This document shows, one piece after another, positions 1-64,000 of a stretch of 64,000 nt of DNA; positions within the stretch are counted from its first letter, which is position 1; each line of letters opens with the position of its first letter. Where the stretch lies: NCBI GenBank assembly GCA_963847705.1, contig CAWKBC010000021.1, positions 192,001 through 256,000 of the forward strand, given 5' to 3'. Under the pieces are notes generated by a model, which was not told where the DNA came from, ran no database searches, and was given only the letters and a program-made list of their open reading frames with translations. Made by a program: the position numbers and the translations under genes. Source of the stretch: an uncultured Pseudomonadota bacterium (GTDB taxonomy: Bacteria; Myxococcota_A; Polyangia; Fen-1088).

Positions 1-555
1 GCGCGTGGCGCCGAGCCCGATGTTGTGCGGGAAGACAGTGGCCCCCTTCACCGGTCCGACGCCGTGCACGACGTCGAGGCCGTAGATGATCGGGATCTTG
101 AGGCGGCTGGAGAACGACGCCGTCCGAAACCCGTCGACCATGTCGGCCCACCCGGTGGGCGTGTTGGTGGCGGGGGCCGAGCCCCCCTGGCTGTAGACGG
201 AGCCGACGCCGTAGGTGGTGATGTCCGACGCGCTGACGTTGGCGCGCTCGATCTGCTGCATCTGCGCCAGCTTCTCGTCGGAGGTCATGGTGGCGAGGAG
301 CGCGCTGGCCTTGTCCAGGCAGGCCTGGGTCGGGAAGACGCGCGCGGTGCCGGCGTCGGGGGTGCCGAGCGCGCCTGCCACGTTGCCGGTGCCGGAGTAG
401 CCGCCGTCGAGCGGCGGAATGTAGTACCCGCCGGCGCCGGTGGAGCCGCCGGTGCTGCCACCGCTCCCGCCCTGCCCGGCGGGTTTGGACGCGCAGGCGA
501 TCGGGAGGGACGCCGAAAGAAGGACCAAGGGAAGGACCAAGCCAGGACGCGACAT
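1..555 (-). CDS. Glycoside hydrolase family 3 (beta-glucosidase-like) lipoprotein; continues beyond the left edge
   Basis: Manual translation (not in ORF track): MSRPGLVLPLVLLSASLPIAC lipobox, Gly linker, then MTSDEKLAQMQQ, RLKIPIIYGLDVVHG and ATVFPHNIGLGATR, typical GH3 N-domain motifs. Confidence 0.9.
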   Translation of the reverse strand, partial: MSRPGLVLPLVLLSASLPIACASKPAGQGGSGGSTGGSTGAGGYYIPPLDGGYSGTGNVAGALGTPDAGTARVFPTQACLDKASALLATMTSDEKLAQMQQIERANVSASDITTYGVGSVYSQGGSAPATNTPTGWADMVDGFRTASFSSRLKIPIIYGLDVVHGVGPVKGATVFPHNIGLGATR

Positions 556-558
556 CGC

Positions 559-975
559 TCAAATGTACACCCTGGGATCCGTCAGGGGGCGGGTCGCGGA
601 CAGTCGGGAGCCAGCGCGCATGGGGACCTCCTTGAACGTGACGTGGATGCTCTCCGCGCTGCGTGGAGCCTTGGCGTCCGCCGTGCGGACCGTCCCGTCG
701 GGTGCGAACGCCCTTGCGATGCTGCCGCGATCCTCGACCTCGCGGACCGAGTCCCCGAACGCGCCCCACAGATCGATGTGAGGGCGCCGCGCTTCGACCG
801 TGATCGCCAGCGGCGCGATCCGGTGCAGGTAGAGGTGCTACGGCACGTTCGCCAGATCGGCGCCGTGGTTCCGCGGCATGTCGCCGATCGCGACCGCGAC
901 GAGAATCAGCAGCGAGCCGAGGCAACCTACGCGCCCGCGCGGCCGGGGCGGCGGATCGACGGGCCGGTCTCGCAT
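559..975 (-). pseudogene. Small membrane-anchored hypothetical ORF interrupted by an in-frame TAG at 838-840
   Basis: ATG 975, hydrophobic LGSLLILVAVAI; high-GC3 frame continues past the TAG to TGA at 559-561. Confidence 0.35.
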
Positions 976-1040
976 GGGGCGTATTTTCGTCGAGGCGGGG
1001 GGGGGCGTGTCGAGGCGGGGCCGCGATGTCATTGCCATCG

Positions 1041-2915
1041 TCATTGACACGGCACGCCCGGGGTCTCCTGGACGATCAGCGCCCATCTCCCCTTCCGCCC
1101 AGCCACTGCCTGACAGACGGTTGCTCCGCGCGCCTCCAGCTCTTGCACCCTCTGTCGGAGACTGGGATCGACCTTCTTGCTCATCGCCACGCTTCGGCTC
1201 CCGACGATCATCCACTCGCCGCTCGGCCCAACGCTCACGTCGACGATACGACCATCCGACGAAGCCCTCGACACGGCATCTTGGAGCTCACGGCCATCCT
1301 CGTTCATGACCGTGGCGTGACCGTCAGCGTACACGGAGACGGAAGGCGATCCCGAGAGATCCCCGTCGGCGTCGTCAGGGACAATTTCGAACAGCTTCAG
1401 GTATGAAGAACCGTCGGCGGCCCGAGCCGAAAAGACGTCCTCCGGAAAACTCTCGCTCCTGAACAGCCTGCCGTCAGACGTCAGGATCAACCACGAGCCA
1501 TCCACGGCGAGCTCTGGACGCACGATGGTCTTCAGCTGTTCCCTGTCGCTCATGTGAGCCACGAAGGCCGCTGGAAGGTGCGCCGACTTCGACATCGTGC
1601 GATCCGACCAGAACAGGAACCACTCGCCGTCCGACGGAAGGTCGAGTGCTCCGTGGGTGAGGACGGCCTTCTTCGATAAGCCCTCGTTCAACGCCTTCAG
1701 CGCACCCTCGGGGAAGCCCGGCGCAGCCACCACCGTCAGCGCAGATTCCTTCACCGATGACACCGCGGCGGCGGGCGCCATCGGCTGGGGCGCATGAACG
1801 GCGACCAGCGAGGCTGTTGCAGGCGTCGGACCTCTGGCGACCACCGAGGCCGTTGCGGGCGTCGGACCGGAGACCGCGCGACCTCTGAGAAAAATGAGTC
1901 CCAGCACGACGGCCGCCGCCAGAGCGGGGACCGCCAGGCGTGCCCGCGATCGCAGCCGTTTCTGAGGGGCATCTTCGACCTTCGCCGATGATTCCAGCGC
2001 CCGGGCGTACTGGGTCACGGTGCGGGATGACGTCCCGAGAGAGTCCGCCAACCGTCCTTGCCCGCGATACGGTGCTCCAGTCTCCCGGCGCAAATGGTGA
2101 TCCGTCGAAAGCGCTTGAAGCCTTCGACACACCTCCTCGGCATTCTGCGGACGCAGGTCCGGGTTTTCATCGAGACACGAGAGCAGCAGATTCGTGAGCG
2201 CCTCCGGAACACCGCGCCGGAGCAAGCTGGTCCCGACCGGCAGCTCGGAAGATCCTCCGGAGATGCCCGTCTGCCGGGGGTCAGACCGAGGAGGCAATCG
2301 CCCCACGATCATCTCGAACATGATGGCGCCGACCGAGTAGATGTCCGCTGCCGGCGTCACATCCGCCGAGTTCCGCCACTGCTCGAAGGGGGCGTAGGAG
2401 ATGTTTCCGACGAAGTCCCCTGTCTGAGTCAGCTCACTTCCCGTGACCTTGGCAACGCCGAAATCGAGGAGCTTGATGGTTCCATCATTGAGGATGAAGA
2501 TGTTCGAGGGTTTCAGATCCCGGTGAACGATGCCGCGCGTGTGAGCCAGGGCCAGCGCATCCGTCACGGGGATCATCACGCTCATGACCTCTCCGAGCGA
2601 GTAACGACCGTTTGCACGGCTGCCGTTCAACTCTTTGAGGGTCTGACCAAGCAGGAGCTCCATTGCCATGTACGGCACGTCGCCGTCGATCCCGCAATCG
2701 AGGACACGTACGATCCCGGGATGTTCGAGACTGGCGGTCGCCTGTGCCTCTCGAAGAAATCTTTCTCTGAACACGGGATCCGACTGCGGTTCCAGAACCT
2801 TCACCGCGGCCTCACGGTCGAGGAAGCGATGCCTGGCCTGAAAGACGCCCGCCTGCGCGCCCTTGCCGATCCGACGGCCGAGCAGAAAGTTACCTACGAT
2901 TGCGCCCTCTTGCAT
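1041..2915 (-). CDS. Membrane-anchored Hanks-type Ser/Thr protein kinase
   Basis: AVKVL, HRDLKPSN, DFG, DIYSVG motifs; TM segment LAVPALAAAVVLGLIFL; C-terminal extracytoplasmic domain. Confidence 0.9.
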   Translation of the reverse strand: MQEGAIVGNFLLGRRIGKGAQAGVFQARHRFLDREAAVKVLEPQSDPVFRERFLREAQATASLEHPGIVRVLDCGIDGDVPYMAMELLLGQTLKELNGSRANGRYSLGEVMSVMIPVTDALALAHTRGIVHRDLKPSNIFILNDGTIKLLDFGVAKVTGSELTQTGDFVGNISYAPFEQWRNSADVTPAADIYSVGAIMFEMIVGRLPPRSDPRQTGISGGSSELPVGTSLLRRGVPEALTNLLLSCLDENPDLRPQNAEEVCRRLQALSTDHHLRRETGAPYRGQGRLADSLGTSSRTVTQYARALESSAKVEDAPQKRLRSRARLAVPALAAAVVLGLIFLRGRAVSGPTPATASVVARGPTPATASLVAVHAPQPMAPAAAVSSVKESALTVVAAPGFPEGALKALNEGLSKKAVLTHGALDLPSDGEWFLFWSDRTMSKSAHLPAAFVAHMSDREQLKTIVRPELAVDGSWLILTSDGRLFRSESFPEDVFSARAADGSSYLKLFEIVPDDADGDLSGSPSVSVYADGHATVMNEDGRELQDAVSRASSDGRIVDVSVGPSGEWMIVGSRSVAMSKKVDPSLRQRVQELEARGATVCQAVAGRKGRWALIVQETPGVPCQ

Positions 2916-3006
2916 CGATGTCCCCGGGGTCGCTGCTCCTGCTGGTGGAAGCGTAGCAGAGACGCCCAGCGTGGCCCGGAGCCCGGCCGTATAGACTCAC
3001 GGGCCT

Positions 3007-3981
3007 GTGTCCGCGCGCCGGCCCCTGCCTCCTTACGATCCCCAGCTGGCCCTCCTCGCGAAATCCGCGCCCGAGGGTGACGGGTGGCTCCACGAGGTCA
3101 AGTTCGACGGCTTCCGGATCGGAGCCGCCGTCGAGCACGGCCGGGCGACGCTGCTTTCGCGGCGCGCGAAGGACTGGACGGCGGAGTTTGCCTCCGTCGC
3201 CGCGGCCGCGGCGCGGCTGGGGGCGAAGAGCGTTTTACTGGACGGTGAGGTTGCCGCCGTCGGGAGTGACGGCCGCACCTCGATGGGCGGGATGCACGAG
3301 GGCTCCAACGGATCCACGATCGCGTACTTCGTCTTCGACTTGATTCACCTCGACGGCGAAGACCTGACCGGGCGGCCCATCGAAGAGCGAAAGGCGCGCC
3401 TCCGGGACCTGCTGGGCCGCGCACCGCCCGTGCCGCTTCGTTATGTCGACCACGTCGTCGGCGGCGGCCCCGCGTTCTTCGAGGAGGCCTGCCTCCACCG
3501 CCTCGAAGGAATCATCTCCAAGGCGGCCGGGTCGACCTATCGCCCCGGCTCCCGGAACGCGACCTGGCAGAAGGTGAAGTGCGTCCTCCGGCAGGAGTTC
3601 GTGATCGGCGGCTACGAGCATTCGACGGTCGGAACCCTGGGCGCGCTCTGGCTCGGCTACTACCTCCCGGACGGCAGCCTGGAGTTCGCGGGGAAGGTCG
3701 GCACCGGTTTTCAGCGCGAGTCGGCCGGTTTGCTGAAGGCGTTCAAGAAGCTGGAACGCGACACCCCCCCGTTCGGTCCGGGGCTACCGACGGGCTTCCG
3801 GGTGCGGGACGCGGTGTGGCTCGAGCCGACGATGGTCTGCGAGGTCGAGTTCATGGAGTGGACCGGGCACGGCCACATCAGGCATCCGTCGTATCAGGGG
3901 CTGCGGCCGGACAAGGAGCCGGGCCAGGTGGTGCGGGAGGTTGCGGGGAAGGTGCCGGTGTTGCCGAAGGGGTTGCGGTAA
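3007..3981 (+). CDS. ligD: ATP-dependent DNA ligase, stand-alone LigD ligase domain (NHEJ-type)
   Basis: EVKFDGFR adenylation motif, LDGEV, FDL, EGIISK, WQKVK, QEFVIGG, GKVGTGF, IRHPSYQGLRPDK. Confidence 0.85.
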   Translation: MSARRPLPPYDPQLALLAKSAPEGDGWLHEVKFDGFRIGAAVEHGRATLLSRRAKDWTAEFASVAAAAARLGAKSVLLDGEVAAVGSDGRTSMGGMHEGSNGSTIAYFVFDLIHLDGEDLTGRPIEERKARLRDLLGRAPPVPLRYVDHVVGGGPAFFEEACLHRLEGIISKAAGSTYRPGSRNATWQKVKCVLRQEFVIGGYEHSTVGTLGALWLGYYLPDGSLEFAGKVGTGFQRESAGLLKAFKKLERDTPPFGPGLPTGFRVRDAVWLEPTMVCEVEFMEWTGHGHIRHPSYQGLRPDKEPGQVVREVAGKVPVLPKGLR

Positions 3982-4075
3982 CCACACGACACCAGCAGGC
4001 CCAGATCGCCGTTTCGCGAGCTCATCTGAAGGTCTGGAAGGCGCGGCAGAAGGGATGACAGCTCGCTTTCTCGCT

Positions 4076-4104
4076 TTGACGATATTGGCTTTATCCAATA
4101 TTGT
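4076..4104 (+). promoter_or_regulatory. Sigma70-like promoter overlapped by a palindromic operator
   Basis: TTGACG-N17-TATTGT; inverted repeat ATATTGG-N6-CCAATAT (4082-4101), directly upstream of an HTH gene. Confidence 0.65.
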
Positions 4105-4125
4105 TATCTGAGTGAGAGATCGACG

Positions 4126-4422
4126 ATGGCGACCAAGTTCAGCGATTTCATGGCTGAGTTGAAGCGCGAGGCGGAGGCGGAGGCGGAGGGGCCCGAGGCG
4201 GTCGCTGAGCTGAAGCACTTTCGCGAGCGCTATCGCCTCGCCCGTCGCTTCGCCGAGGCGCGTCGGAGGCGCGGCTGGACGCAGAAGAAGCTGGCCCAGA
4301 AGACAGGCCTCAACCAGAGCGAGATCTCGACGTTCGAAAACGGTCAGGCGAATCCCACCTACCGGACGCTTCAGACACTCGCAGCGGCGCTGGGTGGGAA
4401 GATCGAGCTGGTCATCGGGTAG
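4126..4422 (+). CDS. XRE/HigA-like HTH protein (apparently orphan antitoxin)
   Basis: RRRRGWTQKKLAQKTGLNQSEISTFENGQANPT HTH_3 signature; HigA-like N-terminus. Confidence 0.8.
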   Translation: MATKFSDFMAELKREAEAEAEGPEAVAELKHFRERYRLARRFAEARRRRGWTQKKLAQKTGLNQSEISTFENGQANPTYRTLQTLAAALGGKIELVIG

Positions 4423-4487
4423 GGATCGAAGTTCGCGGAGGGATTTGAGGGGGCCTGGTAAAGGGGCCGGCTATAATCGTTCGCGAA

Positions 4488-4718
4488 ATGACGATCCTGC
4501 GCGGGCACGTCGAAGGCGGCCGAGTCGTCCTCGACGAGGAGTGCGATTTGCCGGAAGGGGCGCAGGTCGAGATCGCGGTCCTGAGCGAAGAGGATGAGAT
4601 GACACCGGAAGAGCGGGCGGAGCTCTTGGCCTCGATCGATCGCGGCCTCGACCAGGCGGCGCGGGGCGAAGGAATACTCGCCGAAGAAGTCCTGCGGCAT
4701 CTGCGCTCGCTCGGATGA
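4488..4718 (+). CDS. Small antitoxin-like protein (DUF104-like N-terminus, addiction-module-like C-terminus)
   Basis: LRGHVEGGRVVLDEECDLPEGAQVEI...IDRGLDQAARGEGILAEEVL. Confidence 0.6.
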   Translation: MTILRGHVEGGRVVLDEECDLPEGAQVEIAVLSEEDEMTPEERAELLASIDRGLDQAARGEGILAEEVLRHLRSLG

Positions 4719-4918
4719 GATCCCGGCGGCGGCTGGCAGCCGACAACGGCGCGCGCCGCGAATCCGCCTTCAGGACGCGCCGTAGCCCGAGCCAGATCTA
4801 GCCGTCCTGATCTCAGGCAACCCGGCACGCGGTCGGTACGAAAACCGCAGGACTTCACTGCGACGACCGAGTCCGTAGACAGGTGGCCAACGATGTGTAA
4901 TATTTTTGGTACGGGATC

Positions 4919-5305
4919 TTGGTGACCCGTCGAACCCAGCCCGTCCTGGGGGTGCGGTTCTACCGGACGCCGACAGGAGCTCGTCCAGTGCGGGACTGGC
5001 TCTTGTCCCTATCGAGAGAGGTACGACGAGAAATTGGCGCCGACATCGGGAGAGCTCAATGGCAATGGCCGGTGGGAAAACCCCTGGTCGACGGGTTCGG
5101 CGGCGGCCTCTACGAAGTCCGGACGTCGCACGAGGGTGAGCAGTACCGCGTGCTCGTCTACGTCGATGGCGACGCGTTGGTCCTGGTCCACGGCGAGTCA
5201 ACCCGGGGGACGATGGTGCTCGTGCATGGGATTCACAAGAAGACGCAGAGGACGCCGGCCGCGGCGATCGCGCTCGCGCGGAAGCGCATGAAGGAACGGA
5301 CATGA
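4919..5305 (+). CDS. RelE/ParE-superfamily toxin (Gp49/DUF891-like)
   Basis: FYRTPTGARPVRDWL, WPVGKPLV, GLYEVR, HGIHKKTQRTP; ATGA overlap with the downstream HTH gene. Confidence 0.85.
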   Translation: MVTRRTQPVLGVRFYRTPTGARPVRDWLLSLSREVRREIGADIGRAQWQWPVGKPLVDGFGGGLYEVRTSHEGEQYRVLVYVDGDALVLVHGESTRGTMVLVHGIHKKTQRTPAAAIALARKRMKERT

Positions 5306-5628
5306 AGAGGCAAACCAAGGACGAGCTCGCAGAGATGTTCGAGGAGCTCGGCGAGCTCGAGGAGGTTCGAGCGCTCACGCGGAAGAAGGTCCTCGCCGAC
5401 GGGCTCCGGAAGGCGATGAAGTCGCAGAAGGTCACGCCTGCCGAGATGGCCCGGCGCATGGGGACGAGCCGGCCGACCGTGTACCGGTTGCTCGACCCCG
5501 CGGAGCGTGGGGCGACGCTGGACACCCTGGAACGGGCGTCACTCGCGCTGGGCCTCGATCTCCAGATCAGGCTGGTGCCGGCGGGTAGGCCGAAGGGACG
5601 CCGACAGTCCAGCCGCCGCGCCGCGTAG
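5302..5628 (+). CDS. HTH antitoxin, cognate of the upstream toxin
   Basis: AEMARRMGTSRPTVYRLLDP...TLDTLERASLALG; coupled to the toxin. Confidence 0.85.
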   Translation: MKRQTKDELAEMFEELGELEEVRALTRKKVLADGLRKAMKSQKVTPAEMARRMGTSRPTVYRLLDPAERGATLDTLERASLALGLDLQIRLVPAGRPKGRRQSSRRAA

Positions 5629-5632
5629 GCGA

Positions 5633-5661
5633 TTGCCCCCGCCTTGCGCCGCGGCTATGCT
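5633..5661 (+). promoter_or_regulatory. Sigma70-like promoter for the uORF/release-factor locus
   Basis: TTGCCC (5633-5638)-N17-TATGCT (5656-5661); +1 predicted near 5668. Confidence 0.6.
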
Positions 5662-5667
5662 CGAACT

Positions 5668-5721
5668 GTGAAGTCAGCGCTCCGGATCGGCCTGTTCGCC
5701 TCCTCGCAGCCGCGCTATTAG
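5668..5721 (+). CDS. Putative leaderless leader peptide MKSALRIGLFASSQPRY*
   Basis: GTG at the predicted TSS; TAG lies in a GCCGCG..CGCGGC hairpin; contains CTCCTCGC (5700-5707), complementary to the downstream SD region GCGAGGAG (5776-5783). Confidence 0.5.
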   Translation: MKSALRIGLFASSQPRY

Positions 5722-5789
5722 CCGCGGCGACGTCGGCGATCCGTCTGTCGAGCGCCAGAGTGAGAGTCGTTTCACGCGAGGAGTGCCCC

Positions 5790-6484
5790 ATGTCCGTCAC
5801 GTCCGTTCCGTCCGTCATCGTCGAGATCCGCGCCGCCGAAGGGGGCGAGGACGCCAAGTCCCTGGTCGACGAGCAGCTGCGCATCTACGCCCGCCGCGCG
5901 CTCCACCACGGTCTTTGACCTGGAGGTCGTCGAGGCGCGGCGGGGCCTCTGCGTCCTGCGCGTGAGCGACCGAGGAGGGGCGCGCGCCGAGCCCCTGTTC
6001 CGCGACGAGGCCGGCGGCCACCGCTGGCAGCGCGTCCCGCGCAACGAGAAGCGCGACCGCGTCCACACCAGCACCATCACCGTCGCCGTGCTCCCCGAGC
6101 CAACGGAGGTGGAGGTGCGCGTCGCGGAGCGGGATCTGGAGTGGTCGACCTGCTACGGCACCGGCCCCGGCGGCCAGAAGCGCAACAAGACCGAGTCGAC
6201 GGTGCTGCTGACGCATCGGCCGTCGGGGTTGCAGGTGCGGTGCGAGACGTCGCGCTCGCAGCAGCGGAACCGGGTCGTGGCGCTGGGGTTGTTGCGGGCG
6301 CGGCTGTGGGCGCTGGAGGCGGCGCGGGTGGGGGAGGCGCGCGCGGCGGAGCGGCGGGGGCAGGTGGGGTCGGGGATGCCGGGGGACAAGCGGCGGACGG
6401 TTCGGGCGCAGGACGGGACGGTGGTGGACCACGTCGCGGGGAGGCGGTGGGAGCTAAGGGGGGTATTTGAGGGGGGCTTGGTAA
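5790..6484 (+). CDS. Short class-I peptide chain release factor homologue (RF1-like, no domain 1) with a putative +1 frameshift at CTT-TGA-C (5913-5919)
   Basis: SD GAGGAG + ATG 5790: VEIRAAEGGEDAK...; +1 frame: EAGGHRWQRVPRNEKRDRVHTSTITVAVLP, GPGGQKRNKTESTV, CETSRSQQRNR, GDKRRT. End is TAA 6482-6484 if the G6 run is G5, otherwise 6624. Confidence 0.85.
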
Positions 6485-6553
6485 ATGGGGCGCACTCAGC
6501 TAGAGACGTCGAGGACAGCGAGGGTCCGTTCGCAGTACTATCAGCCCGCCGTT

Positions 6554-7495
6554 GTGAAGGTCTACGTCGCCGTCACCGACAAGGACTGGTTTCAGTTTCT
6601 TGGCCGCCTCAAGGAGCGGCGTGAGGCGGCGGGGGACACGTTAGACGAAGTGAATTTCTGGCAACCCGGGGGAAAGCAGCTCTTCAAGGCGCAGCAGCCT
6701 GGGGATCTCTTCCTCTTCAAACTGCACAGCCCCGACAACTTCATCGTCGGTGGAGGGTACTTCGGGCACGCGTCGCTGCTGCCTGCGCCTCTCGCGTGGG
6801 AGGCCTTCGGGCAGATGAACGGCGCCGTCTCTTTCGATGAGATGCAGATGCGGATCGCGAAGTACCGCCGGATCTCGGACGTCCGCGAGCACTTCACGGT
6901 CGGGTGCATCCTGCTGCAGAGCCCATTCTTCCTGGAACCGTCCCGTTGGATTCCCGCGCCGACGGACTTTCACCTCAATATCGTGCAGGGGAAGGGCTAT
7001 GACGGTTCCTCGTCGGAAATGCAGCGCGTGGTAGCTGCGCTCGGAGCGCCGGGCTTGACCGGGCTGCCGATCGGATTGGCCGAGGTCGATGGACCTATGT
7101 TCGGCGATCCGACGCTGGTTCGTCAGCGCCTAGGCCAAGGAACATTCCGCGTGCTGGTCACGGACACGTACGAACGGCGATGCGCGATCACGCGAGAACG
7201 CACGCTCCCGACGCTCGAAGCTGCTCACATCCTGCCCGTCGGCGAGGGGGGGAGGCACCGCGTGGACAACGGCCTTCTGTTTCGGTCGGATGTGCACCGG
7301 CTCTTCGACGCTGGTTACGTGACCGTCACACCCGACTACCGCTTTCGCGTCAGCAGCAGAATCAAGAAGGAGTTCGAAAATGGGAAGGAGTACTACGCGA
7401 TTGACGACCGGCCGCTGTGGCTTCCTGCCAATCCAGCCCTGCAGCCGAACAAGGAGTTTCTCTCCTGGCACTCGGAGGCGCGATTCGTGGGATAG
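6554..7495 (+). CDS. HNH endonuclease with N-terminal putative modified-DNA-binding domain (putative restriction endonuclease)
   Basis: VAVTDKDW, EVNFWQP, FLFKLHSP; RLGQGTFR, CAIT, LEAAHI, NGLLFRSDVHRLFDAG. Confidence 0.85.
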   Translation: MKVYVAVTDKDWFQFLGRLKERREAAGDTLDEVNFWQPGGKQLFKAQQPGDLFLFKLHSPDNFIVGGGYFGHASLLPAPLAWEAFGQMNGAVSFDEMQMRIAKYRRISDVREHFTVGCILLQSPFFLEPSRWIPAPTDFHLNIVQGKGYDGSSSEMQRVVAALGAPGLTGLPIGLAEVDGPMFGDPTLVRQRLGQGTFRVLVTDTYERRCAITRERTLPTLEAAHILPVGEGGRHRVDNGLLFRSDVHRLFDAGYVTVTPDYRFRVSSRIKKEFENGKEYYAIDDRPLWLPANPALQPNKEFLSWHSEARFVG

Positions 7496-7504
7496 GGTCG
7501 GCCC

Positions 7505-7849
7505 ATGACACCCCTCGACGAGCTTCGCGGAGAGCTTCGAGCTTTCGTAACGGCACGCGACTGGGAACAGTTCCACGACCCGAAAAATCTGGCCATGCTG
7601 GTGGCGTCAGAAGCCGGGGAGCTGGTGGCGGAGTACCGATGGATCCGAAGCGACGAGGCGGACGCTCACTCTCGCGAGCCGGCAACGCGCGAACGGATTG
7701 CAGCGGAGGTAGCCGATGTGGGGATCGGACTGCTGCTTCTATGCGAAAGGATCGGGTTGGATCTGGTGGAGGTGATGCGGGCGAAGGTGGCTAAGAATGC
7801 CGAGCGGTATCCGGCGGAGGCGGCGCGGGGACGGGCGGAGCGACCATAG
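7505..7849 (+). CDS. MazG-like nucleotide pyrophosphohydrolase (dCTPase-like)
   Basis: RDWEQFHDPKNLAMLVASEAGEL...EVADV...KNAERYP. Confidence 0.9.
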   Translation: MTPLDELRGELRAFVTARDWEQFHDPKNLAMLVASEAGELVAEYRWIRSDEADAHSREPATRERIAAEVADVGIGLLLLCERIGLDLVEVMRAKVAKNAERYPAEAARGRAERP

Positions 7850-7868
7850 GGTGGAGTGACGAGAGTCT

Positions 7869-8105
7869 TCAGGTTTCTGAAGCAATCAGATCAAGGAACT
7901 CGAGCACAGTTAGACCGCATGCCAGGGCAGCACCCTCGAGGAATCCGCCTGCGTACGCGGCCGACGCTGGCAAGGTTTCCAGGTTCTCGACGACGCGTGT
8001 GCCGAAAAGAGCATCGGCATCTACCCCGGTGACCGTGGTCAGAGTGTTGAGCGCTTCTTCGACGGCTTCACGGAGTTCCATGGGAACGGGAGGTGTGGTG
8101 TCCAT
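7869..8105 (-). CDS. Hypothetical 78-aa acidic helical protein
   Basis: ATG 8105; fills the gap between the MazG-like and helicase genes. Confidence 0.45.
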   Translation of the reverse strand: MDTTPPVPMELREAVEEALNTLTTVTGVDADALFGTRVVENLETLPASAAYAGGFLEGAALACGLTVLEFLDLIASET

Positions 8106-8147
8106 TCGCGGGTCTCCCTTGGTTCGAGGGCAGGGCTGCGATCTCTG

Positions 8148-11100
8148 TTGGACGATAGCCTGAGCGGCATCGTGAGCAATCTCGAAATCGGCCGCGAGCG
8201 GACCGTCGTGACGTGCGATGCTCCGCTCGTGGCACGCCCGCTTCCGGAGGGAGTCTACGAGCATCCAATCACCCGGGAACTCGAGGCGGCGTTGCAGGCG
8301 CTCGATGCTGATCGACAACAGCTTGGCGCGATCGGAGACGCGGAGAGTCCCGCCGTCGTCGCTCGACATGTGGCACAGGAACTTGCCCGCGTACTTGACG
8401 GCACCGATATCAAGGACCGTGCGGAGGTCGCCCGTGCGCTAGGTGATCGACTGCTCGCGGAGATTGCGACGTTCGCCACGGCTCACCACCAGGACGAGGT
8501 GCCGGTCCTCGACCAACGACTCGCACCGCCGCCGCGTCGACTGCTCTCGATTCACAAAGGCCGACCGCCGGCTCGTCCAGAGACACCATTTTCGACATCC
8601 ACCCTGCTCACCCGGAATCGTGCTGAGCCGGCCCTTGGACGCGAGCTTGCATGCGAGCTAGGCACGGCCAATCGTGTAGATGCCATCGTCGCCTTCGTTA
8701 CGGTGGGCGGAGTTCGACTGCTCGGCGAGGCTCTTGAAGAATTCAGCGCTCGGGGCGTCGGACTTCGGTTTCGCTTGCTGACGACGGTCTTCAGCGGGAC
8801 CACAGAGATCGAGGCGATGGACCGCCTTGCACGGCTGCCCGGGGTACAAATCAAGATTTCCTACGACGTACGTCGGACACGACTTCACGCCAAGGCATGG
8901 CTCTTTCATCGCGACAGCGGCCTGTCGACGGCGTATGTCGGTTCGGCCAACCTTACGTCGACGGCGCTCGGCGGTGGCCAAGAGTGGATGGTCAAGGTCT
9001 GCGCGGCCGACCTCCCTCAGGTGATCGAGAAATTCGAAGGCACCTTCGACAGCCTCTGGGAGGATCCGGAGTTCGAGGCATACGATCCCGGTCAGGAAGA
9101 AGGTCGCACGCGCCTGCGATCCGCCCTGGGCGCCGAACGTTCGGGCTCGGACGTGCCGACTTCGCTGGTCTCGCTTCGGCCGCTCCCATTTCAGGAGGAG
9201 ATCCTCGATCGGCTAAGGGTCGAACGCGAGCTTCACGGGCGCCGCCGAAACCTTATCGTTGCCGCCACCGGCACTGGCAAGACTGTCATCGCCGCATGTG
9301 ACTACGCGCGCATCGCTGCCGCATTAGGCACGCGTCCCCGACTGCTCTTTCTCGCCCATCGGAAGGAGATCCTTCTGCAAGCGCGCGACACGTTCCGTCA
9401 TGCAATGCAGGACGGTGCCTTTGGTGAACTTCTGGTCGACGGCGACCGCCCTGAGGCTTACCAACACGTCTTCGCTACAATCCAGAGCTTCGCCGCGGCG
9501 GGGCTGATCGAGCGCCTCGGGCCCGCCCACTTTCACCACGTCGTCGTCGACGAGTGTCACCATCTCCCAGCGCCGTCGTATCAAAGCGTCGTTCTGCGCC
9601 TGCAACCCGACATCTTGGTCGGCCTCACTGCCACACCCGAACGCAGCGACGGGAAGTCACTGCTGCCCGACTTCGACGGTCATGTCGCGCACGAGCTTCG
9701 CCTGTGGCAAGCGCTAGACCAGCAACTTCTGGTTCCGTTCGAGTACTTCGGGATCTCAGACACCACGGATCTGCGAAGCGTCCGTTGGACACGCACCGGT
9801 TACGACCAGGCAGCGCTCTCCGACCTCTACACGGGCAACGATGCCCGCGCCGCGCTGGTGCTGGCACAACTGGCCCGCCGCGTCGGCGACCTGCGCATGA
9901 TCCGCGCACTCGGATTCTGCGTCAGTGTCGAGCACGCTAAGTTCATGGCCACGCAGTTTTGCATTGCCGGCACTCCTGCCCTGGCCGTCCACGGTGATTC
10001 GCCTGCCGACGAGCGCGCGCGCGCCGCCGCCCGTTTGCGTGAGCGCGAGGTGAACATCGTCTTTACGTGCGACCTTTACAATGAGGGCGTCGACCTCCCA
10101 TTCGTGGATTCGCTCCTGTTGTTGCGGCCCACTCAGAGCGCGACGCTATTCCTTCAACAGCTCGGCCGCGGTCTGCGCCATCACGAGCGTAAGGAGTCCT
10201 GTCTAGTTCTCGATTTTATTGGCCAACAGCATGAGCGTTTCCGCTTCGATGGTCTTTTCAGCGCCATGACAGGTGTGCCTCGTGCCCGGCTGACTAAAGC
10301 GGTCGCGGACGGCTTCCCCTATCTCCCGAGCGGCTGCACGGTCCAACTTGACCGCGTCGCTCGCGATGAGGTCCTTCGCTCGCTCCGACAGACGGTCGCC
10401 ACCGCCCGTACGATGGTGCCTGAACTCAAAGAGCTCGCCGCCGAGAAATCGGGCGCGTTGTCATTGCGCGAGTACCTCGCCGCGACAGGTCGCGAACTCG
10501 AAGATATCTATGCGGCCGGCGGCTGGACGACATTGAAGCGCCGGGCGCGCTTGGCCGACGGCGATGATGCCGAGACGGAGGATCTCAGTCGTCGACTTGG
10601 ATGGTTACTACACATCGACGAGCCTGCGCGGCTGCAAGCCCAAGGGTTGGCCATCTCCCTACCTGACGGCGGCCAGGTCGACGGGGCACTCTCAGCAATC
10701 GATAAGAGGCGGATCGAGATGCTCGACGCTCAGCTTTGGCCTCGTGGTGAGGTCCGATCCGCCGAGGAGACAGTACATGCCCTGACGGAGCGTCCAGGCA
10801 TTGCGGCGGAGGTGGGTGAATTACAGGAGGTCCTAAACGAGCGGATAGTCGTTGCGAGCGCGATCTATCCGGTACCGGAGTGGCCGCTCTGCCTGCATCA
10901 CCACTACTCGCGGCGGGAGATCGTGGCCGCAGTAGGGTTTGTTGGACAGGGGGAGAAGAAGAAGAGTCTTCAAGGAGGCATCCTCACGCTGAAGGACCGT
11001 CCGTGCGAGTTGCTTTTCGTTACGCTCGACAAGACCGGTGCTGGCTTCTCGCCCACCACCCGCTATCGAGACTACGCGATCAGCCGAGACCTGTTTCACT

Positions 11101-11342
11101 GGGAGACGCAAGGGGCGGCGAGCGTATCGCGCCCGAGTGGGCGTCGGTATATAGAGAGCCCAGGCAACGGTATGACGTTCCAGCTATTCGTCCGGCTGGG
11201 GCCAGACGACGCGTTCGCGTACCTGGGCCCTGCGCTTTATGTGCGACACGAGGGCGACCGACCGATCGCGATCACTTGGAAGTTGGAGGCCCCGATGCCC
11301 GGGGGACTCTTTGAGAAATACGCGACTTTGGCAACGTCGTAG
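8148..11342 (+). CDS. PLD nuclease-SF2 helicase-DUF3427 protein (SauUSI-like type IV restriction enzyme)
   Basis: LHAKAW...GSANL (PLD), ATGTGKT, DECHH, TATPER, EGVDLP, QQLGRGLR; C-terminal YRDYAISRDLFHWETQ. Confidence 0.85.
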   Translation: MDDSLSGIVSNLEIGRERTVVTCDAPLVARPLPEGVYEHPITRELEAALQALDADRQQLGAIGDAESPAVVARHVAQELARVLDGTDIKDRAEVARALGDRLLAEIATFATAHHQDEVPVLDQRLAPPPRRLLSIHKGRPPARPETPFSTSTLLTRNRAEPALGRELACELGTANRVDAIVAFVTVGGVRLLGEALEEFSARGVGLRFRLLTTVFSGTTEIEAMDRLARLPGVQIKISYDVRRTRLHAKAWLFHRDSGLSTAYVGSANLTSTALGGGQEWMVKVCAADLPQVIEKFEGTFDSLWEDPEFEAYDPGQEEGRTRLRSALGAERSGSDVPTSLVSLRPLPFQEEILDRLRVERELHGRRRNLIVAATGTGKTVIAACDYARIAAALGTRPRLLFLAHRKEILLQARDTFRHAMQDGAFGELLVDGDRPEAYQHVFATIQSFAAAGLIERLGPAHFHHVVVDECHHLPAPSYQSVVLRLQPDILVGLTATPERSDGKSLLPDFDGHVAHELRLWQALDQQLLVPFEYFGISDTTDLRSVRWTRTGYDQAALSDLYTGNDARAALVLAQLARRVGDLRMIRALGFCVSVEHAKFMATQFCIAGTPALAVHGDSPADERARAAARLREREVNIVFTCDLYNEGVDLPFVDSLLLLRPTQSATLFLQQLGRGLRHHERKESCLVLDFIGQQHERFRFDGLFSAMTGVPRARLTKAVADGFPYLPSGCTVQLDRVARDEVLRSLRQTVATARTMVPELKELAAEKSGALSLREYLAATGRELEDIYAAGGWTTLKRRARLADGDDAETEDLSRRLGWLLHIDEPARLQAQGLAISLPDGGQVDGALSAIDKRRIEMLDAQLWPRGEVRSAEETVHALTERPGIAAEVGELQEVLNERIVVASAIYPVPEWPLCLHHHYSRREIVAAVGFVGQGEKKKSLQGGILTLKDRPCELLFVTLDKTGAGFSPTTRYRDYAISRDLFHWETQGAASVSRPSGRRYIESPGNGMTFQLFVRLGPDDAFAYLGPALYVRHEGDRPIAITWKLEAPMPGGLFEKYATLATS

Positions 11343-11407
11343 GACCTCGGCACGACCAAGCCCCCTGCTCATCGCGGCCCCCGCGGGATGAGTTATATAG
11401 ACAGCCC

Positions 11408-11782
11408 GTGGCGTTGGACGTGAAACATCTGCATCTCGCCTCGCGCGATCACGCCGTGAGCCGGCGTTTCTACGAGGCCTACTTCGGCTTTCGGTTCGAC
11501 AGTCTGTTTCCACGCGGCGATCAGCCCGAAGCGACCATCCTGCGCTCGGCGGGCGCCTTCCAAATCTACCTCGAGGGCGCGAGCGACGACCGACTGCCCG
11601 GGTGGTTCCACTTCGGGTTCCTCGTCGAGTCGGACGCCGCTTGCCGCGAGTTGCACGATCGCATGCGGCAGGATCAGGTGCCGATCGCGCGACCGCTCAT
11701 CTCCGAACCGTTCACCAAGTACTTCTGTACCGATCCGGACGGCCACCTACTCCAAGTCTATTTCGATCCGCACGCGACATAG
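11408..11782 (+). CDS. VOC/glyoxalase family protein
   Basis: HLHL, SRRFYEAYFGF, HFGF, DPDGH. Confidence 0.8.
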   Translation: MALDVKHLHLASRDHAVSRRFYEAYFGFRFDSLFPRGDQPEATILRSAGAFQIYLEGASDDRLPGWFHFGFLVESDAACRELHDRMRQDQVPIARPLISEPFTKYFCTDPDGHLLQVYFDPHAT

Positions 11783-11801
11783 TGGCTCGGGTCGCCAGGC
11801 A

Positions 11802-12140
11802 TCACTGGATGTCCCACGCCTCCTGGAGCCACCCCACGAGGCTCTCCTCTTCGACCGAAATCGAATCCGCCCCCGCCAACCCCAGCACCGACTCATAAAT
11901 CAACTCCCGCGCCTCCGCCCGCTCGATGCTCCCCAAGAACTTCTTCAGCGCGGCCTCATCCGGAAACGACTCCGCCGCCTTGGCGAACAGCCTCCGGTAC
12001 GTCGCCTCCCCGATCTCCGCCGCCATGATCGCGATCGCCTCCCCCTCCAGCTCCGACACCTTCCCGTCCGCCCGCGCCACGGCCCGGCTCAACGCCACCA
12101 GCGCCAGGCTCTCCTCAGGCAAAAGGTCGCTCAAATGCAT
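11802..12140 (-). CDS. TerB-like protein
   Basis: VARADGKVSELE and LAGADSISVEE half-repeats. Confidence 0.65.
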   Translation of the reverse strand: MHLSDLLPEESLALVALSRAVARADGKVSELEGEAIAIMAAEIGEATYRRLFAKAAESFPDEAALKKFLGSIERAEARELIYESVLGLAGADSISVEEESLVGWLQEAWDIQ

Positions 12141-12151
12141 CGCTCGCTCCC

Positions 12152-13699
12152 TCACACCCGGACGACGTTCCGCCCGGCCTGCTTCGCCGCGTACAGCGCC
12201 GCATCCGCGCGCTCCACCAGCTTATCGAAATCAAGCCCAGGCGCGTGCGCCCCGAGCCCGATCGAGACAGTGACCTCCAGCGCCAGCCCCTTGCCGCCGT
12301 CGCCGTCGCCGATCCGAATCGGCCACCCGCCCACCGCAACCCGCAGCCGCTCGGCCACCGCCCCCGCCTCCTCAACATTCGTCTCGGGAAACACGACCAG
12401 GAACTCCTCACCGCCGTAACGCCCGAACAAATCGTTCGTCCGCAGCGTCTGCCGGCAGCGCGCCGAGATCTCCCGCAGCACCTCGTCGCCGGTCTGATGG
12501 CCGTAGGTGTCGTTGATCCGCTTGAAGTGGTCGGCGTCGATCATCGCGACCGCCAGCGGGCGGGCGTGGCGCGCGGCGCGGTCGACCTCCTTGCGGAGCA
12601 GGTCCTCGATGTGGCGGCGGTTGAAGACGCCCGTCAGCGCGTCGTGGGTCGCCTGTTCCAGCAGGTCCTCGCGGGCCTGCCGCTGCGCCGTGATGTCGAC
12701 GATCGCCGCCAGCAGCGCGTCGTCGCCGGCGTACCGCAGGCGCTGGCCGGAGAGCGACGCCCAGAACGTTCGCCCGCCGCGCGTGCGCATCTGGGCTTCG
12801 AAGTCGTCGACGCGGCCGTGGCGAAAGATCTGGGCCAGGTATCGGTCGCGCTCGGCCACGTCCACCCAGTGCTGGGGGGTGTGGCGGCCCGAAACCTCTT
12901 CCAGCGGGACATCGAAAGTGGTGCCCGCCCGCCGGTTGGCGAGCAGGACCGTGCTGTCGGCGATGCGGGTCAGCACCATCGCCACCGGCGAGAAGTCCAC
13001 CAGCGCGCGCAGGTTGGCCTCGCTCTCCTGCAGGTCGCGCGTGCGCTCGCTGATCTTCGTCTCCAGCGCGTCCCGCTCGACGCGCAGGGCGTCCTCGATC
13101 TCGTGCCAGGCGGCGGTCTCCAGCACCAGGGCGACGAAGTCCGCGAAGGAGCTGGCGAGCAGCTCCTCGTGCAGCTTCCAGCGGCGGGGTTTCCCCGTGT
13201 GCTCGTGGCAGACGACGCCCGCCATCTTGCCCCGCAGAAAGACCGGGGCGTCGAGCATCGAGGTGATGCCCAGCGGCTCCAGGTACGACGCGGAGAACTC
13301 GCGGGTGCGCTCGTCGGTCAGGGCGTCGTGGGCGCGGATCGACCGTTCCTCTTGCAGCGCCTCGAAATAGCGCGGCACGTCGGCCGCCCGGATGCGCGTG
13401 CCGGCCGTGTGCCGGCCCTGCGCCCGCTCATAGAGATCGATGCACTCGATCGCCCCGCCGCCGTCGACCAGGCGCCAGATGCTGGTGCGATCGACCTCCA
13501 GCACGTCGGCCGCGGTCTCGGTGATCTGCTTGAACGCGCGGCTGACGTCCCCCTCTCCCAGGGCCTGCGAACGCATCAGATCCGCCAGCGCCTTGCGGTG
13601 CGCCGACAGCTCGCCTTCGAGGTCGCGCGCCGGCTTCAGATCGAGGCTGCCGGACTCCGCCACGGCGAGCGGGCGGCCCTTGACGTTCCCGGTTCCCAC
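12152..13699 (-). CDS. GAF-PAS-GGDEF diguanylate cyclase
   Basis: GAF (SMLDAPV, VVCHEH), PAS, DALTG, DHFKRINDTYGH, RxxD I-site, GGEEF. Confidence 0.92.
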   Translation of the reverse strand: MGTGNVKGRPLAVAESGSLDLKPARDLEGELSAHRKALADLMRSQALGEGDVSRAFKQITETAADVLEVDRTSIWRLVDGGGAIECIDLYERAQGRHTAGTRIRAADVPRYFEALQEERSIRAHDALTDERTREFSASYLEPLGITSMLDAPVFLRGKMAGVVCHEHTGKPRRWKLHEELLASSFADFVALVLETAAWHEIEDALRVERDALETKISERTRDLQESEANLRALVDFSPVAMVLTRIADSTVLLANRRAGTTFDVPLEEVSGRHTPQHWVDVAERDRYLAQIFRHGRVDDFEAQMRTRGGRTFWASLSGQRLRYAGDDALLAAIVDITAQRQAREDLLEQATHDALTGVFNRRHIEDLLRKEVDRAARHARPLAVAMIDADHFKRINDTYGHQTGDEVLREISARCRQTLRTNDLFGRYGGEEFLVVFPETNVEEAGAVAERLRVAVGGWPIRIGDGDGGKGLALEVTVSIGLGAHAPGLDFDKLVERADAALYAAKQAGRNVVRV

Positions 13700-13835
13700 G
13701 AGCTCCCGACGAGGGTATCACGGGCGGTCGGCGCCGGAATTCCGCCGGTTCGGCGGCGGTCGGCTTGTCGGCGGCCTGGCCGGCGCCCGGCGCGCTCCGG
13801 CGCGGCGACTCCGTGACCAGCGGTCCGCGCGGCGT

Positions 13836-14834
13836 TCAGGCGTAGCGCTTGGCGGCCCGCCGCAGCTCCCCCGCCACCGCCTCCCGCAGCTCCGCCGGCT
13901 CCACCACCCGCGCGTCCCCTCCGAACCCCAGCACCCACCCCACCACCTCCGTCGTCCCCCGCACCTCCATCGTCATCTCCAGCCCCGCCGCCGTCCGCTT
14001 GAACCGTTGCGTGGGGTGCCACAGGACCCGCTCCACGTAGCGCGCCACCTTCGGGTCGAACAGGATCCGCACGCGCGTCACCTCCGACCCGCGGATCAAC
14101 CCGAAGGCCCCCTCGGTCAGCTGCTCGGGGCGGTAGTCGGCCGGGTAGTCGAACGCGTCGCCCCGCAGCCACTCGACCTCCCGGAACGCATCCAGCGCAA
14201 ACGTCCGGAGCGCGCCCGCGTGCCCCTCGCTCCGCCCCACCAGATACAACCCCTTCTTGTAGACCATCAGGGTGTACGGCTCGAGGACGAAGGTCTTCCT
14301 GCCGCCCGAGACGCTCTCGTGGGTGACCCGCAGGCGCTCCTCGCGCAAGAGCGCGGTGACGATGTCGTTCACGTCCTCGATCCGCCCCTCGTAGAGGTGG
14401 CGGGCCTCGTTCACGTCGAAGACCTTGCGATCGAGGTTGCGGGCGGCGGCGAAGTCCTTGCGGCGGAGCTGCGCCTCCAGCTTGCCGAAGAGATCGTCCA
14501 GGTCCTCCTTGAACCCGGTGCCGGCCAGGAAGTCGAACACGCGGCGGGAGAGAAACAGCGCCACCATCTGGGCGGTCGTCAGGGTCACCGTCTGCTGGCG
14601 GGCGCTGGCCATCAGGCGCCAGACCTTGCGCCGCCCCTCGACCTCCTCGTAGAGCGGCTCGCCCGCCATCTGCAGCGCGCGGATGTAGCGGATCGCCGTG
14701 CGGACGCTGACGGCGAACCGCTCGGCGATGTCGTAGACGCTGGCCCCCTCGCCGCTGTTGAGCAGGCCGCGCACCTCGGCGAGGCGGCGGGCGGGGGCGT
14801 AGCGCTCGGCGCGGGGCGGTCGGCGGGCGGGCAT
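13836..14834 (-). CDS. HTH-WYL-WCX transcriptional regulator
   Basis: wHTH IAERFAVSVRTAIRYI; LEPYTL..GLYLVG; WHPTQ; WVLGFGGDARVVEPAELR. Confidence 0.9.
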   Translation of the reverse strand: MPARRPPRAERYAPARRLAEVRGLLNSGEGASVYDIAERFAVSVRTAIRYIRALQMAGEPLYEEVEGRRKVWRLMASARQQTVTLTTAQMVALFLSRRVFDFLAGTGFKEDLDDLFGKLEAQLRRKDFAAARNLDRKVFDVNEARHLYEGRIEDVNDIVTALLREERLRVTHESVSGGRKTFVLEPYTLMVYKKGLYLVGRSEGHAGALRTFALDAFREVEWLRGDAFDYPADYRPEQLTEGAFGLIRGSEVTRVRILFDPKVARYVERVLWHPTQRFKRTAAGLEMTMEVRGTTEVVGWVLGFGGDARVVEPAELREAVAGELRRAAKRYA

Positions 14835-14840
14835 CTGGGC

Positions 14841-14855
14841 TGACCCAGTCTGTCA
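14841..14855. promoter_or_regulatory. Candidate WYL operator TGAC-N7-GTCA
   Basis: TGACCCAGTCTGTCA 6 nt upstream of the WYL ATG; similar box upstream of recA. Confidence 0.6.
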
Positions 14856-14928
14856 TGGGACCGGAAGAAACGGCGGCGCGGGCCGACGCCCTCCTGGTCA
14901 GCTCGGGCCGCCCGGCCGCTGCGTGCCG

Positions 14929-17286
14929 CTACGGATTGTACTCGAAGGCCCCCATGTCCCAGGAGGAGCCCTGCGGCCGCGCGACGCGATAGAAGTCTTC
15001 GTAGTCGTGGGTGTTGGTCCCGGTGTTGATCGCGGGCGAGGTGCTCTGAAGGACGTAGTTCGACGGCTGCGTCGGCGAGATGCTGCTGTCGGCCGGGCGG
15101 CTGACGAATTGCGGATCGGTGGTGATGCCGTGCGCCCCCACGTTGGGCGCGCTCGGCTTCGCGTTTGGTGAGTACATGTCGTTGTAGTCGATGGTCTCGG
15201 TGCCGGCGCCGTCGGCGGAGACCATCTGGCTCCCCGCGCTGGTGTTGCCCTGCCAGAAGATGTTGTTGAGGAACGTCGCTGCCCCGGTGGTGATCTCATG
15301 CACCGCGAACTGGACGGCGAAATTGTTGGGCCTGGGAGAAGGCGGATTCACGTAGGCGGTGTTGTTTTCGACGAACACCTGGTCGATGTAGTTCGCCGGC
15401 ATCAAGGGATAGTTGGCTCCGTAGCCGACGTAGAAGGCGACGTCGCCGTTGACGACCAGGTTGTTTCTCGCCTCCACCTTGCTCGCGTTGAGCGTCAGCC
15501 CGGTGCCGTCCTGGGCGGGCCAGTCCACCACGTTTCCTTCGAACAGCGCGTAGTCCGGACCGCCGGTGGAGGTCGCGTTCGTCGGACCGATCCCGCAGGG
15601 GTGGTCGACGGTGTTGCCGGCCACCACGGTGTTCTTCATGTCGCCGTGGATGGTGAACGCGGTGTAGATGTTTCCGGTGGGGCCGACCGTGATGGTGTTG
15701 TCTGTCAGGACGTTGTTCACCTTGCACTGTCCGGAGCCGTCCTCGCAGGCGTTCAGCCGAACGCCGTGGAGGGACTGCGCCACACTTCCACCCGAGAAAT
15801 TGATGATCCTGTTGCCGACGATGGCGAGGTTGCTGGCGCTGGCGTAGATGCCGTACGCCGTGAAGTCGTGCATGTAGTTGTCGAAGATGAACGAGTTGAC
15901 GGAGCCGTCCGGATAGATGTTCTCCTGTTTGGTCCCCGGCGCGCCCAGACCCTCCATCTCGACATACTCGACCAGGCTGTTGGTGCTGGGGAGCCAGAAC
16001 CACACGTTCATCCCGTTGGTGGAAACCAGATGGAGATGCTGAAAGCGCAGGTCGTTCGCGCTCACGTTGAACTGTGTGTTGGCGTTGACCGCCGTGGTGA
16101 TGACCGGGTCGGCGGTCGAGGCATGGTTGGGGTCGGTGTAGGCACTCATCAGGAAGGGACCGGCGGTCGCGTAATTGACGCTGCCGATGGCGTCCCCGGC
16201 GAAGGTGTCGCCGCGACGGAACAAGATCGTGTTGTTCGTCGCGTAGCCCACGCTGACGGCGTGGGCCGGCGTCAAGAACGGCGAGGACATGCTGGTGCCG
16301 TTGTTGGAGTCGCTGCCGCTGGAGGCCACATAGTAGGTGGTCCCGCGCATCGCGGTCACGGTGATCGTCGTGGTGGTGCTCCCGGCGCTCCCCCCCAGAT
16401 CGTGGACGCGCGTGACGACGTTGTAGGTGCCGGGGCTGTCGAAAACGTGACTGGCGATGAAGCCGATCGCGCCGTCGTGCGCACTCGACGGGTCGTTGAA
16501 GTCCCAGGTCCAGTTGGCGCGCCAGTAGTTCGAGCCCGAGAGCCCGCTCGTGCTGGTCGCGTCGAAGAAGACGCCACAGGGGGCTGCGCAGCTCGTTCGA
16601 TTGGCGACGACGGTGGGCTTGATCGTGCCACCCGTGCAGGCGCTGACGTTGAACTGGCAGCTCGACGAGCAGGAGAGCGAGCCTCCGGAGTAACCCAGCG
16701 AGGCGCAGGTGGCGCTCTGCAGGTCGCTTCCATCGCAGCTCTCGCCGGGATCCACCTGGCCGTTTCCGCAGGTTCCCGTGCTGCCCGTGCTGCCGCCGGT
16801 GGAGGCACTCACGGTCCCGGAGGTGCCTCCCGACTGGCTTCCGGTGGTGCCACCGGTGGAAGCACTGGTGGTGCCACCGGTGGCCGCGCTGGCGGTCCCG
16901 GAGGTGCCTCCCGACCGACTTGAGGTGGTGCCACCGGTGGCCGCGCTGGCGGTCCCGGAGGTGCCTCCCGACCGACTTGCGGTGGTGCCACCGGTGGCCG
17001 CGCTGGCGGTCCCGGAGGTGCCTCCCGACTGGCTTGCGGTGGTGCCACCGGTGGCCGCGCTCGGGGTCCCCGAGGTGCCTCCCGACTGGCTTCCGGTGGC
17101 GCTCCCCGTGCCCGCGCTCGCGGTCCCCGAGGCGCTTCCCGACGACTGGCCTCCGCTGGGGCCGCTCGCCACGTTGCTGGAGGCGTTCACGTCACTGCCG
17201 CCTGCACTCTCAAAGGTGCCTTGGCAACCAATCGAGGTTCCCAGTGATGCGCAGAAGATGCCAACCAGCCAATGTCTTCTCAGCAT
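14929..17286 (-). CDS. Large secreted lipoprotein: S/G/T repeats, myxobacterial Cys repeat, PKD domain, right-handed beta-helix, choice-of-anchor-Q-like C-terminus
   Basis: SIGC lipobox; CGNGQVDPGESCDG; WDFND..HVFDSPGTY; YYVASSGSDSNNG..FRRGDTF; WDMGAFEY. Confidence 0.8.
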   Translation of the reverse strand: MLRRHWLVGIFCASLGTSIGCQGTFESAGGSDVNASSNVASGPSGGQSSGSASGTASAGTGSATGSQSGGTSGTPSAATGGTTASQSGGTSGTASAATGGTTASRSGGTSGTASAATGGTTSSRSGGTSGTASAATGGTTSASTGGTTGSQSGGTSGTVSASTGGSTGSTGTCGNGQVDPGESCDGSDLQSATCASLGYSGGSLSCSSSCQFNVSACTGGTIKPTVVANRTSCAAPCGVFFDATSTSGLSGSNYWRANWTWDFNDPSSAHDGAIGFIASHVFDSPGTYNVVTRVHDLGGSAGSTTTTITVTAMRGTTYYVASSGSDSNNGTSMSSPFLTPAHAVSVGYATNNTILFRRGDTFAGDAIGSVNYATAGPFLMSAYTDPNHASTADPVITTAVNANTQFNVSANDLRFQHLHLVSTNGMNVWFWLPSTNSLVEYVEMEGLGAPGTKQENIYPDGSVNSFIFDNYMHDFTAYGIYASASNLAIVGNRIINFSGGSVAQSLHGVRLNACEDGSGQCKVNNVLTDNTITVGPTGNIYTAFTIHGDMKNTVVAGNTVDHPCGIGPTNATSTGGPDYALFEGNVVDWPAQDGTGLTLNASKVEARNNLVVNGDVAFYVGYGANYPLMPANYIDQVFVENNTAYVNPPSPRPNNFAVQFAVHEITTGAATFLNNIFWQGNTSAGSQMVSADGAGTETIDYNDMYSPNAKPSAPNVGAHGITTDPQFVSRPADSSISPTQPSNYVLQSTSPAINTGTNTHDYEDFYRVARPQGSSWDMGAFEYNP
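16810..17098. repeat. Coding tandem repeat, 60-bp unit, about 4-5 copies (SGGTSGTASAATGGTTASR/Q)
   Basis: GGTGGTGCCACCGGTGGCCGCGCTGGCGGTCCCGGAGGTGCCTCCCGAC recurs at 60-nt spacing. Confidence 0.9.
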
Positions 17287-17343
17287 TCGAGGTGACTCCT
17301 TGCAATCGAGCGGGCCGGCGGGCCGACGATCGCGGCCAGTGTG

Positions 17344-17478
17344 GCAGCGATCACAAGAGCGCCGGGGGATAGGTGCGACGGACCGGATGTTCCGGTGAGT
17401 CGGACGAGACGGGGTCGATAAGCGTCTCTAAGGTCTCCTGCAGGGCCTGTTATTGATGCTTGCTCGCGTGATCGCTAC
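17344..17478 (-). ncRNA. Candidate structured leader RNA element B
   Basis: Closing stem AGCGATCAC..GAGC / GCTC..GTGATCGCT enclosing hairpins GAGACG/CGTCTC and ACCGGA/TCCGGT. Confidence 0.35.
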
Positions 17479-17500
17479 AAAGGGGGGCGGTGGGAAGGGG

Positions 17501-17614
17501 GCCGGCGAAGGCAACGGCAGCCCGGAGCTCGACCGCTGAAGACCAGCGGACACCCGGTGGTTCCTCTTGGGCAACCATCGGAATTTCTCCGGCACCGTCG
17601 ACACTTTCGCCGGC
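17501..17614 (-). ncRNA. Candidate structured leader RNA element A (three-way junction)
   Basis: GCCGGCGAA/TTCGCCGGC, GACGGTG/TGCCGTT (G-U), CCGGAG/CTCCGG, inner hairpins TGGTT/AACCA and CCGCTG/CAGCGG. Confidence 0.4.
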
Positions 17615-17789
17615 GTCGTTGTTGGGGGATCTTTGTTAGCAGCTTCGTGCGTGTGGGTTCAAGAAATAATGTCCGGGGGCGGTCGTTTTTGTGTTGCAAG
17701 TCGGCACGTTGACTCACGTCGTCCGACATCCATCCGGACATCGTCGATCCGGCGGACTGGGCGGAGCCGCGCCGAGAGCTCGCCTCCGG

Positions 17790-17823
17790 TCTGACCCGTT
17801 TTGTCAGAGGTGAGAGTTACGGT
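17790..17823 (+). promoter_or_regulatory. recA promoter: palindrome TCTGAC-N7-GTCAGA merged with TGTCAG-N10-TACGGT (PafBC/RecA-NDp-like)
   Basis: Perfect 6-bp inverted repeat 17790-17808; TGTCAG 17802-17807, 10-nt spacer, TAnnnT 17818-17823; SD AAGGAG before ATG 17850. Confidence 0.65.
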
Positions 17824-17849
17824 GGGCTCATCGAAAAGGAGCGCCACCC

Positions 17850-18992
17850 ATGACCACCCAGCAGACGTCCACCCAGCAGACCTCCACCCAGACCCCGCCC
17901 GAGAAGACGAAGCAGGCCCCCGGCGAGACCGAGCGCGCGCGCGCCCTCACCGCCACCCTGGCCGACATCGAGAAGCAGTTCGGCAAGGGGACGTTGATGC
18001 GACTCGGGACCGGGGAGGCGACGGTGGAGGTGCCGGTCATCTCCACGGGGTCGATCGGGCTCGACATCGCGCTGGGGACGGGCGGGCTGCCGCGCGGCCG
18101 CATCGTCGAGGTCTACGGGCCCGAGTCGTCGGGGAAGACCACGCTGGCCCTGCACGTGGTGGCGGAGGCGCAGCGCCTCGGCGGCACCTGCGCCTTCATC
18201 GACGCGGAGCACGCGCTCGACATCGGGTACGCGCGGAAGCTGGGGGTGAAGGCCGACGACCTTCTGGTGTCGCAGCCGGACTGTGGCGAGCAGGCCCTGG
18301 ACATCACCGAGATGCTCATCAAGTCGGAGGCGGTCGACGTGGTGGTGATCGACTCGGTGGCGGCGCTGGTGCCCAAGGCTGAGCTGGAGGGGGAGATGGG
18401 GGACTCGCACATGGGGCTGCAGGCGCGGCTCATGAGCCAGGCGCTGCGCAAGCTGACCGCCGCCATCGCCCGCAGCCACACGCTGGTCATCTTCATCAAC
18501 CAGCTGCGCATGAAGATCGGCGTGATGTTCGGCAACCCGGAGACGACCACCGGGGGCAACGCGCTGAAGTTCTACGCCTCGGTGCGGCTCGACATCCGGC
18601 GGATCGGGGCGCTCAAGGACGGCGATCTGGTGGTGGGCAACCGGACGCGGGTGAAGGTGGTGAAGAACAAGATGGCGGCGCCGTTCCGCGAGACGGAGTT
18701 CGACGTCGGCTACGGCCAGGGGATCTCGCGGGCGGGCGAGATCATCGACCTCGGCGTGGAGGCGGGCCTGCTGGAGAAGAGCGGCGCCTGGATCGCCCAC
18801 CGCGGCGAGCGCCTCGGCAACGGGCGGGAGGCGGCCAAGGCATACCTCCTCGAGCACCAGGAGCTGCTGCGCCAGCTGCGGACCAAGCTGCTGGAGAAGA
18901 GCGGGATCGGCGGGAGCAAAGTTGCGGCGCAAGAGACCGACAAGGCCGAGGCGGCGGAGGCGCGGCCCGCCGCCGCGAAGAAGGCCGCGTGA
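17850..18992 (+). CDS. recA: Recombinase RecA
   Basis: [59 protein letters not shown]. Confidence 0.98.
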
Positions 18993-19174
18993 GGGGCGCC
19001 TCGCTGACGATCTGCGACGCCCCGCCGGCGAACGACAACGCCTACACCGCCGGGCGGCCGGTGGTGCGCGTCCCCCGCGGCCGCGCCGACAGGACCTATG
19101 CCCGCTCGGAGAACGTCATCCTGCCGCTCCGCTTCGCGGAGCGAATGACCGGGTGGCAGCTGAAGCGCAGCTGA
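18989..19174 (+). CDS. Small hypothetical protein coupled to recA
   Basis: GTGA start/stop overlap with recA; high GC3; 61 aa. Confidence 0.5.
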
Positions 19175-19290
19175 GCGAGAGAGGCCGCCGGGGCGGCAGA
19201 GAACGGCGTCCCTGCCGGCAGGCCTGGATCCCACCCTGTCTTCATCTCACCTTCGGGCGCGCCAACACCGGCGAAAGAGTGCGGAGAGAT

Positions 19291-19968
19291 TCAGTCGTCC
19301 GCGGTCGGCGGCGCCGGAAGGGGCTGGGTTCGAGCCGCGGGGAGCATCCCCAGGTCGGCCGCCAGGCGCACCAGCTCGGCCAGGTTGTGAAGCCCGAGCT
19401 TGTGGTTGATCCGGTAAAGGTGACTGTCGACGGTCTTGCGGGCGATGCAGAGCTCGCGGGCGATCTCTCGGGCCGGCACACACTGCGCGGCCAATCTGAA
19501 GATCTCCCGTTCTCGCTCGGTGAGGACCGTCAGGACGTCGTCGCTCTTGCCTCGCTGTTTTTCCAGGGTCGAGAGACTCCCGACCAGGGCCGGGGCCACG
19601 TAACGCTGGCCCCGACTGACGGTCAGGATCGCCTCGACCAGGGTCTCGGGCTCGTCGCTCTTGAGCACGTACCCGGACGCCCCGGCCTCGAAGGCATCGA
19701 AGACGTCATTGACCTGGTCGTGCGCGGTCACGATCACCACGCGCGCCTGCGGGACCCTCCGCCGGATCTCTCGCGTGGCCAGGACGCCGTCCATGCCGGG
19801 CATCGCGATGTCCATCAGCACGATGTCGGGTCTGACGGTGTCCACCAGCTCCAGGCCGCGGCGCGCCGTGCTTGCCTCTCCGGCGATCTCGAAGCCCGCG
19901 GTGCCTCCCAGCGCCAGGCGCGCGCCCATCCGAAACAGAGCGTGGTCGTCGACCAGGATGATCTTCAT
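19291..19968 (-). CDS. NarL/LuxR-family response regulator
   Basis: MKIILVDDH, DIAMPGMDG, GYVLKS, LTEREREI...KTVDSH. Confidence 0.92.
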   Translation of the reverse strand: MKIILVDDHALFRMGARLALGGTAGFEIAGEASTARRGLELVDTVRPDIVLMDIAMPGMDGVLATREIRRRVPQARVVIVTAHDQVNDVFDAFEAGASGYVLKSDEPETLVEAILTVSRGQRYVAPALVGSLSTLEKQRGKSDDVLTVLTEREREIFRLAAQCVPAREIARELCIARKTVDSHLYRINHKLGLHNLAELVRLAADLGMLPAARTQPLPAPPTADD

Positions 19969-20067
19969 CTGCCAGCAGGTCCCACAGGGCAGAGGGTACT
20001 CCGATGCCCGGCGTTTCGACGCCGGATTGTCGTCGGTCACCGCCTCGATGACCGCAATCACGCGCCG

Positions 20068-20160
20068 GGCGACCGGGGGCTCCCTGCGCGCGCACGTCGC
20101 CGCGCGGTTCCCCCTCGAGCGGGTGGCGGAAGCTCACCGCCACATCGAGACCGGCCGGAC
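20068..20160 (+). pseudogene. C-terminal relic of an MDR/quinone oxidoreductase
   Basis: GSLRAHVAARFPLERVAEAHRHIETGRT with no upstream domain. Confidence 0.55.
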
Positions 20161-20254
20161 TTCTCTGCTACGAAACAATTGCTCCCAACTCGTCGCTTGC
20201 TGATGGCGGGGCGCGGGCTATGAGATAGGGCGAGCAGTTGAGACAGGGGGGGCC

Positions 20255-22618
20255 ATGGCCGACGGACCACTTTCGACCGGGGAGCTGAACGCGCTCGATG
20301 CCTACTGGCGCGCGGCGAACTATCTGACCGTCGGGCAGATCTATCTGCAGGACAATCCGCTCCTGCGCGAGCCGCTCCGGGCGGAGCAGATCAAGCCGCG
20401 GCTCCTGGGGCACTGGGGGACCTCGCCGGGCCTGAGCCTGGCCTACGTCCACATGAACCGCGCCATCCGGGCGCGCGACCTGAACGCGATCTTCCTGGCG
20501 GGTCCGGGGCACGGCGGCCCGGCCGTCCTGGCCAACGTCTATCTCGAGGGCACCTACTCCGAGACCTACCCTGCGGTGACGACCGATGTTTCGGGTCTGC
20601 GTGCTTTCTTTCGGCAGTTCTCCACGCCGGGGGGCGTCCCCAGCCACGTCAGTCCGCCGACCCCCGGCTCGATCCATGAAGGTGGGGAGCTCGGGTACGT
20701 GCTCAGCCACGCCTTCGGCGCCGTCTTCGACAACCCGGGCCTGCTGGCGCTGGCGGTGGTCGGGGACGGCGAGGCCGAGACCGGGCCGCTCGAGGGATCG
20801 TGGAAGGGGATCAGCTTCTTGAACCCGGTGCGTGACGGAGCGGTGCTGCCGATCTTGCATCTCAACGGCTACAAGATCTCCGGTCCCACGGTCCTCGGGC
20901 GCTCGACCGACGCCGACATCGCGGCGCTGCTCACCGGCCACGGGTACGACCCACGCTTCGTCAGCGGCGATCAGCCGGCGGCGGTCCACCAGGCGCTCGC
21001 GGCGGCGCTCGACGGTTGCCTGACCACCATCGCCCGCATCCAGACCGAGGCACGGGCCGCCGGCAAGGTCGCCTCCCGCCCGCGCTGGCCGGTGCTCGTG
21101 CTCCGCACGCCCAAGGGGTGGACGGGGCCGAAGGAGGTCGACGGCGTGCCGGTCGAGGGGACCTTCCGCGCGCACCAGGTTCCGCTCGCCGAGGTCCGGA
21201 GCAACCCGGGCCACCTCGCCATGCTGGAGCGCTGGATGAAGAGCTACCGCCCGGAGGAGCTCTTCGACCAGGAGGGACGTCTGCTCGCCCCTCTGCGCGA
21301 GCTCGCGCCCAGGGGAGATCGTCGGATGGGCGCCAACCCGCACGCCAACGGCGGCCGTCTCTCGGTTGCGCTCGATCGTCCCGCGCTCGAACCGCACGCG
21401 CTCGCGGTGGAGCGACCCGGCGCTCTCAAGCACGAGTCGACGCGCCAGCTCGGGCTCTGGCTCCGCGAGCTCTACGGCCGCAACCCCTACAACTTCCGGC
21501 TCTTCTGCCCCGACGAGACCAACTCGAACCGCCTGGGCGCCGTGTTCGACGACGAGGACCGCTGTCTGGTCGAGCGGGTCGAGCCGGGCGACGACCACGT
21601 GGCGGCCGACGGTCGCGTGATGGAGGTGCTGAGCGAGCACAACTGCGAGGGGTGGCTGGAGGGCTACCTGCTCACCGGCCGGCACGGCCTGTTCGCGACC
21701 TACGAGGCCTTCGCGCTGATCGTCGCCTCGATGGCCACCCAGCACGCCAAGTGGCTGGAGGCCTGCGTCGACCTGCCCTGGCGCGCTCCGGTCCCCTCGC
21801 TGAACATCCTGCTCACCTCCACCTGCTGGCGCAACGATCACAACGGCTTCAGCCACCAGGGGCCGGGGTTCATGGACACCATCCTGTCGAAGAAGGGGAC
21901 GGTGGCCCGCATCTATCTGCCGCCCGACGCCAACTGTCTCCTCTCCGTCGCCGATCATGCGATGGCCAGCCACAACTACGTCAACCTGATCATCATCGAC
22001 AAGCAGCCGGAGCTGCAGTGGCTCGACCTCGAGGCGGCGCGCGCGCACTGCGCCCGGGGCGCCTCCGTCTGGCCATGGGCCGGCAACGAGGACGGCGGCG
22101 CGCCCGACGTGGTGCTCGCCTGCGCCGGCGACGTGGCGACCCTGGAGACGCTGGCCGCCGCCTGGTGGCTGCGGAAGAAGGCGCCGGGGCTCAAGCTGCG
22201 GGTGGTGAACATCGTCGACCTGATGGCGCTCTACGCCGCGTCGGAGCACCCGCACGGCATGACCGACGAGCGCTTCGCCGACCTCTTCACCGAGGACACC
22301 GACGTCGTGTTCGCCTTCCATGGCTACCAGGGCGCGGTCCACCAGGTCATTCACCGCCGCCCCAACCCGGCGCGCTTCCACGTCCGCGGCTACCGCGAGG
22401 AGGGGACGACCACCACGCCCTTCGACATGGTGGTGCTGAACGAGACCAGCCGATTTCACCTGGCGATCGAGGCGCTCCGGCGCGCGCGGCGGCCGCAGCC
22501 CGAGGCGGACCTCCTCATCGACGAGTGCCGCGCGATCCTGACGCGCCACCGGGCCTACGTGCGCGCGCACTTCGAGGACATGCCCGAGATCCGAGACTGG
22601 ACCTGGACCTCGCCGTGA
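20255..22618 (+). CDS. xfp: Xylulose-5-phosphate/fructose-6-phosphate phosphoketolase
   Basis: GHWGTSPG, GPGHG, HEGGELGY, GDGEAETGP, PDETNSNRL, DHNGFSHQGPG. Confidence 0.97.
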   Translation: MADGPLSTGELNALDAYWRAANYLTVGQIYLQDNPLLREPLRAEQIKPRLLGHWGTSPGLSLAYVHMNRAIRARDLNAIFLAGPGHGGPAVLANVYLEGTYSETYPAVTTDVSGLRAFFRQFSTPGGVPSHVSPPTPGSIHEGGELGYVLSHAFGAVFDNPGLLALAVVGDGEAETGPLEGSWKGISFLNPVRDGAVLPILHLNGYKISGPTVLGRSTDADIAALLTGHGYDPRFVSGDQPAAVHQALAAALDGCLTTIARIQTEARAAGKVASRPRWPVLVLRTPKGWTGPKEVDGVPVEGTFRAHQVPLAEVRSNPGHLAMLERWMKSYRPEELFDQEGRLLAPLRELAPRGDRRMGANPHANGGRLSVALDRPALEPHALAVERPGALKHESTRQLGLWLRELYGRNPYNFRLFCPDETNSNRLGAVFDDEDRCLVERVEPGDDHVAADGRVMEVLSEHNCEGWLEGYLLTGRHGLFATYEAFALIVASMATQHAKWLEACVDLPWRAPVPSLNILLTSTCWRNDHNGFSHQGPGFMDTILSKKGTVARIYLPPDANCLLSVADHAMASHNYVNLIIIDKQPELQWLDLEAARAHCARGASVWPWAGNEDGGAPDVVLACAGDVATLETLAAAWWLRKKAPGLKLRVVNIVDLMALYAASEHPHGMTDERFADLFTEDTDVVFAFHGYQGAVHQVIHRRPNPARFHVRGYREEGTTTTPFDMVVLNETSRFHLAIEALRRARRPQPEADLLIDECRAILTRHRAYVRAHFEDMPEIRDWTWTSP

Positions 22619-22646
22619 GCGACGCGGCCCGCCCCGGGGACGATGA

Positions 22647-23207
22647 CTACCCCAGGCCCCGGAGCCACTCTTCGCTGGTGACGACCTCCGCCTGGCGCAC
22701 GAAGACCTTTTCCAGCAGCACGCGGTGGACCTCCGGATCGGGATCGAAGCAGAGGTCGGAGAGCACCGTCAGGCGATAGTCCTTGTCGGCGGCCTCGCGG
22801 AGCGTCGAGAGCACCACGCCGCTGGTGGCGATGCCACAGAGCACCAGGTGCTGGACGTCCCCGCTGCGGAGAACGACCTCCAGATCGCTGCCGGTGAAGG
22901 CGCTCACCCGCCGCTTGGTGAGCACCACGTCGCCTTCTTCCGGCGTCAGCGCCGGACGCGGATCGATGAGAAACGCCGGGGTTGGCTGCTGCTTGTAGGC
23001 CCCGAACCCCCGGTTGCGGGCCGAGGCGTCGGGCATTCCAGGTCGGAAGCCGACCACCACGAAGCGCACCGGGATCGCCTGGCGGCGCGCCGCTTCGACG
23101 GCCGAGCGAACGCGGGCGAGATAGTCGTCCTTGTCGGGCAGGCGTTCGAGGATCCCGGGCTGCACGTCCATCACCAAGAGCGCGCTGTTCTGGGCGGGGT
23201 TGGGCAT
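22647..23207 (-). CDS. Isochorismatase-like hydrolase
   Basis: ALLVMDVQ, KRRVSAFTGSDL, GIATSGVV, LREAADKDY. Confidence 0.88.
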   Translation of the reverse strand: MPNPAQNSALLVMDVQPGILERLPDKDDYLARVRSAVEAARRQAIPVRFVVVGFRPGMPDASARNRGFGAYKQQPTPAFLIDPRPALTPEEGDVVLTKRRVSAFTGSDLEVVLRSGDVQHLVLCGIATSGVVLSTLREAADKDYRLTVLSDLCFDPDPEVHRVLLEKVFVRQAEVVTSEEWLRGLG

Positions 23208-23239
23208 GCACCGACGATAGACTGCGCATGCGAATTGCA

Positions 23240-23264
23240 CAAGTCACTTGCGCAAGTTACTTGC
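23240..23264. promoter_or_regulatory. Tandem palindromic operators, probably bound by the MarR protein
   Basis: CAAGT-C-ACTTG (23240-23250) and GCAAGT-T-ACTTGC (23252-23264) between divergent genes. Confidence 0.65.
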
Positions 23265-23295
23265 TTAGATGGCGCGCGGACGATAGATTCGGAGC

Positions 23296-23772
23296 GTGCC
23301 CCCGAAGTCCAAGCTCCCGGCGGCCGACACGCTGGCGGTGAGGCTGGCCGTCGCGCTCAAGCGCCTGCACGCCCGGCTCCGCGAAGCGGCCTGGTCGTCG
23401 GGGGTGGAGGTGCCGATCGCGCAGCTCTCCATCCTCAAACGTCTGCGGGACGGCGGGCCCACCACGGCGGCGGTCCTCGCCGCGGCCGAGCACGTGAGCC
23501 ATCAGGCCATCGCGCAGACGCTGGTGGCCCTCAAGCGCGCCGGGCTGGTGGGCATGGCGCCCGATCCCAACGACGGGCGGAAGAGCCTGGTGCGCATCAC
23601 CGCCCTCGGCCGTCGCCTGTTCGCCTCCGCGGTCGCCTCGCGCGACGCCTGGCTCGCGCACGCCATCGAAGAGACCGTACCGGCCACCGAGCGGTCCGCC
23701 CTCGAGCGGACCATCCTGTTGCTCGAACGCCTCGCCGCGGCCGATCGCCCCCGGTCTTCCGTGGGTGGGTAG
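23296..23772 (+). CDS. MarR-family regulator
   Basis: LAAAEHVSHQAI..L..AGLV..PDPNDGRK..ITALG. Confidence 0.9.
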   Translation: MPPKSKLPAADTLAVRLAVALKRLHARLREAAWSSGVEVPIAQLSILKRLRDGGPTTAAVLAAAEHVSHQAIAQTLVALKRAGLVGMAPDPNDGRKSLVRITALGRRLFASAVASRDAWLAHAIEETVPATERSALERTILLLERLAAADRPRSSVGG

Positions 23773-23784
23773 GGGAGGGGGGCG

Positions 23785-25029
23785 ATGTCGCGCGTTCTCT
23801 CGCGCACCTTCCACGCGCTCCGGAACCGAAATTTTCGGCTCTTCTTCGTCGGGCAGACGATCTCCAACACCGGCAACGGGCTGACCAACGTCGCGCTCAT
23901 CCTGTTCGTTCTGCAGCTCACCCACAGCGGCTTCGCGGTCGGTGCGCTGGCCGCCTGTCAATTCGGACCGCTGCTCCTGCTCTCGGCCTGGGCGGGGGTC
24001 GTCGCCGACCGCGGCGAGAAGCGGAGCCTCCTGCTCCTCACGCAGAGCCTCGAGATGTTGCAGTCCGTCGGGCTGGCGGTGCTGGCGTTTCGTCCCGCCT
24101 CGCCCCATCCGCCGATGGTCGCGCTCTACGGTCTGGCGCTCGCCGGCGGCGTCCTGCTGGCCTTCGACAACCCGCTCCGCCGCTCGTTCGTGCCGGAGAT
24201 GGTCCCCAAGGACGATCTGGCGAACGCCGTGGTCCTCTACAGCACCATCGTCAGCGTCTCGCAGGTCTTCGGGCCCGCGCTGGCCGGGCTCATCGCCACC
24301 ACGCTCGGCTATGGATGGTGCTTCGCGCTCGACGCGGTCTCTTACCTGGCCGTGATCGCCTGCCTCTTGATGATGCGCGTCGCCGAGCTCTTCAGGGCTC
24401 CCCGGGCGCCGCGCACGGGCCGCGGGGTGCGCGACGGGCTGCGCTACGTGCTCTCGGTGCGTGACCTCTGGCTCAGCTTCGCGATGTTCGCCGCCGTCGG
24501 CACCTTCTCCTTCAATTTTCGCGTCGCGCTCCCGCTCCTGGTGACCCGCTCGCTCCATGGCACCGACGTCGGGTTCACCGCGCTTTACACGATCACCAGC
24601 CTGGGCGCGGTGGTGGGCGCGCTCCTGGTGGCGCACCGGAGGTTCGTCGAGCTTCGGCACGTGATCGGCGCCGCCTTCGCGCTCGGCGTGGCGATGCTCG
24701 TCCTCTCCGCGACGCCCAACCTCTATCTGGCTGCGCCCGCGGTGTTCCTGGTGGGCGGCGCGAGCATCGTGTTCATGACGGCCATCACCTCGCTGGCCCA
24801 GGTCGATACGCCGCGCGACATGATCGGCCGCGTACTGGCCTTGCAGACCGCGCTCATCGGCGGCACCGCGCTCGTCGGCGGTCCCATCGTGGGCCGGCTC
24901 GCCGACTTCGGCGGTGGCCGGGCCCCCATCGTCGTCGGCGGCCTCGTCTGCCTGGTCGCTTCGCTGGCGGCGCGCGCGGTGCAGACCGATTCATTCCGAT
25001 CTTCGAAACGGCCGGCCGACAATCAATGA
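23785..25029 (+). CDS. MFS transporter (MFS_3/DHA3-like)
   Basis: RNFRLFFVGQ, GVVADR, about 12 TM segments. Confidence 0.9.
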   Translation: MSRVLSRTFHALRNRNFRLFFVGQTISNTGNGLTNVALILFVLQLTHSGFAVGALAACQFGPLLLLSAWAGVVADRGEKRSLLLLTQSLEMLQSVGLAVLAFRPASPHPPMVALYGLALAGGVLLAFDNPLRRSFVPEMVPKDDLANAVVLYSTIVSVSQVFGPALAGLIATTLGYGWCFALDAVSYLAVIACLLMMRVAELFRAPRAPRTGRGVRDGLRYVLSVRDLWLSFAMFAAVGTFSFNFRVALPLLVTRSLHGTDVGFTALYTITSLGAVVGALLVAHRRFVELRHVIGAAFALGVAMLVLSATPNLYLAAPAVFLVGGASIVFMTAITSLAQVDTPRDMIGRVLALQTALIGGTALVGGPIVGRLADFGGGRAPIVVGGLVCLVASLAARAVQTDSFRSSKRPADNQ

Positions 25030-25080
25030 GTGGTCGCTCACCGCGTTCTGGCCCAGGAGGTATCGTGGGGGGGGCCAATC

Positions 25081-25536
25081 ATGATCGTCGGCGTCATCTC
25101 GGACACACATGGATTGTTGCGACCCGAGGCGCTGACTGCGCTTCAGGGCTCAGATCGCATCATCCACGCGGGTGACGTGGGCGGGCCGGAGGTGCTCGCC
25201 GCTCTGTCGGCGCTGGCCCCGGTCACCGTCGTGCGAGGCAACAACGATCGCGGCGCCTGGGCAAAAGCGATCGCGGCCACAGAGGTCGTCGAGGCGGACG
25301 GGCTGCTCATCTATGTCATCCATGACGTCAAGGAGCTCGACCTCGATCCGGTGGCAGGGGGATTCCGGATCGTCGTGTCTGGACACTCCCACCGTCCGGC
25401 ACAGGAGGAGCGCGACGGCGTGCTCTGGTTCAATCCGGGCAGCGCGGGCCCGCGCCGGTTTCAGCTGCCGATCGCGGTCGGTCGCCTCACCATCGCCGGC
25501 GGCGTGGCCCGCGGGGAGATCATGACGATCGGGTGA
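25081..25536 (+). CDS. YfcE-like metallophosphoesterase
   Basis: SDTH, HAGD, GNND, GHSH, NPGS. Confidence 0.9.
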   Translation: MIVGVISDTHGLLRPEALTALQGSDRIIHAGDVGGPEVLAALSALAPVTVVRGNNDRGAWAKAIAATEVVEADGLLIYVIHDVKELDLDPVAGGFRIVVSGHSHRPAQEERDGVLWFNPGSAGPRRFQLPIAVGRLTIAGGVARGEIMTIG

Positions 25537-25728
25537 GGGTGAGCTCCCGCCGCCGCGGGCGGTCGTCTTCCAGCTCGTGCAGACATGCAGTCTCCCTTTG
25601 CAAAGCTGATGTTGGTCGGTGCGACGGGCAAGCCTGCGGGCTATCTCATCGCAGAATTCGATCGTCGGGGTTCACCGGCGACAACTTCGCGCGCTCGCCC
25701 ACCGAGAAACGGTAAGCTGAGGCGCCCC

Positions 25729-28239
25729 GTGCAGCTCGTCATCGCCGAGAAGCCATCCGTCGCGCGCGATCTGGCGCGCGTGCTCGGCATCCGCGGCACC
25801 GGCAAGCACGCCCTCGAGGGGCCCGGGCGGGTCATCACCTGGTGCATCGGCCACCTCGTCGAGCTCGAGGAGCCCGCCGCCTACGATCCGGCCTGGAAGG
25901 CGTGGCGGCTCGACACGCTGCCCATGCTGCCCGCCACCTTCAAGCTGCGCCCAGTCCCGAGCACGCGCGATCAGCTGCGGGTCGTGCGGGAGCTGCTGCG
26001 CGATCGGCGCTTCAACGAGGTGGTGAACGCCTGCGACGCCGGGCGGGAAGGTGAGCTCATCTTTCGCTACGTCTATGAGCTGGCAGGCAGCCGCCTTCCG
26101 ATCAAGCGCCTGTGGATCTCGTCCCTCACCGACGAGGCGATCCGGGCGGGCTTCGCCCGGCTGCGCCCCGGCGTCGAGCTGGACGCGCTGGCCAGCGCCG
26201 CGCGCTGTCGCTCGGAGGCGGACTGGCTCGTCGGCATGAACGCCACCCGGGCCGTCACGGTGAGCTCGCGGGCCGCCGCGCCGCGCCCCCGCCTGGCGCG
26301 CCCGCCGCGCCGCGGCCAGCGTGGGCAGAGCGACTCGCCGCTCTATTCGATCGGCCGCGTGCAGACGCCGACGCTGGCCATCCTGGTGCGGCGGGAGCTG
26401 GAGATCCGGCAGTTCCGGCCGTGTGACTACTGGGAGGTGCGCGGGGTGTTCGCGCCCGCGGGGGCAGAGGGCGAGGCGGCCGAAAAAGTGACCGCCACCT
26501 GGGGCGTCGCGCTGCCGGACGGCAAGGCCATCCGCTCGCGCCTCGGCGCGCGCACCCTGGCGGAGGAGATCGTCGCCCGCGGGGCGCTCGCCGCGGGTGG
26601 GCCGCACGGCGCCGTGGTCGAGCGGCTGCGGCAAAAGCGCGTGCGCGAGCCGCCGCCCCTGCTGTTCGATCTGACGTCGCTGCAGCGGACCGCCAACCGC
26701 CGTTTTGGTCTGTCGGCGACGGCGACGCTGGCGGCCGCCCAGGCGCTGTACGAGCGATACAAGATCCTCACCTACCCCCGGACGGACTCGCGCCACCTCA
26801 CGAGCGACCTGGCGAAGGAGCTGCCCAAGCTGTTCGGGGCGCTGGCCGCGCTGCCCGACTACGCGCGCTTCGCGGCGCCGCTGCTCGCGAGCGCGCCCGC
26901 GCGCTCGCGCCGCGTATTCGACGACGCCAAGGTGAACGACCACCACGCCATCGTCCCCACCGGCAAGCCCGTGCGGCTCGAGGAGCTGCCCCAGGATGAG
27001 CGGCGCATCTTCGATCTGGTGGCGCGGCGCTTTCTCGGCGCCTTCCACCCCGACGCCGAGTTCGCGCTCACCGACGTCGTCATCCGCCTCGGTCCTTCGG
27101 AGGCCCCGTCAGACCGCGCGCCGCGCGCCGCGGCCGAACCGGGCGACGCCGATCTGGCCGCGGGCGCCGACGAAACGCTGGTCATGACGTTGCCGCCGCC
27201 GCCCGATCGCTACCGCGCGCGGGGACGGGTGCGGCTCGTCGCCGGCTGGCAGGACGTCGCCCAGCTCGGCCAGCCCGCTCGGCCCGGTCAGTCCGGCGCG
27301 ACCCAGGGCGAGCGCGGAACCCGCGGCGACGTCGGGGACGGCGAGGGTGGGCCGACGCTGCCACCACTCGCGGAGGGACAACGCCTGGAAGGCAAGCTCG
27401 AGCTTTTGACCAAGCAGACGCGCCCGCCCCCCCGCCACACGGAGGCGACGCTGCTGGGCGCGATGGAGTCGGCGGGACGCGACATCTCCGACGAGGAGCT
27501 GCGCGCGGCCATGCGCGATTCGGGCCTGGGCACGCCCGCGACGCGCGCCGCGACAATCGAGACGCTGGTCCGGCGGACCTTCGTGGCCCGCGACGGGAAG
27601 AACCTCGTGCCCACGGAGATGGGCATCGGGCTCATCGACGCCCTGCCCGAGAAGAGCCTGGCCTCGCCCGAGCTGACCGGGAGCTGGGAGGCGCGCCTGG
27701 CGCGCATGGCGCGCGGCCAGGAGACGCGCGCTGCGTTCATGGCGGACATCTCCCGCTACGTGAGCGACGTGGTGACCGCAATCCGCGGCGGTGCCGGCGT
27801 CGTGCAGGCGTCGGGAGCGAGGGCGCCGCGCCCCCCGCACCTCGCGACCGGCGCGTCGGTCGCCTCCGGGACCCCGCCCAAGCCAAGGGCGGCACCCCGG
27901 GCGCCGGGCGCGAGCGCCGCGCGCGCCCTCGCGCCGGCCGGAGGGACACCCGTGGCCGCGACGCTCGGTTGCCCGCGCTGCAAACAGGGCGTCCTGGTGG
28001 CGGGGAATCGTGGTTGGGGCTGCGCCCGTTGGCGCGAGGGGTGCGCTTTCGTGATCTGGTTCGAGATCGCCGGGCGCCGCATCACCGAGGCCGAGCTCAG
28101 CGACCTGGTGTCGAAGGGGAAGACCCGCAAACGAAAGTGGCGCTCGGTCGCAGGGACGGAGATCGGAGGCCGCCTGGTCCTGGATCTGTCGGCCACCCGC
28201 GCCGCGGGCGCGGCCCGCCTCGACGCGCCCGGCGAGTAG
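25729..28239 (+). CDS. topB: DNA topoisomerase III (type IA) with C-terminal Zn ribbon
   Basis: IAEKPSVA, DAGREGELI, GRVQTPTL, TYPRTDS, DHHAI, GLGTPATRA, CPRC..WGC. Confidence 0.92.
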   Translation: MQLVIAEKPSVARDLARVLGIRGTGKHALEGPGRVITWCIGHLVELEEPAAYDPAWKAWRLDTLPMLPATFKLRPVPSTRDQLRVVRELLRDRRFNEVVNACDAGREGELIFRYVYELAGSRLPIKRLWISSLTDEAIRAGFARLRPGVELDALASAARCRSEADWLVGMNATRAVTVSSRAAAPRPRLARPPRRGQRGQSDSPLYSIGRVQTPTLAILVRRELEIRQFRPCDYWEVRGVFAPAGAEGEAAEKVTATWGVALPDGKAIRSRLGARTLAEEIVARGALAAGGPHGAVVERLRQKRVREPPPLLFDLTSLQRTANRRFGLSATATLAAAQALYERYKILTYPRTDSRHLTSDLAKELPKLFGALAALPDYARFAAPLLASAPARSRRVFDDAKVNDHHAIVPTGKPVRLEELPQDERRIFDLVARRFLGAFHPDAEFALTDVVIRLGPSEAPSDRAPRAAAEPGDADLAAGADETLVMTLPPPPDRYRARGRVRLVAGWQDVAQLGQPARPGQSGATQGERGTRGDVGDGEGGPTLPPLAEGQRLEGKLELLTKQTRPPPRHTEATLLGAMESAGRDISDEELRAAMRDSGLGTPATRAATIETLVRRTFVARDGKNLVPTEMGIGLIDALPEKSLASPELTGSWEARLARMARGQETRAAFMADISRYVSDVVTAIRGGAGVVQASGARAPRPPHLATGASVASGTPPKPRAAPRAPGASAARALAPAGGTPVAATLGCPRCKQGVLVAGNRGWGCARWREGCAFVIWFEIAGRRITEAELSDLVSKGKTRKRKWRSVAGTEIGGRLVLDLSATRAAGAARLDAPGE

Positions 28240-28269
28240 CAGGGCCCGGAGCGCCCGGCGCGCGCGCCG

Positions 28270-29058
28270 CTACATCAGCGAGAACGGATACGAGATCACC
28301 TGGCTCATGTTCGACGCCGGGAACCGCAGGCCGCCCACCACGCCCTTGATGCAGCCGGTGAGCCCGCCCTTGTGCAGGATGACCGGCGCCTCGACCTGCA
28401 CGCCCTTCACGGCGCCCTTGGCCTGGATGCGGAACCTCACGGTGACGCGGCCCGGGACGTCGGTGTACTCGTCGGGCCGCGCGCGCGCGATGCAACCGAG
28501 CACGGCGTCCTCCTTCGTGCGGAAGCGCGCGTCGATCTCGTCCTGCGACAGCTCGTGCCCGACGGCGTCCTTCGAGAAGTCGAGGCGCTGGTTCTCGGCC
28601 CGGGACAGGTCCTCGCCCTGCCAGACGATCTTGAGATCGGCGGGGCGCAGCTTGACCGGCTCGGGCTCGGCGAGGGGCTGACGCCGCCCGCCGCCCGACG
28701 CGGGGGCCGGTGACGAGAGCGTGCCGAACACCTCCGAAGGCGCCGCCTCGGTCGTGGAGGCGCCGCCCGGCGCGAGCGGGGCCGGCGGCCGGTCTTCCGG
28801 CGGCGGCGGTGCGAGAGCCGGCGACGTGCCTTCGCCGCCAGCCGCTTCGTCCGATGGTGGCGAGGCGACGAAGGCCTCGTTGCGCGCGAGTCGCCGCGCG
28901 CCGCGCTTCCGCCGTCGTCGACGGTCCTTGCCGTCCTTGGCGGGCGCGCCGGCAGCCGCGACGACCGGCTTGGCGGGCGCCTGGAGGGACCGCCGCCAGT
29001 AGAAGACGCCGGCGAAGCCCGCGGCGGCGAAGACGACCAACAGCAAGAACCCCTTCAA
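28270..29058 (-). CDS. Membrane-anchored AgmX/PglI/TonB-C-like domain protein
   Basis: N-terminal TM, Pro-rich linker, GRVTVRFRI..G.V..CI...LRFP..YPF. Confidence 0.65.
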   Translation of the reverse strand: MKGFLLLVVFAAAGFAGVFYWRRSLQAPAKPVVAAAGAPAKDGKDRRRRRKRGARRLARNEAFVASPPSDEAAGGEGTSPALAPPPPEDRPPAPLAPGGASTTEAAPSEVFGTLSSPAPASGGGRRQPLAEPEPVKLRPADLKIVWQGEDLSRAENQRLDFSKDAVGHELSQDEIDARFRTKEDAVLGCIARARPDEYTDVPGRVTVRFRIQAKGAVKGVQVEAPVILHKGGLTGCIKGVVGGLRFPASNMSQVISYPFSLM

Positions 29059-29103
29059 TGGCCTGGACGGAGCCTACCGGAGGTCATTGAGCAAGGCGAG
29101 GGG

Positions 29104-29931
29104 TCAGCGCTGGTCTGCCGGATCCCAGCCGGTGACGAGCCCTTCTTCCAGCGCGTCGAGCTCGGCCATCGCTCGCTCGTCGAGCGTGAAGTCGAAGAGG
29201 CGCGCGTTCTCGGCGATGCGCGACGGTCTGGTCGACTTCGGCAGGACGACGTTGCCGTGCTGCACGCTCCAGCGCAGCAAGACCTGCGCGACCGTCCGAC
29301 CGACGCGGCGGGCGATCTCCGCGAGAACCGGGTGATCCAGCCGACGTCCGTGCGTGAGCGGGCTGTAGGCCTCGACGACGATGCCGCGCTGCCGGCAGAA
29401 GGCCGTGGTGTCGCGCCGCTGCAGGAACGGGGTCAGCTCGATCTGATTGACGGCGGGGCCGTGCCTGGCGACGCCGAGCAGCTCTTCCAGGTGAGGCACC
29501 AGGAAGTTGCTCACCCCGATCGATCGGGCGCGCTTCTCCTCGTAGAGGCGCTCCAGCGCCCGCCACGAATCCAGCCGTTTGCCGGCGACCGGCCAGTGCA
29601 GGAGGTAGAGGTCGACGTAGTCCAGGCCCAGGCGCTGCAGACTGGCGTCGAAGGCGCGCAGCGCGTGATCGTAGCCCTGGTCGTCGTTCCAGAGCTTGGT
29701 CGTCACGAACAGCTGCTCGCGCGCCACGCCGCTGGCGCGGATGCCGGCGCCGACGTCCTTCTCGTTGCCGTAGATGCGCGCGGTGTCGACGTGGCGATAG
29801 CCGACGCGCAGCGCCTCCGACACCGCCTGGCGCGCCGTCGCGCCGGCCGGCGTCTGCCAGACGCCGAGCCCGACCTGCGGAATCACGGCGCCCGAAGGCA
29901 GGGGGAGGGTGGCGGTGGTTGCGTCGATCAT
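29104..29931 (-). CDS. Aldo/keto reductase (2,5-DKG reductase-like)
   Basis: GYRHVDTA.IYGNE, TTKLWN, LYLLHWP, IGVSNF, LPKS. Confidence 0.93.
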   Translation of the reverse strand: MIDATTATLPLPSGAVIPQVGLGVWQTPAGATARQAVSEALRVGYRHVDTARIYGNEKDVGAGIRASGVAREQLFVTTKLWNDDQGYDHALRAFDASLQRLGLDYVDLYLLHWPVAGKRLDSWRALERLYEEKRARSIGVSNFLVPHLEELLGVARHGPAVNQIELTPFLQRRDTTAFCRQRGIVVEAYSPLTHGRRLDHPVLAEIARRVGRTVAQVLLRWSVQHGNVVLPKSTRPSRIAENARLFDFTLDERAMAELDALEEGLVTGWDPADQR

Positions 29932-30009
29932 GGCCAGGTTCTGACATCCGGCGGTTGCGAGCGCCACGTCGGTTCCCTCAGCGAGGCGACCCCGCGCCTG
30001 GCGCGACCG

Positions 30010-30731
30010 TCACCGATTCAACGCCATCATCTCGGGGTAATGGTAGACGTCCGATTTCGCCGGCGGGTTCAGCGAGGTCGCGATCATCGCCCTGGCGATC
30101 TGCTCGACGGTGATCGATCGGTATTTCGCCGGCGTCACCAGGGAGAACAGAGGAAGCACCTTCTCGAGCAGCCACGGTGTGTGTTGCGATCCGATGATCA
30201 TCGCCGGGCGGAAGATGCTCACGACAGCCGGACCACCCTCCTTGACCGCCTCTTCGGCCTCGCCTTTCACCCGCGCGTAGCGCGCCATCCCGGCGGCGCC
30301 CGCTCCGGTCGCCGCCGCGGTGGGATCGGCGCCGGCGGCGGACATGAACGCCAGGTGTTTCACGCGCCCCGAGGCCTTCAGCCCTCGCGCGAAGGCGGCG
30401 TTCAATTGCACGTCGACCGCGCGATGCGCGTCGAGCGCGAGCCTGGCGGTGCCGGCCCCGACGCCCAGCGCACTCAACCCGACGATGGGGCCTTCGAGCG
30501 AACGAACGGCCTCCCGGGTCGCAGTCTCCAGACTGGCCGGATCCATGGCGGGAACGAGCGTCTCGCGCAGCTCGACACCCGCCTCACCTGCCATCGCGAT
30601 CTGAGCGGGCTGCGAACGGCGCCCCAGCGTCACGATGGGTGTGAACGAGCCATTGCGAATCAGCTCCGTGATGAGCGCGGTGCCGACCGATCCCGATGCC
30701 CGAGAACCATCGCCGCCTGCCTGCCCGACAT
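30010..30731 (-). CDS. NAD(P)-binding Rossmann oxidoreductase (TIP30-like); 1-nt deletion near 30699-30701
   Basis: MSGRQAAMVLG/ASGSVGTALITEL is restored by adding one G; YARVKGEAEE, IFRP. Confidence 0.75.
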
Positions 30732-30762
30732 GAAATGCCTTTCGTCGACGGGGCGAGGCCCG

Positions 30763-31281
30763 TCAGCGCTGCCAACCCCGAAGCACCTTCTCCATCCGCA
30801 CCACCGGCACCGAGACTCCCGCGGAGGCCAGAGGCTCGGGGCCACCGAGCGCGCGAAAGCCGGCGCGGGCGTAGAACGGGACCGCGTTCAGGGACATCGC
30901 GCCATGGAGGCGCTTGCCGCGACGCCGTCGAACGCGACGTTCGGTCTCGCCGAGCAACAGGCTGCCGACCCCGCGCTGCTGGACATCGCCTTCCACGAAC
31001 AGGGCGCGCAGCCGGTCCGTGGCGGGATCGAATTGCGCGAAGCCGACCGGCGTCTCCTCTTGCACCGCGACGAGCGACTCGAACGGGCCCAGCGCCTCGG
31101 CGAACAGGCCCTGCGCGTAGGTCAGGAACACCGCCCTTCGCTGGGCTGGGCTGTAGTGTTCACGGCAGCCGCGCTCGACGGCCCGCTCGATCAAGCCGAG
31201 GACCGCGGCGACCTCCTCGAAGCGGATCGGTCGCAATTCGAGCGAGGGCGTTCGTATCGGCGCGGAGGTGGCTGACATCAC
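30763..31281 (-). CDS. GNAT acetyltransferase
   Basis: LFV...QRGVGSLLL, SLNAVPFYARAGF. Confidence 0.88.
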   Translation of the reverse strand: MMSATSAPIRTPSLELRPIRFEEVAAVLGLIERAVERGCREHYSPAQRRAVFLTYAQGLFAEALGPFESLVAVQEETPVGFAQFDPATDRLRALFVEGDVQQRGVGSLLLGETERRVRRRRGKRLHGAMSLNAVPFYARAGFRALGGPEPLASAGVSVPVVRMEKVLRGWQR

Positions 31282-31465
31282 TGGGCCGGCGCCGCGGGCG
31301 CGGCGCGCCGCCTGATCTTAGCTCGTGACCGGCCGGAAGGCCGACTGGCCGGCGGATCCTCCGACATGGCCGAATCCCTCACCGAGCTCCGAGTCGACAA
31401 CCGCTCTGCGGGGGCGGAATGCCCTGACGAGGAGATTCGCCCCGTTCGATCCCGTCGGCGCTGCG

Positions 31466-32224
31466 CTAGGGCTGCTTCGTCAGGACCGCCGGTCCGACCA
31501 CGGCCGTTCCGACCAGACTCACGGCGTCGAGCGACAGCCCGCTCCCCTGGACACAAAAATTGTTGGTGGTCGAGGTCGTCGAGCCCGCGCGGGTCAAGGT
31601 CACGGTGTCGGCGCCGACGACGTAGGTCCCGGTCGCCGACACGGTCTGTCCATTGAAGGTGAACGTGCAGACGCAGTTCGTGCCCGACACGGCGCAGCCG
31701 GCGCTGGCGTAGGGCGATCCGGGTTGTGACACCAGCGACGAATAGGTCGAGTTGAACACGGCGCAGGTGGTGGCGATCGGCTGCGCGGGCGTGCAGCTCT
31801 GGGGCATGGTGAAGCCGAGGGTGCCGGAGGGGGTCACGCTGGCTGCATAGGTCAGGTCGCTGTTGAACACGTAGCTGCCGCTCTCGTGAAAGGTGGCGGC
31901 GTCGACGGTCTCGTCCGCACAACCGCTCCCCGCGGGGGGCATGGAGAAACAGGTGCTCGCCAGCTGCCAGGTTCCGAGCAGGGTGCCGCCGCAAGCGGCG
32001 AAGCCGGTGCAAGCTCCCCCGGCGCCAGCACCGCCCGCGTCTGCGCCGCCGGCCGCGCCCCCGCCGCCGGCCGTCCCGGTCGCGTCCGCACCGCCCGTCC
32101 CCCCGCGACCCGCCGCCGGGTTGCCGGCCGAGCCACCGGCGCCCGAGCTGTTGGTTCCGCCCCCGCAGCCCGCCAGGACGAGAAGTGAAATCGCCAGCGC
32201 CACACGATCGATCGAAGACCCCAT
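31466..32224 (-). CDS. Cys-rich lipoprotein
   Basis: LAGC lipobox, Gly linker, ACGGTLLGTW, multiple Cys. Confidence 0.75.
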   Translation of the reverse strand: MGSSIDRVALAISLLVLAGCGGGTNSSGAGGSAGNPAAGRGGTGGADATGTAGGGGAAGGADAGGAGAGGACTGFAACGGTLLGTWQLASTCFSMPPAGSGCADETVDAATFHESGSYVFNSDLTYAASVTPSGTLGFTMPQSCTPAQPIATTCAVFNSTYSSLVSQPGSPYASAGCAVSGTNCVCTFTFNGQTVSATGTYVVGADTVTLTRAGSTTSTTNNFCVQGSGLSLDAVSLVGTAVVGPAVLTKQP

Positions 32225-32296
32225 CCCGCGACGCTAGTCGCGACGGTGCCCCCAGGCAACCACGAGCCGGATCCCCGCCGAGCGGCGGGAAATGAG

Positions 32297-33253
32297 TTAG
32301 AGGTCGATGACGACCTTGCCCTTCACGTGCCGGCCGGCCTGGAGCTCGACCGCGGTGCGGATTTGCTCGACCGGGAAGCTTGCCGCGATGGGCACCCGGA
32401 GTCGGCCGGTCGCAACCAGGCGAGCGAGCTTTTCCAGGGCGCCGGGGGCGGCGTTGGCGCCGTTGGCCGGCGTGATCCCGTCGACCTGGGCGGCGATGGT
32501 GGTGATGCGCGCGTCAGGGACGCCGAGCGCCCTTGCGGCGTGCGCTGTCTCCGTTCCATGGAGGTCGATCGCAGCGGTGATACCGCCGGGAGCGAGGGCG
32601 CGGACCCGGTCCGCCAGGCCGTCGCCGTAGGCGACCGGCTCGGCTCCGAGATCGCGCAGGAAATCGGCCGATGTCGCCGATCCCGTCCCGATCACGCGCG
32701 CCCCCGCGATCCGGGCCAGCTGGACGGCGAACACCCCGACTCCGCCCGCCGCGCCGCCGATCAGCACGGTGTCGTCCGGCCCGAGTTCGACCACGGCCAG
32801 GGCGGCGGATGCCGTGCGTCCGGCGATCGTGAGGGTGGCGGCGGTGCGGTCGTCGACGCCGTCGGGGGTGTGATGGGCCTCGTTCGCCGCGATGCCCCCG
32901 GTCGCGTCGACCACCACGAAGTCGGCGACCGCGCGGGACAGGGCGCCGCCGAACACCCGGTCGCCAGGCGCGAAGCCGGTCACCCCGTCACCGACCTGGT
33001 CGACGACTCCCGCGTAGTCGGTCCCGAACCCGGCCGGCAGGCTCAAGCCGAACCGGACGGCGGTGTCCGCATCAGCGGTCATGAACCAGTCCATCGGGTT
33101 CAGCCCGGCCGCGGTGACCCGAACACGGACCTGTCCCGGTCCGGCCTGCGGAGCGGGAACCTCGCGGACGTCCAGGACTTCGGGGCCGCCGAATGAATCG
33201 AGCCGGACCGCCCGGCTCCTGCTCGTCGGCAGTTGATCGCTCGATTCCTTCAT
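32297..33253 (-). CDS. NADP-dependent MDR/quinone oxidoreductase
   Basis: FGGPEVL, AGLNPMD, GAAGGVG, GHVKGKVV-type C-terminus. Confidence 0.9.
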   Translation of the reverse strand: MKESSDQLPTSRSRAVRLDSFGGPEVLDVREVPAPQAGPGQVRVRVTAAGLNPMDWFMTADADTAVRFGLSLPAGFGTDYAGVVDQVGDGVTGFAPGDRVFGGALSRAVADFVVVDATGGIAANEAHHTPDGVDDRTAATLTIAGRTASAALAVVELGPDDTVLIGGAAGGVGVFAVQLARIAGARVIGTGSATSADFLRDLGAEPVAYGDGLADRVRALAPGGITAAIDLHGTETAHAARALGVPDARITTIAAQVDGITPANGANAAPGALEKLARLVATGRLRVPIAASFPVEQIRTAVELQAGRHVKGKVVIDL

Positions 33254-33525
33254 GTTCACTGACTCCTTTGAACTGATGCTGGGCCAGACGCGCCATGCGC
33301 TGGCGACGGCGTGGCCGAATGCACTGGCGTCGGAGGGGCCGACCAAGCGTACGGCGGGGGAGCTGGCAGCGCCTGAGGCGTTGGCTAGAAAGATCCGGAA
33401 TCGAACCCGGCCCTGCAGCCGGCCCGACGGCGATCGCAGGCCATCAGCGTCCAGAAACGTCAGCCCTCAGTCCTCCTTTGAATCGGCTTGTTCTTCTTCA
33501 TCCCGGCGGCTGATAAAGTCGGCTC

Positions 33526-34515
33526 ATGCGTGGGATCGTGGCGGGGGCGGCGGCCAGCATCATGCTCGTCTCTTGTGGCAGTGGAGGAGGCACCTCGTCC
33601 ACCGGCGGTACCGGCGGTGGAGCACAGGTAGGCTCGGGCGGCTCGACCGCAGGGAGCGGCGGGGGGGCGGCCGGTGGAATTGACGGCTCGACTGGCGGCG
33701 GGGACGGCGTCGTCACGGTGCGGGTGGTGAACCTCAATCTGGCGAGCGGTCCGACGGCTGGACCGTCCCTCGATATCTACGACGACATGTACGACGGCAG
33801 ACTCCAACCGTCGGTGTCGGGCACCCCGATCATCGCCGACCTGGCGTACGGAACTGTGTCGGGCTACGTGAACCCGCGCTTCGTCGACTCGGGAGGGACG
33901 TCAGTTCGGCTGGTCGCCCTGCCGGCGGGCAGCCCGCCCACCGACACGACGGACGCGGAACCGTTCTGGAGTGGAATCGACAATGGTTCGCATCCCCAGC
34001 TCACGATCTTACTAGACAGTGACTCCCCTTCGAGCAGCGCCCCTGGTTCCTTCCTTGCCTACACGCCGTACGTCGAAAAGGGGCAGGACTCCTTGTCGGG
34101 AGCGATGGGCCCGCTCGCTCCTCCGCCGCCAGCAGGTGAGGGCGAGTACCTGGTCAATACCTTTGCTGTCGACGACACGATCAATGCCGATCCTCCCGGC
34201 GGCTACTTCTTCCTTGTCGACGACTCCTGTACGCCGCCACTGAACGGCAGCCAGCTCATGCCTGGCCTCCCCTTCGTGGATACGGCAGGGTCCTTGCCCC
34301 CCGATGCTTACGCGCAGTTCGCGGCGGCTCCTGGCACGCATTCGATCTCCATCGTCGCGTGGAGCAATACGGCGACACCAACATGCAGTGATCTGCTCGC
34401 ATCCCGGCAAGCGACCGCCAGCGTGAGCCTGGCCGCCGGGCAGCAGATACTTTCTCTCCTCTACGGAACGTCGTTCACCGATCTACATCTGCTGGTCGCG
34501 CCGATCGCTCCTTGA
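33526..34515 (+). CDS. Lipoprotein with Gly linker and beta-rich (DUF4397-like) domain
   Basis: LVSC lipobox; VRVVNL...LDIY...LAYGTVSGY. Confidence 0.65.
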   Translation: MRGIVAGAAASIMLVSCGSGGGTSSTGGTGGGAQVGSGGSTAGSGGGAAGGIDGSTGGGDGVVTVRVVNLNLASGPTAGPSLDIYDDMYDGRLQPSVSGTPIIADLAYGTVSGYVNPRFVDSGGTSVRLVALPAGSPPTDTTDAEPFWSGIDNGSHPQLTILLDSDSPSSSAPGSFLAYTPYVEKGQDSLSGAMGPLAPPPPAGEGEYLVNTFAVDDTINADPPGGYFFLVDDSCTPPLNGSQLMPGLPFVDTAGSLPPDAYAQFAAAPGTHSISIVAWSNTATPTCSDLLASRQATASVSLAAGQQILSLLYGTSFTDLHLLVAPIAP

Positions 34516-34605
34516 GCCTGGGAGCGCGATCCTGGTAGGAGGAAAAAGCGGCGACCTGCGGGCTCTCACGCGAGACGGTGAGCGCGCTGGAGAGTGCCCA
34601 GCACG

Positions 34606-34790
34606 TCAGCTCTCGTTGCGTCGTCGGGTCGCGGGCCCGGTGCCGTTGGTGCACATCCCCGCCAGGCAGGTGTGACCACAAATGCCGCAGTTACTTCCGT
34701 CGTTCGAAAGGTTTGTGCAGCCGCCGGGGCAAGTGGTCTGGTTGGCGGCGCAGCGAATTGGCGCAAGGGCGTCGCCCGCCAGGCCACACT
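34606..34790 (-). pseudogene. Isolated myxobacterial Cys-rich repeat fragment
   Basis: CPGGCTNLSNDGSNCGICGHTCLAGMC with no signal peptide. Confidence 0.5.
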
Positions 34791-34866
34791 GCCACTGGTC
34801 ATCTTCCATCGATGACCCGTCGCGAAGGACTGGACGCAGGCCCTCCCGTTCTGGCAGGAAGATCCC

Positions 34867-37509
34867 GTGTCTGACGCTCCAGAGCCCCAGGGCGAGACCG
34901 AAGCACGCGCGGCGCTGCTGCAGATCGCAGGGCGGCGTACGCTACCCATTCCCACGGAGTTGATCGTCGACCACGTGCTCCGTCTACCGGGAGACCAGGA
35001 CTGGCCGGTCCGTCGCGCGGCGCTCGAGGCCGTGCTTCGCCGGCTCGCCTCGGCCCGGGCGCAAGAGATCGTCGTCGTGGCCGGGCCGAAGGACGGATCG
35101 GGGGGACGACACCGCCTCGCGCGAGCGGGCGGGGACAGGGCGCTTCCCTATGACGTACGACTGTGGTCGCTGTCGCCTCCAGGCGGCGCATGCGATTGCG
35201 CGGACTTTTCGCGCGGGGCGCTCGGCATCTGCAAGCACATCGGGGCGGTGATTGCTCACCTTGCCTCCAAGCCCCGATCATTTCGGCGACTGCTCACCGC
35301 TCCGGCCGGCGTGCGGCCTGGGGTTTTCTGGGATCCGGCGGTCGACGCCGCCGTGGCGGGCGATCTGCTCGCGGCCTTTCGCTTCGCGCCTGCGCCGCGA
35401 AGAGCCGACTGGCGCCGGCGCGCGGTCTCAGCGGGGCCGGGCTTCGTTCGCGCGGGCGACGCCGGGGCGTGGCGCCTGCGTACCACCCATGCGTCCGAGC
35501 CCGTCAAACGGATGGGGCTGGTCGAAGCTCTCACCTCGCGCGTTCGGCGGGCTGGCGGGGCCGCAGACCCTGCCGCGCGCGCGGTGCTGGCCGAGGAGCA
35601 CGATCGGCTCTCCCGGATCCTTCGCCTGGGCCGGGCGCAGAAGTCCCTGACCAAGGCGATGTCCGCCAGTGCGCGGCGGCGCCCCCTCTATGCGTACCAG
35701 AAGCAGGGGATAAGCCGATTCTTGCTCCAGGGCCGCTTGGTGCTGGCGGACGACATGGGGCTCGGCAAGACCACGCAGGCCGTCGTCGCAGCGACGGCTC
35801 TCTACGACGCCGGGCTCGTGCGACGGGGGCTCATCGTCGTCCCGGCGGCGCTCAAGTCGCAGTGGGAGCGCGAGTGGCAGGCGATCTCCGCAGCGCCCGT
35901 TCGCGTCGTAGACGGCGGGAGCGGCGTCCGGCGAGAGCTGTACCGGTCCATGCGCCGGGGGTTCCTGGTGACGAACTACGAGCAGGTCATCAAGGACCTG
36001 GACGTGATCGCCACATGGTCGCCGGAGCTGGCCGTGCTCGACGAGGCGCAGCGGATCAAAAACTGGGCGACGAAGACCGCGCTCGCGATCAAGCGGCTCA
36101 AGCCGGAGTACCGGCTGGTGCTCACGGGCACGCCGCTCGAGAACCGGCTCGACGAGCTCGCCTCGATCGTCGAATGGGTTGACGATCGAGCGCTCGAGCC
36201 GAAGTGGCGTCTCGGCCCGGCACACAGCACCTATGCGGACGGCGAGCGCCAGGTGATCGGCGCTCGCAACCTGGGCGAGCTGCGCGCGCGGCTGGCGCCG
36301 GTGCTCCTCCGCCGTACGCGGGCGGAGGTGCTCGGTCAGCTCCCGCCCCGCCAGGACACGACGATCCCTGTCGACCTCACCGAGCGCCAGCGCGAAGCGC
36401 ACGACGCGCTCAACCAACCCATCGCGAAGTTGGCCGCCATCGCGCGCCGCCGACCGCTGGCGCCGGCGGAGTTCCTCCGGTTGATGTCGCTGCTGGCGAC
36501 GCAACGGATGATCGCGAACGGGGTGGCGCTGGAAGCGTTCACGGCCACCTGGCCCGAGGTTCGAGACCGCCGGCCGACGGCAGCGGTGCTCGAGTCGCTC
36601 GACGCGCCGAAGCTCGCCGAGTTGCGCGAGCTCGTGGCCAGTCTCGTCGTCACGCAGGGCCGGAAGGTCGTCGTGTTCAGCCAGTGGAGGCGCATGCTGG
36701 AGCTCGCGGCGTGGGCGGTGTCGGACCTGCTCGCCGCCGCCGGTAAACGCGCGCTGTTCTTCACCGGCCAAGAGGGTGCGCACCGCCGGACACAGAATCT
36801 GGTCGATTTCCACGACGATCCGTCCGCATCAGTGCTGTTCCTGACCGACGCCGGCGGCGTCGGGCTCAACCTTCAGAAAGCCGCCAGCGCCTGCGTCAAC
36901 CTGGAGCTCCCCTGGAACCCGGCGGTCCTCGAGCAGCGGATCGGCCGCATCCATCGTCTCGGGCAAGACCGGCCCATCGACGTCTACAACCTGATCAGCC
37001 GGTCATCCATCGAGGAGCGGATCGCCGGCCTGGTGTCCGACAAGCGGGCCCTCTTCAAGGGGTTGTTCGAAGGCGTCACCGACGAGCTGCGCTTCGACGG
37101 CGGGAGCCAGATGACGAGCTTGCTCGAGACCCTGACCGCGCCCGAAGAGGCCTCAGCTTCGGCGGATGACGCGAGCGACGACGGTGCTGACCCGCCGACC
37201 GCTGTCGTCCAAGATCTCGGCGGGGGCGACGCCGAGGCAGTGGAGCCTGGGGCGCTCGCGGGGCAAGGGGCCGCCGCCGCGTCGACCACCAGCCCAGCGC
37301 CGGCCGGGCAGGACGATGTCGCCGCGCTGTTCGGGGCGGTCGCCGTCCAGCGACGGGCCGACGGCGGCCTCGTGATTGAGGCGCCGCCCGAGGCGGCCCG
37401 CGCGCTGCAGTCTCTGTTCGAAGGGATGGCGCGGTTGATGGCCATGGCGGCCGATGGAGGCGGTGCGGGCGTCCGAGACACCGCGCCCCTTACGGGCGAA
37501 GTGGAGTAG
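34867..37509 (+). CDS. SWIM zinc finger-SNF2 family helicase
   Basis: CDCADF...CKHI, DDMGLGKT, DEAQRIKN, LTGTPLEN, GLNLQ, WNPAVLEQRIGR. Confidence 0.92.
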   Translation: MSDAPEPQGETEARAALLQIAGRRTLPIPTELIVDHVLRLPGDQDWPVRRAALEAVLRRLASARAQEIVVVAGPKDGSGGRHRLARAGGDRALPYDVRLWSLSPPGGACDCADFSRGALGICKHIGAVIAHLASKPRSFRRLLTAPAGVRPGVFWDPAVDAAVAGDLLAAFRFAPAPRRADWRRRAVSAGPGFVRAGDAGAWRLRTTHASEPVKRMGLVEALTSRVRRAGGAADPAARAVLAEEHDRLSRILRLGRAQKSLTKAMSASARRRPLYAYQKQGISRFLLQGRLVLADDMGLGKTTQAVVAATALYDAGLVRRGLIVVPAALKSQWEREWQAISAAPVRVVDGGSGVRRELYRSMRRGFLVTNYEQVIKDLDVIATWSPELAVLDEAQRIKNWATKTALAIKRLKPEYRLVLTGTPLENRLDELASIVEWVDDRALEPKWRLGPAHSTYADGERQVIGARNLGELRARLAPVLLRRTRAEVLGQLPPRQDTTIPVDLTERQREAHDALNQPIAKLAAIARRRPLAPAEFLRLMSLLATQRMIANGVALEAFTATWPEVRDRRPTAAVLESLDAPKLAELRELVASLVVTQGRKVVVFSQWRRMLELAAWAVSDLLAAAGKRALFFTGQEGAHRRTQNLVDFHDDPSASVLFLTDAGGVGLNLQKAASACVNLELPWNPAVLEQRIGRIHRLGQDRPIDVYNLISRSSIEERIAGLVSDKRALFKGLFEGVTDELRFDGGSQMTSLLETLTAPEEASASADDASDDGADPPTAVVQDLGGGDAEAVEPGALAGQGAAAASTTSPAPAGQDDVAALFGAVAVQRRADGGLVIEAPPEAARALQSLFEGMARLMAMAADGGGAGVRDTAPLTGEVE

Positions 37510-37597
37510 GGATTTCGGGCCGCAAGTGTCGTGGTCGCCGGACGGACCTCGAAGCGTTCGTCGCCTCGTCCCGGGCCCAACCCACGACCGCGATCGG

Positions 37598-38077
37598 CTA
37601 GCGGACGCAGCGCACGTAAGCGCTGACGTTCGTCGGGTTGAACATCGTCACCGGGCTGGAGAAGTACACGGTCCAGCCCATCGCCAGCGACCCGGCGGGG
37701 TTCCCGGCCTGAAGGGTGGAGCTCCAGTAGGCCGACTGGTTGGCGGTCGGGGTCCCCGGGAACGCCGTCTGATCGATGTAGGGGGGCGCGGACGCGGAGA
37801 AGTCCATGAGCGTGTGAAGCTCCTTGACCGTCGGCAGCCGCCACCCGGAGCCCGGGAGGCCGACCGACGGACACTCGGCGATCGCGACGCTCTGGGTCTG
37901 GACCGGCAGGGTGGCCTGCTGCCAGGTGAGCTTCGTCTTGGTGTCATAGACGGTTCCGTCGCCGGGGATCACGTAGCGCCCCGGCGGGGCCGACGAGGCA
38001 CCCTTTCGGGGCATGGCGAGCACGACGGCAATCGCCGCCACGCCGGCCAGCAACAGCGCCGCGCGGCCGCGCCTCAT
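37598..38077 (-). CDS. Secreted DUF1566 (Lcl C-terminal) protein
   Basis: Signal peptide; GTVYDTKTKLTWQ, WRLPTVKEL, YWSST, YVRCVR; ATGA overlap with the upstream gene. Confidence 0.85.
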   Translation of the reverse strand: MRRGRAALLLAGVAAIAVVLAMPRKGASSAPPGRYVIPGDGTVYDTKTKLTWQQATLPVQTQSVAIAECPSVGLPGSGWRLPTVKELHTLMDFSASAPPYIDQTAFPGTPTANQSAYWSSTLQAGNPAGSLAMGWTVYFSSPVTMFNPTNVSAYVRCVR

Positions 38078-40144
38078 CGCACGCACCGCGCGTAGCTGTA
38101 CTGCTGGCCGAACTCGTCCTGCGGGATCGCGCGCCCGTCCTGGAAGAGCACGACCCAGAAGCTCCCGGCGGCGCTGGCGGTGGTGGTCGACGTCCAGAAG
38201 GTGAGGGCGGGCGTGTTCGGAAAGACCGTCTGATCGATGGCCGGGTTCGCGTGTCCGTAGTCGACGATCGAGAGCAGCTCGATCGCCGACGGGAGCCGCC
38301 AGTTGTCGAAGCCGGCCAGCCGCAGGCCCTGGCAGTAGAGGAGCCCGTCGGCCCACCTCCAGTAGGGCGGTGGGCGAGGTGATGGGGAGCGTCTTTTGCC
38401 ACATGAGACCGGTGACGCCGTCGGTGATGGTGCCGTCGCCGTTGTCCGTGTAGTGGGTCGGATTCGGCGCGCCTTGCGCGACGTCGGCGGCGTCATTGGG
38501 CATCGGCCACGCCGCCCATTTGGGGTCGAAGCAGATCGGTCCTTCGAGCCGCTGGCAGGCGAGGCCGGTGCCACACGGCATCGAGGCCTGCCAGCTGCGG
38601 CAGGTGGCGGTCTGATCGGCGCAGGTCGCGATCGTCGAATTCGCGGCGCATTCCGTGGCGCCGAGGGTAGCGCAGACGTTGTTGCAGGCTGCATCGACGC
38701 CGCCGTCCGAGGCACCTGCATCCTTCGGGGGCTGTGTGCCGCCCCCGCCGGCCGGCAGCGTCAGCACGTAGATCTTGGAATCGGTCAGGAAGGCGAAGCC
38801 GGTCGGGGCGCACTGGACGAGCGCGGTCGCGCTCTCGATGTAAGGGTCCAACAGCGGCGCCAGCGAGATGCTCCGGCGCAGGGTGTACGTCGTCCGGTCG
38901 AAGTCGAGCAGGGCCGGCTGGCTCGGATCGGCGGTGCGCAAGAACCAGACGTCCGTGCCGTTGGGATCGAGGACGGGGGCGGGGCCCGGGTACTTTGCCA
39001 GGATGCTGTCGCTGTAGGTGCCGACCTGGATCAGATTCGTTTCGTCCACCGTCTGGCCGTCGTTGGCGAAGATCAATCCGCCGCCGCTGACTATCTGGGT
39101 CTTCTGGCCGTCGGTGATGAGCCCGCTCGCCTTCGCCGACGTTGCCGTGATCGATTCCATTCCCGGGATGGTGTTGGTGTTGACGGCGAACTCGATGAGC
39201 TGGGAGGCGGACTGGAAGTTGCTGCACCCGACCAGGACCGAGGGGGTGGCGAAGGCGATGGTGTCGCCGCTGCCGTAAAAGCTGCTCAACGACGCGAGCA
39301 GCTTGGTGCCGTCGTAGAGCGCCAGGCCCGCGTAGTCGGGCGTGAACCCCGGCTGGCGGAGCGACACCATGTACTGCGTGGAGGATCCCGGCCTGGCGAC
39401 GATCTGACCGGCGGTGAGCTTCGTCGAGGTGTTGGTCCCCATGGAGACGGCGGGCCCGGGCGTCATCGTCGTGAGGTCGATGCGCCGAACGGTGTTGCCT
39501 CCGTCGATCCCGGGAAACAGCTCGGGGGTATCGGGCGTGTTGATCCCGACATAGAGGGCGCTGTCGTCGTCGGAGATGGCGAGGAGACCCGGGATGCCCC
39601 CGACGGGCAACGTCCCGGTGACCTTCGCCGAGGGAGGGTCGATCGAGAGGACGACCCCCGCGTCGGGGTTGAGGTTCGTCGTGGCGTAGAGCACGCCCCG
39701 GGTCGAATCGAACGCCAGGTCGTTCGCAACGATCGGGAGCGCCTGGACCGACCCGCCGCCGTCGAGCTGCAGCACGCCTCCGTCGACGCCCTGGCCGCCG
39801 CTCCCGGTCGCTCCCGGCGCCCCGTTCGTGCCGGCGGAGCCGTTCCCTGCCACGCCTTGGTTCCCGGCGGCGCCGGTGTTCCCGGCGGCGCCCTGCGTTC
39901 CCGCGGCACCGCCGCCGCCGTGCGTGCCGGCCGCACCGGCGGCGCCGTTGGCGCCCGCGATACCAGCTCCGCCCGCGCCACCGCCGCCGCTCTTCCCGGC
40001 TGCGCCGCCCATCCCGGCGGCGCCGGCTTGCCCGGCCGAACCGCCCGTCGCCATGGAGCCGCCCGTTCCGGCGCCGCCTCCGCCGGACCCGCACCCCATC
40101 AACGCCAGGACCGACACCGAGACGACGAGGCCGAGGCGACGCAT
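38074..40144 (-). CDS. Lipoprotein: beta-propeller + Cys linker + DUF1566; 1-nt insertion near 38372-38374
   Basis: LMGC lipobox; DNGDGTITDGVTGLMWQ continues in another frame as YWRWADG..WRLPSAIEL..FWTST..YARCVR. Confidence 0.8.
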
Positions 40145-40226
40145 GAGCTCTCCGTTTGGCAGCCACACCGCGCTCCAGACGAATGCGCGGTCACCTGCCA
40201 TTGTAGACCAATTCACCCGGGGCCGA

Positions 40227-42753
40227 TCAGGGCGGCGTGCCGATCACGGGCGAGCGGAGGATCCACAGCTTGTCGGTGCCGCCGGACGTCGTACCGAGGA
40301 ACGCCACGCCGTCGTCGCCGAGATAGATGAGGTCGGAGAAGCCGCTGATGGTCCCTCCGTCGATGCCGCTGTCGAAGGGGAGCGAGGCGACCGGGGTGAA
40401 GTTGTTGCTGTCCAGGATCAAGAGCTGCAGAAAATCCTGGATGGGGCCGCTCGTCAGCATCAGCGTGCGGGTGGCGGACAACGGCGCGACGAGGCCGCTG
40501 AAGTCGAACTTTCCGGCGCGCACCGGGTTGGTGGGATCGGAGACGTCGAGCACCTCGCCCGTGTCGGCGTAGACGCGCCCCTGGTAGTAGTGAATGACGT
40601 CGTAGAAGTTGCCCATCAACCCCTCCTGCGAGCCCAGGAGGGTGACGCCGGATGGGGAGATGGCGTACGAGGCGAACGTGAACCCCGAGTCGATGGTGTC
40701 GAGTCCGAACAGGGTCCCGGATGGTCCCGGCGCCAGCGCGCTGGTCGACAGCCTGCCGTTCGCGACGGTCGGACGCGCGACGCCGTCGTCCAGGACGGAC
40801 ACCTGTCCACCGATCGCGATGGCGATCGAGGTGGCGCTTCCCGGCAGCGGCGCCAGGTCGGCGAAGCCGCCCAGCGACGCGCCAGAAGGGAGCGTGTCTA
40901 CAGCGACGGAGACGGGCGGCGTGTTCGAGACGTCGAACTTGCTGATCGTGCTCGACGAGTCGAACCCGAGCCAGAGCGTGGTGCCGTCGTTGGAGAGCGC
41001 CATCTGGCGGGGCGACGAAGGGATCGGCACCTTGGCCAGCACCGTCTCGCTCGGTACGTCGATCGAGAACAGCGAGTTCTTGTCGTGGGCGGCGCTGTAG
41101 GTGAGCACCGAGTAGAGCCGCGCGCGCGACTGGTCGTAGCGCATGTGAAACCCGGGGACGTCGAGCGTGTGCAGGGTGCAGCCGCCACAGACCCCACCGT
41201 ACCCGCCGGTCCCCGTCGAGCCCGACGATCCACCTTGGCCCGTGACGCCGCCGGTGCCGGCCGCGCTCCCCCCCTGGCCGCCGGCGCCGGTGGAGGGATC
41301 AACGCCGTCGTTGGCCAGCATCGGGGCGTGCAGGAGCACCAGGCGTGCCGGCGTGATCGACCCTTGGGCCAGCAACGCGACCTCGTCGCCGCCCAGGTAG
41401 GCGACGTCGGTGAGGTAGTCGGACGTGCCAACCAGGCTGGTGGGGACGTTGACCGCCGTCCCCTGCTGCGCGAGCGTATCGGTGTTGATCAAGCGGATCA
41501 CCCACGACGAGCTCGTCTGCGAGAGCATGCAGATACGGTTCGGGCTCGTGTGGTCGAAGAGCGTGCCCGAGACGGACAGCGTGCCGACGGGCGTGGGGGT
41601 CGACGGGGCGCTCACGTCGTACGCCGTCCCCGAGACGTAGAGGCGGTTCGCCTTGTACAGCGTCCCGGCGCCCTGGCCGCTGAGGAGGCTTGGGAAGGTC
41701 GCTTGCGCGATCCCGGTCGACAGCACGCGCATCCAGAACAGCGTGGCCGAGATCCCCGTCGACCCGAGCCCGTAGAACTGTCCCGGCGGTCCGTTGAAGA
41801 TGAAGGTGGGGTACGACGTCACCTTGTTCGGGTTCGCGCGCGGAACCCCGTCGTCGTACACGGCCAGGGTGTTCGGACCGCCGCTGGCCAGCGCGGCCAC
41901 CGTGTCGGGCGAGTCCGACATCGGCAGCATCGCCTGCACGTACACGCTGGCGGTATAGACGCCGTTGGAGGTCGCGCCAACCAGCCGATCCAGCGGGCCC
42001 ACGACCGGCGTCGCTCCGGTCAGCGTCACCTTGCGCATCGAGAAGGATCCGTCCATCCCCACCCACAACGTCGAGGCGTCGTTCGACAGCGCCAGCGCGT
42101 TCGGGTCCGAGCCGATGGGGATCGCGGCCGTGACCGCCGGCGCCCGGGGATCGATGGCGGTGACCGTGTTGGGATAGAGCGGCGCGCCACCCTGTATGGT
42201 CACGTAGAGGCGATCGCGCGAGCTGTCGTAGACCATGTGGCTCGGCTGCAGGGTGAGCGTGGTGCCGCAGACGCCCACGCAGGGCCGCGCCCCGCCGCCA
42301 CCCGCCGCGCCGCCGACGCCACCACCGACTCCGCCCAGGCCACCGACTCCGCCGAGACCGCCCGTCCCGCCGGCGCCACCGGCCGCGCCGTGCCCGCCGG
42401 AATCCGGCGCTGCCACCGCCGGCACCCGCTCCGGCGCCTCCGCCCGTTCCACCGGTCGCGCCGCCGCCGGCCACGCCGCCCGCTCCGGCGGCGCCTCCTC
42501 CCGCGCCCGCCACGCCGCTGCCGGCCGCGCCGCCCTGACCTCCCGGGCCCGCGCTCGAGCCGCCGGCTCCCCCGTGCGAGCCCCCGGCTGCTCCGCCCTT
42601 GCCGCTGGCGCCGGCCGTGGCCATTCCGGCCTGTCCGCCGTTCGCCGCGCTGCCGCCCGTCCCGGTGGTGCCGCTCGGGCCCGAGCCGCAGGCGGCCCAC
42701 AACGCCAGCGAGCAGCCGACGAGCTGCCAGTGTGCCCCCGCGCGCGCCCTCAA
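40227..42753 (-). CDS. Lipoprotein with two YncE-like beta-propeller domains; 1-nt insertion near 42401
   Basis: TTGA overlap start, WAAC lipobox and Gly linker in one frame, then repeated HMxYD.SR.RLY / ALSND..TLW.G.D domains. Confidence 0.75.
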
Positions 42754-44441
42754 GGCGTCCCCGGCGTGAGCGCGTAGGCGGCGAGCGTGCCGTTCGCCTG
42801 CGCGACGTACACCTTCCCGCCGGCGATCGAGAGCCATCCGCCCGGCGTCGTGCTCCAGACCATCTGCTGGGCCGCGGTGTCGAAGGCGTAGACGTTGTTC
42901 GAGCTGGCGGCGTAGACGAACCTCCCCGCCACCACCGGCGGGAACGTCAGCCCGCTGTCGGCCGCGAAGGTCCAGAGGATGCTTCCGGTGGCGGCGTCGT
43001 TGGCGCGCAGCTGCCCGCCCGAGATCGCGTAGACGACGCCGTTGGCGACCGCCGGCATGCCGGCGTAGGCGCCGCCGGCCGTCCACTCGGGCGTGGTCTT
43101 GCCTGGCAGATAGGCCACCAGTGAAGGCGGCGCTACCAGATAGATCTTCTGGCCGTCCGAGACGGGCGCGGCGTTCATGCTGTAGGGCGTCCCCTTGTAC
43201 GGGACCTGGACCGACACCGTCTGCAGGACGGCGTTGGTCAACAGATCATTCGTCATCAGGTACCCGTCGACGTAGGTGTAGATCTGGCCGCCGAGGAACG
43301 TCGGGCTCCAGGAGTCCCATTGCGCGAACCCGCCGTTGAAGAAGATCTGCGTGCCGTCGGAAGCGCGCAGCCCGTAGAAGCCGCCGTAGCTCCCGCCGTC
43401 GAAGTAGAGGTACCCGGCCGGCGTCACCAGGGGTGCCCAGAGGTGATCCCACTGCGCGTTGATTGGCAGTGACCACAGCGGCTTCCCCGTCGAGGCCACG
43501 AAGCTGTACATGTACGTGCCGGGCGTGTTGTTGACCTGGGCAACGTAGACGTTCCCGCGATCCACGGTCGGCTGGCCCAGATCGGAGACGTTGCCGAAGT
43601 TGTACTGCCACAGCGTGTGGCCGTTCGAAGGATCGAGCGCCCACATCCGGGTCATCGCATCGAAGTAGCCGTTCTCGGCGACGTAGACGCGCGTGCCGTC
43701 GGAGACGACCGGCCAGAGGCCGCCGCTGGACGCCAGCGACGCGTTGACCGCCAGCGGCGCCGTCCAGGCGGGCGACAGCGGCGGCGTTCCCGTCTCATTG
43801 GCGTTGAACCCCGAGTGGTGAACGTCGCCGCCCAGCGTCGGCCAGCGGCTGGTCGGTCCGCGGCAAATCCCCTGGGTGCAGACCTCGTCGGTGTCGCAGA
43901 CGCTGTCGCAGCCGGGGACCGCCGCCGCGCCGCCCGCACCACCAGCGCCTGCGCCGCCCGTCGTCCCGGCGGCGGCGCCCGCGCCTGCTCCCGCCCCGCC
44001 GGCGTTGCCCGCCGCGCCCGCCGCGCCTCCGGTCCCGCTGGCGCCCGCCGAGCTGCCGGCCGCGCCGGCGGCAGCCTGCGCGCCGGCCGCACCGCCCGTC
44101 GCCTGCGTTCCGGCCGCACCGCCCGTCGCCTGCGTTCCGGCCGCACCACCGCCGCCCGCTTCTCCGGCGCCGCCGGTCGTCCCGGCGCTGTCCGCGCTAC
44201 CGCCGCTCCCCAATCCGGCCGCGCCGCCCGCGGCACCGGCGATGCCACCCCCGGCGAAGCCGCCCCCGCCATCGGTGCCGGGCTTTCCCGCCTGGCCACC
44301 GCTCCCCACTGCGCCGCCGCCCGGATGACCGCCGCCACCGCCCGTTCCGCCCTCGCCGGGGCCCGACGCGCACCCGGCAATGACGGCAATGACGAAGAGC
44401 AACGCACCCAGAGACGCCCATCGGACCAACGACCCGTTCAT
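42750..44441 (-). CDS. PQQ/BamB-like beta-propeller lipoprotein
   Basis: IAGC lipobox, 27-bp GGAAGTQAT repeats, WPTLGGD..HSG, repeated A.D..G..LW motifs. Confidence 0.82.
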   Translation of the reverse strand: MNGSLVRWASLGALLFVIAVIAGCASGPGEGGTGGGGGHPGGGAVGSGGQAGKPGTDGGGGFAGGGIAGAAGGAAGLGSGGSADSAGTTGGAGEAGGGGAAGTQATGGAAGTQATGGAAGAQAAAGAAGSSAGASGTGGAAGAAGNAGGAGAGAGAAAGTTGGAGAGGAGGAAAVPGCDSVCDTDEVCTQGICRGPTSRWPTLGGDVHHSGFNANETGTPPLSPAWTAPLAVNASLASSGGLWPVVSDGTRVYVAENGYFDAMTRMWALDPSNGHTLWQYNFGNVSDLGQPTVDRGNVYVAQVNNTPGTYMYSFVASTGKPLWSLPINAQWDHLWAPLVTPAGYLYFDGGSYGGFYGLRASDGTQIFFNGGFAQWDSWSPTFLGGQIYTYVDGYLMTNDLLTNAVLQTVSVQVPYKGTPYSMNAAPVSDGQKIYLVAPPSLVAYLPGKTTPEWTAGGAYAGMPAVANGVVYAISGGQLRANDAATGSILWTFAADSGLTFPPVVAGRFVYAASSNNVYAFDTAAQQMVWSTTPGGWLSIAGGKVYVAQANGTLAAYALTPGTP

Positions 44442-44556
44442 TGTGTCCCAGCGTACCCGACTCGAGGTGCGAAGACGCGAGCGATCAGACCGCCGCCAAC
44501 GTTCGCAACCGTTACGGTTATATTACTCGCGCTGCGACACGCCGCGGGCTTCGTAT

Positions 44557-44790
44557 GCATCGACTGGTACGAAGCCTACGCGTCCTGCATCTGGGGCGGC
44601 GGCTTTCTTCCCAGCGAAGCCGAATACGAATACGCTTGGCGGGCGGCGGCCAGCGGCGCGAATACCCGTGGGGGTCCGGTGACCCCGGGGAAATCGAGCA
44701 CCTACGCCATTTCGGCTGTGACCACGGCGGAGATGGTGGCGTCTGCACCGGGCTGGTCAACCTGGCGTCCGTCGGCACGGCCGTGCGCAA
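44557..44790 (+). pseudogene. FGE-sulfatase (SUMF1-like) domain relic, frameshifted
   Basis: CIDWYEAYASCIWGGGFLPSEAEYEYA / REYPWG; no start or C-terminus. Confidence 0.65.
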
Positions 44791-44961
44791 GATGGCCTTT
44801 GACCGGTGTCAGGGGGAAGAAGGACTGGATGATCCTGCCGGAGAGAGCGATGAAGAATTCGTCAGAGAGCGGTCGAATATTGCGTCACATCGCGGACAAA
44901 CATGGCGTTAGGGCGCGGACGGACCTCTCATCGATCACCGTTGCATCGTGGGGTCGCCGGC

Positions 44962-46929
44962 CTACGGGCCCGCTCCCTCCTGACCGCCCTGTCCTTGCAT
45001 CAATGCCTCGGCTCTCCTCAGATCGTCGAGCGCAGCAGGATCGTTCGGCTGAAGACGAGCCGCCGTGCGGAATTCAACGAGAGCATCAGCCAGGCGACTT
45101 GTTTCCGCGAGCACGATCCCCAGGCCGGTGTGCGCACCGGCGAGGGTAGGCGCGAGATCGATGCAACGGCGGAAGGTGGCCTCGGCTTCGGCGAACTGTC
45201 CGGTAGCTGAGAGTGCGTTGGCCTGGTTGAAGAGGTACGTCGGCGAGCGCGGATCAATCGAGACGGCGGTCGCGAGTGCCTGGAGAGCGCGCGCGGGTTG
45301 ATTCATCTTCATCAGCACGATGCCGAGGTTTGAAAAGTCGTCCGAAGTGACCTCGGGCGTCTTCTCGGCTTGGGCGATCGCCCGCTCGGCGTCGGAAGGC
45401 TGGTTCAAAGCGGTATAGACCTCCGCAAGGCTGATATAGGCCTTGGTGCGAGCAGGATCCTTCTCGACACACGCCTTGTAGTCAGCCAGCGCTTCCGTCA
45501 AATCGCCCCGGGCCAGCGCGGTGTCACCGAGGTTGCTGTAGGCAAATCCTGCGGCGGGGTTGACGTGTATCGTGTGACGAAGAAAGTCGGGGCTCGTCAG
45601 CCAGTGGCGACTCTGATTGAACGACAGTACGACGAGTGCGATGGACAACGCTGCGGCTCCAACCGTGGCGACCCGCTGAGGCCGTATGTGGTCGAGCGTG
45701 TCGGCGACGATGAGGCCGACACCGATCAGCGCAAGATAGACGTATCGATCGGCGACCGTCGAATAGGCTTGGTACGAGAACGGCACGAGACCCAGCGTCG
45801 GCAGCAGGAAAGTCGCGAAGACGACGGCACCGAACCAAGTGATCGGATGCCGGCGACGGTTCAGGTAAGCAGCAACGAGCAAGCCGACCGGGACTATCCA
45901 GGCCAGATAGGCCCATGCGTGAGACATCGCCGAGGTCGGTGTTCGGCCGTAGTCGACACCAAGGTTGATCGGCCAAAGTATCTTAAAGACGTAGAACGCC
46001 AAGGCGTCACCGGCGATAAAGGGTCGCTGCCACAGGACAGAAAGCCCACCCACGGGAACGCGCTGGATCGAGCGGGTCAGGAGGACGAATGGAACGGCGA
46101 CCGCAGCCCAGAGCGCCGCTCCCCCGAGCGCCTCCCGCCATCGCGTCTGCAAGATGATGCGATCCGTCGCCAGCGCCACGAGGGGTAGAACTGCAGCGCT
46201 CGGCTTGCAGAGCACGGCGCAAATCACCAAGAGGGCGGAGACGGCCGTCAGCTTGCGGGAGTGGACGCTATTGCTCTCCTGTCGCGACAGAACAAATACG
46301 TTGAGCGCCGCCAAGCCGAAGGCGCTGCTGGTGAGACCGCGCAGCTCGGAGATCCAGGCGACGCTCTCCACCTGCAAAGGGTGCAGAGCGAACACCAGCG
46401 AACAGAGCAGCGCGGTGCGCGTGCGTCCCGTGAGGCGCCGCGCCAGCCGAAAGCACAACCACGCGTTACCCAGGTGCAGGACGACGCTGACCACGTGAAA
46501 GGCCGTGGGGTCCAGGCTGAGGGCCTGACCGAGCGAGCTGTCGACGTGCGACGGAACCCCCGCGAGCCTGGCGATTACGGCGAGGACTGTGTAAGCGAGC
46601 GGGATGTAGAGCTGCTGGTAGGAGTGCTGCCAGAATCGAGCGACGCTCTCCAGCGTCGGCGGGTTCAGAAACGGGTTGGCGTAGATCTGGTAGTCGTCGT
46701 CGAACAGTACGAAGCCAGCCGAGAAAAGCCGCTCGAAGGCCAACAACACGAGGGCGGACAGAGTCAACGTCGGCCACCGGAAGAACCACGGTGCTGGCCG
46801 GTCACTGTCGTCCGACGGCAGTGTCCCGCCGGTCTCTGCCGAAGGGATCGCGCGGGACGAGCGGGACTTTCCCCGTGGCCCCCGCGCCCCAGTACGTCCC
46901 CTGCTAACGCGCGTGGTTCGGTTCTTCAA
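44962..46929 (-). CDS. TMTC-like GT-C glycosyltransferase with C-terminal TPRs (start uncertain)
   Basis: FDDD luminal motif, FALHPLQVESVAWISE, ADRYVYL, multiple TMs, TPR repeats. Confidence 0.85.
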   Translation of the reverse strand: MKNRTTRVSRGRTGARGPRGKSRSSRAIPSAETGGTLPSDDSDRPAPWFFRWPTLTLSALVLLAFERLFSAGFVLFDDDYQIYANPFLNPPTLESVARFWQHSYQQLYIPLAYTVLAVIARLAGVPSHVDSSLGQALSLDPTAFHVVSVVLHLGNAWLCFRLARRLTGRTRTALLCSLVFALHPLQVESVAWISELRGLTSSAFGLAALNVFVLSRQESNSVHSRKLTAVSALLVICAVLCKPSAAVLPLVALATDRIILQTRWREALGGAALWAAVAVPFVLLTRSIQRVPVGGLSVLWQRPFIAGDALAFYVFKILWPINLGVDYGRTPTSAMSHAWAYLAWIVPVGLLVAAYLNRRRHPITWFGAVVFATFLLPTLGLVPFSYQAYSTVADRYVYLALIGVGLIVADTLDHIRPQRVATVGAAALSIALVVLSFNQSRHWLTSPDFLRHTIHVNPAAGFAYSNLGDTALARGDLTEALADYKACVEKDPARTKAYISLAEVYTALNQPSDAERAIAQAEKTPEVTSDDFSNLGIVLMKMNQPARALQALATAVSIDPRSPTYLFNQANALSATGQFAEAEATFRRCIDLAPTLAGAHTGLGIVLAETSRLADALVEFRTAARLQPNDPAALDDLRRAEALMQGQGGQEGAGP

Positions 46930-47114
46930 AAGGGCGCTGCTCCGATTGCGATCAGCGGGCGAGTCTCATCAAGGAGAACCCATTCGCGGTCCCGTCGCTC
47001 GCACTATACGTTGTATTGAGCCAATAGGTGCCCGCGCGCGCCATGGTCTTCCGGCGCCGTCGGACAAAGCGCTGGAACGATCCGACCGAGCCGGAGGACG
47101 ACTTCCGTAGAACC

Positions 47115-48095
47115 CTACTGCACCGACACGATCGGGCAGTTCACCAGTGGACCCGCCGCAACCATGGTGGCGGCCATGGCGGTCGTGAGGTTCGTAACCG
47201 AGCTGAAGGCGGCGTTGTCGTAGATGCTGACCGCCCACAATGGCGAGTAGCCAGTCTGGCCGGGAACGACCGACACCACATTGTGGGTCTGCATCGTGCC
47301 GGTCTCGGTCTCGAAGCCCGACGGGGGGCCGCCGTTCGGCTGGCTGGGATTGATGTTGAACGCCACGTAGATCGGCGCCGTCGGGACGGCTCCGTTCGTG
47401 ACCGTCAGCGTCGCCTCGAAGAAGTTGAAATAGTTGACGACCTGGTCGCGATACCAGCCCTGCGTGAGGCCAGTCGAGCCACCGCCGATACGGAGGCTGG
47501 CGGTGGAACCCGCCGGAACCACTGGACAGTTCACGAGCATGTTGGTCGGCGTGATGGTGTAACCCGCCGCTTGAATCTCGGTGAGGCTCGCGATGGTGTT
47601 GGCGACGTAACCGCTGGGGACAGTCACCATCATCACCTGCCAGAAGTCGTTGTAACCGGTGTCACCCGGGAGCACGTCGATCACGTTGAGCTGTCCAGCC
47701 ACCGGCGAAGTGGCGCCCGCGACGAAGAAGGCATAGATGGGCGCCGGCGTGGCCGGCTGGACGTCGAAGTTGTAGTACTTCACGATTTGGCCCGTCGGTC
47801 CGAGGCCTTGCGTGATGAACGGTCCCTGGTCGAAGTTGACCGCCGCGTTCGCTGCCGGGAGGCCGTTGCTGGAGCTCCGGACTTGCAGGTGGCCAGCCTG
47901 GGCTGAGAAGCGATCGACCGAGGCTACCGTGGCGGTAGCGGGATCGTGGACCGTCGCGGCACCGCCAGTGCCACCGGCTCCGGTCGGCCCACCGCTCGAG
48001 CTGCTGCAGGCGGAGAGGGCGATTACCCCACAGCCGGTGACGGCGCGGACCAGCGTGAACAGACGCAGACGACGCGGACGTGAGATGTGTGACAT
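47115..48095 (-). CDS. Lipoprotein with an internally duplicated domain
   Basis: LSAC lipobox; APIY.F...Q.NV..V.PG.TGY..W.V occurs twice. Confidence 0.75.
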   Translation of the reverse strand: MSHISRPRRLRLFTLVRAVTGCGVIALSACSSSSGGPTGAGGTGGAATVHDPATATVASVDRFSAQAGHLQVRSSSNGLPAANAAVNFDQGPFITQGLGPTGQIVKYYNFDVQPATPAPIYAFFVAGATSPVAGQLNVIDVLPGDTGYNDFWQVMMVTVPSGYVANTIASLTEIQAAGYTITPTNMLVNCPVVPAGSTASLRIGGGSTGLTQGWYRDQVVNYFNFFEATLTVTNGAVPTAPIYVAFNINPSQPNGGPPSGFETETGTMQTHNVVSVVPGQTGYSPLWAVSIYDNAAFSSVTNLTTAMAATMVAAGPLVNCPIVSVQ

Positions 48096-48338
48096 GGCTT
48101 GTCCTCCAAGGTGATTCGAGAGCTGCTGGGGCACCTACGCCGGCCGGTGGTTTCGGTTACGGGACATTCGCCTGGTCATGAGAGGCAGCCCACAGGACAA
48201 AACAGGGAGGGGCGGCGTTCCGCCCGGCGGGCAATGAGCTGGATGGCCGACGGTAACGACCCCCCGCCTTGCTGACGTCGTGTTGACGTCGTCATCGGGG
48301 GAGGAGGATTCGGTGGACTGGGAGCGGCGAACGTGGCC

Positions 48339-48551
48339 CTAGGGACAGCAGCCGCCGCGATGAGAGCTGAGCAGAAGGGGCCCCCGACCCACGACGTCGG
48401 CGAGGGACCTCTTACGCCCCTCCATGTCGCGCGCATGCAGATCAGGAACGTGCGTACCCACCTCCGTCGGGGAGCTGGCCCCCACCTTCCCGCCACGTGA
48501 CGAGTTCGAGCGGCTGCATCCCACGGCCGCAACTGCTACCGTGACCAGCAC
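48339..48551 (-). pseudogene. Degenerate AhpC/TSA redoxin paralogue
   Basis: VGTHVPDLHARDMEG...GPLLLSSHRGGCCP* mirrors GPAVVTFYRGGWCPFC of the adjacent gene. Confidence 0.6.
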
Positions 48552-48562
48552 GCCTCGCCACG

Positions 48563-49234
48563 TCAGCCGCGGAGGCGCCGGAGCGTGTCGAGGAGTGCGG
48601 CGGGTTCGAGCCGCTTGGTGTAGTCGGGATCAGCGAACGCGAGCCGTACGATACCCGCCGAATCAATGACGAAGGTGCCCGGGACGGGCAGCTCCCAGGA
48701 GTCGTCGCCATTGAACTTGGGAGGTTCGTTCCCGAACATCTTCTGGAGGGACTGCAAGCCATCGGAGAGCTTGAACACCAATCCGTACGCCCGCGCGACC
48801 CCGTTCCGTGCGTCGCTCAGAACGGAGAAGCGAAGGCCTTTCGTCTCGGCCGTCGAGAGCGAGTTGTCAGGCGTCTGGGGCGAGACTGCGATCAACTTCG
48901 CACCGAGCGCCTCAATCGCAGGCAGGATGGCCTGATACGCCCGCAACTGCAGGTTGCAAAAGGGACACCAGCCGCCACGGTAGAACGTGACCACGGCCGG
49001 TCCCTTTGCGAGGACCTCAGCGAGGTGGACTGTGCCTCCACGCGCCTCGGGTAGCGTGAAGTCGGGTGCGGGCGACCCGACCTTTGGGCTCTCTGCGCCG
49101 TAAGAAGAACGGGCCAGGCGCTCGAGCTCGGCGCCGGCGGCTCTCAGCACCTCTGGCGGAGCCTGGCCCGCGACCTCCCTTTGAAACAGGCCGATCGCAT
49201 CTTTCAAGCTCGTGGCGCTGATCTCAAAGGTCAT
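48563..49234 (-). CDS. Peroxiredoxin-like AhpC/TSA family protein
   Basis: APDFTLP, FYRGGWCPFCNLQL, LPVPGTFVID. Confidence 0.9.
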   Translation of the reverse strand: MTFEISATSLKDAIGLFQREVAGQAPPEVLRAAGAELERLARSSYGAESPKVGSPAPDFTLPEARGGTVHLAEVLAKGPAVVTFYRGGWCPFCNLQLRAYQAILPAIEALGAKLIAVSPQTPDNSLSTAETKGLRFSVLSDARNGVARAYGLVFKLSDGLQSLQKMFGNEPPKFNGDDSWELPVPGTFVIDSAGIVRLAFADPDYTKRLEPAALLDTLRRLRG

Positions 49235-49437
49235 GATGCGATCCTTGGTCCCTCGATGGACCGTTCGATGCGGTGGAGTGCTCTTTTCAGGAGGGAGGCT
49301 TGGGTACGTCAAGCCGGCGTCAGGTTGTCGCCCGTCGCGCAGGAGCCCGTGTTCGACGGAGCACCGGCGCGCTTTTGGGAAATCTCCCGACGACTCGCAC
49401 GGCCTGGTGGGCGCGCGCCGATGTTTATTTTGCGGGC

Positions 49438-50454
49438 ATGGCGACGATGCGAGTGGTGCAAGTGGCGAAAGCGGGCGGTCCCTTCGAGCTGGTCGAGCGG
49501 CCAATCCCGGATCCTGGTCCGGGGACGGTGAGGGTCAAGGTCGAGGCCTGCGGCGTCTGCCACAGCGACGTGATCGTCAGGCAGGGGGCGCTGCCCGTCA
49601 CCTACCCGCGCGTGCCCGGACACGAGGTCGCGGGTGTCGTCGACGCGCTCGGCGCCGGTGTCACCGGCTGGACCGTCGGCCAACGCGTGGGGGTCGGCTG
49701 GAATGGCGGCTATGACGGCGTCTGTGCCGCTTGCCGCCGCGGCGAGCTCTTCGCGTGCGTTACCCGTCCGGTGACGGGCCTCAGCTTCGACGGAGGGTAC
49801 GCCGACTACATGCTCGCCCCCGCCGCCGCGCTGGCGGCGATCCCCCCCGAGCTGTCGGCGCTCGAGGCGGCGCCCCTGATGTGCGCGGGCGTCACCATGT
49901 TCACCGCGCTGCGAAACGCAGCCACACAGCCGGGCGATCTGGTCGCCGTGTTCGGCCTGGGGGGCCTCGGCCACCTCGGCGTGCAACTGGCCGCCAAGAT
50001 GGGCTTGCGCACCGTCGCCATCGCGCGCGGCGCCGACAAGGAAGTGCTGGCCCGGAAGCTGGGCGCCTGGCGCTACATCGACAACCAGGCGGGCGACCCG
50101 GCGGCGGCACTGCAGAAGCTGGGCGGCGCCAGAGCGGTCGTCTCCACGGTCACCGACGGCACCGCGCTGGCGTCGGTTCTGGGCGGTCTCGCGCCGAACG
50201 GCAACCTGATGGTCGTGGGCGCCGCCGGAAACATGACGATATCGACCAGCGCGCTCCTCTTCGATCAGCGATCGATCCGGGGCGTCTACTCCGGCGTCGC
50301 GAGCGATTCGGAGGCCACGATGGCGTTCAGCGCCCTCACCGGCGTGCGGCCCATGACGGAGGTCTACCCGCTCGAACGCGTCGACGAAGCGTACGACCGG
50401 ATGCTGAGCGGCGCCGTGCGCTTCCGCTCCGTGCTGGCGATCAGGAGTCAGTAG
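49438..50454 (+). CDS. Zn-dependent alcohol dehydrogenase (AdhP-like)
   Basis: CGVCHSD, GHE, PLMCAG, GLGGLG. Confidence 0.92.
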   Translation: MATMRVVQVAKAGGPFELVERPIPDPGPGTVRVKVEACGVCHSDVIVRQGALPVTYPRVPGHEVAGVVDALGAGVTGWTVGQRVGVGWNGGYDGVCAACRRGELFACVTRPVTGLSFDGGYADYMLAPAAALAAIPPELSALEAAPLMCAGVTMFTALRNAATQPGDLVAVFGLGGLGHLGVQLAAKMGLRTVAIARGADKEVLARKLGAWRYIDNQAGDPAAALQKLGGARAVVSTVTDGTALASVLGGLAPNGNLMVVGAAGNMTISTSALLFDQRSIRGVYSGVASDSEATMAFSALTGVRPMTEVYPLERVDEAYDRMLSGAVRFRSVLAIRSQ

Positions 50455-50565
50455 AGGAGCCCGGTCATCTGGTCATGTCGAGCACGGCGCGGAGGCCGCG
50501 TCGAAGCGCGGCTTCCAGACCCGGAGCGCGGAGCTCGACCTGGCGCGCTTGCTGGGCGAGCCGGA

Positions 50566-50679
50566 TTGATCGCGAAGGCTCGCAGCTTCACCGACCTTTA
50601 CCAGGCCATGGTCGCCCTCTACCCCAAGCGCGTGAACCGCGGCGTCCTCTGGAACGCGGCGAAGTCGTTCATGTCCTGA
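50566..50679 (+). pseudogene. C-terminal relic resembling MBL-fold hydrolases
   Basis: Manual translation: LIAKARSFTDLYQAMVALYPKRVNRGVLWNAAKSFMS*. Confidence 0.4.
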
Positions 50680-50710
50680 GCTGGTCACCTCGACACCGGG
50701 CTTGGCTTGG

Positions 50711-51226
50711 TCACGCCTTCGCTTCAGGCACCCGACCGGCGGCCTGGGAGAGCAGCGCCTCGACCTTCGCGTCGAGATCGCGCGCGACCTGGAGAGCGTG
50801 CGGGTCGCCGTACGGTGCCAGCAGGCTCGCGACGCGATCATAGGAGAGCTGCACCGCGCCCTGGCGCTCGTCGATCAACAGGGTCACCGGCGCGTACGAA
50901 CCGGCGTCGGGGGTTCCGCGCAGCATCTCCCGCATGGTGACCGGGTTTCCGACAATCAGTCGGAGCACGTTGCGCTCGATCGGAGGCGCGTCTTTCTGCA
51001 ACATCACGCCGAGATCGAAGCGCATGAATTCCATCAGCTCCAGCGGCCCCGCCGCCGCGGCGACGAGCTGGTTCACCTCGTCGGGCGTCGCGGCCGCCTG
51101 TAATTTCTGAAAGAGCTCACCGACGTTCGGACGACCGAGCGCCCCCTCGATGTGGGCGACGACCTCGGAAAAGTTCCGCGAAGTCGTCAGCGTGACTCTT
51201 TCACCGTTGAAGGCGTGGATGGCCAT
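50711..51226 (-). CDS. DUF302 domain protein
   Basis: IVGNP...AGSYAPVTLLIDE...LDAK. Confidence 0.75.
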   Translation of the reverse strand: MAIHAFNGERVTLTTSRNFSEVVAHIEGALGRPNVGELFQKLQAAATPDEVNQLVAAAAGPLELMEFMRFDLGVMLQKDAPPIERNVLRLIVGNPVTMREMLRGTPDAGSYAPVTLLIDERQGAVQLSYDRVASLLAPYGDPHALQVARDLDAKVEALLSQAAGRVPEAKA

Positions 51227-51313
51227 TTTCGTCTCCCTTGCGATTTGCGGCGACTGCTTATCGCCCGCAATGTAGGGGCGTGGCTAAACATGGGGGCAGA
51301 AAAGGAGCTCCCC

Positions 51314-52147
51314 ATGAACATCTTTCGACGGTCCGTCATCTACCGCTGCCTCGGCGCCGCCACCCTCCTCGCGCTCGCCGCTTTCTGCAACGGCACCCCG
51401 GCGAACGCCGCCACTGAGGAGGAGGCGCCGGCCTCGCCGCTCCAGGGTCACGCCAAACCGGCCATTCTCCTCGTTCACGGAGCTTTCGCCGACGCGCTCG
51501 CCTGGCAGCAGGTCATCGCGCTCCTCCAGCAGCGCGGCTACACGGTCGTCGCCGTCGAGAACCCCCTCACCTCTCTGGCCACCGATGTGGCCACCACCCA
51601 GCGCGCCATCGCCGCCCTCGCCGACAAGGGGCCACTGGTGGTCGTCGGTCACTCCTACGGCGGCATGGTCATCACCGGCGCCGCGGTCGGTGTGCCCCAG
51701 GTCAAGGCCCTGGTCTACATCAACGCCTTCGCCCCCGACCCCGGCCAGTCGGTCAGCAATCTCCTCGCCACCGCCCCGCCCACCAAGCTCGGGGCCGCGC
51801 TGCTGCCGCCGGACCCCGCCGGGTTCCTGTTCGTCGATCCCGCCCTGTTCCGCGCCGCCTTCAGCGCCGATGTCTCGGTCGCCGAGTCCAACGTCGCGGC
51901 CGTTTCCCAGAAGCCGATCTTCGCCGGCGCCTTCGGCGCGACACTCGCCGCCGTCGCCTGGAAGACCATCCCTTCGTGGTACCTGGTCGGCAAGCAGGAC
52001 CAGGCCATCAACCCCGACTCCGAGCGGGCGATGGCGAAGCACATCGGCGCCCACACCGTCGAGATCGACTCCAGCCACGTCTCCTTCATCTCCCACCCCC
52101 ACGCCGTCGTCGAACTGATCGAAGAGGCGGTCCACGGCGTGCACTGA
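51314..52147 (+). CDS. Secreted alpha/beta hydrolase
   Basis: Signal peptide, LVHGAFAD, GHSYGG, DQAI, SSH. Confidence 0.9.
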   Translation: MNIFRRSVIYRCLGAATLLALAAFCNGTPANAATEEEAPASPLQGHAKPAILLVHGAFADALAWQQVIALLQQRGYTVVAVENPLTSLATDVATTQRAIAALADKGPLVVVGHSYGGMVITGAAVGVPQVKALVYINAFAPDPGQSVSNLLATAPPTKLGAALLPPDPAGFLFVDPALFRAAFSADVSVAESNVAAVSQKPIFAGAFGATLAAVAWKTIPSWYLVGKQDQAINPDSERAMAKHIGAHTVEIDSSHVSFISHPHAVVELIEEAVHGVH

Positions 52148-52376
52148 CAACGACGCCTCCCCTGGCTCGTACGCTGGAATGACCCGTGCTCTCCACTCGG
52201 TCAATTGCCACCGTGGCCGCCGGTGTCGTCTTCATGATCGCCACATCGCCAGCTCAAAAGTCGCGACGGGGGCCTTGTCGGTCCAGGACAGGTGCATATA
52301 CCGGGGGCCGAGTTCCCTACCCACACGCCTGATACCATCAACGGCTCTCCGCCCGGGGGCGCGGCGACACTCCGAA

Positions 52377-53969
52377 ATGTCACGCTCGGTAGACATTCTG
52401 TTGGTCGACGACGAGGCCAGAAACCTCGATACCCTGGAGGCGATCCTGGAGAATCCGGGCTATCGGCTCCTTCGCGCCGAGGATGGCGGTCGCGCGCTGC
52501 GCCTGCTTTTGGAGAACGACGTCGCGGCCATCGTGCTCGACGTCAGGATGCCCGAGGTGAACGGATTCGAGCTGGCGCACGTGATCAAGAACACCCGACA
52601 TTTCCGTGAGACCCCGATCGTCTTCTTGACCGCCCACCTCAGCGACGATCAGCAAGTCATCGCAGGCTACGACGCGGGCGCGGTCGACTACTTGATCAAG
52701 CCGGTGAACCCACGGGTGCTCCGGCAGAAGATCGCCGTGTTCGCCGAGCTGTTTCGCAAGACGCGCGAGCTGGCCGAGCTGAACGAAAGGCTCGAGGAGC
52801 GGGTGCGAGAACGGACGACGGAGCTGGAGCGCTCAGAGAAAGCGCTGCGAGAAGCCGCCCAGCAGAAGGACGAGTTCTTGGCGATTCTCGCCCACGAGCT
52901 CCGCAACCCACTGGGACCTCTGCGCTCCGGCGCCGATCTGCTGCTCCGGCGAAAGAGCGCCGAACCGGTCGTCGCACGTACGCTCGCCGTGATGGATCGG
53001 CAGCTTCACCACATGGTTCGGTTGATCGACGACCTGCTCGACGTCTCTCGAATCAGCCAGGGTCAGCTGAAGCTCAAGAAGGAGCCCGTCGACCTCGGCG
53101 AGCTCCTGGCGTCGACGGTCGAATCTTTGCGCTCGGCATTCGAGAGGCACCACCAGCAGGTGGTCCTCGAGCGCGTCGACGAGCTGGCAACCCTGGCGGA
53201 TCCGACTCGTGTGGCCCAGATCGTGACCAACCTGCTCACCAACGCCGCCAAGTTCACACCGGAGAACGGCGGGATCCGGGTCCAGTTGAGCCGCGAACGA
53301 GGGCGCGCATTGATCCATGTCACAGATACCGGCCCCGGCGTGTCGGCCGATCAAGTTGACCGCATCTTCCAGCTGTTCGCGCGCGTCGACCGACCCGGGG
53401 TGGCAGGTCAGGCGGGGCTCGGAATCGGTCTGGCACTGGCGAGGCGTCTGGCGGAAATGCACGGCGGCGCCTTGACCGTGGCGAGCTCCGGCGAAAGCTC
53501 GGGCAGTACCTTCACTCTTTCGTTGCCGCTCTTTGCGGCGGCGTCCACGTCCGCCGATGTGCGGCAGCACGAGGCGGCGGCGAGCGAAATGACCAATCAC
53601 CTGCGAATCGTGATCATCGAAGACAACGAAGACCTCGCGGGGTCACTCAAGGATCTTCTTGAAGAGGCGGGACATAGCGTCTGGTCGACGCCCAGCGGCT
53701 CCGCCGGCATCCACCTGGTCCAAGAAGTGAATCCGAACGTCGTGCTTTGCGATCTTGGGCTGCCCGGGATAGCAGGCGTCGAGGTCTGCCGGAAGATTCG
53801 CGCCCTTCCCAGCGCTGTGCGGCCGCTCATGGTGGCCATTACCGGATGGGGAAGGGAGGAGGACCGTCGCGAGACCTGCGAGGCTGGCTTTGATCATCAT
53901 CTGCTCAAACCGGTGGCGGCCGATAGGTTGGAACAGTTGCTTCGCACCGTGACGAACAAGCACGGCTGA
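52377..53969 (+). CDS. Hybrid histidine kinase REC-HisKA-HATPase-REC
   Basis: LLVDD..DVRMP; LAHELRNPL; NAAKF, DTGPG, GLGIGL; EDNED..DLGLP..KPV. Confidence 0.93.
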   Translation: MSRSVDILLVDDEARNLDTLEAILENPGYRLLRAEDGGRALRLLLENDVAAIVLDVRMPEVNGFELAHVIKNTRHFRETPIVFLTAHLSDDQQVIAGYDAGAVDYLIKPVNPRVLRQKIAVFAELFRKTRELAELNERLEERVRERTTELERSEKALREAAQQKDEFLAILAHELRNPLGPLRSGADLLLRRKSAEPVVARTLAVMDRQLHHMVRLIDDLLDVSRISQGQLKLKKEPVDLGELLASTVESLRSAFERHHQQVVLERVDELATLADPTRVAQIVTNLLTNAAKFTPENGGIRVQLSRERGRALIHVTDTGPGVSADQVDRIFQLFARVDRPGVAGQAGLGIGLALARRLAEMHGGALTVASSGESSGSTFTLSLPLFAAASTSADVRQHEAAASEMTNHLRIVIIEDNEDLAGSLKDLLEEAGHSVWSTPSGSAGIHLVQEVNPNVVLCDLGLPGIAGVEVCRKIRALPSAVRPLMVAITGWGREEDRRETCEAGFDHHLLKPVAADRLEQLLRTVTNKHG

Positions 53970-54001
53970 GGTCACGTCGCACGGGTCGCCCGCCTCTAGC
54001 G

Positions 54002-54320
54002 GCGCGCGACCTTCTGGAGAGCGAAGGGTTGCGAGTGGCCGTGGCTGGCGATGGTCGCGAAGCGCTGGACCTACTGCGGGCTGGATTGAGACCTTCGGTT
54101 ATCGTGTTGGACGTGACAATGTCTCGGATGGATGGTTTGGCCTTTCGCCAGGCTCAGCTGGACGACAGCGAGCTGAGGACATCCCCATGTGATCGTCGCC
54201 ACGGCTTCTCGCTCTAGTGCGGAGACAATCCGGAGTCTGTTGGGTGACGTAGAGTGTCTTCGGAAGCCCTTCGACCCTCCGACCTTTCTCGAAGTGATCG
54301 CTGCTGCGACAACGGGCTGA
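54002..54320 (+). pseudogene. Single-domain response regulator, 5'-truncated and frameshifted
   Basis: LESEGLRVAVAGDGREALDLL..VLDVTMSRMDG / VIVATA..LRKPFD. Confidence 0.65.
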
Positions 54321-54451
54321 GGGCGCCGTCGGTGTCCCTCCCGAAGCGGATGGTGTTGACGCCCCTCGTGCGTGGCCCCCGAGCATGACGGACCGGTGAT
54401 GCGGACTCCCCTTCTCGCGATCCGTCCTTAGATCGGTGTCGGAGGATCCTA

Positions 54452-55009
54452 GTGAGGAGAGCATGGATGTTCGCGACGCTCGTGGCCTCAGCCTTACCAG
54501 CCTGTGCGACGGCACCGCCGGTCGCCGTCGCGGGCGGGCATGCGGAGGAGATCGTCTTGGCGGCCCAAACCGATGCGCTGATTCAAATGCGCCGGTATGG
54601 CTGCACGGCTGAGCCGTGCCCTGTCTACGAGGTTTCGATCTTTTCCGACGGGACCGCTGTCTACGACGGGCGGGCGAATGTCGGCGTGATCGGACGTCGC
54701 CAGGCGCGACTCGCATCCGGAGAGCTGAACGCGCTCATCACAGCCCTCGACGCGATGAAGTTTCTCGACAGTGCCGAAGACTGTTGCACCTGCCCCAAGG
54801 CCGACGATCAGAGGCTGGTCACCGTCGATTATCGACCCGGTACGGTGGTGAAGACTGTCCAGCATGATCAGAATTGCTCGCGAGCGCCGTCGGCTCTCTG
54901 GGCGCTCGAGCGCGAGATCGACCGGAGTACGGGCGCCGGGCGTCTGGCCGCCCTGCCAGTTCGGAGCAACATCGCGCTGGGGAGCGCTGGAAGCGCGCCG
55001 AGACAGTGA
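54452..55009 (+). CDS. Lipoprotein (DUF6438-like)
   Basis: SD GGAGG, LPAC lipobox, GCTAEPCPVYEVSIFSDGTAVYDG. Confidence 0.7.
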   Translation: MRRAWMFATLVASALPACATAPPVAVAGGHAEEIVLAAQTDALIQMRRYGCTAEPCPVYEVSIFSDGTAVYDGRANVGVIGRRQARLASGELNALITALDAMKFLDSAEDCCTCPKADDQRLVTVDYRPGTVVKTVQHDQNCSRAPSALWALEREIDRSTGAGRLAALPVRSNIALGSAGSAPRQ

Positions 55010-55185
55010 GGCCAGAGCACTCGGTTGATGGACGACGCCTTCGGCGCCAGAGCGGCCGGAACGCTGGACGAAACGAGATGCTCCGACCGCCTGATTCGCG
55101 GAATCGTTTTCCTCGTGGGCGCCCGATGACCGAGACGCTGGCCTGGGGCGGAAGGGCACCCTGCGCTTCAATCTGCCGATTGTTC

Positions 55186-56931
55186 TTATCGAGCAGCGGT
55201 TGACCAGCACTCGCGGCCGGCTGGCAGGCTGTAGACAACGACGGCGTCGGGGCCGGTCGAGAAGCGTCGTTCCGAGACTAGCCGCGCACGATCGACCGTC
55301 CCTTGAAGACGGACTTCCGGATCGAAGTCGGGATCGAACGCGTTGAAGGTCGTGATTCCCGTGTCGACGTAGAGGATCGGCCCCCTGAAGCCGCCTGCCC
55401 GCGACCGGCGCACCCGTCCACAAAAGTCGTAGGGTTCCGACGACGACGCCGCCGTCCGGGAGCGGAAGATCCACTGCTCGTTGCGATGTTCCCGGGGCGG
55501 CAGCAGCGCGCCCGCATCGGTGACCACCCACAGCTGGTCGCGCAGCGCCTGCGGCAGCACGTTCGTGAGGCAGCCGTCGCGACAGCGCTGCTCGAGGTAC
55601 GGGACTGCCGCGTTGATTGCCCGGCTGTTGGAGATGTTCCCCTTGCCGGCCGCGATCACCAGCGTCAGCGCGGCAATCACTGTCGCAGCGCCGAGGGCGC
55701 GCGCGCGGTCTGCGCGAAGGCGTGCGCCCACCAGGTCCGCCCCGCGCGCCACCATCAACACGAGCGGGACCGCGATGCTCACGTAGTACGCCGGGTTCTG
55801 CTGGGGGATGAACAGCATGCCGAGCGGCAACAGGTAAGCCGCGAGCAACCAGACTCGCGGCCGCCCCTGCCAGGTCGGCACCGTCGAATCGGAGGGGCGC
55901 GCGCTGGGACGAACCCCCACCACGGCGAGCGCGACGCCCGCCGGCGTCAGCCCCTGGAACCACGACAGGGCGGCCAGCTGGTCGAACGGCTTGGTCAGGA
56001 ACCGGAAGAGCGCGAATCCCGGATGATGGACGAGCGCGTGAAACAGGCTGCCGTGGTTCTCGGCGAAGGTGCCGAAGATTCCGGCCGAGGCCGCGTAGCG
56101 CTGATATTCGGTCGCATGGGGGTGCGGATACATGAGGAGCGGAAGCCCGTCATAGAAGGTGTAGAAGGCGTAGGTCTTGTCCGCGCCGGAGTCGGCGCCG
56201 AGCGCATGCCGGAGAGCGGTCACGACCGTCAATCCCCCCATCGCCCCGAGGCCCAGCGCCAGAGCGGCGCCGCGACGCCGGGGCACATCCAGCATGGGCG
56301 CTCCAAGGAAGGCGAAAACCAGCGCCGCCCCGAGGCAGGTCGCGAGCGCCTCGTACCGCCCGATGCTCGCCAGACCGGCAAACACGGCCGCGAGCACGAC
56401 CGCGCCCGCCATCCGGAGCCGCGACCGCGTCGCTGCGGCCGTCGCGGCCAAGGCGACCGCGCTCGCGGCGAGCCCGGCGCCCAGGCTGACACCGAGGTTG
56501 TTGCGCCCACTCTGCGAGGCAAGCAGCGGGACCAGGGCCAGCGTTGCGACGAGCGTTCGCCGCCGCCGAACCGCGATCTCGGGCCACACGAAACGCGCTA
56601 TTCCGAGCGCGCCGAGCGCCAGCAACAGGTGCGCGAGGAGGTAGACAACTTCGTTGGCCTCTCGGGCGTCGAGGCGGAGGTGCCTGGCCGCGACGAGAGC
56701 GAGGAAGGCGAGCGGCTGCTCCTCGACAGGCTCCGCCCGCCCGAGCGCGATGATGCGAGCCCGCTCGAGATAGAGGAGATTCATCCACCCGAGATCCCAC
56801 CCATAGCGAGCGAGGTAGATCAGCCGCGCGGCCAGCACCGCGGCCAGCGCCCAGAGGAAGGTCGACGGCGACCAGCCGCCACGGGGCGGCAGCCCGCCGG
56901 CCTCGCGCCTCTCTCTCTCCAGTCGCTCCAT
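55186..56931 (-). CDS. Polytopic membrane protein, possible GT-C glycosyltransferase
   Basis: More than 10 hydrophobic segments, RYE motif, soluble C-terminal domain. Confidence 0.55.
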   Translation of the reverse strand: MERLERERREAGGLPPRGGWSPSTFLWALAAVLAARLIYLARYGWDLGWMNLLYLERARIIALGRAEPVEEQPLAFLALVAARHLRLDAREANEVVYLLAHLLLALGALGIARFVWPEIAVRRRRTLVATLALVPLLASQSGRNNLGVSLGAGLAASAVALAATAAATRSRLRMAGAVVLAAVFAGLASIGRYEALATCLGAALVFAFLGAPMLDVPRRRGAALALGLGAMGGLTVVTALRHALGADSGADKTYAFYTFYDGLPLLMYPHPHATEYQRYAASAGIFGTFAENHGSLFHALVHHPGFALFRFLTKPFDQLAALSWFQGLTPAGVALAVVGVRPSARPSDSTVPTWQGRPRVWLLAAYLLPLGMLFIPQQNPAYYVSIAVPLVLMVARGADLVGARLRADRARALGAATVIAALTLVIAAGKGNISNSRAINAAVPYLEQRCRDGCLTNVLPQALRDQLWVVTDAGALLPPREHRNEQWIFRSRTAASSSEPYDFCGRVRRSRAGGFRGPILYVDTGITTFNAFDPDFDPEVRLQGTVDRARLVSERRFSTGPDAVVVYSLPAGRECWSTAAR

Positions 56932-57024
56932 CGGCAGCCCCGCTTGCGTCCCGGCCCAGAGGATGGACGGGTAGACGGCAACACGCTCTCAGCCGGAGCC
57001 GCATTTCGCGTCGACGTCTGAAAC

Positions 57025-57132
57025 GCGGCGTGCGACCTCTCGGAGAGCGAAGGATTGAGTGTGGCCCTCGCAGCCGATGGTCGCGAAGCGTTGACCTTCT
57101 GCGGCCTGGATTGAGACCTCCGGTCATCGTGT
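57025..57132 (+). repeat. Degenerate direct-repeat copy of 53999-54107 (REC fragment)
   Basis: Shared GGAGAGCGAAGG, CGATGGTCGCGAAGCG, CTGGATTGAGACCT, ATCGTGTT. Confidence 0.8.
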
Positions 57133-57418
57133 TTCGGCCGGACGGCTCATCAGCGAACGCTCTTCACCTGTTTGGTCGGCGCGGCAATCGCCTGGCCGGT
57201 TCTCCTGTTCGGGATCGTGGTTCCGAAGATTACCGCGCAGGTAATCGCGTTCGTCCCCCTCCCGGCCAGCATACCCAACTGGGCCGTTCGGACCGTATGG
57301 ATGGCATTGGCGATTCTGATTCCGATCGGGATCGGGTGGCGGTGACCATCAAGGCACCAAGAGCCGCGGGCCGCGAACGCATGCTCGCGAGCGTGCTCCG
57401 CGGATTCCCTCTTACGGA

Positions 57419-57916
57419 CTACTCGTATCCCGCGAGGGGAGCCCGAGCGACGAATCTGATCGAGCCGACCGTCGCAGTTGTCGTTCCGCGCACGATGGCC
57501 GACGGAGACTCTAACGTCATCTCCTTGGAGCAGCTGAGACCTCCGTGGCTCATGAAGCGGAGCTCGAACGTCTGGGTTTGTTGCGGACCCAGCGACATCG
57601 GCCTGTATGAGAACCACGTCGAGGTCGGAATCGATCTGCCATCGGTACCCGTGAGGTGAAAGCCGTTACGGTGAATACCAAGCGTCTCCAGTTTGTTGTT
57701 GCGGACCTCAATCTGTACCGTCATCTCCACAAGGTCGCTCCCTGGCAGGTAGTTGTCGATGGTCTGGCTACACCTCTGGCCGAGAACGGCGACTTGAACT
57801 CCGTCCGACGTGGTCACGTCACCGCTGTTTCGGATCGGAGGCTGAAGACCGCATGCAGACGCCACCATGGTGAGTCCGAAGGTCACGACGGCCAAGTTGC
57901 TAACCCTTGAGATCAT
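57419..57916 (-). CDS. Lipoprotein with Ig-like (DUF4352-like) domain
   Basis: ASAC lipobox; DGVQVAVLGQRC...IEVRN. Confidence 0.6.
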   Translation of the reverse strand: MISRVSNLAVVTFGLTMVASACGLQPPIRNSGDVTTSDGVQVAVLGQRCSQTIDNYLPGSDLVEMTVQIEVRNNKLETLGIHRNGFHLTGTDGRSIPTSTWFSYRPMSLGPQQTQTFELRFMSHGGLSCSKEMTLESPSAIVRGTTTATVGSIRFVARAPLAGYE

Positions 57917-57956
57917 GTCAGAGACCGTTTCACGTTGGTGTCGAGCTTGCCACAGG

Positions 57957-58400
57957 TCAAGGTGGGGCGGCTCCAAAGCCGGACGTGCCGAGGCCCCTTT
58001 GGGACGATGTCGGTACGGACATTCTCTCGACCAACCGGAGTGTCGAATCCCACAGGGCTCCACCCCCAGATGTGTCGAGGCTGACCAAGACGCCGGATGG
58101 GATGAGTCCGCTACGGTCCGCCCTGTAAGGCTTCCGAGCCTCCCTGTCGGCCAGGAGCCGGACCTTAGCTGGATCGAAGGTTATCGGATCGGTGGTCGAG
58201 TTGGTCACCTCGACGCGCACCTGCAGGCCGAGAGTGTCACCGTAAGACCACTTGCGATCGATCATCCGATCGCACATCCGATCGCATTTTTGATCGACCA
58301 ATCCGACACGAACGCCGTCTGCCTCGACCGCCGGACCTGCGCGGAGAAACGGATGTGCAGCGCAGCCACTCCCGAGCACTGTCGAGATGACCAGTAACGC
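57957..58400 (-). CDS. Paralogous lipoprotein, possibly decaying (start uncertain)
   Basis: GSGC lipobox-like; DGVRVGLVDQKC...VEVTN; 12-bp duplication at 58263-58286. Confidence 0.45.
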   Translation of the reverse strand, partial: ALLVISTVLGSGCAAHPFLRAGPAVEADGVRVGLVDQKCDRMCDRMIDRKWSYGDTLGLQVRVEVTNSTTDPITFDPAKVRLLADREARKPYRADRSGLIPSGVLVSLDTSGGGALWDSTLRLVERMSVPTSSQRGLGTSGFGAAPP

Positions 58401-58530
58401 AGTTCGACCGCCTGACTCTGTTCCCCGAGCGTCAGTGAAGAGGTTGGAGTAGGCAAATCCGTGATCAACGTGAAGATGGGTGGCCCTCACATGGGAAGTT
58501 GTAGGCGTCACCCGCCAGAGGAGGTGTCCC

Positions 58531-58872
58531 ATGTGGAAAAGGATGGGTCGCTGGGGCGTCGCGGTCGCGAGCTCAGTCATGTTCGTCCTGCCGGTGTGTC
58601 GCGCCCGCGCGGACGACCAAGACACGGCCGGTACCGCTCAGCAAGGAAGCGCCCCCGTGAAGGATGATTGGATCACCTCTCAGATAAAACGGACATTGAG
58701 CACGGCCGTGGCAGGCTCAAACAAAATTGACGTCGACACGAAGAATGATGTCGTGACGCTGTCAGGCTCCACTCCTTCGGAGGCGGCGCGAACGCAAGCC
58801 GTTCAGGTTGCCCGGGGCACCGAAGGAGTGAAGCAGGTCAAGGACGAGATCAAGGTGAAGCCCGGCAAGTGA
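58531..58872 (+). CDS. BON-domain (OsmY-like) protein
   Basis: SD GAGGAGG; DDWITSQIK, IDVDTKNDVVTLSG, GVKQVKDEI. Confidence 0.88.
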   Translation: MWKRMGRWGVAVASSVMFVLPVCRARADDQDTAGTAQQGSAPVKDDWITSQIKRTLSTAVAGSNKIDVDTKNDVVTLSGSTPSEAARTQAVQVARGTEGVKQVKDEIKVKPGK

Positions 58873-59079
58873 CCCGGGTGGTCCTTCCTGGCGATCCGCC
58901 TCACCGCGTTTGAACCACGATGCTGCACCGCGCTCCGCGGGTGCGCCTCTTGCAGTCTGTCGAGGCGTTCGACTGTGAAGACTGAGAAATGAAAGGCGAC
59001 TACCACGTCATCGCCTGATGACACGAGCGGACCGCCACCGGGTGATGCCGCCTCGGGGACGCGCGGCGGCCGCGGAGCA

Positions 59080-60303
59080 ATGCCTGCGCTCCTTGGGGTG
59101 ATGTGGTACCAAGGAATGACCGTTCCCCTCCTGGCGATCGCCTCGCCATGGATCGCGCTGCAGTTCAGCCTCGATGCGCGTGCGATCGCCAGGCTGTACG
59201 CGGTCATGTCGGTGTCGGCTCTCATCACTTTCGGGGCCGCTCGCCTCGCCGACCGCATCGGCCGCCGTCTGTTGCTGATGGCGTGTTTGATCGCGGCGTC
59301 GGCGACTGCCGTCTGTGCCGCCCTGGCGCGCTCCACCGTCACCTTCGCCATCTGGGAGTTCCTGCGCTTTTCGACCGTCGGTGCGGTCGCGAACAGTGCG
59401 TACACACTGCTCGCCGAAGCCGCACCCGACTCCTCGGCACGGGCCTCGGCGCTGGGAAAGGGCGGCATGGCCGCCGCCGCGGGCGGGACCAGTCTGCTCG
59501 TGTTGATGCCGCTCTTCTCGATCTGGGGCCATTCCTTCAGGTGGGCGTACGACTTGTCCGCGATTGGCGTCATGTTCGTTCCGGCGCTGCTTCGCTGGGT
59601 GCCGGAAAGCCAGCAGTGGAAGCGGGCCCGCGTGTCCGGCGTGGTGGAGCGCTCATCGGCGTTTGGGGTGTTTGGTGGCCGGTGGTCGCGTCGCGCGGTG
59701 GCGATAATTACTGCCAGCCTCCTCAATGGGGTCGAGGGGGCCGCCGTCGGCGCGTGGTCCTACTATTACGGGGTCTTGGTCGTCGGCATCTCTCCTCAGC
59801 TCATGAGCCTCTTGTCCGTCATTGCGACCCTTCTCGGGTTCGCCGGGTTTCGGGTTGGAGCGTGGGCCGCCGAGCGCGTTGGCCGCGTTCCGACCGCCGT
59901 CGTCTTCGGAGCCTTGCACCAGGCCGCGGCCCTCTGGCTCTACCTGGGGCCGGTCAAACACGTCTTCAGCCCACCGCTCTGGATTGGGGTCGGTCTCTGC
60001 CTCAGCGGCTTCGGCGCCAGCGCTTCCGGAATCGCCAAGTCGACCGCCATCGTGGAGCTCTTTCCCACGCAGTTGCGCGTCACGATCCTCGGTTGGGTCG
60101 CGCTTGCGGGGGCGCTCGCCACCGGCTGCTCGAACATGCTGGTATCGGTCTTGGTCGGCCCGCTGGGAGGGATCTCGAGAGCGATCGCGGTGCTGTCGCT
60201 CTCGGGCGTCCTGGGTCTGGCGGTCTTCGGCCTCCTGGTCGATGAGACGCGCGGCATGAGCCTGGAGCAGGCAGCGCTCGAAGAAGGGCGGCCGACCGGA
60301 TGA
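59080..60303 (+). CDS. MFS transporter (start uncertain)
   Basis: LADRIGRR, VPES, ELFPTQLR, ETRG. Confidence 0.85.
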   Translation: MPALLGVMWYQGMTVPLLAIASPWIALQFSLDARAIARLYAVMSVSALITFGAARLADRIGRRLLLMACLIAASATAVCAALARSTVTFAIWEFLRFSTVGAVANSAYTLLAEAAPDSSARASALGKGGMAAAAGGTSLLVLMPLFSIWGHSFRWAYDLSAIGVMFVPALLRWVPESQQWKRARVSGVVERSSAFGVFGGRWSRRAVAIITASLLNGVEGAAVGAWSYYYGVLVVGISPQLMSLLSVIATLLGFAGFRVGAWAAERVGRVPTAVVFGALHQAAALWLYLGPVKHVFSPPLWIGVGLCLSGFGASASGIAKSTAIVELFPTQLRVTILGWVALAGALATGCSNMLVSVLVGPLGGISRAIAVLSLSGVLGLAVFGLLVDETRGMSLEQAALEEGRPTG

Positions 60304-61646
60304 AGCTGCTGAACGCCATCGGGCGCAGCGGCCCCGCGCTTCTGCTGCGCGCGCGAGACTTTCGCCTCATCTGGCTCGGTGAGGTCGTCTCTCAGATCGG
60401 CGACAGCCTCAATAGAGTGGCGTTGCTCTGGTTCGTGTACCAGACGCAACACTCGGCATTGAAGACATCTGCCGTCGGTGTCTTGCAGACGCTGCCGCCC
60501 CTGTTGCTCGGGCCCCTGTTCGGCGTCTACCTCGACAGAGTTGCCAAGAGGCGCGTGTTGATTGTCGTCAGTCTCGTGCATGGTGCTCTCGTCGCCTTGC
60601 TGCCACTGCTCTTCTGGCTGGGGCTACTCACGCTCGTTCGGCTCTACGCGCTCGTCTTTGTGACCTCTGTTGTGGCCACCTTCTACGGGCCCGCTCTGAC
60701 GCTGATCGTCCCCCTCGTCGTTCAGACTGATGAGCTTCGTGCCGCCAACGCCTTGATTCAGAGCACCAGCACAATTGGGGTGTTGCTCGGGCCCGTGGTG
60801 GCCAGCGTCGCCATCGCGGCGCTCGGCGCCGTCAACGTTCTCTACCTGGACGCCGCCACCTTTCTGTTCTCCGTGGGATGCATCTGGTTCGTGAAGGTGC
60901 GCGAGAGTCCTTCGGTCGGGGAGGGACGGCTTGGCCTGTTCCGGTTGCTCCAAAACCTCCAGGACGGTCTCCTGTTCATGCTTCGAAAGCAGACGGGGAT
61001 TCTTCTTCTGACGGTGGTGACCTGTCTCGAGAACTTCGGAGCCAGCGCCTTCATCTTCCTGTTGCCGACCCTGGCGAAGCAGAATGTGTCGGCGCATGCG
61101 CTTTCGATCGGCGGTTTCTGGACCGCATTCGGCACGGGGATGTTCCTGGCCACCCTCCTCGTCGCCTCACTTCGAGACGATCCGAAACGTGGCCTGATGT
61201 GGTTCGTCCCCGTCGGGTTGGGCTTGGGTGGCGCCGCGGTAGGGGCCCTCACCCGTGCTCGGGGGTGGCTTGCACCCGCGGGGCTGATGATCGTCGTTGG
61301 CTTCGCCACAGCCTCGCTCGCACCTGTGGTCATCACTCTGTTGGAGGAGGGCACTCCTGAGGGATTGCGCGGACGAGTCCTCTCGACCTTCAATGCGGCG
61401 AACATGGCGATGGCGATGGTAGGCATGTTGGTGTTCGGATGGGCGGCGGACCATCTCGGAGAGACTCCAACTCTTATTGCGGTCGGGATTGTGATGGCCT
61501 CCGCCGGTGTCGTGTTGGGTGCAATAAGCTGGACCAGGTCGGCGCGGAGGCTGTTGGTGAGGTCCCCTCCCCTGTTCGGGAGGACAGCCGGGCATCTGGG
61601 TCTCGACAGTCGTGATCACGCCCAGAGGCAGAGCGGTCGCGAATAG
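60300..61646 (+). CDS. MFS transporter (DHA3-like)
   Basis: RDFRLIWLGEVVSQIGD, GVYLDR; ATGA overlap. Confidence 0.88.
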   Translation: MKLLNAIGRSGPALLLRARDFRLIWLGEVVSQIGDSLNRVALLWFVYQTQHSALKTSAVGVLQTLPPLLLGPLFGVYLDRVAKRRVLIVVSLVHGALVALLPLLFWLGLLTLVRLYALVFVTSVVATFYGPALTLIVPLVVQTDELRAANALIQSTSTIGVLLGPVVASVAIAALGAVNVLYLDAATFLFSVGCIWFVKVRESPSVGEGRLGLFRLLQNLQDGLLFMLRKQTGILLLTVVTCLENFGASAFIFLLPTLAKQNVSAHALSIGGFWTAFGTGMFLATLLVASLRDDPKRGLMWFVPVGLGLGGAAVGALTRARGWLAPAGLMIVVGFATASLAPVVITLLEEGTPEGLRGRVLSTFNAANMAMAMVGMLVFGWAADHLGETPTLIAVGIVMASAGVVLGAISWTRSARRLLVRSPPLFGRTAGHLGLDSRDHAQRQSGRE

Positions 61647-61778
61647 GACACCGGTTGTTACGCGCGCGACCCTCGCCACCCGTGCTGCCTCGGTCGCCGA
61701 TGGCGAAGGCCGAATGGCATTCGTCTTGCTGCTCCTCGCGATGACTCACTGCGCTTCGCCGCAAGTAGAAAGAGCGAC

Positions 61779-62858
61779 ATGAAGATTGCCCAAGTGGCCC
61801 CCTTGTACGAAAGCGTCCCTCCCCAGGCGTACGGCGGGACGGAGCGTGTCATTCACTATCTGACGGAAGAGCTTGTTGCGCTCCGGCATGAGGTCGTGTT
61901 GTTTGCGTCCGGTGATTCGCAGACGAGTGCGGAGCTCCAGCCTTGCTGCACGCGCTCGCTTCGACTGGAACCCGAGCTTCGAAGTCCGCTCGCCTACCAC
62001 ACTGTGATGCTCGAGAAGCTACTCTCAGAGCGCGCGCGCTTCGACGTCATTCATTTTCACGTCGACTATCTGCACTTCCTGATCTCGAAAGCTGTGGGGT
62101 GGCCTCACTTGACGACGCTCCATGGGCGACTCGACCTCCCGGAGTTGAAACCTCTGTACGAGAGGTTTCGCGCTCTACCGCTGGTATCGATCTCCGACGC
62201 GCAGCGGTTGCCAGTGCCCAATGCCAACTGGCTCATGACGGTGCCACATGGCATCCCGAAGGACATGCTCACGTTTTCGGGAGCCCCCTCTGACTACTTT
62301 GCGTTCTTGGGCCGAATCTCACCCGAGAAAGGGATAGTCCCCGCGATCGAGATCGCTACCGCCCTGGGAGTCCCGCTGCGGATTGCCGCCAAGATCGACA
62401 ATGTCGACAGGGATTACCATCAAGGAACTGTCGCCCCTCTCCTTCGGTCTCCACTCATAGAATTCGTCGGCGAGATTCGAGATGCCGCGAAGTCTGAGTT
62501 TCTGGGAGGCGCCCGCGCGCTGCTGTTCCCGATCGACTGGCCCGAGCCATTCGGGCTCGTCATGATCGAGGCCATGGCGTGCGGCACCCCGGTGATCGCC
62601 TTCCGCAGGGGTTCCGTGGCGGAGGTCATCGAGGACGGCGTGACCGGGTTCATCGTCGACGATGTGGAGCAGGCGATCGCGGCGTCCGCACGGATCTCCG
62701 AGCTGAGTCGGTGGCGCATTCGAGAGGAGTTCGAGCGGCGTTTCACCTCACGGCAGATGACCACCCAGTACCTGGCGCTCTACGAACGGATCGCGGAGAG
62801 AGCCCACCCGCGTAAGAAAACCTCTGTCGCGACATCGGCGGCAGGGAAGTCGCCCTGA
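61779..62858 (+). CDS. Glycosyltransferase family 4
   Basis: PPQAYGGTERV, GRISPEKG, EPFGLVMIEAMACGTPV. Confidence 0.93.
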   Translation: MKIAQVAPLYESVPPQAYGGTERVIHYLTEELVALRHEVVLFASGDSQTSAELQPCCTRSLRLEPELRSPLAYHTVMLEKLLSERARFDVIHFHVDYLHFLISKAVGWPHLTTLHGRLDLPELKPLYERFRALPLVSISDAQRLPVPNANWLMTVPHGIPKDMLTFSGAPSDYFAFLGRISPEKGIVPAIEIATALGVPLRIAAKIDNVDRDYHQGTVAPLLRSPLIEFVGEIRDAAKSEFLGGARALLFPIDWPEPFGLVMIEAMACGTPVIAFRRGSVAEVIEDGVTGFIVDDVEQAIAASARISELSRWRIREEFERRFTSRQMTTQYLALYERIAERAHPRKKTSVATSAAGKSP

Positions 62859-62946
62859 GCACCGAGGCATGCTGAGGAATGGGATGGGGGAGAGGGAAGG
62901 TGACCTGACCCCCAGCATCAACCGGTTCGAGGAGGCGGTCCGGCAG

Positions 62947-63070
62947 GTGATGCGGGGGGCGGCGATGAAGGTGGTGCAGGAGCTGCTGGGGCACACCACG
63001 ATCGAGATGACGATGCGCTAAGCGCATCTCAGTCCTGACGTGCCCGGCAGGCGGCGAAGCTGCTCGATGG
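62947..63070 (+). pseudogene. Tyrosine integrase C-terminal relic; catalytic Tyr codon is TAA
   Basis: VMRGAAMKVVQELLGHTTIEMTMR*AHLSPDV (stop at 63019-63021). Confidence 0.85.
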
Positions 63071-63090
63071 ACTGGGCAGCTCTGCAGAGC

Positions 63091-63321
63091 CGTGGCGACA
63101 GGCTGGCGACAAAGCCAGAGTTGGTACTCAACTACTTAGAATTTATTGTGGAGGCGCCGGGAGTCGAACCCGGCATTTTGAAACCGAAAACCCCAATCTA
63201 CACGCCGACTTGCACAAGGGTTACGGCGGTTTCTGGGTTTTCGGAACGGGTCGGTTGGGGTCGGTTGAGAGCGGTAGAAATCGCTTAAATCCGGTTCATC
63301 GTGGCGACAGAATGGCGACAA
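63091..63321. mobile_element. Integrative-element att site: tmRNA-like 3' fragment flanked by arm-type repeats
   Basis: CGTGGCGACAGgcTGGCGACAA (63091-63112) and CGTGGCGACAGaaTGGCGACAA (63300-63321) around the core. Confidence 0.75.
63148..63173 (-). other. 3'-terminal fragment of tmRNA (T-arm plus acceptor 3' strand), att core
   Basis: Minus strand CCGGGTTCGACTCCCGGCGCCTCCAC; no upstream tmRNA or tRNA body visible. Confidence 0.7.
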
Positions 63322-63499
63322 CGCCCAGTCGCGACTTCCGCCACCCGGCAAGCCTCGGCAAGCCCAAAGGGTAGCCTGCGCGGACACCCTTTGATCCTGA
63401 CGATGATCTGGATCAGGTCGCAGAGCGAAGCCGACGAGCAGGCGACCTTCCCTGGCAAGGTCCACAACCGCAGATCGGCGTGGCACGTCGTCCATCCTT

Positions 63500-63917
63500 C
63501 GCGACGATGTTCTTCTGCTGCATCTGCTTTATGAAGATCACCCCGGTGTTGTTCTTGGCGGTGGCGGCGGTCAGCTTGCGCAGCGCCTGGCTCATGAGCC
63601 GCGCCTGCAACCCCATGTGCGCGTCCCCCATCTCCCCCTCGATCTCCGCCTTCGGGGACCAACGCCGCGACGGAGTCGATCACGATCAGATCGACCGCGC
63701 CGGTGGCGACCAGCTTGTCGGCGATCTCCAGCGCCTGCTCGCCGTGGTCGGGCTGCGACACCAGCAGCTCCTCGGTGCGGACGCCCAGCTTGCGGGCGTA
63801 GCCGACGTCCAGCGCGTGCTCGGCGTCGATGAAGGCGCAGACGCCACCGGCGCGCTGGGCCTGGGCGATCGCCTGCAGCGTCAGCGTGGTCTTCCCCGAT
63901 GACTCGGGGCCGTAGAT
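63500..63917 (-). pseudogene. recA: Internal recA fragment, truncated at both ends, 1-nt insertion at 63654-63657
   Basis: [27 protein letters not shown] / [26 protein letters not shown]. Confidence 0.88.
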
Positions 63918-63943
63918 AGGCTGCGGGGCTGACCGAACCGCGA

Positions 63944-64000
63944 TCAGGCGCGCGCGAAGACGCGGTTCAGGGCGCCCATCAGGATCTCCATCTCGACGGG
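63944..64000 (-). CDS. 3' end of a CDS, probably a REC domain
   Basis: [18 protein letters not shown] resembles the helix after the KP motif. Confidence 0.4.

Follow-up and report, generated by a model that had tools for sequence, protein, structure and literature searches.

Closest among the described systems is prfB, in which an SD-like element, a 3-nt spacer, CUU, a stop codon and C make up an early +1 shift site in a class I release factor gene. In the available text of a 2016 review the site is placed at codon 26 in E. coli, in domain 1 of the protein, RF2 genes with an early in-frame UGA and a continuing ORF are given as none, and a UAG/RF1 counterpart is given as unknown (PMC5009743). 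A survey of 12,000 genomes reports, in the part available, 8,164 prfB motifs with TGA in 98.6%, TAA in 1.4% and TAG in none, and found no programmed frameshift in prfA (PMC12421855); its Table S1 holds, per genome, only the prfB status and the presence of a full prfA. The autoregulatory frameshift of prfB is also covered by PMC3711429, whose available text names the prfB cluster only, and the family described below is not mentioned in two of its three supplementary files.

Domain 1 is dispensable for codon-specific release and needed for RF3, according to the available part of PMC1586002, and PrfH (RFH) carries an SXY recognition motif, GP at the tip of helix alpha5 and rtcB directly upstream (PMC1586002 and bioRxiv 2025.01.09.632186, both in their available parts). 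For RF1, the residues Q185, R186, T190 and T198 have been tested as stop-reading residues (PMC3974865, available text). A paper covering RF1, RF2, ArfB and PrfH contains neither 'frameshift' nor 'phage' in its main text as available (PMC6514570). Mimivirus and Megavirus encode a class I factor of the eRF1/aRF1 type whose expression passes internal stops by means of frameshift and read-through (PMC3521657, available part), and release factors have been noted in huge phages, recoded phages and tRNA arrays, with no truncation or recoding described in the available texts (PMC7162821, bioRxiv 2021.08.26.457843, PMC5966550). Short translated ORFs upstream of a translation-related or stress gene are exemplified by the sensory uORF toiL (PMC12121999) and the termination-arrest peptide PepNL (PMC11890864), again as far as the available texts go. 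A full-text literature search, which left subscription papers mostly outside, returned no description of the family reported here, though supplements of the papers could list members.

The locus lies in a 64,000-nucleotide stretch of DNA (the window) from a 6.1-Mb genome, G000, which is 85% complete and has roughly 69% GC. The nearest named relatives among the matches listed are Polyangia and other Myxococcota records, so that the host is probably a myxobacterium. An earlier reading made from the letters alone (the sequence-only reading) had pointed to a promoter, a uORF with TAG, an anti-SD complement, a CTT-TGA-C break and a GGQ homologue, and all of these are in the sequence, laid out as follows.

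4919..5628, forward strand: Gp49-family toxin and HTH antitoxin, context (profile match; absent from the shared neighbours)
5633..5661, forward strand: predicted sigma-70-type promoter, TTGCCC (5633-5638), 17 nt, TATGCT (5656-5661) (from sequence)
5668..5721, forward strand: leaderless 17-codon uORF, from GTG at 5668 to TAG at 5719-5721, followed by C (from sequence)
5677-5683, forward strand: second complement of the SD region, inside the uORF
5700..5707, forward strand: anti-SD-like octamer CTCCTCGC inside the uORF, complementary to GCGAGGAG at 5776-5783
5776..5792, forward strand: SD GAGGAG (5778-5783) and ATG (5790) of the release-factor gene (equivalent start in homologues)
5790..5918, forward strand: zero-frame part, 42 codons to TGA, holding the first strand and helix alpha5 of the decoding domain, without domain 1
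5913..5919, forward strand: +1 shift site CTT TGA C (break conserved across the listed family loci)
5917..6484, forward strand: +1-frame part with recognition loop (6037-6045), GGQ (6169-6177) and switch loop (PCRF/RF-1 profile matches)
6458..6463, forward strand: G run with one G more than in related strains (comparison with relatives)
6482-6484, forward strand: predicted gene end TAA (relatives stop at the same place)
6485..11342, forward strand: HNH nuclease, MazG-like protein and PLD-helicase type IV restriction-like protein, context (absent from the shared neighbours)

The zero-frame part matches the PCRF profile at 101-134, its alignment with E. coli RF1 beginning at the start of domain 2, and the +1-frame part matches Pfam RF-1 with an E value of 7e-24; Rfam gave no match within 4500-7500 of the window. 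The window gene is an extra factor, since G000 already has a prfA and a prfB of the host, the latter frameshifted at the usual SD-CTT-TGA-C site, besides tmRNA and an ArfB-like match. RF3 above cut-off was not found in G000, at its 85% completeness, and was found in the related genome G398.

The frame break was followed through a sample of at least 69 genome loci, the best 80 of 373 phage stretches, the best 80 of at least 525 metagenome stretches and three family members from a 301-genome phylum set; five genome loci proved to be RF2 and were set aside. With the window, 228 loci were examined, of which 192 remained once 21 that the patterns could not score and 15 duplicates had been removed. 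In 181 of these 192 listed, non-duplicate loci the frame is broken by +1 at a slippery stop, as CTT-TGA (135), CTT-TAG (40), CTT-TAA (5) and CCT-TGA (1), and the other listed loci have an in-frame TGA (6, one of them with two), a continuous frame (4) or another arrangement (1). Since CTT precedes the stop in 180 of the 181 and makes up 7.5% of Leu codons in G000 (crude ORF set, in which AGG makes up 5.6% of Arg codons), the break is more than chance, and by this comparison across loci it is programmed. By a permissive pattern, 154 of the 181 listed shift loci have a purine run resembling an SD that stops about 3 nt short of CTT, and the exact CGG AGG stands directly before a 3-nt spacer in 91; C follows the gate stop in 81%. 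Counted from the EIRAAEGG motif, the gate follows after 31 codons in 171 of the listed shift loci and after 41 in 6, and both positions were also seen as in-frame TGA, in two listed loci each. Genetic-code reassignment may underlie the six in-frame TGA loci; a coding-coverage test for altered codes, applied to the phage loci, did not discriminate either way. Loci were taken in order of similarity to the window, so that more distant relatives may include continuous forms more often; the gate is not obligatory, since four listed loci and several proteins of 220-260 aa among the profile-search matches are continuous. In this part, a slippery stop that gates a spare release factor, the sequence-only reading is supported.

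The family site resembles that of prfB in the order of its elements and in its early position in a class I release factor gene. It differs in that the family gene is RF1-derived and lacks domain 1; because the prfB site lies in domain 1, which the family protein is missing, the two sites are not homologous, and the family cassette most likely arose separately. Unlike in prfB, a UAG gate occurs in 40 of the 181 listed shift loci, against none of the 8,164 prfB motifs in the available part of the survey (PMC12421855), in-frame UGA forms exist, the gene is accessory and largely phage-borne, and cellular copies add a leaderless uORF. The window's lineage departs further from prfB, being among the 27 of the 181 without an SD-like stimulator: CACCAC stands where the internal SD would lie, 3 nt upstream of CUU.

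A sequencing error or a pseudogene lesion would be the simplest account of a broken frame, and the assembly does have indel errors, as 9 of 58 ORFs compared between G000 and G398 change frame (shadow ORFs included, with the error in either genome), a 697-aa EF-G-like ORF among them. The window copy also differs from all close relatives at three conserved sites: at 6041 (PPN to PRN), at 6380 (MRG to MPG) and by an extra G in 6458-6463. The family base was found at 6041 in all eight related-strain runs and at 6380 in six of the eight (X20 does not cover the site, and X4 gives just a short unrelated piece), and the extra G was absent from X1, X3 and X7, the three runs covering 6458-6463. These three extra lesions are probably assembly errors and less likely decay of the window copy, and the living strain probably has an intact gene. 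For the CTT-TGA break itself, an error is refuted by its recurrence in the 181 listed loci from genomes, metagenomes and phages; no indel was seen at 5913-5919 in the eight related-strain runs, and comparison with close relatives gives a dN/dS of about 0.25-0.3 for the +1 part and of 0 for the zero-frame part. An artefact or a dead gene is for these reasons hardly credible as the source of the break. The roughly 230-aa product proposed by the sequence-only reading stands in so far as both frames align with RF1 from domain 2, but in the window its TAA is reached only if the frame changes once more, within the G run.

The reconstructed product lacks domain 1 and keeps GGQ and, for the most part, the RF1-type stop-reading residues. 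Against NCBIfam models the +1 part scored 150 bits for prfA (cut-off 423), 95 for prfB, 57 for prfH (TIGR03072, cut-off 166.65) and 31 for ArfB (NF006718, cut-off 100), all below cut-off. In a 79-row tree of +1 parts, made by quick search without bootstrap, the family forms one clade with SH-aLRT 96 (42 rows and P0173, pattern-labelled as RF1), is joined to RF1 at 96 and has PrfH apart at 99. The predicted fold of the continuous homologue P0141 has pLDDT 94 and a TM score of 0.92-0.93 to ribosome-bound RF1, and a single-sequence prediction for the read-through window protein has pLDDT 38.7; PHROGs and BFVD gave generic release-factor matches only. The family residues matching E. coli RF1 Q185, R186, P188, T190 and T198 are mostly kept, with T (61%), N (31%) or S (5%) at the T190 position and T (84%) or S (16%) at the T198 position. 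Q and R are demanded by the scoring patterns, yet an alignment whose rows come mostly from the profile search also shows them conserved at 90% or more; the invariance of HRxQR and GG is partly built into the search patterns, and GG is present in the window itself. The recognition loop of the window reads PRN where relatives have PPN. In helix alpha5 the family mostly keeps Leu at the position where the host RF2 has Asp. It has Asp where RF1 and RF2 have Glu (98%) and Lys or Arg two residues later, and these family-specific changes of the decoding head, with Asn for Thr190 in 31%, could alter stop specificity. Best profile and structure matches, the sister clade, the mostly kept Q-R-x-P-x-T loop and the GG tip are shared with RF1, while the lack of domain 1 and of the last helix, the length (about 230 against about 360 aa), the recoding and the motifs HRWQ, PPT/PPN, GGDD-AK and GSGMRGDK set it apart from RF1. 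This is apparently an undescribed RF1-derived release-factor family.

Its distribution is patchy in bacteria, with members in 5 of 25 same-genus genomes and in 4 of 301 genomes of the phylum sample (E below 1e-40), and it is common in large phages and tRNA arrays: at least three tRNA genes are near 27 of 63 phage, 10 of 65 metagenome and 3 of 64 genome loci among those listed. Phage and bacterial rows are interleaved, with 14 changes on the tree, which fits repeated transfer between phages and bacteria. The toxin-antitoxin pair and the restriction-like block that flank the gene according to the sequence-only reading are present at the window and are not common to the family. Close relatives also adjoin HTH or restriction genes, which suggests a variable island, and no family-wide neighbour emerged from 189 loci, where the largest clusters were NADAR (11), RNA-ligase-like (10), methylase (8), HNH (8), ClpS/ClpA (7) and PTH2 (6).

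A patchy spread of this kind, together with PTH2, NADAR and an RNA-ligase-like protein among the phage neighbours and a layout without domain 1 as in PrfH, would suit rescue independent of the codon, as by PrfH or ArfB, or a protein that traps host ribosomes and so blocks them; the sequence-only reading had likewise supposed that the product could rescue stalled ribosomes. The family shares with PrfH the GGQ and a similar length as well, but it has GG and PxT-like motifs in place of GP and SXY, scores far below the PrfH cut-off, belongs to a separate clade and has a recoding gate. RtcB, the partner of PrfH, was found neither among 29 scanned representatives of the 46 clusters common to at least three loci nor in the 85%-complete G000, and the gene upstream in the window is the HTH antitoxin. 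ArfB (YaeJ) consists of the GGQ domain alone with a basic C-terminal tail and has no decoding domain; the family protein has a decoding domain and, in the alignment, no such tail. With the stop-reading residues of RF1 largely retained, rescue or trapping is a highly improbable function for the family, and that part of the sequence-only reading is not upheld.

The gate stop is, by comparison of close kin, fluid in its identity. It changes 34 times on a 297-row FastTree, and L001, with a TAG gate, differs from L002, with a TGA gate, in 5 of 180 residues, none of them in the recognition loop. In contigs of related strains from public runs the gate is TGA in X2, X3 and X7 and TAG in X4 and X19, and the second base of the gate stop is A in X1 (in part) and X5, giving TAA or TAG. 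No tracking was seen between the PPT/PPN recognition loop and the gate stop. As its own final stop the gene has TAA in 35 of 85 high-GC loci, kin among which are not independent; among control genes the figure is 103 of 970. UGA-C and UAG-C are weak stop contexts, and a TAA end combined with a weak gate context fits a gene that is finished efficiently when termination is poor.

That TGA, TAG and TAA alternate so often among near-identical proteins, independently of the loop and alongside conserved changes of the decoding head, would be accounted for if the product read all three stops, any gate stop then giving direct negative autoregulation as UGA does for RF2. Such a reading, the strongest rival to the one favoured below, is rather unlikely, as the equivalents of RF1 Q185, T190 and T198 and the alpha5 Leu are mostly kept and the predicted fold is closest to RF1.

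Upstream of the gene, the promoter has 8 of 12 consensus matches, below the scan threshold and so uncalled by the promoter scan, and the GTG of the uORF begins 6 nt after the -10 box; from the sequence we infer a transcription start at or near 5668. Among the matches listed, sequence identity of the window with its closest relatives sets in precisely at 5668, the first base of the uORF. Short contigs of relatives occur in two RNA runs and are silent on transcription, start site and level. By a strict rule (TTG..TAnnnT just upstream) promoter and leaderless uORF were found in 22 of 63 genome loci and in 0 of 970 control genes, and by a relaxed rule the uORF was found in 40 of 85 high-GC frameshifted loci against 19 of 970 control genes. 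The relaxed rule also found it in 12 of 90 low-GC loci, a set without matched controls, and in none of nine high-GC phage loci. The uORF is kept in L001, L002 and L030 and, at the peptide level, in L188, whose peptide has 9 of 16 residues the same as the window, 6 of these by another codon. Its dN/dS is 0.60 against 1.2 and 1.1 in the shifted frames (12 equal-length pairs, 165 codons), and together with the positional conservation this points to translation. As far as recurrence over loci can tell, the leader is real, and a leaderless uORF as read from the window is indeed kept in many cellular copies. The putatively translated uORF is comparable to toiL (PMC12121999) and PepNL (PMC11890864) in its place before a translation-related gene, and differs from both, as described in their available texts, in being leaderless and in a peptide that varies between clades. 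Read-through or frameshifting of the uORF stop into the gene was considered and rejected, the distance having no fixed frame (13/7/20 modulo 3).

C follows the uORF stop in 27 of 40 leaders, against 35% in controls, and the uORF stop and the gate stop agree in 34 of 39 high-GC loci (Fisher p 1.5e-5); when corrected for kinship the match comes down to 5 independent pairs on supported branches, with a median p of 0.25. The sequence-only reading had taken the UAG leader as a sensor of RF1 and the UGA shift as a sensor of RF2, joined into a two-input gate by an anti-SD switch. The window and L002 do have the TAG/TGA combination, but it occurs in just 4 of 39 high-GC loci, and L001, with a 93% identical protein, and L030 are TAG/TAG and have an identical or almost identical uORF; with 34 stop changes on the tree, TAG/TGA is a local state. 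As for the switch, CTCCTCGC pairs with the SD (5776-5783) in one MFE fold, with a z of -0.04 against shuffles, and when the fold is begun one base earlier, or a ribosome is modelled at the uORF stop, the SD pairs with 5677-5683 instead. In the models a ribosome at the uORF stop makes opening of the start site cheaper by at least 2 kcal/mol in 16 of 40 leaders and cover of the whole uORF does so in 23 of 40, without preference for the stop position; the corresponding gains in the window are only -0.3 and -0.1 kcal/mol. Native uORFs barely exceed shuffled ones in hiding the start site (p 0.051, kin not independent), leader folding over 21 loci gave mixed results, and RNAalifold returned no consensus anti-SD helix in three clades. 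Of the elements named for the co-conservation check, the CTT-stop gate is widespread, the uORF stop varies, and L188 has the peptide without the anti-SD. A gate with separate RF1 and RF2 inputs is therefore very unlikely. Taken as a whole, the sequence-only reading is upheld in part: it picked out the correct gene and its broad logic, and made too much of the stop pair, the anti-SD and the neighbours of this one locus.

The reading that we favour, with somewhat better than even confidence, is that of a spare, RF1-derived stop-reading factor, split at CUU-stop, whose full product would be made when a waiting ribosome slips +1 as termination runs short. Release at the gate, giving a 42-residue fragment, would compete with +1 slippage of tRNA-Leu from CUU to UUU as in prfB, aided in most members by the SD 3 nt upstream; low basal output is expected from the window's lineage because it lacks this stimulator. 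Since UGA, UAG and UAA are interchangeable at the gate, what it senses is probably termination capacity as a whole, not any single factor. The product would probably read UAA and UAG and work without RF3, relieving the host factors, so that the loop would be closed directly for UAG and UAA gates and UGA gates might be eased indirectly by RF2 freed from UAA stops. Because the product is of RF1 type, the UGA gate, present in 135 of the 181 listed shift loci, is not directly relieved, and this counts against the favoured reading. In myxobacteria-like cellular copies the leaderless uORF with its weak stop context is a probable second, like-for-like sensor of termination.

A shift that merely holds a factor harmful in excess at a fixed low level, with little response to stress, would make sense of the SD stimulator in most members, which should give a steady leak, and of a factor that without domain 1 would escape RF3 recycling; overexpression of RF2 is toxic in B. 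subtilis, according to the available part of PMC12421855. Limiting dosage in this way needs no stop codon, yet every gate has one, whether passed by frameshift or by read-through, and the gene ends in TAA whereas gate and uORF have weak stop contexts, so that we consider a fixed limiter quite unlikely.

A bolder proposal, unlikely as it stands, is that bacterial release factors have a third class in this family, carried mostly by phages, which would read all three stops without RF3 and would have reinvented the prfB cassette, so that phages and myxobacteria would turn on termination of their own when host factors are trapped or depleted; copies captured by bacteria would have gained a codon-matched leaderless leader. 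If true, this would be the first natural autoregulation by a UAG shifty stop and by UGA read-through in bacteria.

Judged by its conservation over the listed loci, the shifty-stop recoding device of the family is real. Mimivirus and Megavirus likewise encode a class I factor made across internal stops, by frameshift and by read-through. Theirs is a factor of eukaryotic viruses (PMC3521657, available part), whereas that of the present family is of the bacterial RF1 type and belongs to phages and bacteria. Current annotation overlooks the family, since its database entries are mostly fragments of 170-210 aa or are split into two separate genes. Stop-sensing autoregulation in bacteria has hitherto been treated as peculiar to RF2 and UGA; the family shows a prfB-like cassette in an RF1-derived gene, with UGA, UAG, UAA and in-frame UGA forms among close kin. 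It thereby provides a natural test series for what decides between termination, frameshifting and read-through where they compete, and also bears on why large phages carry release factors.

In the window, the TAA predicted to end the release-factor gene directly adjoins the first ATG of the downstream HNH nuclease ORF (TAAATG, 6482-6487), and judging from this junction the two genes could be translationally coupled, the start of the HNH ORF being putative. The Gp49-family toxin ORF on the upstream side carries a short internal repeat at 5179-5240, in which VLVHG occurs twice and which is perhaps a partial duplication. Two other genes of the surroundings, near the island edge, are:

window 3007-3981, LigD-type ATP-dependent ligase
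window 13836-14834, minus strand, putative HTH-plus-WYL-like regulator, identified by eye

In the host genome, ARAGORN gave two overlapping tmRNA calls at G000:C21:325834-326634, one permuted and one standard.

Among the family loci (L-numbers) from genomes, phages and metagenomes, members with in-frame TGA codons include:

L056:2833-3515, N-terminal portion with two TGA codons in frame, without frameshift
L294:7788-8492 (NZ_LR594690.1), in-frame TGA, on a Variovorax megaplasmid

The L294 member is split in RefSeq into two genes, one labelled as a hypothetical protein and the other as a 'peptide chain release factor-like protein'. The phage-collection locus L137 has a promoter and a TAG-ended uORF, yet its release-factor gene is continuous.

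Large tRNA arrays enclose the gene in L049, L054, L130 and L153; these loci contain 26, 21, 32 and 25 tRNA calls, respectively. Individual tRNA calls were also found close to the gene at two loci:

L012:1590-1672, tRNA-like element called as tRNA-Ser(GCT), downstream of the uORF and upstream of where the release-factor gene starts
L227:2549-2623, tRNA with a CTA anticodon, approximately 260 bases upstream of a TGA-gated family copy

Sequence resembling the L012 element was seen by eye in the leaders of L016, L024 and L245.

Genes for three kinds of protein repeatedly adjoin the release-factor gene, mostly in phage loci, and are exemplified by:

L176:2441-2929, NADAR
L170:3021-3623, RNA-ligase-like protein
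L055:5802-6293, PTH2

Their recurrence beside the gene hints at a module of translation and RNA repair.

Follow-up and report, generated by a model that had tools for sequence, protein, structure and literature searches.

Programmed recoding of bacterial release-factor genes has so far been described for RF2 at UGA only. The RF2 gene, prfB, is the closest counterpart of the locus presented here, as both carry CTT followed by a stop codon, mostly with C thereafter, early in a release-factor gene. According to the accessible part of a 2025 survey of 8,164 genomes, the stop of the prfB motif is never TAG and prfA is without a conserved site (PMC12421855), while the accessible part of a 2016 review knows neither an RF1 counterpart nor an in-frame UGA case (PMC5009743). 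The protein itself resembles PrfH (RFH), likewise a short class I release factor without an N-terminal domain and with a patchy spread. In P. aeruginosa, armZ-prfH sits behind the leader peptide PA5471.1, for which an antibiotic-responsive control of transcription has been proposed (PMC12057347, seen in part). In the portion of text available for another PrfH paper, the words 'phage' and 'frameshift' are absent (PMC6514570), and a study of huge phages notes RF1 and RF2, with frameshifting unmentioned in its available portion (PMC7162821). We found no paper on the present family or its leader in a search outside which most subscription papers lay. Family members may be present among the 34 prfA 'pseudogenes' in Table S1 of PMC12421855 and in the material supplementing PMC7162821 and PMC6514570.

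The leader of the locus has precedents of a different kind. ermCL is a uORF that acts as a translational attenuator, and in TnaC-type leaders a ribosome arrested at the leader stop governs downstream expression, with tryptophan being sensed via a fixed peptide. The present leader is like TnaC in that a ribosome held at the leader stop would control expression, and unlike it in that the leader peptides are variable and no ligand is indicated. In toiL-topAI of E. coli, the RBS downstream is masked by base pairing with a short uORF until a stalled ribosome relieves this occlusion (accessible text of PMC12121999), an arrangement that is predicted for the window's leader as well. The present leader differs from toiL and ermCL in that the comparative signal lies in its stop codon and that a second gate, likewise dependent on a stop, is predicted within the controlled gene.

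The locus lies in a stretch of 64,000 nucleotides, here called the window, from an uncultured bacterium of the Polyangia whose genome has a GC content of 69%. A promoter-like pair of hexamers, a uORF containing an anti-SD, a hairpin around the uORF stop and an SD-containing arm precede the two frames of a short RF1-like gene (Table 1). An earlier note on this DNA had described TTGCCC, the 17-nt spacer, TATGCT, the GTG, the 17-codon ORF with its TAG, the anti-SD, the SD arm and the hairpin, and all of these were confirmed to the nucleotide.

Table 1. Leader elements and parts of the split RF1-like gene, with positions in the window.
Feature	Position	Strand	Remarks
-35-like hexamer TTGCCC	5633..5638	+	TTG kept in 7/8 aligned relatives; absent from consensus scan output
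-10-like hexamer TATGCT	5656..5661	+	T, A and last T invariant in 8/8; 17-nt spacer from -35
Predicted transcription start	at or just before 5668	+	inferred from -10 placement
uORF, 17 codons, GTG start	5668..5721	+	ends in TAT TAG C; TAG at 5719-5721; ATG start in two relatives
Anti-SD CTCCTCGC within uORF	5700..5707	+	19-12 nt ahead of uORF stop; pairs with 5776-5783
Hairpin enclosing uORF stop	5709..5728	+	in MFE fold and alignment fold
SD-containing arm GCGAGGAG of the release-factor-like gene	5776..5783	+	ATG of gene at 5790
First frame of short RF1-like gene, 42 codons including alpha-5 tip (AEGGED)	5790..5918	+	ends in TGA
CTT TGA C, predicted site of programmed +1 frameshifting	5913..5919	+	without internal SD
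Second frame of RF1-like gene	5917..6484	+	PRN 6037-6045 at PxT position; GGQ 6169-6177
Run of G with one base more than in relatives	6458..6463	+	one contig each in runs X1 and X3 without the extra base

Upstream of the leader, a Gp49/RelE-like gene and an HTH gene form a toxin-antitoxin-like pair (4919-5628), with 4 nt left between its end and the -35 box; pairs of this kind also precede the relatives L047 and L057. An ATP-dependent ligase gene is located at 3007-3981. On the other side follow an HNH nuclease with a weak match to a phosphorothioate-dependent restriction enzyme (6485-7495), a MazG-like protein (7505-7849) and a PLD-helicase-DUF3427 protein (8148-11342), a setting that resembles a defence island. 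The ORF at 13836-14834 on the minus strand encodes a protein which we take to resemble a WYL-domain regulator. No conserved neighbourhood was found around family members.

The two halves of the gene match consecutive stretches of the Pfam families PCRF and RF-1. Because the alignment of the joined protein covers RF1 residues 111-321 only (E 4e-35), starting at about residue 111, domain 1 is missing; the match to RF2 is poorer and that to PrfH weak. The protein reaches 154 bits on the RF1 profile, compared with 400 bits in the full-length RF1 comparison. The second-frame piece reaches 56.4 bits on the PrfH profile TIGR03072, below its cut-off of 166.65, and the family further differs from PrfH in retaining a PxT-type motif and in its neighbours: no RtcB was found next to the gene in the window or among 22 scanned neighbours of relatives, a part of all neighbours. 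The window's genome gave no PrfH match; it holds separate intact genes for RF1 (prfA), RF2 and ArfB. GGQ is present in all 120 parsed genes, in which the PxT position reads PPT (74), PPN (37), PPS (7) or otherwise (2), the window having PRN and its close relatives PPN. For a natural unsplit relative, the predicted fold (pLDDT 84) is like domains 2-4 of a release factor, with TM-scores of 0.90 to closed RF2 and 0.81 to RF1. Judged by its sequence, the product is likely a backup release factor, with predicted release activity. The gene had been read before as that of a release factor; the protein is no ordinary one, being RF1-derived, without domain 1 and split at CTT-TGA-C, and the need for a +1 frameshift at CTT-stop had been missed.

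The stop codon of the relatives matches 6482-6484, while the frame of the window as assembled continues to 6624. The extra G at 6458, which two soil contigs do not have, may be an assembly error or an early decay of this copy, whose private changes lie at 6041, 6380-6381 and 6458.

The family was found in 46 of the 401 genomes of the class that were searched and also on phage contigs of up to 485 kb; the nearest informatively named relatives are Polyangia and Myxococcales MAGs. We examined 143 loci (46 viral, 16 genomic and 80 metagenomic ones and the window), of which 8 were unparsed and 19 dropped as duplicates, leaving 116 non-redundant loci. In a quick tree with RF1, RF2 and PrfH (48 family rows; three PrfH rows and several RF1 rows left out), monophyly of the family has a support of only 41, and we therefore make no claim on its origin or on the direction of transfer. 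Annotated phage records added nothing on the family. Its database entries have 165-222 aa, as gene callers annotate the second half only, which may explain why the family has been overlooked. Phage copies (e.g. L012, L016, L029, L033 and L036) often lie directly 3' of tRNA-like sequences, 9 of 43 by a T-loop pattern.

At the junction between the two halves, 93 of the 116 non-redundant loci need a +1 shift; a further 17 carry a TGA in frame within this linker, and the remaining 6 show no break. CTT plus a stop is found at the junction in all 93 +1 loci, with TGA in 57, TAG in 33 and TAA in 3, and again in 36 of 36 +1 loci of a later set, two of them being repeats. This constancy points to programmed +1 frameshifting at CTT-stop. 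At the window's own prfB the site reads CTTTGAC and is accompanied by an SD-like run. The family departs from prfB in encoding an RF1-like protein without domain 1, in using any of the three stops, and in an extra upstream uORF with a matched stop; furthermore, an internal SD-like run, present in 31 of 43 viral copies, is absent from the window and its clade.

Several copies depart from this layout. In L031, L034, L041, L044, L109, L134 and L147, one or two in-frame TGA codons, about 25-45 codons past the start motif, replace the frameshift. Genome-wide recoding of UGA was considered for this clade and found no support, as the UGAs are gathered in a single linker and the rest of the gene encodes Trp by TGG. 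Four in-frame-UGA copies (L109, L110, L119 and L121) appear to start 9-10 nt after a -10-like box without an SD and are possibly leaderless. Among unbroken copies (L052-L054 and L120, three of them in one Myxococcales MAG), an 8-codon uORF ends in CTT TGA C in three of four, and complements of the SD lie on both sides of its stop. L057, in which a deletion runs from the hairpin of the uORF to a point inside the gene and further stops occur, is probably a dead copy.

The uORF shows conservation of the coding type. Codon variants among relatives are synonymous in 13 cases and non-synonymous in 6 (binomial p=2e-4), and the variable columns fall 3/2/9 on the three codon positions. In the eight aligned relatives, conservation sets in at the start codon, GTG or ATG, and indels are confined to the outside of the uORF. 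Its DNA identity is 0.78-0.96, compared with about 0.2-0.35 over the 40 nt upstream in six of seven relatives; where the gene products share 81-83% identity, the uORF DNA has 0.78-0.80 and the spacer 0.47-0.49. Other relatives have different short peptides at the equivalent place, and sequences diverge widely across the family. By these comparisons the uORF is real, and the synonymous bias supports the earlier proposal that it is translated, from a start that may be leaderless or nearly so.

The predicted promoter matches the consensus at 8 of 12 positions, and a consensus scan of the leader called no site. Six nucleotides separate the -10 hexamer from GTG 5668, and 6-11 nt in relatives. A -10 box at this distance 5' of the uORF occurs in 20 of 35 high-GC loci versus 3 of 40 later loci. 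A stricter pattern of promoter plus uORF, with criteria tuned on the same loci, is seen in 16 of 35 loci of high GC, in 1 of 34 of lower GC and in 0 of 43 viral ones; in the window's genome, for which genes were called roughly, it precedes 0 of 467 and 3 of 1538. Out of sample, in a test fixed in advance, the strict pattern failed (2 of 40 later loci, the -10 box alone giving 3 of 40); in these loci uORFs are visible and the -10 boxes non-canonical. Since the pattern fits just 2 of 40 later loci, a leaderless start is predicted for the window's clade only.

No Rfam match was found in the window, no further copy of the leader elsewhere in its genome and no leader of similar kind before the genome's arfB. 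RNA runs X18-X20 gave just a few low-depth contigs. In L103 the leader is missing and the promoter lies directly at the SD. None of 43 viral copies has the leader, and none of 39 is preceded by an SD-led mini-ORF.

A further comparative signal concerns the stop codons of the uORF and of the junction. A first test of their match was underpowered (3/3 pairs, p=0.25); the match was set down as a test before 42 further loci were fetched. After removal of 2 unparsed loci, 5 repeats, 1 locus without a +1 junction and 8 without a uORF call, 26 later loci remained. The two stops are identical in 18 of 22 first-set loci and in 24 of 26 later ones, where uORFs were called by C-terminal motifs picked by eye with the junction visible, the stop identity lying outside the motif and 8 of 34 loci giving no call; the total is 42 of 48. 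In the control, the uORF stop equals the terminal stop in 4 of 22 and 3 of 26 loci. Among independent pairs on the 48-row tree, the stops switch the same way in 6.7 of 8 and oppositely in none (sign test p 0.016-0.031), while the terminal-stop control on the same tree yields 1.4 same and 1.8 opposite. Junction stops change 13 times on the tree and uORF stops 9 times. Mismatches, with a UAG uORF and a UGA junction, are seen in the window and the two relatives nearest to it; here the junction stop is not constant, and soil contigs too have either TGA or TAG.

The uORF stops also stand in a weak context. TAA is found in 0 of 48, a C follows at +4 in 44 of 52, and a T-ending codon precedes the stop in 36 of 52. 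Counted by hand-assigned groups, which are not fully independent, T precedes the stop in 10 of 17 (10% of 2385 genome ORFs) and C follows in 14 of 17 (35% of genome ORFs). TGAC is likely a poor terminator (PMC12421855, partial text). The co-switching favours the sensing of slow termination over general antibiotic stalling. The idea that the stop is the sensing point thus gains support from both co-switching and context, and the uORF stop likely acts as a termination sensor; the analogy with antibiotic-response leaders drawn in the earlier note gives way to slow termination through release-factor shortage. Even if both stops drift to the weaker one of the host, the uORF stop would be under selection for slow termination.

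The anti-SD helix dominates the predicted fold of the window's leader, with a pair probability of 0.98-0.99. Of 3000 mononucleotide shuffles, 28 produced a perfect complement of 8 nt over AGGAG. By helix energy, a comparison with 150 dinucleotide shuffles gives p=0.079 for the window; two leader families yield 0.007-0.08, and several others are not significant. The fold energy of the whole leader is no better than that of shuffles (z=0.24). Could the leader features be chance or relics without a regulatory role? The two shuffle values of the window would allow it, as would the private changes of its gene, though these concern the window's copy and not the family. Set against the synonymous bias, the sharp conservation boundary, the absence of indels, the co-switching stops and the rarity of the pattern in the genome, we find this explanation scarcely credible.

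A position of the anti-SD at 19-13 nt before the stop is shared by two sequence-unlike leader families, the family of L050 having it in the same place as the window, and two further families have it 17-8 nt before the stop; in several others it is weak. Among the aligned relatives we found no both-sided compensatory change in the helix, so the covariation proposed as a check did not appear. Occlusion of the SD, as originally claimed, is thus a fair reading of the folding results for the window's clade and may not hold for the family at large.

Known ribosome footprint sizes guided the modelling of SD opening, in which a 31-nt footprint was blocked during folding. In this model, opening the window's SD costs 7.5 kcal/mol without a ribosome and 5.1 with one at the stop (genome median 6.3), 11-12 with a ribosome at codons 2-7, and 13.1 when the spacer is blocked instead. 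The expected release by a ribosome at the stop is thus reproduced, although an A site at codons 9-11 opens the SD equally, at about 5 kcal/mol. Among the 26 first-set leaders, a ribosome at the stop saves more than 1 kcal/mol in 17, and two queued ribosomes do so in 19. In the later set a ribosome at the stop opens the SD in 8 of 25 leaders, a share that does not exceed the 12 of 25 of the spacer control, and with one leader per family the opening cost is not higher than for genome genes (p=0.17). In L086 and L090, which have nearly the same peptide as the window, a single ribosome at the stop leaves the SD closed; these leaders use another register, opened by early or middle ribosomes. In terms of this modelling, opening by a ribosome at the stop is not general beyond the window's clade.

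These results bear on two other accounts of the leader. It could be a general ribosome-stress attenuator like toiL or ermC, in which an antibiotic stalls ribosomes at any point of the uORF's second half, the nascent peptide perhaps aiding, the SD is thereby opened and the stop is incidental. The equal effect of codons 9-11, the behaviour of L086 and L090, a peptide kept along its full length at 81-83% release-factor identity and the precedents of toiL (PMC12121999) and of PA5471.1 upstream of armZ-prfH (PMC12057347), both seen in part, speak for such an attenuator. It is nevertheless unlikely, as it leaves the matched stop switches, the absence of UAA and the weak stop context unexplained and peptide sequences vary widely across the family. 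The other account keeps the sensor and changes its output: ribosomes that get past the uORF stop would travel along the spacer, unwind the SD helix and so supply initiation, rather than masking the anti-SD from a parked position. The out-of-sample failure of the parked-ribosome model fits such a bypass, as do the 39 of 52 leaders in which a ribosome reading through finds no stop in its frame farther than 20 nt upstream of the start, and apidaecin causes pervasive stop bypass (PMC7544508, partial text). In the other 13 of 52, including the window (TGA 29 nt before the ATG), readthrough halts earlier, and the frame between uORF and gene is not conserved (20/14/18), a distribution that also led us to reject an in-frame fusion of uORF and gene. 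We regard the bypass as improbable.

A stalled ribosome might instead control transcription, through Rho-dependent or intrinsic termination in the leader, with the SD helix being secondary. PA5471.1 offers a precedent (PMC12057347), toiL ties SD occlusion to Rho termination (PMC12121999), both sources being available in part, and the anti-SD is weak in several leader families. The plus strand of 5000-7500, however, holds no terminator-like site and the SD helix dominates the window's leader, which makes transcription control very improbable.

We thus favour, as the probable reading overall, a model in which the uORF stop is a sensor that frees the hidden SD and CTT-stop is a second slow-termination gate leading to a backup release factor. 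The model starts from what the sequences and their comparison display, namely a uORF conserved in the manner of coding sequence, a complement to the SD, a gene in two frames, a CTT-stop junction throughout the family and two stops matched in identity and in weak context. To these it adds, as predictions, the start site, translation, the dwelling of ribosomes, the opening of the SD, the frameshift and peptide release. During normal growth, quick termination at the uORF stop would leave the SD paired, and a ribosome initiating the gene anyway would end translation at codon 43. With release factors scarce or trapped, ribosomes would park and queue at stops, as they do with apidaecin (PMC7544508, in its accessible part). 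A ribosome lingering at the uORF UAG would then free the hidden SD of the RF1-type gene, and a second slow termination at CTT-stop would allow the +1 shift that yields the full GGQ protein. The trigger would likely be a shortage or trapping of RF1 at UAG/UAG loci and of RF2 at UGA/UGA loci; for the UAG/UGA pair of the window, both factors would have to be slow.

More tentatively, we propose that short RF1-derived backup factors, undescribed so far, are common to huge phages and Polyangia-type bacteria and sit behind two serial termination sensors whose stops co-switch between UAG and UGA. Each locus would report the failure of RF1 or RF2 and supply a factor that bypasses it, e.g. after the action of a toxin, a phage or an RF-trapping peptide.

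To the recoding known from RF2, the family adds an RF1-derived gene, a predicted +1 frameshift at any stop, a subclade with in-frame UGA and a leader stop that tracks the internal stop. This raises the question of what disables release factors in soil or during phage infection, and the leader is a potential reporter for RF1 versus RF2 activity. If our reading holds, bacteria and phages would own an inducible answer to termination failure itself.

Follow-up and report, generated by a model that had tools for sequence, protein, structure and literature searches.

Can a +1 frameshift site of the kind that interrupts prfB also be present in a release factor gene that is not prfB, and what would such a gene be for? 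The question is raised by a split gene in the window, that is, the whole stretch of 64,000 nucleotides analyzed here. The first-pass annotation had proposed that translation from ATG 5790, preceded by the Shine-Dalgarno (SD) sequence GAGGAG, runs through 42 codons of release-factor-like sequence up to GGT CTT TGA C, and that skipping one base leads from there into an ORF with the GGQ motif. Rereading of the sequence recovered all these elements, with GAGGAG at 5778-5783, GGT at 5910-5912, CTT at 5913-5915, TGA at 5916-5918, and C at 5919, and the frame from 5917 is open, with PCRF and RF-1 (GGQ) matches. The features of the gene are the following:

5778..5783, + strand: Shine-Dalgarno sequence GAGGAG of the release factor gene (from the sequence; kept in orthologues)
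5790..5918, + strand: first reading frame, 42 codons, ending in TGA; first strand and long helix of the codon-reading domain
5913..5919, + strand: putative +1 shift site CTT TGA C; CTT and C are conserved in family loci
5917..6484, + strand: second reading frame (+1), with the rest of domains 2, 3, and 4; as assembled, open to 6624
6037..6045, + strand: position of the RF1 PxT tripeptide, Pro-Arg-Asn here and Pro-Pro-Thr in most family members
6169..6177, + strand: GGQ catalytic motif (from the sequence; found in 266/269 family loci)
6456..6458, + strand: one extra base beside a G run (from comparison with relatives); alters the assembled C-terminus

The split gene and the reality of the break

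Against the PCRF profile, the two pieces align one after the other, the 42-aa piece covering positions 101-134 (E 2e-4) and the second piece positions 166-194, and when read through the site as one protein they give an unbroken alignment to residues 111-336 of Escherichia coli RF1. GC3 is 0.90 in the proposed frame before the break and 0.95 in the one after it. CTT is indeed an unusual Leu codon in this genome, where it makes up 2.9% of the Leu codons in long high-GC3 ORFs. The prfB-type heptamer occurs three times on the + strand of the 64-kb window, so that it is not rare by itself and owes its significance to its conservation. Besides the split gene, the genome of this soil bacterium carries prfA, an ArfB-like gene, and on contig C27 a prfB that has an SD and a CTT TGA C of its own, which makes the split release factor gene an extra one.

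Alignment of homologous DNA revealed that 7 of 7 aligned orthologues keep CTTT followed by a stop codon (TGA in three, TAG in three, and TAA in one). The possibility of an assembly indel, raised with the original proposal, was addressed with contigs of eight public runs, which come from relatives and not from the source reads and were compared over 5600-6600; none has an indel at 5913-5916. The contigs of four runs (X2, X4, X7, and X18) carry the TAG variant of the shift site, and the one from an RNA library (X18) keeps the T run unchanged, a weak indication; RNA runs X19 and X20 yielded only short or probably DNA pieces. Differences between 5790..5918 and its orthologues fall mostly in the third codon position (349 vs. 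150 and 128). A scan of 5300-6800 against Rfam returned two matches, both at chance level.

There is hardly any chance that an assembly indel or a pseudogene lesion caused the break. Such a reading could point to the separate one-base insertion that this copy has near 6457, and to the further lesions of a close relative, L007. Against it stand the presence of the same site at the same codon in 149 distinct loci, the stop-to-stop substitutions among orthologues, the intact site in the contigs of eight independent runs, and the third-position-biased change ahead of the break. On this comparative evidence the break is real and not an assembly error, and the proposal that a release factor gene other than prfB has a +1 site of the prfB type is supported. 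The extra base near 6457 is another matter: it is absent from 6/6 orthologues and from the contigs of runs X2, X3, and X7, and probably reflects either a mistake in assembly or damage to the gene in this strain, the true end of the gene probably being TAA 6482-6484. As to L007 (genome G021, 1280-1960), this close orthologue is either decayed or misassembled: its start region is gone, and it has a second frameshift.

A family of gated release factors

Starting from gated members (the gate being the break or stop that interrupts the gene), homologous loci were gathered from genomes, metagenomes, viral contigs, and phage records and were classified with profiles of the two protein halves. After leaving out 31 canonical RF1, RF2, or PrfH loci, 15 loci without a usable N-terminal part, a -1 case (L087), a further-broken gene present in two copies, four weak matches from metagenomes, and exact duplicates, 269 distinct loci were kept, comprising 146 viral ones, 65 from genomes, and 58 from metagenomes. 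A +1 break is found in 164 of them, an in-frame stop in 102, and a continuous frame in three; at 90% protein identity, the figures become 135, 82, and 2 (n = 219). The +1 loci read CTT TGA (118), CTT TAG (41), CTT TAA (4), or CCT TGA (1). CTT thus precedes the stop in 163/164, vs. 11.6% CTT among the downstream Leu codons of such genes, and C follows the stop directly in 129/164. The stop at the shift varies over all three codons, with frame and position constant. In-frame gates consist of TGA in 101 loci and TAG in one, some genes having two stops.

The +1 sites lie mainly 31, 41, or 47 codons past a conserved Glu and the in-frame stops 30 to 45 codons past it, and one lineage has an in-frame TGA at the exact codon where its neighbours shift. 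Ten changes among shift, readthrough, and no gate were counted on a 52-row tree, which, together with the several gate positions, indicates that the gate was rebuilt repeatedly. Readthrough genes terminate in TAA in 74/80 cases. Two complete phage genomes whose gate is an in-frame UGA were sampled over 200 kb each; 0/48 and 1/51 of their TGA-ended ORFs continue as coding sequence, and TGA is an ordinary stop elsewhere in these two genomes. This was judged by a codon-model test, which was relied on because ORF coverage under code 4 is inflated by antisense frames and was rejected as evidence of recoding; a search of neighbouring phage genes for in-frame TGA codons that are conserved was uninformative, being swamped by antisense frames as well. 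Since the gates have moved, shift and readthrough replace each other, and TGA stops translation normally elsewhere, the conserved trait would seem to be dependence on an undecoded stop codon and not one particular sequence.

Nevertheless, gating is apparently not universal. Among the best 150 matches of a full-length profile, searched against 1.84 billion representatives, we read about 24 as uninterrupted family proteins of 219-317 aa and about 15 as C-terminal halves. About 10 of the full-length relatives look truly ungated, since they have no Trp in the gate zone. This search favours unsplit genes and the locus searches were seeded with gated members, the true gated share lying somewhere between the two samples.

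The absence of an internal SD just upstream of the site had been put forward as a difference from E. coli prfB. This holds for the present copy, which reads CAC CAC GGT there, but not for the family, in which 69/164 +1 loci have GGAGG or GGGGG at a distance of three bases ahead of CTT under a strict rule, and an SD-like element accompanies the main site in 64/86 under a loose one. Indeed, Arg-Arg pairs before the shift site are encoded by CGG AGG in 55/59 cases, creating GGAGG at the prfB spacing, where about 1.5% would be expected from Arg codon usage. The copy in the window, having no such stimulator, may therefore shift poorly.

The encoded protein appears from its sequence to be a short, RF1-derived release factor without domain 1. 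Its median length in the family is 223 aa, the start lies 1-19 codons ahead of the first domain-2 strand, and no domain-1 homology was found upstream of the gene in the 205 loci searched. Domain 1 is reported to be dispensable for peptide release but required for RF3 (PMC1586002). The best PDB matches are RF1 (E 3e-39), RF2 (5e-25), and PrfH (5e-10), and the predicted model of a continuous relative (pLDDT 95) superposes on ribosome-bound RF1 with a TM of 0.92. In an IQ-TREE analysis of a 76-row subset, the family forms one clade (SH-aLRT 100) placed beside RF1 (98) and apart from RF2 and PrfH; an earlier FastTree run had given low support to its monophyly (0.33). The RF1 alignment and the relative's model agree with the proposed location of the site in the codon-recognition superdomain, placing the gate after the long first helix and ahead of the strand that follows it; both halves would thus be needed. 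The tip of this helix reads the first stop base (PMC1586002), and residues changed specifically in the family gather around this tip and in the preceding strand, at the reading head. GGQ is present in 266/269 loci, the other three being truncated or broken; Pro-Pro-Thr occupies the RF1-type PxT position in 183/269, with Pro-Arg-Asn in this copy, and the RF1-type Gln and Thr of the reading head are largely retained. No convincing co-variation was detected between codon-reading residues and the identity of the gate stop, and near-identical proteins use different stops, six clusters at 80% identity mixing them.

Members of the family are carried mostly by large phages and have settled singly in Myxococcota chromosomes. 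Viral copies occur in phage records of up to 735 kb (records of 485-735 kb among them) and often in tRNA arrays, with at least 3 tRNAs within 4 kb in 50/111 viral clusters. Cellular copies are patchy: the gene was found in 6/89 genomes of the window's family, all within its genus, and in at least 4/401 genomes phylum-wide, a lower bound since eight candidates were scored per genome. Among named records, the closest come from Polyangia and other Myxococcota, with cultured Nannocystis among them. RF1 and RF2 of their own were present in 9/10 host genomes checked. No conserved neighbour gene was found beside the cellular copies. In the window, this lone release factor gene has toxin-antitoxin-like, HNH, MazG-like, and helicase genes as neighbours, and its surroundings resemble a defence island: the stretches 4126-4422, 4919-5628, 6485-7849, and 8148-11342 encode an HTH regulator, a Gp49-family toxin with its HTH partner, an HNH nuclease, a MazG-like protein, and a PLD-helicase-DUF3427 protein.

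Several further observations concern the surroundings of individual loci. In two bacterial genomes (L077 and L084) the gene lies within arrays of 29 and 27 tRNA genes, as in large phages or mobile elements. tmRNA genes adjoin the release factor gene in phage loci L103, L221, L229, and L307, RNA ligases are encoded near L085, L125, L138, and L290, and a TROVE protein near L164. Ten phage loci (L214, L215, L218, L220-L224, L229, and L307) have a CUA (amber suppressor-type) tRNA within 4 kb, and the gate is TAG in some of them; pieces of two further phage genomes (L367 and L359) carry CUA and UCA tRNA. Phages with amber-type tRNAs gained no coverage under code 15 or code 4 (20 pieces, three genomes). 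The gate itself could be a target of a suppressor tRNA from the phage.

Leader ORF, proposed mechanism, and rival explanations

Upstream of the gene, three more features were recorded:

5633..5661, + strand: candidate sigma-70-like promoter, TTGCCC, 17 nt, TATGCT (from reading of the sequence)
5668..5721, + strand: near-leaderless leader ORF of 17 codons, GTG to TAG followed by C (conserved in relatives)
5700..5707, + strand: possible anti-SD complementary to the ribosome-binding site, pairing with 5776-5783 in the minimum-energy fold; weak

Within the -10 box, T, A, and T are invariant in 11 aligned leaders; a consensus scanner for promoters and terminators called none, the candidate at 5633..5661 included. 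The frame, start, and peptide of the leader are kept in relatives, with synonymous changes and 3-nt indels. Leader ORFs precede 20/78 cellular shift loci vs. 2.8 expected from shuffles, and show no enrichment at viral loci (6/48 vs. 7.8, and 15/76 vs. 21 expected). The leader stop is identical to the gate stop in 28/33 cases under a strict rule and in 48/60 under a relaxed one, this copy being a mismatch (leader TAG, gate TGA). Independent pairs from unselected sets were concordant in 4/4 (p 0.125) and in about 6/9 with almost none opposite (median p 0.03); a result of 6/6 was discounted, as it came from ten hand-picked rows with one discordant row dropped.

In leader-peptide attenuators of the ermC or tnaC type, stalling of a ribosome either exposes the SD or covers a Rho site. 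As in these, a conserved short ORF precedes the release factor gene, and the leader ORF might, more tentatively than the gate, be a second sensor of slow termination. How it could do so was modelled in three ways, none of which gained support. The pairing of 5700-5707 with 5776-5783 has z = -0.29, and when an anti-SD attenuator was modelled by equilibrium folding, the SD became more accessible under ribosome occupancy than it did in shuffles for only 21/38 leaders; a Rho-site model found neither a C-rich signal nor a clear C-over-G skew (23/42 leaders); and fusion of the leader frame to that of the gene is at odds with the phase between them, which is not fixed. Separately, the leaders of L041, L043, L377, and L419 end in CTT TAG C, the heptamer of those genes' own gate. 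A short pyrimidine-rich motif recurs 15-25 bases past the leader stop (5740-5750 in the window; also L376, L386, L399, L404, and L005) in otherwise divergent spacers. In L043, L046, L054, L419, and L424, a tRNA-like element lies between leader ORF and gene (called as tRNA-Ser in L043), and a local hairpin appears to cover the SD.

By analogy with prfB, we consider it probable that the gene encodes a stop-gated, RF1-derived factor that is made only when a stop codon goes undecoded and acts as a back-up terminator when host factors are short. A ribosome with leucyl-tRNA on CUU would wait at the undecoded stop, and the tRNA would re-pair from CUU to UUU, this +1 slip, which we infer from the prfB mechanism, giving the full factor; an SD-like element would help the slip in many relatives. 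Efficient termination at the gate would yield only the 42-residue piece. The full factor would then relieve the slow termination that had induced it, for which it must read UGA besides the codons of RF1. That UGA, UAG, and UAA replace one another freely at the gate suggests that the protein reads more than RF1's two codons and damps its own synthesis, and a widened stop specificity is likely on these sequence grounds. Since the RF1-type PxT predicts recognition of UAA and UAG only and most gates are UGA, true feedback requires such a change of specificity.

The main rival accepts the gate as real and differs as to the product: slow termination, sensed for the host factors only, would merely call up a protein that reads UAA and UAG, or one that rescues stalled or damaged ribosomes without a stop codon. 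We regard this as unlikely, though it draws on several observations, namely that the RF1-type PxT, Gln, and Thr are largely kept although most gates are UGA, that the build without domain 1 is shared with the rescue factor PrfH, and that viral copies often lie in the tRNA arrays described above, with RNA ligases near four loci. However, a factor induced by slow UGA termination would most simply be useful if it read UGA, the family-specific changes are concentrated at the reading head, and the SxY and GP motifs of PrfH are absent. Moreover, RtcB was missing from the nearest or longest ORFs of 70 loci, a scan that covered 144 neighbours at 38 cellular loci and 127 ORFs at 32 viral ones.

It is very improbable that the stop is a fixed throttle which holds a harmful protein at a low constant level whatever the state of termination. 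Excess RF2 is toxic (PMC12421855), the double UGA gates of some phages resemble strong damping, and ungated relatives exist; yet a throttle need not involve a stop codon in each case, and it does not call for a leader ORF whose stop switches alongside the gate. Scarcely credible, too, are RNA polymerase slippage, a reassigned stop codon, or two separate proteins. Slippage would need no stop, a run of three T is short for it, and the T run is unchanged in the RNA-library contig mentioned above. The suppressor-type tRNAs at some phage loci would fit reassignment, which is contradicted by the standard code of the sampled phage genomes. A separate second protein would, in this copy, have no start codon until 5962 and, starting there, would lose a core strand.

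The preferred reading of a stop-gated back-up terminator can be extended to a bolder one, which we put forward as doubtful: the family would be a third, RF3-independent class of release factors, derived from RF1, lacking domain 1 and reading all three stops, spread by huge phages and domesticated in myxobacteria; leader ORF and gate would be two serial stop-codon sensors, retuned together to whichever of RF1 or RF2 is limiting. Back-up termination would imply that release factor supply is limiting during infection by large phages, an unexplored front of the phage-host conflict, and the family would provide a natural experiment on the basis of stop-codon specificity in class-I factors; should the protein read all three stops, it would be directly useful for genome recoding. 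Because cultured Nannocystis strains carry the gene, these predictions are testable now.

Relation to known systems

A description of the gated family was not found in the literature searched; nothing on it appears in the available parts of PMC6514570, PMC7824862, PMC3711429, and PMC7918605, nor in a word search of PMC13282480. Members may be listed in the prfA pseudogene table of PMC12421855, the cluster lists of PMC3711429, or the gene tables of PMC7162821. Annotation pipelines split these genes and mislabel them as RF1.

Huge and stop-recoded phages also encode class-I release factors, but in the accessible text of the reports (PMC7162821; bioRxiv 2021.08.26.457843) their RF1 and RF2 are tied to the code change, and no truncated family or gate is named; unlike such phages, those sampled here use the standard code. 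The nearest viral analogue is the eRF1-like factor of Mimivirus and Megavirus, which shares with the family its viral setting, internal stops, a combination of frameshift and readthrough, and a proposed autoregulation (PMC3521657). It nevertheless has the unrelated eukaryotic/archaeal fold and eukaryotic hosts, and comprises two genes, whereas the present family has hundreds, with gates repeatedly moved.

PrfH (RFH) resembles the family in its similar size, class-I nature, lack of domain 1, GGQ motif, and sporadic distribution (PMC1586002; bioRxiv 2025.01.09.632186). The family differs in having neither the SxY loop nor GP at the helix tip, forms a separate clade, and scores 57 bits against the TIGR03072 cut-off of 166.65; rtcB, which lies directly upstream of prfH, was not seen beside it in the neighbour scan. 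Two host genomes carry both PrfH and the family gene. Divergent PrfH-like genes below the curated cut-off were also noted in Myxococcota genomes (L147, L148, and L330). RF1 is the best match in sequence and structure, with GGQ and domains 2-4 in common and, in most of the family, the RF1-type reading loop, where this copy has Pro-Arg-Asn. It is, however, a protein of about 355 aa with domain 1 and an uninterrupted gene, whereas the family protein has about 223 aa, no domain 1, and a recoding gate, and the family is an accessory, patchy clade of its own, on a long branch and with an altered reading head.

The closest parallel in mode of expression is prfB, with its cassette of SD-like element, 3-nt spacer, and CUU UGA C for autoregulatory +1 frameshifting (PMC12421855, PMC3711429). 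The CUU slippery codon, the weak C at +4, and a stop-gated release factor are common to both, as is, in many family members, the SD spacing, this copy having no SD element. The family, on the other hand, has no SPF motif and sits on the RF1 side of the tree, and its site lies in the codon-reading domain, whereas that of prfB is near codon 26 in domain 1. In the available part of a survey of 12,753 genomes, TAG gates were found in 0/8,164 prfB genes and no conserved shift in prfA (PMC12421855); TAG is the gate in 41/164 of the family's +1 loci, and, unlike in prfB, the +1 gate is interchangeable with in-frame UGA gates. To judge from the sequences, the gene thus seems to work like prfB while being neither prfB nor RF1 nor PrfH: prfB is the textbook termination-sensing gene, and the family would represent the same device rebuilt several times, by frameshift or readthrough and with any of the stop codons.
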